NCBI GenBank assembly: GCA_028698185.1
Contig: JAQVDW010000032.1
Coordinates: 1 to 20,254, forward strand
From: Erysipelotrichaceae bacterium
GTDB lineage: Bacteria; Bacillota_I; Bacilli_A; Erysipelotrichales; Coprobacillaceae
Reading direction: 5' to 3'
DNA length: 20,254 nucleotides
The number at the start of each line of letters is the position of its first letter. The stretch's first letter is position 1. A model generated the notes under the pieces. It worked only from the letters and a program-made list of their open reading frames with translations, ran no database searches and was not told the origin of the DNA. Position numbers and translations under genes: made by a program. Shown piece after piece: positions 1 to 20,254 of the stretch.

Positions 1-85
1 CACACCTGTTCCCATCCCGAACACAGAAGTTAAGCATCATAACGGCGAAGATAGTGCAATGTGCGACAATAGCAAGCTGCCAGTT
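1..85 (+). rRNA. rrf: 5S ribosomal RNA, 3' ~85 nt (5' end lies outside the window)
   Basis: The window opens with CACACCTGTTCCCATCCCGAACACAGAAGTTAAGC, the conserved core of bacterial 5S rRNA (B. subtilis: CACACCCGUUCCCAUACCGAACACGGAAGUUAAGC). It ends ...AGCAAGCTGCCAG (helix I 3' strand), with an intrinsic terminator a few nt downstream. The helix IV/loop D part looks about 9 nt shorter than in Bacillus. The 3' end was placed by eye (+/-3 nt). Confidence 0.9.
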
Positions 86-91
86 TGACAC

Positions 92-117
92 GAAGGACGG
101 AAGTCCTTCTTTTTTTT
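92..117 (+). terminator. Intrinsic terminator of the rRNA operon
   Basis: GAAGGAC (92-98) / GTCCTTC (103-109) form a 7-bp stem with a GGAA loop, followed by T8 (110-117). Confidence 0.85.
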
Positions 118-127
118 GCCTTCAAGG

Positions 128-157
128 CCAAAGAAAAGAACCGGCTGGCGCCGGTTC
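128..157 (-). terminator. Intrinsic terminator of the marR-MATE operon
   Basis: On the minus strand, GAACCGGC/GCCGGTTC form an 8-bp stem (138-145/150-157) with a 4-nt loop, followed by TTTTCTTTGG. Confidence 0.75.
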
Positions 158-272
158 AAGGAAGAGAGTTTTAATATATTATTTAGGGAGAGAGATAAGG
201 TTCAATCACCTTACAAGTCAAATATAAACCCTGGAGATGAACTCAATATTAAGTGATTGTGGTAAATTGACG

Positions 273-1622
273 TCATATGGTTTCCAGATTCTTGAATCTG
301 TTGAGAATGTCCTTAAGCAATGCGTAGCTTATGGCGATTGTCACCAGATCGGCCAATGGCAGGGAAATGAATATGCCCATGGTTCCAAGCAGTTTGGCGC
401 AAAGATAGACCAGGGGGATGACCGCGATTATTTTGATCAGACTCGTCAAAAGGGCCTGGCGAGCATATCCGATCGACTGAAACAATGATGAAGTGAGTAT
501 TGCAATCGGAAACAGCGGAATCATCACAATCACCAGGCGCAAAGGCAGCGTACCGGCTTGGACTAATTCGTTGTCGCTGGCAAAAAGGTAGAAGACCTGA
601 GGAGCGAAAACTTCCAGGATGACAAAAGAAGCAAGCCCGTAGAAAATCATGATCTTTATTGCAGTCGATATCGCTTTGTGGAGCCGGCCAAGATTTTTGG
701 CACCGTAGGCGTAGCCGATTATCGGCTGGGCACCCTGGCGGATTCCAATCATCGGCAAAACCATGAAGCTCGAAACCTTGTTGATTACCCCGTAGACGGA
801 AACCATGATGTCGCCGCCATAATAACCGAGCGAGTTGTTCAAAATCAAAGCAAGGATGCTGTTGCCGGCCTGGACGATGAAAGCTGATGATCCGATCGAT
901 ACGATGTCCCAGAACAGTTTCATCTGGAATCTTAGGTAACGCAGACTTAACGAGAAGATTGACTTGTGGCGCAAATAGTGCATTACCAGATAGATGGCGG
1001 CCATTACTTGGGAGATGACTGTGGCAATTGCCCCGCCTTCTATTCCCATGTTCAATTTGCTTATAAGCAGGTAATCGAGGATGATGTTGCCGACAGCCCC
1101 GATCAGGATACCATTCATTGAGGTTCTGGCCGCTCCTTCGGAGCGGATGATATTGTTGAGACAGATACCCATCATAAAGAACACAAATCCAGGAAAGATT
1201 ATCTTCATATAGGCATAGGCATAAGGAAAGATGGTTTCGCTTGCTCCGAAGGCGCGCAATATCGGATTGATGAAGATAGTTCCAACCAGGGCGTATCCCA
1301 GTGAAACTATCAGGCAGAAGGCGATTGTGGTAACAAGTGTCGTATTCGCTTTTTCCTTATGGTTCTTGCCTAGTTGCCGGGATATCAAAGAGGCACCGCC
1401 CATGCCAAACATCCCACCGATGCCAAGGGCGATGGTCTGCAAGGGGAAGGCGATCGAAAGCCCGGCAATGCCAAGTTGGCCTACATACTGGCCGATGAAG
1501 ATGGTGTCGATGATATTGTACAACGAATTGACCGCCATGGCGATTGTTGCCGGCAGTGAAAGGCTCAAAAGCGCTTTGCTGATCGGCTGGTTGGCCAATA
1601 CGTCGATATTCTTGTCATTCAT
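273..1622 (-). CDS. MATE family multidrug/toxic-compound efflux transporter
   Basis: About 450 aa polytopic membrane protein with the typical MatE N-terminus (NQPISKALLSLSLPATIAMAVNSLYNIIDTIFIG) and a 12-TM-like hydrophobic pattern. I prefer the ATG at 1622, which has GGAGGTG 7 nt upstream, over the track start at 1637. It overlaps the marR stop by 8 nt. Confidence 0.9.
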   Translation of the reverse strand: MNDKNIDVLANQPISKALLSLSLPATIAMAVNSLYNIIDTIFIGQYVGQLGIAGLSIAFPLQTIALGIGGMFGMGGASLISRQLGKNHKEKANTTLVTTIAFCLIVSLGYALVGTIFINPILRAFGASETIFPYAYAYMKIIFPGFVFFMMGICLNNIIRSEGAARTSMNGILIGAVGNIILDYLLISKLNMGIEGGAIATVISQVMAAIYLVMHYLRHKSIFSLSLRYLRFQMKLFWDIVSIGSSAFIVQAGNSILALILNNSLGYYGGDIMVSVYGVINKVSSFMVLPMIGIRQGAQPIIGYAYGAKNLGRLHKAISTAIKIMIFYGLASFVILEVFAPQVFYLFASDNELVQAGTLPLRLVIVMIPLFPIAILTSSLFQSIGYARQALLTSLIKIIAVIPLVYLCAKLLGTMGIFISLPLADLVTIAISYALLKDILNRFKNLETI

Positions 1623-2064
1623 GGTCGACACCTCCATCTTTGTTCATCGCAATCGAATACTCCAGCAGAGCGTTGGTCATATCGTAAAGCTGCTCGTACT
1701 GTTCTTTGGTGAAGCAGGATTTGATCCCGTTATTGTACTCATCTATCAATCCGATTATCTTCGAACGGACCGTGATTCCAGCAGGTGTCAAGGAAATCCG
1801 GAATTCCCTTTTATCATCTAGATTCCTCACCTTAACGAGATAACCCTTATCGACCAGGGTGTTGATGGTCCGGGTTCCCAGGGCGGGGTCGACGATGATT
1901 ATTTCGCATAGCTTTTTGGCGGTAATGTCGCCGTCCACCGGAGTGTTTGTAAGAAAGAAATACTCCGAGGTAGTGATATTGACACATTTGAGTTTCGATG
2001 CCAGCCACATTTTATAATGGCGTGACGTTATGTTGATGCATTTTAAAATCGGATATGATGACAT
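1615..2064 (-). CDS. MarR family transcriptional regulator
   Basis: 149 aa winged-HTH protein with a MarR wing motif (NLDDKREFRISLTPAG). AAGGAGG lies 4 nt upstream of the ATG. It is translationally coupled to the MATE gene. Confidence 0.9.
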   Translation of the reverse strand: MSSYPILKCINITSRHYKMWLASKLKCVNITTSEYFFLTNTPVDGDITAKKLCEIIIVDPALGTRTINTLVDKGYLVKVRNLDDKREFRISLTPAGITVRSKIIGLIDEYNNGIKSCFTKEQYEQLYDMTNALLEYSIAMNKDGGVDHE

Positions 2065-2077
2065 AAGACCTCCTTAA

Positions 2078-2125
2078 ATAGTTGACTTGTCAATTATAAC
2101 AAAAAACGATTGACAAGTCAACTAT
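2078..2125. promoter_or_regulatory. Perfect 17-bp inverted repeat (probable MarR operator pair) in the divergent intergenic region
   Basis: ATAGTTGACTTGTCAAT (2078-2094) and its exact reverse complement ATTGACAAGTCAACTAT (2109-2125) are separated by 14 bp. Each arm itself contains a near-palindrome, TTGAC-NN-GTCAA. Confidence 0.75.
2093..2121 (-). promoter_or_regulatory. Sigma-A type promoter of the marR-MATE operon
   Basis: Minus strand: TTGACT (2121-2116), 17-nt spacer, TGtTATAAT (extended -10, hexamer 2098-2093). Both the -35 and the start region lie inside the operator arms. Confidence 0.7.
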
Positions 2126-2136
2126 ATGAAAGGGCT

Positions 2137-2164
2137 TTGAATATTCTGGGTGATGTGGTATCAT
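2137..2164 (+). promoter_or_regulatory. Candidate promoter of the aldo/keto reductase gene
   Basis: TTGAAT (2137-2142), 16-nt spacer, TGgTATCAT (hexamer 2159-2164), located just downstream of the right operator arm. Confidence 0.5.
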
Positions 2165-2190
2165 TTAGAAAGAGTCATAAAGGAGATCAT

Positions 2191-3102
2191 ATGGAATATA
2201 CACAAATTGGCGAATTGACAGTTTCGAATCTGGCACTGGGATGCATGAGGATTGGGAACAAAAGTGAAGAAGAAGTTTATCAATTGATATTGGCGGCCCT
2301 TGATGCGGGCATCAACCTGTTTGACCATGCGGATATCTATTACGGTGGAAAAAGCGAAAAGGTCTTTGGCCAAGTCCTGGCAAACCATCCGGAATTGCGG
2401 GAGAAGATCGTGATCCAGACCAAGTGCGGAATTGTGCCGGGTGTCTGCTTCGATCTTTCAAAGGAACACATCCTAAAAAGCGTCGATGATTCTTTGAAAA
2501 GATTGAATGTCGACTGCATCGATATCCTGTTGCTTCATCGGATGGATCCGCTAATGGACATCAACGAGGTCAAAGAGGCATTCGACGAACTTAAGGCAGG
2601 CAACAAGGTCAAATATTTCGGACTTTCAAACGCGTTGCCATCACAGTTCGAACTTCTTTCAAGCGTGCTCAATGTGCCACTGATGGTCAACCAGGTGGAA
2701 TTCTCGCCGGCCCACACCAACCTCATCGACCAAGGAATATTCATGAACATCAAGACGCCTCTGGCAACAAGCACAGATGGTAACCTGATCGACTATGCGA
2801 TGATGAAGAAGATCAGCATCCAGGCGTGGTCGCCGATCCGGGAATCGCTTGCTCATGATACCTTCCTTGATAATCAAGATTACGCCAAGCTCAATGAGGT
2901 TCTAGATGAGCTTTCGCAAAAGTACCAGGTATCCAAAGGGGCTATTGTGGTGGCGTGGATCAAGACCCATCCGGCCAAGATCACTACGGTCATCGGCACA
3001 ACCACACCTGTTAGGATCGCAAAGATGGCTGCCGGTATGGCGGTGAACCTAACCAGACAGGAATGGTATTCCATTTACACCTGGGACAAGAAGTTGCCAT
3101 AA
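2191..3102 (+). CDS. Aldo/keto reductase family oxidoreductase (E. coli YdhF-like)
   Basis: AKR motifs are present: LFDHADIYYGG, LLLHRMDPLMD, KYFGLSN, VNQVEFSP. The real start is the ATG at 2191 (MEYTQIG...) with AGGAG at 2181-2185. The track's TTG start at 2110 lies inside the operator. Confidence 0.9.
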   Translation: MEYTQIGELTVSNLALGCMRIGNKSEEEVYQLILAALDAGINLFDHADIYYGGKSEKVFGQVLANHPELREKIVIQTKCGIVPGVCFDLSKEHILKSVDDSLKRLNVDCIDILLLHRMDPLMDINEVKEAFDELKAGNKVKYFGLSNALPSQFELLSSVLNVPLMVNQVEFSPAHTNLIDQGIFMNIKTPLATSTDGNLIDYAMMKKISIQAWSPIRESLAHDTFLDNQDYAKLNEVLDELSQKYQVSKGAIVVAWIKTHPAKITTVIGTTTPVRIAKMAAGMAVNLTRQEWYSIYTWDKKLP

Positions 3103-3119
3103 GGGAAAGCAAACCAAAT

Positions 3120-3143
3120 AGTCGGAGCAATCCGGCTTTTTTT
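3120..3143 (+). terminator. Intrinsic terminator after the AKR gene
   Basis: AGTCGGA / TCCGGCT form a 7-bp stem (one G-U pair) with a GCAA loop, followed by T7. Confidence 0.65.
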
Positions 3144-3220
3144 GCAAGCCCTTACCAAAAAAAGCTAGTGCAACAACCCCAAAAATGTAGTATAATGGCT
3201 TCAATTTAGAGGTGAATATA

Positions 3221-3580
3221 ATGAAGATATTGAAACAGATTGCGGTTGTGTTTTTTATTTGTCTGTTGGGGGAGGTTATCGCCCAGATCATTCCGGTGAA
3301 CTTTCCTTCCAGCGTGCTTTCAATGGTCCTGCTTCTTGCGGCTTTGTTGCTTGGAATAATCAGAATCGAACATGTCCAAGAGAAGGCGAACTTCCTGTTG
3401 GACAATATGGCATTTTTCTTTATCCCTGCCGGGGTTAGCATCATTGAAAATTTCAACTACCTGAAAAATGCCATTGTTCCGTTTGTGTTGATTTGCTTTA
3501 TTTCGATGATTGTCACATTTGTGGCGACAGCTTACAGTGTGACCTTGGTCATGCGACTTCTAGGAGGCCAAAATGATTGA
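3221..3580 (+). CDS. lrgA: CidA/LrgA family holin-like membrane protein
   Basis: About 119 aa protein with 4 TM segments and a typical LrgA N-terminus (MKILKQIAVVFFICLLGEVI). AGAGGTG lies 6 nt upstream of the ATG at 3221. The gene overlaps lrgB by 8 nt. A TATAAT at 3191-3196 is a possible -10. Confidence 0.85.
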   Translation: MKILKQIAVVFFICLLGEVIAQIIPVNFPSSVLSMVLLLAALLLGIIRIEHVQEKANFLLDNMAFFFIPAGVSIIENFNYLKNAIVPFVLICFISMIVTFVATAYSVTLVMRLLGGQND

Positions 3581-4259
3581 TTTGACAGCGGTGTACGCTT
3601 CACCATTTTTTTCCATCACTATTTCCATCACCGCCTATGTGCTAGGACATCTGATCTATCAGAAAGTCAAAAGCCCGGTAGCCAACCCGCTGCTTATCGC
3701 CATCTTGCTGGTTATCGCCGTTTTAAAGGGTCTCGGGATTCCTTTTGAAGTTTACCGCAACGGCGGGGATTTCATTTCCCTGTTCCTGGCACCGGCGACT
3801 GCGGCTTTGGCCTTGACAATATATTCCAAGATTACCATATTGAAGAAGAACATCATTCCGGTCATTGTCGGCAGCGCCATCGGATCGGTTGTATCCATGG
3901 TTTGCGTCTACCTGTTGTGCAAGTTGTTCAATCTCGATGCGACACTTACAGCCTCACTCCTGCCCAAATCGGTGACGACCCCGATTGCGATGGGCATCTC
4001 AACATCCCTGGGCGGTATTGCACCGGTAACGGTTGCGGCTGTGGTAATGACGGGAATCATGGGATCGGTTTTTGCGCCCCTGATGATAAAAATATTCAAG
4101 GTGACCAATCCCGTGGCTGTCGGATTGGCTATCGGTGCCTGTTCCCATGCGGTCGGGACTTCGCGGGCCCTGCAAATCGGCGAACTTGAAGGCGCGATGA
4201 GCGGGGTTGCAATTGGAGTCTGCGGCTTGATGACGGTGATTTTCGCGATGTTCATCTGA
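3573..4259 (+). CDS. lrgB: LrgB/CidB family membrane protein
   Basis: 228 aa polytopic protein with LrgB-like motifs (LLPKSVTTPIAMGIS, GACSHAVGTSRA). It shows the canonical lrgA-lrgB overlap. Confidence 0.9.
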   Translation: MIDLTAVYASPFFSITISITAYVLGHLIYQKVKSPVANPLLIAILLVIAVLKGLGIPFEVYRNGGDFISLFLAPATAALALTIYSKITILKKNIIPVIVGSAIGSVVSMVCVYLLCKLFNLDATLTASLLPKSVTTPIAMGISTSLGGIAPVTVAAVVMTGIMGSVFAPLMIKIFKVTNPVAVGLAIGACSHAVGTSRALQIGELEGAMSGVAIGVCGLMTVIFAMFI

Positions 4260-4302
4260 CGGTAAAATCGGATGTTACAAGTAATCCTTGAAGGAGACTA
4301 AT

Positions 4303-6102
4303 ATGCAGAAAAAATATTTGCGCCTGTTGAAAAAACAATTCGCTTCCAAACAGGCAATCTATACGGAATTGATCAATCTCGAGGCGATCCTCAATCTGCC
4401 AAAGCCGACCGAACACTACCTATCGGATCTCCATGGCGAGTTCGGGGCGTTCAACCACATCCTCAACAACTGCTCCGGGGTAATCAAAGACAAGATCGAC
4501 CTCTATTTTCCGGAAATCCCGCTGGCCAGACGCCAGGATCTGGCGACGTTGATCTATTATCCCGCAGCCAAACTCGACACCATGGATCTAAGCGACGAAG
4601 ATTACTTCGACATCTTGACGACCCTGATCGTTTTTGTGAAAAATGTTTCTTCGAAATACACCCGGTCCAAGGTCAAAAAGGCGCTTCCCAACGAATATGC
4701 CTACATTATCGACGAATTGCTCCACATGGTCGAGGACGAGGACAACAACCAGAAAAAATACCATCTCGAGATCCTCAACACCATCATCAAATACCAGAAC
4801 GCCGACCAGTTCATCATCGCCATATGCGATTTGATCAAGGTGCTTGCGGTCGACAAGATCCATATTCTCGGAGATATTTTCGACCGGGGCCGTCAGCCCC
4901 ACCGAATTGTCGACGCATTGATCGACTATCATAAGGTTGACATCCAATGGGGCAATCATGATGTCCTGTGGATGGGCGCGAAGATGGGCAATGAGGCCTG
5001 TATCCTCAACGTGGTTCGAAACTGCCTGCGCTATGGCAACCTGGACATCCTTGAGCGGGTTTATGGCATACCATTGCGGGATCTTGAAAACTATGCCTAC
5101 AGTCTCAATTATCAGGACACTACCGAAGGCATGATTGTCATTGTCAATAAGATGGTGATCAAGGCCGAAGCCCAGCTGATCTTGAAGCATCCTGAATATT
5201 CCAATGAGCAGCGCCATCTAGGATACAAGATGAAATGCTACGAGGAGAAAATAAAACCGGAATACCAGGACCTCAAGGTCGCCTACGACAAGAAGGAGCT
5301 GGTTATTCTGGAAAATCTGAAGGAAGCTTTCCTGGATTCCAAAGAGCTAAAGCGCCATGTCGATTTCCTTTTCGAAGTCGGTTCGATGTACAAGATTGCC
5401 AACAACAATCTCCTGATCCATGGGTGTATCCCGACCAATGAGGACGGGAGTTTCGCCTATTTCGAAGCAAACGGAAAGAAATATTCGGGCAAAGCCCTGC
5501 TCGACTATTTCGAGGAGATGGCCCGGTCTGGCTACTATCAAAACGACGCTGCGGGGATTGACATGATGTGGTATCTGTGGTGTGGTTATTATTCGCCTTT
5601 GTACGGCCGGCACAACAAGCTGTTCGAGCGGATCTGTCTCGACGATGAACAAAGCCACATCGAAAAACGCAATCATTACTATGACTTCATCGAAAACGAA
5701 GATTACCTGAGGATGGTATTTGACCAGTTCGGGCTAAGCGACGATTTTCCCCACATAATCAACGGCCACACACCGGTGCTAGTGAAAAAAGGAGAACAGC
5801 CGATCAAGGCCAACGGCAAGGTCATAATCATCGATGGCGGACTTTCCCAGGCCTATCAAAAGGCGACCGGCATTGCTGGCTACACTCTGATCTACACTTC
5901 GCATATGATGAAAATCAAGTCACATTCACCGTTTCTAGGTATCGAGGATGCCATCGAAAACAACGGCGACATCACTTCACAGACCGACTTCACACTGTCA
6001 AGGCCAAGCCGGATATTTATCAGCGGCACCGACGATGGCCTGGCGATCAAGGAAAAGATTGCCGACTTGCAGTTGTTGCTGCACTATTACCATCTGTTGT
6101 AG
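4303..6102 (+). CDS. fbp: Fructose-1,6-bisphosphatase, class 3 (Firmicute Fbp/YydE type)
   Basis: Collinear with my recollection of B. subtilis Fbp: NLEAILNLPKPTEHYLSDLHGEF, SKYTRSKVKKALP, GDIFDRGRQP, DIQWGNHDVLWMGA, IINGHTPV, TGIAGYTLIY. The start is the ATG at 4303, with GAAGGAG upstream. Confidence 0.95.
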   Translation: MQKKYLRLLKKQFASKQAIYTELINLEAILNLPKPTEHYLSDLHGEFGAFNHILNNCSGVIKDKIDLYFPEIPLARRQDLATLIYYPAAKLDTMDLSDEDYFDILTTLIVFVKNVSSKYTRSKVKKALPNEYAYIIDELLHMVEDEDNNQKKYHLEILNTIIKYQNADQFIIAICDLIKVLAVDKIHILGDIFDRGRQPHRIVDALIDYHKVDIQWGNHDVLWMGAKMGNEACILNVVRNCLRYGNLDILERVYGIPLRDLENYAYSLNYQDTTEGMIVIVNKMVIKAEAQLILKHPEYSNEQRHLGYKMKCYEEKIKPEYQDLKVAYDKKELVILENLKEAFLDSKELKRHVDFLFEVGSMYKIANNNLLIHGCIPTNEDGSFAYFEANGKKYSGKALLDYFEEMARSGYYQNDAAGIDMMWYLWCGYYSPLYGRHNKLFERICLDDEQSHIEKRNHYYDFIENEDYLRMVFDQFGLSDDFPHIINGHTPVLVKKGEQPIKANGKVIIIDGGLSQAYQKATGIAGYTLIYTSHMMKIKSHSPFLGIEDAIENNGDITSQTDFTLSRPSRIFISGTDDGLAIKEKIADLQLLLHYYHLL

Positions 6103-6128
6103 ACAACCTTGTCAAGAGGTTGTTTTTC
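6103..6128 (+). terminator. Intrinsic terminator after fbp
   Basis: ACAACCT (6103-6109) / AGGTTGT (6117-6123) form a stem, followed by TTTTT. Confidence 0.8.
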
Positions 6129-6135
6129 ATTTTGG

Positions 6136-6163
6136 TTGCAATATCATAGGATAATGGTATAAT
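6136..6163 (+). promoter_or_regulatory. Promoter of the marR-like/lon unit
   Basis: TTGCAA (6136-6141), 16-nt spacer, TGgTATAAT (hexamer 6158-6163). Confidence 0.65.
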
Positions 6164-6202
6164 GGTTAGGTGGAATCTAACTAAAAAGCATGGGGGTATA
6201 TT

Positions 6203-6616
6203 ATGGGTAATAAGGATAAGTTGATCGTTGCCTTCGCTCACTTGATGGAACTTCAAGGCAGTTGCAGTTATGAGACTATGAGCACTTTGAATATTGCCGA
6301 CCTGACGATCAAGCAGATCGAGTACATCACTATGATGGACAAGATCGAGTGCCTGACAACTTCTTCCTTGGCCAGGGAACTGAATTTGTCGAAGCCGACC
6401 GTGACGGAGATGGTCAAAAAGTTCATCTATTTGGATTGCGTCTACAAGGTCCAATGTTCAAAAGACAAACGGGTAAGCTATATCCGTCTGACCCCGAAGG
6501 GCAAAACAATTGCCAACATCGAGCGGGTCAAGATGGAAAAGCTGATCGAGCTGATGATCGGCAGTCTCGAAGAAGCCGACATCGAAACATTGGTGCGCAT
6601 ATTGAATAAAATTTGA
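6203..6616 (+). CDS. MarR-type winged-helix transcriptional regulator
   Basis: 137 aa protein with an HTH (TSSLARELNLSKPTVTEMVKK) and a wing (SKDKRVSYIRLTPKG). No terminator separates it from lon (58-nt gap). Confidence 0.8.
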   Translation: MGNKDKLIVAFAHLMELQGSCSYETMSTLNIADLTIKQIEYITMMDKIECLTTSSLARELNLSKPTVTEMVKKFIYLDCVYKVQCSKDKRVSYIRLTPKGKTIANIERVKMEKLIELMIGSLEEADIETLVRILNKI

Positions 6617-6674
6617 AGATTTTATTCATGTGATTAGTTAGGTAAAACAAAACTAACAACAGGAGGAATAGGTT

Positions 6675-9029
6675 ATGAAGGCATTGCAATTGCTGGCGAT
6701 TCCCAACCGGGTCTTGCTGGTAAATGAAAAAACAAAAATTAGTTTAAGCGAGTCTGATGATGAGTTATTCTATGACAGGTTAGTCGAAAACAATTTTAAC
6801 GTGCTGGTGTTCGGGGTCAAAAACAACCGGGAACAACCCCTGGGACATCCCCAAGACAGCTACTATAGAGTCGGGACAATGGCAAAATTGTCGAACCGGA
6901 AACTTGTCGATGACCGCTACCAATATGACGTGTTGGCAGTCGCCAAGGTCAAACTAGGCGAGTTCGTCGATCCAACCGCGGCGTTGTACGAGACGATCGA
7001 AGATGTTGACGACCTCAGCTTGAGCGATGACACGCAGATAAAAAAATACATCAAGGATACCCTTAATGAGCTGGCTGGCCAGATCAAGGGGGCCAAACCG
7101 TTTCTCGATTATCTTGAAAGATTGGAAAACATCACCGATGTGATGTTGGCGACCATGCCATATCTAAATCTGCGCTATGATGAAAAGCAGGAGTTTTTGG
7201 AGCTGACATCGAAGCGATACCAGGCGCTCAAATTCATCGATGTCCTGCTCGAATACAAGGAGAATGTGAAGTTCCAATTGGAACTGACGGCAAAATTCAA
7301 TGATGACGTCAATGAACAGTATCGCAAACAAATGCTTAAAAGGCAGCTAGAAACAATCAAAAGCGAGCTGGGCGAAGACGAACCGGAAGACGCGAAGGAC
7401 TATGTGAGCCTAATCGAGCAAGCGATGATGCCCGAGCCGGTCAAAAAGGCCGCTCTTAAGGAAGTCAAGCGGCTCGAGCGCCAGGGTGAGCAGTCGGCCG
7501 AGGCCAATGTGATCATTAATTACCTCGACACCCTGCTTGAACTGCCTTGGAAAGCGCCGCAGATCAACGATGTGAGCATTATGGAAACCCAAAAGACACT
7601 CGATGATGACCATTACGGCTTGGAAAAGGTGAAACAAAGGATCATCGAGCATCTGACCGTGTTGAAGCTCAAACAGAACAAGCAAGGTTCGATTGTCTTG
7701 CTCGCAGGCCCTCCGGGGACCGGTAAGACATCGATCGGGCGGTCAATCGCCAAAGCCCTAGGCCGCGAGTATGTGCGGATTTCATTGGGCGGTGTCCATG
7801 ACGAGGCTGAAATCAGAGGTCATCGCCGGACGTATATCGGGGCGATGCCAGGTAAAATCATCGCCGGGATGAAAAAGGCGCAGACGACCAACCCGGTGTT
7901 CATTCTCGATGAGATTGACAAGCTGTCGCAATCGGCCCATGGGGATCCGACCAGCGCCATGCTGGAGGTCCTCGACCCGGAACAAAACAGCACTTTCCAG
8001 GATCATTACCTAGAGGTCGAATATGACCTTTCAAACGTGTTCTTCATCGCCACTGCAAACAATATCGGCAACATACCGGCACCGCTGCTTGACAGGATGG
8101 AGGTAATCGAACTTTCTTCATACACTTCCCAGGAGAAGTTCGAGATCGCAAGACGGCATCTCGTTTTCGAAGTGCTAAGTGAACATGGCTTGAATGAAGA
8201 ACAGGTGATAATCGATGACGATGCCCTTAGAACTATCATCGATGATTACACGATCGAAGCTGGAGTCCGCAACCTGAAACGACAAATCGAAAAGGTTGTC
8301 CGATCGCTGGCGGTACAAATCATCGAGCAACCGGAAAGCCTGCCACTAAGCGTGGCAAAAGATAAGCTGGGTGATATTCTGGGCCACCGCCTGAACCGCC
8401 ATGATATGGCAGGAAGGCTAAATCCCCCAGGCGTTGTCACCGGGATGGCATGGACGCCCGTAGGCGGCGATATCCTCTATATCGAAGGGGCGCTGATGCC
8501 TGGAGGCGGAAGGATGAATCTGACCGGACAGCTTGGCGACGTTATGCAGGAATCGGCCCAGATTGCCTATTCGCTGGTCCGTTCCCGTCTGGTGTTCAAT
8601 TCCCAGGCAATCAATCTCAAGGACTACGATATGCATATCCATGTCCCTTCAGGGGCGATCAAAAAGGACGGACCAAGTGCTGGGGTGACGATGTTTACAG
8701 CGATGGCATCATTGATTACCGGGATTCCGGTTAATGGGGAACTGGCGATGACTGGTGAAATTTCGTTGCGCGGTGCGGTCCTGCCGGTGGGCGGAATAAA
8801 GGAAAAGGTCATTGCGGCCCACCGCAGCAAAATCAAAAAGATACTGCTGCCCCTCGACAATCAGGATGACATCAAGGACATTCCCCAATCGGTTAGGGAT
8901 GATCTGGAGATCGATTTTGTGGAAACAATCGAGGATGTGCTCAAGCATACCTTGAACATCTATCTGCCACGTCCTGGCTACCAGCTGATGCTTGAAAAAC
9001 AGGATATTCGCTTTATCGGCGAAGGATGA
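6675..9029 (+). CDS. lon: ATP-dependent Lon protease (LonA, endopeptidase La)
   Basis: 784 aa protein with Walker A GPPGTGKTS, Walker B VFILDEIDK, catalytic Ser in KDGPSAGVTM and catalytic Lys in GGIKEKVIAA. A Lon N-terminal domain is present. AGGAGG lies 8 nt upstream of the ATG. Confidence 0.95.
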   Translation: MKALQLLAIPNRVLLVNEKTKISLSESDDELFYDRLVENNFNVLVFGVKNNREQPLGHPQDSYYRVGTMAKLSNRKLVDDRYQYDVLAVAKVKLGEFVDPTAALYETIEDVDDLSLSDDTQIKKYIKDTLNELAGQIKGAKPFLDYLERLENITDVMLATMPYLNLRYDEKQEFLELTSKRYQALKFIDVLLEYKENVKFQLELTAKFNDDVNEQYRKQMLKRQLETIKSELGEDEPEDAKDYVSLIEQAMMPEPVKKAALKEVKRLERQGEQSAEANVIINYLDTLLELPWKAPQINDVSIMETQKTLDDDHYGLEKVKQRIIEHLTVLKLKQNKQGSIVLLAGPPGTGKTSIGRSIAKALGREYVRISLGGVHDEAEIRGHRRTYIGAMPGKIIAGMKKAQTTNPVFILDEIDKLSQSAHGDPTSAMLEVLDPEQNSTFQDHYLEVEYDLSNVFFIATANNIGNIPAPLLDRMEVIELSSYTSQEKFEIARRHLVFEVLSEHGLNEEQVIIDDDALRTIIDDYTIEAGVRNLKRQIEKVVRSLAVQIIEQPESLPLSVAKDKLGDILGHRLNRHDMAGRLNPPGVVTGMAWTPVGGDILYIEGALMPGGGRMNLTGQLGDVMQESAQIAYSLVRSRLVFNSQAINLKDYDMHIHVPSGAIKKDGPSAGVTMFTAMASLITGIPVNGELAMTGEISLRGAVLPVGGIKEKVIAAHRSKIKKILLPLDNQDDIKDIPQSVRDDLEIDFVETIEDVLKHTLNIYLPRPGYQLMLEKQDIRFIGEG

Positions 9030-9034
9030 TGAAA

Positions 9035-9063
9035 AATAGGAGCCAAAATGCTCTTATTTTTTT
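9035..9063 (+). terminator. Intrinsic terminator after lon
   Basis: AATAGGAGC (9035-9043) / GCTCTTATT (9050-9058) form a 9-bp stem (one G-U pair) with a 6-nt loop and a T-run extending to 9063. Confidence 0.8.
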
Positions 9064-9071
9064 GCAAACTG

Positions 9072-9099
9072 TTGTATTATCGAAAAAAATATGTATAAT
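9072..9099 (+). promoter_or_regulatory. Candidate distal promoter (P1) upstream of the polyamine operon
   Basis: TTGTAT (9072-9077), 16-nt spacer, TATAAT (9094-9099). Confidence 0.4.
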
Positions 9100-9220
9100 T
9101 GAATTGCAAAACCAAAGGAACCAATCACTCCAATTCCCGGATTGAAAACCGATTTCACCCAGGGCGCGACAGCACACGAAGCGAAGCGGGGTTGGCAGGA
9201 TTCCGGGCTGTTTGAGCCGA

Positions 9221-9249
9221 TTGACAAAATCGATAAAAAATGTTATATT
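9221..9249 (+). promoter_or_regulatory. Proximal promoter (P2) of the polyamine operon
   Basis: TTGACA (9221-9226), 17-nt spacer, TGtTATATT (hexamer 9244-9249). This is a near-consensus extended -10 promoter. Confidence 0.65.
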
Positions 9250-9284
9250 GAAGTGAGAATAATGAGTAGTAAATAATAGTATTT

Positions 9285-9308
9285 AAAGGCACATTTTCTT
9301 GCCTTTTT
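9285..9308 (+). promoter_or_regulatory. Leader hairpin 1 of the speD 5' UTR
   Basis: AAAGGCA (9285-9291) / TGCCTTT (9300-9306) form a stem with an 8-nt loop. Its 3' arm, CCTTTT (9302-9307), can alternatively pair with AAAAGG (9318-9323). Confidence 0.45.
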
Positions 9309-9320
9309 GCAGTTACTAAA

Positions 9321-9355
9321 AGGATGCGATGGGTCATACCGTCCATCCTATTTTT
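9321..9355 (+). terminator. Terminator-like hairpin inside the speD leader (candidate attenuator)
   Basis: AGGATG-c-GATGG (9321-9332) / CCGTC-CATCCT (9339-9349) give 11 bp with one bulge and one G-U pair, and a 6-nt loop. The hairpin is followed by A-TTTTT (9350-9355) and ends 6 nt before the speD RBS (AGGAG, 9362-9366). Confidence 0.55.
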
Positions 9356-9372
9356 AATGTTAGGAGTTCAGG

Positions 9373-10131
9373 TTGATGGATAAAATGAAGTTGTATGGAT
9401 TTAATAATTTGACCAAATCGTTGAGTTTCAATATTTTCGATGTTTGTTATGCCAAAACCAAGCAGGAACAGGAAGAATATATCGAGTATATCGACGAACA
9501 ATACAATTCGGAGAGGCTGACGCAGATCCTGATCAACGTCACCGAGATGATCGGGGCCACTGTCTTGAATATTGCCAAGCAGGATTACGAACCTCAGGGA
9601 TCGTCGGTCACCATATTGATTGCCGAGGAATCGCAGATCAATTCGGAAACCATTCTCGCCCATCTCGATAAGTCCCACGTAACCGTCCACACCTACCCCG
9701 AAGCCCATCCTGACAATGCCATCTCCACGTTCAGGGTCGATATCGATGTGGCCACTTGTGGCAAAATCACCCCCCTTTCGGTATTGGATTATTTGATTGA
9801 TTCGTTTGATTCCGATATAATTACATTAGATTACAAGGTCAGAGGCTTCACCCGTGACATTTTCGGCGACAAGCACTATATGGACCACAAGATGTCTTCA
9901 ATCCAGGACTACATCGAGGATCGGACGCTGGAAAAATACAATGCGATCGACGTAAATGTCTATCAGTACAATATTTTTCATACCCGTCTGATGTTGAAGG
10001 ATCTCGATATCAACAATTATCTTTTCAAGCATGACGTCGATTCCCTTGATGAGGACCTCAAGGAACAAATTGAAGCTAAACTGAAACTGGAAATGACCGA
10101 GATTTTCAGTGGATTTAATTTTGGAGGATAG
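9373..10131 (+). CDS. speD: S-adenosylmethionine decarboxylase proenzyme, long enterobacterial (E. coli SpeD) type
   Basis: Collinear with E. coli SpeD: [47 protein letters not shown]|[10 protein letters not shown] (autoprocessing Lys-Ser, Ser codon 9673-9675), [20 protein letters not shown]. The start is the TTG at 9373 or the ATG at 9376. Confidence 0.92.
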
Positions 10132-10135
10132 ATTA

Positions 10136-11584
10136 TTGAACGAACAAGAAAGAGCTCCGATCTACGAAGCGTTAGTTGAATTAGAAGAAAACCGGATTGT
10201 TCCCTTTGATGTGCCCGGTCATAAAAGGGGCAAAGGCAACAAGGAATTGCGCAAGCTTTTGGGTGAAAAGTGCCTGGAGCTTGATGTCAACTCGATGAAG
10301 CCGCTAGACAACCTGTGTCATCCAGTTAGCGTCATCAAAGAGGCCGAGGAACTCGCGGCCAAAGCATTCAAGGCCGGTCATGCATTTTTCATGGTCAACG
10401 GGACGACCAGTGCCGTCCAAGCGATGATAATGTCCGTTGTGAAAAAAGGGGACAAGATAATAATGCCCCGCAACGTCCACCGCTCGGCAATCAACGCTTT
10501 GATCATAACTGGAGCGATACCTGTATATGTCAATCCCTCTACCAACGAGAGGCTTGGGATATCGCTGGGGATGCGAATCGACGACGTCAAGGCGGCGATA
10601 GCCCAGAATCCCGAAGCCAAGGCCATCCTGGTCAACAACCCGACTTATTACGGAATCTGTTCCGACCTTAAGGAAATTACCCGCCTTGGTCACGAGGCCA
10701 ACATGCAGGTGCTTGTCGATGAGGCCCATGGAACCCATTTCTATTTTGGCAAAGACATGCCGATAACCGCAATGGCGGCCGGTGCCGATTATGCCGCTGT
10801 TTCGATGCATAAATCGGGCGGTTCATTGACCCAGTCGAGCTTCCTGCTGACCGGGAAGAATGTCAACCATGACTACGTCCGTCAGGTCATCAACCTGACC
10901 CAGACGACATCGGGGTCATATCTGCTGATGGTGTCGCTTGACATCTCACGGCGCAACCTGGCCATTGACGGCAAGAAAATTTTCAAGAAGGTGCTCAACC
11001 TGGCCCAATACGCACGTGATGAGATCAATGACATCGGCGATTATTACGCCTATAGCAGTGAGCTTGTCAATGGCGATTCAATCTACGATTTCGACAAGAC
11101 CAAGCTGGCAATCAACACGCTGGACATCGGAATGGCTGGAATCGAGGTATACGATATCCTGCGCGACGAATATGACATCCAGATTGAGTTTGGCGATCTG
11201 GGCAATATCCTTGCGTATGTATCGGTGGGCGACAACCACAAGAATATCGAGCGGCTCATCGGAGCCCTAAGCGAAATCCGGCGCCGTTACAAACGCGACA
11301 AAAGCGGATTGTTCACTCATGAATATATTTCGCCGAAGGTGAAGTGCTCACCTCAGGTTGCCTTCTATGGCGATAAGGAATCGGTGAAGCTGGCTGATTC
11401 AATCGGCCGGGTGACCAGCGAATTCTGGATGGCCTATCCCCCAGGTATCCCGATACTGGCCCCGGGTGAGGAAATCACCGAGGAAATCATCACCTACATT
11501 GAATATTCCAAAGACAAGGGCTGTTCTCTGCTGGGGATGGAAGACATGAATCTAGAGTATATCAATGTTATCAAGGAGGTCTGA
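10136..11584 (+). CDS. speA: PLP-dependent Orn/Lys/Arg decarboxylase, fold type I (B. subtilis SpeA-like, probable arginine decarboxylase)
   Basis: Matches the B. subtilis SpeA pattern: FDVPGHKRG, IIMPRNVHRS, NPTYYG, LVDEAHG, SMHKSGGSLTQSS (PLP lysine), TTSGSYLLMVSLD. The probable start is the TTG at 10136, with GGAGGA 7 nt upstream; the track start at 10109 lies inside speD. Substrate specificity cannot be read from the sequence alone. Confidence 0.85.
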   Translation: MNEQERAPIYEALVELEENRIVPFDVPGHKRGKGNKELRKLLGEKCLELDVNSMKPLDNLCHPVSVIKEAEELAAKAFKAGHAFFMVNGTTSAVQAMIMSVVKKGDKIIMPRNVHRSAINALIITGAIPVYVNPSTNERLGISLGMRIDDVKAAIAQNPEAKAILVNNPTYYGICSDLKEITRLGHEANMQVLVDEAHGTHFYFGKDMPITAMAAGADYAAVSMHKSGGSLTQSSFLLTGKNVNHDYVRQVINLTQTTSGSYLLMVSLDISRRNLAIDGKKIFKKVLNLAQYARDEINDIGDYYAYSSELVNGDSIYDFDKTKLAINTLDIGMAGIEVYDILRDEYDIQIEFGDLGNILAYVSVGDNHKNIERLIGALSEIRRRYKRDKSGLFTHEYISPKVKCSPQVAFYGDKESVKLADSIGRVTSEFWMAYPPGIPILAPGEEITEEIITYIEYSKDKGCSLLGMEDMNLEYINVIKEV

Positions 11585-11586
11585 TC

Positions 11587-12468
11587 ATGGACTTTTGGTT
11601 TAGTGAAAAACACACTAAAAATGTCAAATTGTCAATCCGGGTGAACAAACAGCTTCATTCTTCTAAAAGCAAGTATCAGCGGATTGATGTATTCGATTCA
11701 TACGAATTCGGGCGCTTTTTGACGCTTGATGGCTACATGATGCTAACAGAAAAGGATGAGTTCATCTATCACGAAATGATAACCCACGTGCCTATGGCCG
11801 TCCATCCCCATCCGGCCAATATCCTGGTCATCGGAGCGGGAGATGGTGGGGTTATCCGTGAACTATGCAAGTACGATATGGTCGAGAGCATCGATCTGGT
11901 CGAAATCGACAAGAAAGTGATTGAGGTGTGCAAGAAATACTTGCCCAAAACCGCTTCCAATTTCGACGACGAACGGGTTACCATCCATATCCAGGACGGG
12001 CTCAAGTTCATCCGCAACAAGGAAAACATGTACGACATCATCATCGTCGATTCCACCGATCCATTTGGACCGGGGGAAGGACTTTTCACCAAAGAGTTCT
12101 ATGGCAACTGCTACAAGGCCCTCAAAGAAGATGGCATCATGGTGAACCAGCATGAGTCACCTTTCTACAAGGAAGACGCCAAGGCGACAGTCCGGGCGCA
12201 CCGGCGGATCTACGAGTCGTTCGACCTGGCCCGGGTCTATCAGGCCCATATTCCGACCTATCCTTCAGGCCATTGGCTGTTTGGATTCGCTTCGAAGAAA
12301 TATCATCCTGTCCATTCCCTAGATAAGAAAAGATGGCAGGATTTGAAGATAGAATGCCGTTACTACAACCCCAATTTGCATGTTGGCTCGTTCGCTTTGC
12401 CAAACTATGTTGAATCATTATTGAAAAGTGTTGAAGATGACACGGAAAATCAGGAGGAAAAACAATGA
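11587..12468 (+). CDS. speE: Spermidine synthase family aminopropyltransferase
   Basis: Motifs: LDGYMMLTEKDEFIYHEMITHVPM, VIGAGDGGVIRE, VEIDKKVIEVCKKYLP, DSTDPFGPGEGLF. The ATG lies 2 nt after the speA stop, with GGAGG upstream. Confidence 0.92.
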   Translation: MDFWFSEKHTKNVKLSIRVNKQLHSSKSKYQRIDVFDSYEFGRFLTLDGYMMLTEKDEFIYHEMITHVPMAVHPHPANILVIGAGDGGVIRELCKYDMVESIDLVEIDKKVIEVCKKYLPKTASNFDDERVTIHIQDGLKFIRNKENMYDIIIVDSTDPFGPGEGLFTKEFYGNCYKALKEDGIMVNQHESPFYKEDAKATVRAHRRIYESFDLARVYQAHIPTYPSGHWLFGFASKKYHPVHSLDKKRWQDLKIECRYYNPNLHVGSFALPNYVESLLKSVEDDTENQEEKQ

Positions 12469-13664
12469 AAGCTTTGATTATTGGAGCCGGCGGAGTTGCC
12501 GGCGTAGTGGTGGCAAAATGCTGCCAAAACAGCGATGTGTTCAGTGAAATCATGATTGCGTCACGCACAATTGGCCGCTGCGACGAACTAAAAGAAAAAA
12601 ACCAGGACAAGACCGAAACCAAGATTTCCACAGCCAAAGTGGATGCCAACAATGTGGCGGAACTTGTCGCTTTGATGAATGAATTCCAACCGGACATCTG
12701 CATCAATGTGGCTTTGCCATACCAGGATCTGACAATCATGGATGCCTGTCTTGAATACGGTGTGGACTACCTGGATACTGCCAACTACGAACCTGAAGAC
12801 ACTGCCAAATTCGAATACAAATGGCAATGGGCTTACAAGGACAAATTCGAAAAAGCCGGACTGACTGCGATCCTTGGCTGCGGATTCGATCCGGGTGTTA
12901 CAGGAGTTTTCTCGGCTTACGCTTTGAAGCATTATTTCGATGAAATCAACTATATCGACATCCTTGACTGCAACGGCGGTGACCATGGTTATCCATTCGC
13001 GACAAACTTCAACCCGGAAATCAATATCCGCGAAGTTTCAGCAAAGGGAAGCTACTGGGAAAATGGTGAATGGATCGAAACCGAACCGATGGAAATCAAA
13101 CGCGAATACGATTTCGATCAGGTCGGAGTGAAAGACATGTATCTGCTCCACCATGAGGAATTGGAATCTTTGGGAATCAATATGCCTGGAATCAAGCGAA
13201 TCCGTTTCTTCATGACGTTCGGTCAATCGTATCTTACCCACCTGAAATGTCTTGAAAACGTGGGGATGACTTCAATCGAGCCTATCATGTTCGAAGGCAA
13301 AGAAATCATTCCGCTGCAATTCTTGAAGGCGGTACTTCCTGATCCGGCATCACTGGGGCCACGCACAGTCGGGAAGACAAATATCGGCTGCATCTACCAA
13401 GGTAAAAAAGACGGCAAGGATGTTAAATACTACATCTACAATGTCTGCGACCACCAGGAAGCCTACAAGGAAGTCGGTTCCCAAGCGGTAAGCTACACGA
13501 CTGGTGTTCCGGCGATGATCGGGGCAATGATGGTCCTTAAGGGCATCTGGAAAAAACCAGGGGTCTTCAATGTGGAAGAGATGGATCCCGATCCATTCAT
13601 GGAAAAATTGAACGAATGCGGTCTGCCATGGATTGAAAACTTCAATCCGGTATTGGTTGACTAG
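12465..13664 (+). CDS. Carboxynorspermidine/carboxyspermidine dehydrogenase (saccharopine dehydrogenase fold)
   Basis: N-terminal Rossmann IIGAGGVAGVV. CANSDH/CASDH-like blocks: WQWAYKDKFEKAGLTAILGCGFDPGV, GDHGYPFATNFNPEIN, YWENGEW, VSYTTGVPA, PGVFNVEEMDPDPF. Its ATG overlaps the speE TGA (ATGA at 12465-12468). Confidence 0.9.
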   Translation: MKALIIGAGGVAGVVVAKCCQNSDVFSEIMIASRTIGRCDELKEKNQDKTETKISTAKVDANNVAELVALMNEFQPDICINVALPYQDLTIMDACLEYGVDYLDTANYEPEDTAKFEYKWQWAYKDKFEKAGLTAILGCGFDPGVTGVFSAYALKHYFDEINYIDILDCNGGDHGYPFATNFNPEINIREVSAKGSYWENGEWIETEPMEIKREYDFDQVGVKDMYLLHHEELESLGINMPGIKRIRFFMTFGQSYLTHLKCLENVGMTSIEPIMFEGKEIIPLQFLKAVLPDPASLGPRTVGKTNIGCIYQGKKDGKDVKYYIYNVCDHQEAYKEVGSQAVSYTTGVPAMIGAMMVLKGIWKKPGVFNVEEMDPDPFMEKLNECGLPWIENFNPVLVD

Positions 13665-13665
13665 A

Positions 13666-14775
13666 ATGACAGCATTGAAAACCCCTTGCTATGTGGTAAA
13701 CAAGCAGCGGCTAATCAATAACCTGGAAATACTCAAAAGCGTCAAGGATCGCACCGGATGCAAGGTGCTTTTGGCATCCAAGTGTTTCTCGATGTATTCC
13801 CTCTATCCGCTGATCGGACAATATCTCGATGGGGTATGCGCTTCGGGAGTCAACGAGGCCCGCTTGGGCCGGGAGGAGATGGACAAGGAAGTCCATACCT
13901 TCTCGCCGGCATTTTATCCAAACGAATTCGATGACATCGTCAGATATTCCAATGATATCGTGTTCAATTCATATTCCCAATATGAACGCTACAAGGACCA
14001 GCTGACCCCGGATATTTCCGTGGGCCTGCGGGTTAATCCGGAGTGCTCGACCCAGGATCACGGGATCTATGACCCTTGTGCGATCGGGTCGCGGCTGGGG
14101 CTGCTTGCAAAGACGCTTGAGGGCAAGGACATGAGCGGAATCGACGGATTCCATTTCCACACCTTGTGCGAGCAGGGCAGCGAGGATCTGGAAACGACAT
14201 TGGTCGCTTTCGAGGAGAAATTCGCCAAATACCTGCCATCCTTGAAGTGGATCAACTTCGGCGGTGGCCATCATATAACCAAACCCGGATACAATATCGA
14301 ACTGCTGATCGAACTGGTTAACAGGATCCAGGACAAATATCAGGTCCAGGTCATTCTCGAACCAGGTGAGGCGGTCGCGCTCGATGCCGGGGAGCTTTAT
14401 GCAAGCGTCCTTGATTTCAATGAGAATCATGGCGTAGTCAACGCAATACTTGATGCCTCGGCGGCATGTCATATGCCCGATGTTATCGAGATGCCTTACC
14501 GGCCCCGGGTTGTCGGTGAGAACCCTGAAGGCAAGTACACTTACCGCTTTGGCGGACCGACCTGTCTGGCTGGCGACGTCATCGGCGACTACAGCTTCGA
14601 CAAGCCCCTGCATATCGGCGAAACTGTCATCTTTGAGGATATGGCCATCTACACGATGGTCAAGAACAACACATTCAATGGCATGAACCTGCCTGCAATC
14701 TATATCGAGGATGGCGAAGAATTCAAACTGGTCAAGGAATTTGGCTACGAAGATTTCAAGTGCCGTCTTTCATAA
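13666..14775 (+). CDS. nspC: Carboxynorspermidine/carboxyspermidine decarboxylase (PLP, alanine-racemase fold)
   Basis: NspC-like blocks: KTPCYVVNKQRLINNLE, LLASKCFSMYSLYPLIGQYLDG, SGVNEARLG, GFHFHTLCEQ, NFGGGHH, ILEPGEAV, GGPTCLAGDVIG. The start is the ATG at 13666, one nt after the dehydrogenase stop; the track's TTG at 13633 is an upstream extension. Confidence 0.9.
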   Translation: MTALKTPCYVVNKQRLINNLEILKSVKDRTGCKVLLASKCFSMYSLYPLIGQYLDGVCASGVNEARLGREEMDKEVHTFSPAFYPNEFDDIVRYSNDIVFNSYSQYERYKDQLTPDISVGLRVNPECSTQDHGIYDPCAIGSRLGLLAKTLEGKDMSGIDGFHFHTLCEQGSEDLETTLVAFEEKFAKYLPSLKWINFGGGHHITKPGYNIELLIELVNRIQDKYQVQVILEPGEAVALDAGELYASVLDFNENHGVVNAILDASAACHMPDVIEMPYRPRVVGENPEGKYTYRFGGPTCLAGDVIGDYSFDKPLHIGETVIFEDMAIYTMVKNNTFNGMNLPAIYIEDGEEFKLVKEFGYEDFKCRLS

Positions 14776-14776
14776 C

Positions 14777-14818
14777 AAAAAACCTGTGGAAGTATTTAGC
14801 TTTTGCAGGTTTTGTTTT
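14777..14818 (+). terminator. Terminator-like hairpin after the polyamine operon
   Basis: AAAACCTG / CAGGTTTT form the stem, extended by G-U/A-U pairs around a TATTTA loop, followed by GTTTT. The Nudix RBS follows within about 10 nt. Confidence 0.6.
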
Positions 14819-14832
14819 ACAACGGAGGACTT

Positions 14833-15288
14833 ATGATTTTAACGACACTGGCGTATATTGAGAAAGAAGAAAAATATCTGATGCTTTATCGCAATAAAAA
14901 GGAAAATGACATCAACGAAGGCAAGTTTGTCGGCATCGGAGGAAAACTTGAACACGACGAATCGCCCCGTGAGGCCATCATCAGGGAAATCAAGGAGGAA
15001 ACCAACCTTGACGCAAGCAATCCCGAATACCAGGGCATGGTGACCTTCGTCAATGACATTTGCGAAACCGAGCTGATTTTCATTTACTTGGTCAGGGAAT
15101 TTTCGGGCGAAATCCAAGAATGCAACGAAGGTGAACTCCACTGGATAGAAAAAGACCGGATTCTTGAGCTCAACCTCTGGGCGGGCGACCGCTATTTTCT
15201 CGAGCCGATAATCAACGGCAAGCTTACCCGGCCAATCGATTACAAATTCATCTATTCAAAAGACGAACTTATCGAAGTGATAATGTAG
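14833..15288 (+). CDS. Nudix hydrolase (MutT/8-oxo-dGTPase-like)
   Basis: Nudix box GIGGKLEHDESPREAIIREIKEETNL (GX5EX7REUXEEXGU). The start is the ATG at 14833, with GGAGGA upstream. Confidence 0.88.
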   Translation: MILTTLAYIEKEEKYLMLYRNKKENDINEGKFVGIGGKLEHDESPREAIIREIKEETNLDASNPEYQGMVTFVNDICETELIFIYLVREFSGEIQECNEGELHWIEKDRILELNLWAGDRYFLEPIINGKLTRPIDYKFIYSKDELIEVIM

Positions 15289-15421
15289 AAATGACAACCT
15301 GACACTGGTTACCTAAACCCTATCAAAACGCTTTCATGAAGCCTAAAATATGTCGATGAACTCGTGATTTTTTGGACAAGTAAAAAAACTGCGATATTTT
15401 CTTATTTATTCTTCAAGTTGT

Positions 15422-15450
15422 TTGAATGTGCCTGGATATTGTGTTAATAT
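15422..15450 (+). promoter_or_regulatory. Promoter of the split transketolase operon
   Basis: TTGAAT (15422-15427), 17-nt spacer, TGtTAATAT (hexamer 15445-15450). This implies a leader of about 100 nt. Confidence 0.55.
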
Positions 15451-15560
15451 ATTAAATGCCTTAGCACGATATAATAACTATTTCAGAAAATATCGGCGGA
15501 CTGACAATACAACTATCGGTGCTAACGGGATATTGTGGATATCTAATAGAGGAGAAAAAA

Positions 15561-16385
15561 ATGGATAAGTTAGAATTACAAAAAATAGCTAATCAGATTC
15601 GTATCGGTGCCATTAATGCGGTTCACTGCGCGAGTTCAGGCCATCCAGGCGGTTCGCTGTCAGCTGCGGACATATTAACTTATTTGTATTTTGTGGAAAT
15701 GAATATCGATCCTAAAAATCCAAAAATGGATGAACGTGATCGTTTTGTCTTGTCGAAAGGCCATGTGACCCCGGGTTACTATGCGACCTTGGCCAACAGA
15801 GGTTATTTCGACGTGTCCGAACTGGCAACATTCAGAAAAGTCGGAACAAGATTGCAGGGACATCCGGCAATGCAATATATCGACGGAATCGACATGTCTT
15901 CAGGATCTCTTGGTCAAGGTCTTTCAACGGCAGTGGGAATGGCCAAAGCCTTCCAAATGGACAAGAAATCAAACCGTGTCTATGCCCTTTGCGGTGACGG
16001 GGAAATTCAAGAAGGCCAAATCTGGGAAGCGGCGATGTTTGCCGGTTCAAACCACTTGGACAACCTGACAGTTGTTGTTGACAACAACAATCTTCAAATT
16101 GACGGTTCGATCGAGGAAGTCAATTCACCTTATCCAATTGATAAAAAATTCGAAGCTTTCAATTTCAACGTGATCACTATCGACGGCCATGACTTCGACG
16201 AGATTGCGGCGGGATTCAAGGCCGCAAGAGAATTCAAAGGGAAACCGACTGTGATCATCGCCAAAACGATCAAAGGAAAAGGTGTTTCCTTCATGGAAAA
16301 CAATGTTGCTTGGCATGGAAGCGCGCCAAACGACAGCCAATGTGACCAGGCAATGGCTGATTTGATGAAAGGTGAGGTGGCATAA
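15561..16385 (+). CDS. Transketolase, N-terminal (TPP-binding) subunit
   Basis: Motifs SGHPGGSLSAADIL, LSKGH, GSLGQGLS and CGDGEIQEGQIWEA. About 274 aa, the split-transketolase form. The start is the ATG at 15561, after GAGGAG. Confidence 0.93.
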   Translation: MDKLELQKIANQIRIGAINAVHCASSGHPGGSLSAADILTYLYFVEMNIDPKNPKMDERDRFVLSKGHVTPGYYATLANRGYFDVSELATFRKVGTRLQGHPAMQYIDGIDMSSGSLGQGLSTAVGMAKAFQMDKKSNRVYALCGDGEIQEGQIWEAAMFAGSNHLDNLTVVVDNNNLQIDGSIEEVNSPYPIDKKFEAFNFNVITIDGHDFDEIAAGFKAAREFKGKPTVIIAKTIKGKGVSFMENNVAWHGSAPNDSQCDQAMADLMKGEVA

Positions 16386-16387
16386 TA

Positions 16388-17320
16388 ATGGCAGATAAGA
16401 TTGCAACTAGAATCTCATACGGGGAAACCCTGGTTGAGCTTGGAAAAATCCATGAGGATTTGGTGGTATTGGATGCCGATCTGGCTGCCGCTACAAAGAC
16501 CGACATGTTCAAAAAGGCTTTTCCTGAACGTTTCATCGACGTCGGAATCGCTGAAGCGAACCTGATGGGTATCGCTGCGGGAATGAGCACATGTGGCAAA
16601 GTTCCTTTTTGCTCTACTTTCGCGATGTTCGCGGCCGGACGAGCGTTCGAACAGGTCCGCAACACAATCGGATACCCTCATCTGAATGTGAAAATCGGGG
16701 CTACCCATGCCGGAATAACTGTCGGTGAAGACGGGGCGTCGCATCAGTGCAACGAAGACCTGGCCTTGATGAGCACAATCCCGGGCATGACGGTAATCGT
16801 TCCAAGTGACGATATCGAAGCAAGAGCGGCAGTAAAAGCTGCTTATGAGACTTATGGGCCGATGTATCTTCGGTTCGGTCGGGCGCCGGTTGATGTGATC
16901 AATGATTTCGAAGGATACAAATTCGAAATCGGCAAAGGTGTCAAACTCAAAGAAGGAAAAGATATCACCATCATCGCGACCGGTATCTGCGTTGGCAATT
17001 CATTGGAAGCGGCCAAAATGCTTGAAGCCGATGGGATCAGCGCTGAAGTCATCAATATCCATACGATCAAACCATTGGATGCGAACATCATCATCGAGTC
17101 AGCGAAGAAGACTAACCGCGTCTTCACTGTTGAGGAACATTCAATAATCAACGGATTGGGTTCTCAAGTTGCCAGCACCCTTGGAGAAAACCATCCGGTA
17201 AAAGTAACCAAGATCGGGATGTACGATGTTTTCGGTGAATCAGGTCCGGCGGCAGAGCTTCTGGTGAAATACCAATTTGATCCAACAGGAATCTATAACC
17301 AGATCAAAGCGAAATTATAA
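16388..17320 (+). CDS. Transketolase, C-terminal (pyrimidine-binding) subunit
   Basis: Motifs: RISYGETLVELG, FIDVGIAEANLMGIAAG, GEDGASHQ. 310 aa; it starts 2 nt after the N-subunit stop. Confidence 0.93.
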   Translation: MADKIATRISYGETLVELGKIHEDLVVLDADLAAATKTDMFKKAFPERFIDVGIAEANLMGIAAGMSTCGKVPFCSTFAMFAAGRAFEQVRNTIGYPHLNVKIGATHAGITVGEDGASHQCNEDLALMSTIPGMTVIVPSDDIEARAAVKAAYETYGPMYLRFGRAPVDVINDFEGYKFEIGKGVKLKEGKDITIIATGICVGNSLEAAKMLEADGISAEVINIHTIKPLDANIIIESAKKTNRVFTVEEHSIINGLGSQVASTLGENHPVKVTKIGMYDVFGESGPAAELLVKYQFDPTGIYNQIKAKL

Positions 17321-17324
17321 TATG

Positions 17325-17358
17325 AAAAAAACACATATCGTTGCGATATGTGTTTTTT
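17325..17358. terminator. Bidirectional intrinsic terminator between convergent tkt and anSME genes
   Basis: AAAAAAACACATATCG (17325-17340) / CGATATGTGTTTTTT (17344-17358) are perfectly complementary, with A-runs and T-runs on both sides. The hairpin overlaps the anSME stop codon. Confidence 0.9.
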
Positions 17359-18478
17359 AGCGTTGGCGTTCCTGCCAGTATTCCAATACTTCCCTTAACT
17401 GGTCGAGCCGGTTGTCGAGGAAGTATCGATAGGACTCACAGAAGTGGTTTTTCAACAGGCGGCCGTTGGCCTGTTCGATATTCCGGTAGCAGCCGCCGCC
17501 ACAATACTTCAGGTATTGACATTCAAGACATTCCTCGTTGATCTCCCGTGAGAGCTCGATGAATTTCAGTTCCTTGCGCTTATGGTCGAATTCCTTGAAT
17601 GTGCCGGTATTGACATTTCCCAGGACGAGTTCGTCCAGGCAGTAGAAATCACAAGGATAGACATTGCCGTTGGCCTCGACAACATAGTTTTTCGCACAGC
17701 CGGTCTTGTAGGTGCAAAGTTCGTTTCTGATGTCGTTTTCGATCATCATCAGGTTTTCAAAATAGCGGATAAAAACATAGCGCCCGCTCATCATTTCCTG
17801 ATAATATTTGTCGAAGATGGCGACCAAAAATTTGCCGTACTCGGCAGGATCAAGCGAGAAGGGACTGCTGTTTTTTGGCACGCCCAGGGGATCGAGGCAC
17901 TCGATGAACTGGAGATAGCGCAGGTCATTTTTCATGAATGTGTCAAACATTTCTTCGGGATGCTTGACATTTTCGCTGTTGACAACGCAAAGGATGTTGA
18001 AATCGATCTTGTATCGTTTCAGCAGCGATATGGTCTCCATGACGCGATTGTAACTGCCCTTGCCGTCGGGGTAGACCCGGTAACGGTCATGGGTCAGCTT
18101 GAGCCCGTCCAATGAGATTCCGACCATGAAGTTGTTACGCGCTAGGAAGCGGCACCAGTCGCGGTCAATAGTCGTACCATTGGTCTGGATCGAATAGTGG
18201 ATCGGGATTTTTTTTGTGTTGCGAAGATGCACATAGTCGACAAACCGTTCGAAATACTCCAGCCCGGCCAAAGTCGGTTCGCCCCCCTGAAAGGCGAAAC
18301 TGATGGAGTCGGTGGCACTCGCCAGGGCTAGGGTGATCATATTTGATGTGGTATTTTCGTCCATGAAATTGAAGTTGCCTGACTTGCGATTCTCAAGTTC
18401 GTCGAGATAGAAGCAGTAATGGCAACGCAGATTGCAGGTTCCCGATGCGGGTTTTATAAGAAGTGAAAGATTTTTCAT
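17357..18478 (-). CDS. Anaerobic sulfatase-maturating enzyme (radical SAM / SPASM domain)
   Basis: Collinear with my recollection of Clostridium perfringens anSME: LSLLIKPASGTCNLRCHYCFY (CX3CX2C), SFAFQGGEPTLAGLEYF, IQTNGT, FNILCVV, LQFIECLDP. The SPASM cysteines are present: C-x5-C-x14-C (CTYKTGC...YPCDFY) and CLECQYLKYCGGGC, plus HFCESY. The start is the ATG at 18478, with GGAGA 8 nt upstream and 1 nt after the rpiR stop. Confidence 0.88.
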   Translation of the reverse strand: MKNLSLLIKPASGTCNLRCHYCFYLDELENRKSGNFNFMDENTTSNMITLALASATDSISFAFQGGEPTLAGLEYFERFVDYVHLRNTKKIPIHYSIQTNGTTIDRDWCRFLARNNFMVGISLDGLKLTHDRYRVYPDGKGSYNRVMETISLLKRYKIDFNILCVVNSENVKHPEEMFDTFMKNDLRYLQFIECLDPLGVPKNSSPFSLDPAEYGKFLVAIFDKYYQEMMSGRYVFIRYFENLMMIENDIRNELCTYKTGCAKNYVVEANGNVYPCDFYCLDELVLGNVNTGTFKEFDHKRKELKFIELSREINEECLECQYLKYCGGGCYRNIEQANGRLLKNHFCESYRYFLDNRLDQLREVLEYWQERQR

Positions 18479-18479
18479 A

Positions 18480-19256
18480 TTACTTGTCTCCATTGATTTT
18501 TGCGAGTTGCGAAACGAATATTTCGATAAAGACGTAGCTTATGGCCTGGAGGTCCAGAAATGTTCCGTATTGCATCAGGTTATGGGGCAATGCGAAGTAA
18601 TAGTCAACGTCATTTTTGAACTTCAGGTCGTCAGCAAAGGTGACGACCATGATTTTGGCTTTGGTTTGTGAAAACTCGTCAGAATAACGGCCATAAAAGC
18701 CGGTGTTGTCGTTGTTGGTGAAGATTATAATCATGTCGTCTTCGCTAATGGTGCGCACCGTGTCGAGAATCAGCGCCGTATCATCGATGGCGTGGGAGAT
18801 TTCGGTATAGGTGTTCAAGACCCGGTAACAAAACTGTTTGGCGGCCAGGCCGGCCTTGTTCAGTCCGAACACCTTGGAACGGTTTACGGTTGCCAGGTCT
18901 TGGCAGGCCTTCTTTATGACATCAAGATCCAGGCTGTCGTTTAGGGCCTCGATCGAGCTGATGTATTTGGTGGTGATGATTTTGATTAGGTCGCTCTGGC
19001 TGTTGGTCGAGCTGTCCATCGTGTTGTTGGAAATTAGGTAGCGGTTGATCTCGTAGCGCAGCTCGATATAGCCGTTGAAACCGAGCTTTTTGGCGAAGCG
19101 GATCAGTCCGGCTTTTGATATCCCGACTGCCTGCGTTATATTTTCGATGTCCTTGCGGCAGAACTGCCGGGGATTGTTGATGATGTAGTTGGCGATTTTG
19201 AGTTCGTTGTTCGTATATTTGTCAAAACTTGCTTGGATCAGTTCTAAAATATCCAT
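18480..19256 (-). CDS. RpiR/MurR family transcriptional regulator (HTH_6 + SIS domain)
   Basis: N-terminal HTH (NELKIANYIINNPRQ...ITQAVGISKAGLIRFAKKLGFNGY) and a C-terminal SIS-like domain. The start is the ATG at 19256, with GGAGG 7 nt upstream; the track start at 19298 lies in the promoter. Confidence 0.88.
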   Translation of the reverse strand: MDILELIQASFDKYTNNELKIANYIINNPRQFCRKDIENITQAVGISKAGLIRFAKKLGFNGYIELRYEINRYLISNNTMDSSTNSQSDLIKIITTKYISSIEALNDSLDLDVIKKACQDLATVNRSKVFGLNKAGLAAKQFCYRVLNTYTEISHAIDDTALILDTVRTISEDDMIIIFTNNDNTGFYGRYSDEFSQTKAKIMVVTFADDLKFKNDVDYYFALPHNLMQYGTFLDLQAISYVFIEIFVSQLAKINGDK

Positions 19257-19274
19257 ATTTGCACCTCCGGATTG

Positions 19275-19303
19275 ATTATAACACATAATAAAATACATTT
19301 CAA
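19275..19303 (-). promoter_or_regulatory. Candidate promoter of rpiR-anSME
   Basis: Minus strand: TTGAAA (19303-19298), 17-nt spacer, TGtTATAAT (hexamer 19280-19275). Caveat: the predicted start site would fall almost on the SD, giving a very short leader. Confidence 0.45.
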
Positions 19304-19355
19304 AATACTATGAAATAAATGAAATACATTTCTAAAAGTTATTGAAATCGATTTC
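19290..19355. promoter_or_regulatory. Three copies of a GAAAT-N2-ATTTC palindrome (probable RpiR operators)
   Basis: The copies are aAAATACATTTC (19290-19301), GAAATACATTTC (19321-19332) and the perfect palindrome GAAATCGATTTC (19344-19355), plus an extra GAAAT half-site at 19312-19316. The outer sites overlap the -35 boxes of the two divergent promoters. Confidence 0.6.
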
Positions 19356-19370
19356 GGCAAATGCTATGAT
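19342..19370 (+). promoter_or_regulatory. Promoter of the PTS operon
   Basis: TTGAAA (19342-19347), 17-nt spacer, TGcTATGAT (hexamer 19365-19370). Confidence 0.6.
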
Positions 19371-19415
19371 ACTTGTGTGGAGCGCTTACACCAAATTTAA
19401 CAGAGGAGAGAAATC

Positions 19416-20254
19416 ATGAAATCATTGTCAAACTTTCTTGAAAAGTATTTAGTCCCCCTGGCAGTCAAACTATCAAACAATATCTACCTGGGTTCGGTTT
19501 CGCTTGGCTTTAGTTACCTGTTGCCTGTAATCATGGTCGGGGCCTTGTTTACATTGTTCACCTCGTTGAACTTCGAAATCTATCAGAATTTTATCACCAG
19601 TATCGGATTGAGCACGATCCTTTCGTTCGCATCGACCTATACGACCAACATGCTTGCGGTTTATGCGGTTTTCCTGATTGCCAAGGCTTATGGGGAAAAG
19701 ATCGGTTATGAAAAGGAATCGATCATCGTCGGTGTCCTGGCGCTGGTCGCATTTTTGATCCTTATTCCTACCGGGGCCCATCCTTTGGAATCGGGAGCGA
19801 CAGTCCCTTACTTGCCTACAAAATTCCTGGGTGCCCCTGGGCTGTTCTCGGCAATCATCGTCGCGCTGGCAACCGCTCTGATTTATTTCTTCTTCATTAA
19901 AAACCATATCGTCATCAAACTGCCGGATTCGGTGCCTCCAACCATCGGGAAAAGTTTTTCGGCCATCCTGCCGGGAATGGCGATTGTCTTTATCTTCGGT
20001 CTTATCCGTCATTTGTTCACAATGACTAGCTACGGTGATTTCAACACCGCAATCTATACGATTGTTCAAAAACCATTGGTAAGTCTTGGGGCCAGCCCGA
20101 TCACTTACATCCTGCTTATTGTTGTCTGCTCGCTGCTGTGGTTCGTGGGAATCCATGGCGGAATGATTGTAATGCCAATCCTGTCGATGCTTTACATGCC
20201 GGCATTGCTGGAAAACCTGGCTGCATTTGAAGCCGGAACCCAACTTCCTAATAT
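19416..20254 (+). CDS. PTS sugar transporter subunit EIIC, lactose/cellobiose family (3' end outside the window)
   Basis: Not in the ORF track because it runs off the window. My manual translation from the ATG at 19416 (GAGGAGAG upstream) is open to the window end: MKSLSNFLEKYLVPLAVKLSNNIYLGSV...IKLPDSVPPTIGKSFSAILPG...LLWFVGIHGGMIVMPIL. These are hallmark CelB-type EIIC motifs in a hydrophobic polytopic protein. Confidence 0.88.
   Translation, partial: MKSLSNFLEKYLVPLAVKLSNNIYLGSVSLGFSYLLPVIMVGALFTLFTSLNFEIYQNFITSIGLSTILSFASTYTTNMLAVYAVFLIAKAYGEKIGYEKESIIVGVLALVAFLILIPTGAHPLESGATVPYLPTKFLGAPGLFSAIIVALATALIYFFFIKNHIVIKLPDSVPPTIGKSFSAILPGMAIVFIFGLIRHLFTMTSYGDFNTAIYTIVQKPLVSLGASPITYILLIVVCSLLWFVGIHGGMIVMPILSMLYMPALLENLAAFEAGTQLPN

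Follow-up and report, generated by a model that had tools for sequence, protein, structure and literature searches.

A hybrid, agmatine-based pathway to spermidine and spermine is already known from Clostridium leptum and Deferribacter desulfuricans. The C. leptum operon was drawn in 2023 as speD, speA, speE, speB, CASDH and CASDC (Lee et al. 2023, JBC 299:105033, Fig. 1B, PMC10413350), and it was dissected in 2025 by heterologous expression of its genes, in which the aspartate-semialdehyde module led by way of N1-aminopropylagmatine to spermidine and SpeD/SpeE led to spermine (Li et al. 2025, JBC 301:108390, PMC11999265). Five of these enzyme families recur in the stretch of DNA analysed here (20,254 nt; hereafter the window), in unchanged order and on one strand, in a host of the Erysipelotrichaceae rather than the Oscillospiraceae, to which C. 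leptum belongs. Identities between the window's proteins and those of a C. leptum-like contig (L084) range from 60 to 77%, and both loci have the carboxyaminopropylagmatine dehydrogenase (CAPADH) signature and the GAGDGG motif. In the C. leptum-type operon, however, a 283-aa arginase-family ureohydrolase is encoded between speE and the dehydrogenase gene, where the window has an ATGA overlap. The operon type is thus already known, and the window is another example of it that differs by the missing ureohydrolase; an earlier note on this DNA, which saw here a candidate for under-described biochemistry, is overtaken by these two papers. The window does extend the hybrid-operon arrangement to the Erysipelotrichaceae, and others have already pointed out that operons of this type are likely to provide microbial spermine in the gut.

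More distant systems share parts of this arrangement. The Synechocystis pathway (CAPADH, CAPADC and APAUH; Xi et al. 2023, Sci Adv 9:eadj9075) has, as described, no SpeD/SpeE module, unlike the window, and it includes APAUH, for which the window has no linked gene. The S. pneumoniae operon comprises SP_0916 arginine decarboxylase, speE, the SPD_0812 dehydrogenase, which is the closest solved relative of the window's dehydrogenase, and nspC. Two streptococcal loci in our set (L019 and L020) encode ADC, SpeE, SpeB, dehydrogenase and decarboxylase; these loci keep the ureohydrolase, and their clusters lack an E. coli-type speD, whereas the window is the reverse on both counts. The CASDH/CASDC pathway of Agrobacterium tumefaciens and the carboxynorspermidine pathway of Vibrio cholerae employ the two folds and the chemistry also found in the window, namely reductive condensation with aspartate semialdehyde and, in the next step, a PLP-dependent decarboxylation, but enzymes of these types have I/W/D or V/E/D at the positions where the window has N/F/E.

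The operon occupies positions 9373–14775 and consists of five genes on the forward strand with spacings of 4, 2, −4 and 1 nt. speD (9373–10131) begins at TTG 9373 or, more likely, at ATG 9376, which is the start as called in a relative (L081), and ends with a TAG stop at 10131. It is followed by speA (10136–11584), with a TTG start 4 nt (ATTA) past the speD stop and a TGA stop, and by speE (11587–12468), whose ATG at 11587 lies 2 nt past the speA stop. The dehydrogenase gene (12465–13664) has the ATGA at 12465–12468 in common with speE and ends in TAG, and the ATG of the partner decarboxylase gene (13666–14775) is found 1 nt past that stop. The gene coordinates, the five-gene order and all four junctions as the earlier note had given them were confirmed exactly on the sequence. 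Ribosome-binding sites precede speA (GGAGGA), speE (AAGGAGG) and the dehydrogenase gene (AGGAGG); a clear Shine-Dalgarno sequence was not seen 5′ of the last gene, which is consistent with reliance of the decarboxylase on translational coupling. Taken jointly with the hybrid-pathway explanation as a whole, the five genes probably form one transcription unit, and the junctions, at which the stop codon of one gene overlaps or almost touches the start codon of the next, would provide for co-expression of the five proteins.

The earlier note had held that genomes typically use one aminopropylation route and had proposed a survey of co-occurrence. The former does not apply to this clade, in which speE and the dehydrogenase gene are linked in 47 of 60 informative Bacillota loci, and the survey revealed the same gene order in dozens of species, a recurrence that argues against chance. 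Among the closest Bacillota homologues no arrangement is commoner than the linked operon, and the five-gene unit is kept across differing genomic contexts.

The dehydrogenase (domains PF03435 and PF16653) carries the CAPADH signature N107/F116/E231 (N104/F113/E228 in the Synechocystis comparison), together with seven more conserved active-site residues (E109, D142, D168, E190, H230, T345, and T346). At 57% identity and full coverage to Synechocystis CAPADH (8h4z), it falls among the CAPADH orthologs as delimited by Xi et al. 2023, for which the identity threshold is 47%. Its best match among solved structures is 4RL6 (668 bits), S. pneumoniae SPD_0812, a protein that biochemical work has established as a CAPADH (Xi et al. 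2023, Sci Adv 9:eadj9075), and it is 77% identical to the CAPADH of the C. leptum-like contig. From its sequence we identify the protein as a carboxyaminopropylagmatine dehydrogenase, which would use NADPH to condense agmatine reductively with aspartate beta-semialdehyde. The earlier note had named the pair as putrescine-type CASDH/CASDC, and this naming was given up: the N/F/E signature is that of CAPADH rather than I/W/D or V/E/D, the characterised relatives use agmatine, and the score against NF043000 (415.5 bits) is far under the 800-bit cut-off, so a putrescine-type CASDH was ruled out. The partner decarboxylase scores 468.7 bits against TIGR01047 (cut-off 409), aligns end to end with the C. 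leptum CASDC structure 9eaf (497.8 bits) and is 60% identical to its counterpart on the C. leptum-like contig; these matches identify it as a putative carboxyaminopropylagmatine/carboxyspermidine decarboxylase, PLP-dependent and of the alanine-racemase fold. When expressed, C. leptum CASDH/CASDC formed no spermine, and their yield of N1-aminopropylagmatine was ~150-fold higher than that of a true putrescine-type pair (Li et al. 2025, PMC11999265).

The remaining three proteins would supply agmatine and decarboxylated SAM and make use of the latter. SpeA matches PF01276 (245 bits) and PF03711, contains the PLP-lysine motif SMHKS and is predicted to be a short (“ancestral”) PLP-dependent basic amino acid decarboxylase of the aspartate-aminotransferase fold and B. 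subtilis type, acting on arginine to form agmatine. SpeD matches PF02675 and TIGR03331 (394.8 bits; cut-off 255.8) and contains the self-processing motif LDK-SH, which corresponds to the Lys-Ser self-cleavage site of the E. coli enzyme; these features mark it as an E. coli-type (class 1a) pyruvoyl S-adenosylmethionine decarboxylase proenzyme, the putative source of decarboxylated SAM. It belongs to the large E. coli-type class and not to the small class from which neofunctionalised arginine/ornithine decarboxylases arose, and no solved structure similar to it was found. SpeE (NF002010, 404.6 bits; cut-off 260) is a polyamine aminopropyltransferase and is predicted to be a spermine synthase that would also aminopropylate agmatine. 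Its motifs (LVIGAGDGG with Glu at +20, Asp in motif 2, Gly at +2, and Glu in motif 3) fit a spermine-synthase pattern; the pattern was dropped as a discriminator because the spermidine synthase of Thermotoga maritima shows the same one.

Together, the five genes probably encode a hybrid route to spermidine and spermine that starts from agmatine. SpeA would convert arginine to agmatine, CAPADH would condense agmatine with aspartate beta-semialdehyde at the expense of NADPH to give carboxyaminopropylagmatine, and the partner decarboxylase would turn this into N1-aminopropylagmatine, from which a ureohydrolase, presumably encoded outside the window, would remove urea to leave spermidine. SpeD would form decarboxylated SAM, which SpeE would use mainly to extend spermidine to spermine, with some activity on agmatine. 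The DNA itself shows what the genes are, how the operon is built, that its arrangement is conserved, which signature residues are present and that speB is absent from the window; substrates, products and the unlinked ureohydrolase are carried over from homologues, those with functional data being 60–77% identical and expressed in E. coli. The sequential hybrid pathway of the earlier note, with a triamine made by one module and spermine by the other, agrees with the published C. leptum expression data (PMC11999265) and for that same reason is not new.

Alternatively, one could envision simple redundancy, in which spermidine, or its guanidino precursor, is the shared end point of both modules and SpeE is an ordinary spermidine/N1-aminopropylagmatine synthase that makes no tetraamine. 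In Sporomusa ovata, whose genome has both routes, the aminopropyltransferase yielded spermidine only (Li et al. 2025, PMC11999265); spermine and spermidine synthases are not told apart by the SpeE motif pattern, and the best solved-structure match of SpeE is B. subtilis spermidine synthase (1iy9). Nevertheless, SpeE and the 284-aa aminopropyltransferase of the C. leptum-like contig share 74% identity, and the C. leptum enzyme is a spermine-specific synthase (Li et al. 2025, PMC11999265); SpeE scores 452 bits against the C. leptum-type enzyme (BLASTP) as compared to 292 bits against B. subtilis SpeE (phmmer), the two scores coming from different programs. The linkage of the modules in so many of the Bacillota loci is, moreover, hard to account for by redundancy alone, and we regard this alternative as unlikely.

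The only unusual feature of the window is that speB is missing from its normal place between the two modules. Pfam scans found no arginase-family gene in the operon or, among all other large ORFs, in the whole 20-kb window; tblastn gave no match to speB or a degraded remnant in the window or in two further loci (L081 and L082), and no arginase-family gene was called in a third (L086). In all, three close relatives of the window and Beduini massiliensis lack the gene. Across the linked loci, speB is present in 47 of 58, always with DAHxDLR, and absent from the other 11, which fall in several separate clades, indicating that the ureohydrolase gene has been lost from the operon repeatedly. We considered a degraded speB or a replacement gene and rejected both: the speB-less loci gave no tblastn match, and the ORFs in the gap between their dehydrogenase and decarboxylase genes are mutually unrelated. 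One such gap ORF, in locus L053, is acetyltransferase-like. The earlier note had passed over the absence of speB.

Since neither the operon nor the 20 kb around it encodes a ureohydrolase, the step to spermidine is left without a window-encoded enzyme, and we presume that this enzyme is encoded elsewhere in the genome. A lineage that has no N1-aminopropylagmatine hydrolase at all would instead end in guanidino-polyamines, rely on an unrelated enzyme, or leave the last step to neighbouring gut microbes. The absence of speB from the window, its three close relatives and B. massiliensis, and from loci in several separate clades, is in keeping with such a lineage, as is a search with the speB of “Beduini sp.” as query, in which no ureohydrolase traceable to the window's clade was seen among the top 120 matches listed (a weak negative). 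Against this, both modules would then give the same product from agmatine, and a spermine-synthase-type enzyme should, from its reaction chemistry, be unable to extend the guanidino end. Genes of this pathway are unlinked elsewhere, as in Synechocystis, where those of the CAPADH pathway are not known to form one operon, and the 20 kb seen here come from a genome of ~2.9 Mb. We therefore consider a ureohydrolase-free lineage here quite improbable, and assign a similarly small chance to the broader proposal that the window's lineage and the other speB-less lineages may all lack the enzyme, with guanidino-polyamines as end products, a non-homologous hydrolase, or cross-feeding in the gut to spermidine and spermine. 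If the broader proposal were true, the polyamine end products of these lineages would be unlike those of the published scheme, and predictions of the gut bacteria from which spermidine and spermine come would shift.

A start from putrescine, in which the decarboxylase of speB-less operons would be an ornithine (or lysine) decarboxylase, no ureohydrolase would be needed and the dehydrogenase would form carboxyspermidine, would explain the missing speB and draws on the existence of short aspartate-aminotransferase-fold ornithine and lysine decarboxylases in Clostridia and on the slow but measurable activity of C. leptum CASDH on putrescine (74 M−1 s−1; Lee et al. 2023, PMC10413350), but it is very unlikely given that the agmatine signature N/F/E is kept in the window's dehydrogenase and in all 84 homologues examined, that SpeA shares 71% identity with the decarboxylase of the C. 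leptum-like contig and 63–64% with the streptococcal operon homologues as compared to ~45% in one characterised arginine/ornithine decarboxylase pair, and that a separate clade for the decarboxylases of speB-less operons was rejected, such loci being scattered among speB-bearing ones in rough neighbour-joining trees that carry no support values.

Returning to the five-gene unit as a hybrid spermidine/spermine operon, candidate signals for its expression flank it on both sides, in line with the promoter region and terminator that the earlier note had described. Upstream, a strong promoter-like site (P2, 9221–9249, forward strand) reads TTGACA-17-TGTTATATT, with 11 of 12 positions matching and an extended −10; it is identical in the window, L081 and L086, and a further promoter-like site, also conserved, lies ~150 nt 5′ of it. 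The 5′ leader contains two hairpin and U-run elements (9285–9355, forward strand) that make it a candidate attenuator: hairpin 1 at 9285–9308 and hairpin 2 at 9322–9348, with a U-run at 9351–9355, directly 5′ of the ribosome-binding site AGGAG (9362–9366). A scan placed a terminator-like site at 9328–9347, the leader folds at −30.1 kcal/mol (z = −2.06), and the hairpin is kept in L086 despite a differing inner stem and loop; the segment 9105–9225, by comparison, shows no folding beyond that of shuffled sequence (z = 0.09). Rfam matched no family, and no known riboswitch, in the leader, whether gathering scores were applied or the limit was relaxed to E = 10. The orthologous five-gene operon of B. 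massiliensis matches the ldcC RNA motif (RF02440) with 57.8 bits (gathering score 37.2), whereas positions 8980–9420 of the window gave no match to this motif even at E up to 10. Downstream, an intrinsic terminator (14779–14818, forward strand) consists of a 15-bp hairpin followed by GUUUU (−18.5 kcal/mol, z = −3.23); a simple scan had passed over it.

All five genes lie on the same strand and form one tight unit, as the earlier note had claimed and as the ORF listing and a reading of the junctions bear out: speD (TTG 9373 or ATG 9376 to 10131), speA (TTG 10136–11584), speE (11587–12468), the dehydrogenase gene (12465–13664) and a decarboxylase gene (13666–14775), with intergenic distances of 4, 2, −4 (an ATGA common to speE and the dehydrogenase) and 1 nt, and with strong Shine-Dalgarno sequences 5' of the speA, speE and dehydrogenase starts. 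The promoter and terminator also claimed correspond to a promoter-like site at 9221–9249 (TTGACA, 17 nt, TGTTATATT; 11/12 positions match), unchanged in two relatives, and to a 15-bp hairpin followed by GUUUU at 14779–14818 (z = −3.2), which ends the operon. The NUDIX gene 3' of this terminator (ATG 14834) is outside the conserved unit, because Beduini massiliensis has a different gene there.

Profile scans identify SpeD as an E. coli-type S-adenosylmethionine decarboxylase (TIGR03331, 394.8 bits; cut-off 255.8), SpeA as a short Orn/Lys/Arg decarboxylase with an aspartate-aminotransferase fold, of the kind represented by B. subtilis SpeA (PF01276, 245 bits), SpeE as a polyamine aminopropyltransferase (NF002010, 404.6 bits; cut-off 260), the dehydrogenase as a saccharopine-dehydrogenase-fold protein (PF03435 and PF16653), and the last enzyme as a carboxynorspermidine/carboxyspermidine decarboxylase (TIGR01047, 468.7 bits; cut-off 409). 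Degeneracy of either aminopropylation module, a possibility raised at the outset, was checked: the key motifs are intact (self-cleavage LDK-SH in SpeD, PLP-lysine SMHK in SpeA, DSTDP in SpeE, the PLP lysine of the last decarboxylase), and no protein looks degenerate. The window SpeD falls in the large class; the SpeD proteins reported to have turned into arginine or ornithine decarboxylases are members of the small class.

The dehydrogenase had been called CASDH, an assignment that does not hold, as it scores only 415 bits with the carboxynorspermidine synthase model (cut-off 800) and has another active-site signature. Carboxyaminopropylagmatine dehydrogenase (CAPADH) is defined by N104, F113 and E228, where putrescine/diaminopropane enzymes have I/W/D or V/E/D (Xi et al. 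2023, Sci Adv 9:eadj9075); aligned to Synechocystis 8h4z, the window enzyme has N107, F116 and E231 and keeps all seven further mutagenesis-tested active-site residues. It is 57% identical to 8h4z, the CAPADH ortholog threshold of Xi et al. being 47%, and its closest solved structure is 4RL6, S. pneumoniae SPD_0812, biochemically identified as CAPADH (Xi et al. 2023, Sci Adv 9:eadj9075). Judged by these residues, the window dehydrogenase is of the agmatine-specific type (CAPADH).

The biochemistry proposed as under-described has in fact been published between 2023 and 2025. Lee et al. (2023, PMC10413350) drew a C. leptum operon of SAM decarboxylase, arginine decarboxylase, spermidine synthase, agmatine ureohydrolase, CASDH and CASDC, and took it to suggest two paths to spermidine. 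When C. leptum genes were expressed in E. coli, CASDH/CASDC gave N1-aminopropylagmatine ∼150-fold above a true putrescine-type pair and no spermine, and the aminopropyltransferase acted as a spermine synthase of high specificity; the hybrid pathway proposed runs from arginine to agmatine, carboxyaminopropylagmatine, N1-aminopropylagmatine, spermidine and spermine (Li et al. 2025, PMC11999265). The tested proteins have near-consecutive accessions (EDO61987, 61989, 61991, 61992). A metagenomic reference contig (L084), retrieved with the C. leptum CASDC sequence from crystal structure 9eaf, encodes a decarboxylase 99% identical to 9eaf, and its gene lengths (284, 283, 399 and 376 aa) are those of the published proteins. 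Its order is decarboxylase, aminopropyltransferase, arginase-family protein, dehydrogenase, decarboxylase, and the window proteins share 71% (decarboxylase), 74% (aminopropyltransferase), 77% (dehydrogenase) and 60% (second decarboxylase) identity with their counterparts. Both aminopropyltransferases have GAGDGG and a Glu 20 residues on, consistent with the pattern that Li et al. 2024 give for spermine synthases; this is not decisive, because T. maritima spermidine synthase shows the same pattern. Simple redundancy, in which SpeE would be a spermidine synthase like the Sporomusa ovata enzyme, appears unlikely to us.

The arrangement is also widespread. With one genome per species, we found at least 596 close dehydrogenase homologues and examined the best 80, so that the sample is biased to close relatives; gene order was counted in the 60 loci that extend 5.5 kb or more upstream. 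The co-occurrence that the earlier note proposed to survey recurs, speE lying upstream on the same strand in 47/60 loci; the order speD, speA, speE, speB, dehydrogenase is found in 28 of the 60 and the window's order, lacking speB, in 10. Bacillus and Paenibacillus loci have the dehydrogenase–decarboxylase pair only. The N/F/E signature is kept in 84/84 dehydrogenases. In a group of Ruminococcus/Oscillospiraceae genomes (L052, L056, L057, L063, L065 and L072), the operon contains, between speB and the dehydrogenase, a gene for a predicted membrane protein of 150–210 aa, present once or as up to three copies in tandem. An acetyltransferase-like ORF lies between dehydrogenase and decarboxylase at L053:9194–9670, and a gene with acetyltransferase Pfam domains directly downstream of the operon, on the opposite strand, at L085:12417–12872; these may be operon-associated polyamine N-acetyltransferases.

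The operon type and its function are thus already known, the feature is real and the reasoning from sequence was sound; what sets this operon apart is the missing ureohydrolase gene (speB). We found no ureohydrolase gene in the operon of this Erysipelotrichaceae bacterium or elsewhere in the 20 kb, nor speB in two close relatives that share its flanking genes (L081, 98% dehydrogenase identity; L086, 93%) or at the Beduini massiliensis operon, whose genomic surroundings differ; in 'Beduini sp.' (L085), speB is part of a compact operon of six genes. A weak, indirect search with a related-species ureohydrolase gave no match traceable to the window's clade among the best 120. DAHxDLR occurs in each of the 50 SpeB proteins encoded in these operons; its Arg is at the position given as specific for N1-aminopropylagmatine ureohydrolase (Xi et al. 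2023, Sci Adv 9:eadj9075) and is present in T. volcanium 3pzl and absent from guanidinobutyrase 3nio. The loci lacking speB (11 of 58 linked loci) are dispersed across the decarboxylase and aminopropyltransferase trees, which points to repeated loss or relocation rather than a special enzyme clade. We consider it probable that the window encodes the published hybrid pathway, in which arginine would be converted through agmatine, carboxyaminopropylagmatine and N1-aminopropylagmatine to spermidine and then spermine, the ureohydrolase step being supplied by a gene elsewhere in the genome. A pathway truly without ureohydrolase, ending in guanidino-polyamines, is decidedly improbable, and a putrescine-based route with an ornithine decarboxylase, against which both the N/F/E signature and the decarboxylase tree argue, is the least probable reading. 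SpeE of the window's clade has 290–293 aa and an acidic C-terminal tail (SVEDDTENQEEKQ; 12430–12468), compared with 279–284 aa in L082, L084 and L085, and L086:9900–10000 has a 59-nt spacer at the place of the window's ATGA overlap; this may be a scar of speB deletion.

Two consecutive hairpin-plus-U-run elements (9285–9308 and 9322–9355) occupy the leader between the promoter and the speD ribosome-binding site, which they directly precede, the second being retained in L086 though its inner stem and loop differ; together (9285–9355) they look like a candidate transcription attenuation system. Rfam families gave no match to this leader. In the Beduini operons, too, the ribosome-binding site is closely preceded by a strong terminator hairpin, and the operon of Beduini massiliensis carries the ldcC RNA motif (RF02440, 57.8 bits), an orphan candidate cis-regulator earlier tied to polyamine genes. 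In 25 loci (among them L082:6743–6793, L014:1353, L031:7595, L060:3726 and L085:5939) the ldcC core precedes the first gene of the operon, and it was not found in the window's clade; the motif is 170–500 nt 5' of that gene, which is speD in hybrid operons and the dehydrogenase gene in Bacillus and Paenibacillus. Core positions 3 and 18, which lie where the Rfam model leaves bases unpaired, co-vary (mostly G:C; A:U in L044, L053, L059, L063, L066 and L085), and this suggests an additional 3-bp helix, GGC/GCC. In the window, 9105–9225, between two conserved promoter-like sites, is very divergent with many indels (window, L081, L086) between near-identical flanks, and its fold is no more stable than that of shuffled controls (z = 0.09). 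The segment ends at its 3' side in CCGGGCTGTTTGAGCCGATT, which looks like the 3' end of ldcC and runs directly into the promoter's −35 element, TTGACA; the segment may be a decayed ldcC element.

Elsewhere, positions 1–85, at the window edge, hold the 3' portion of a 5S rRNA gene (RF00001, 44.7 bits; 5' end cut off), and transketolase is split between two neighbouring genes, for a thiamine-diphosphate N-terminal half (15519–16385) and a pyrimidine-binding/C-terminal half (16388–17320), 2 nt apart. On the minus strand (17357–19298), the genes for a radical SAM/SPASM-domain protein and an RpiR-family regulator overlap, and in L081 PTS EIIC and sulfatase genes come next after this pair; this may be an anaerobic sulfatase-maturase-type cluster.
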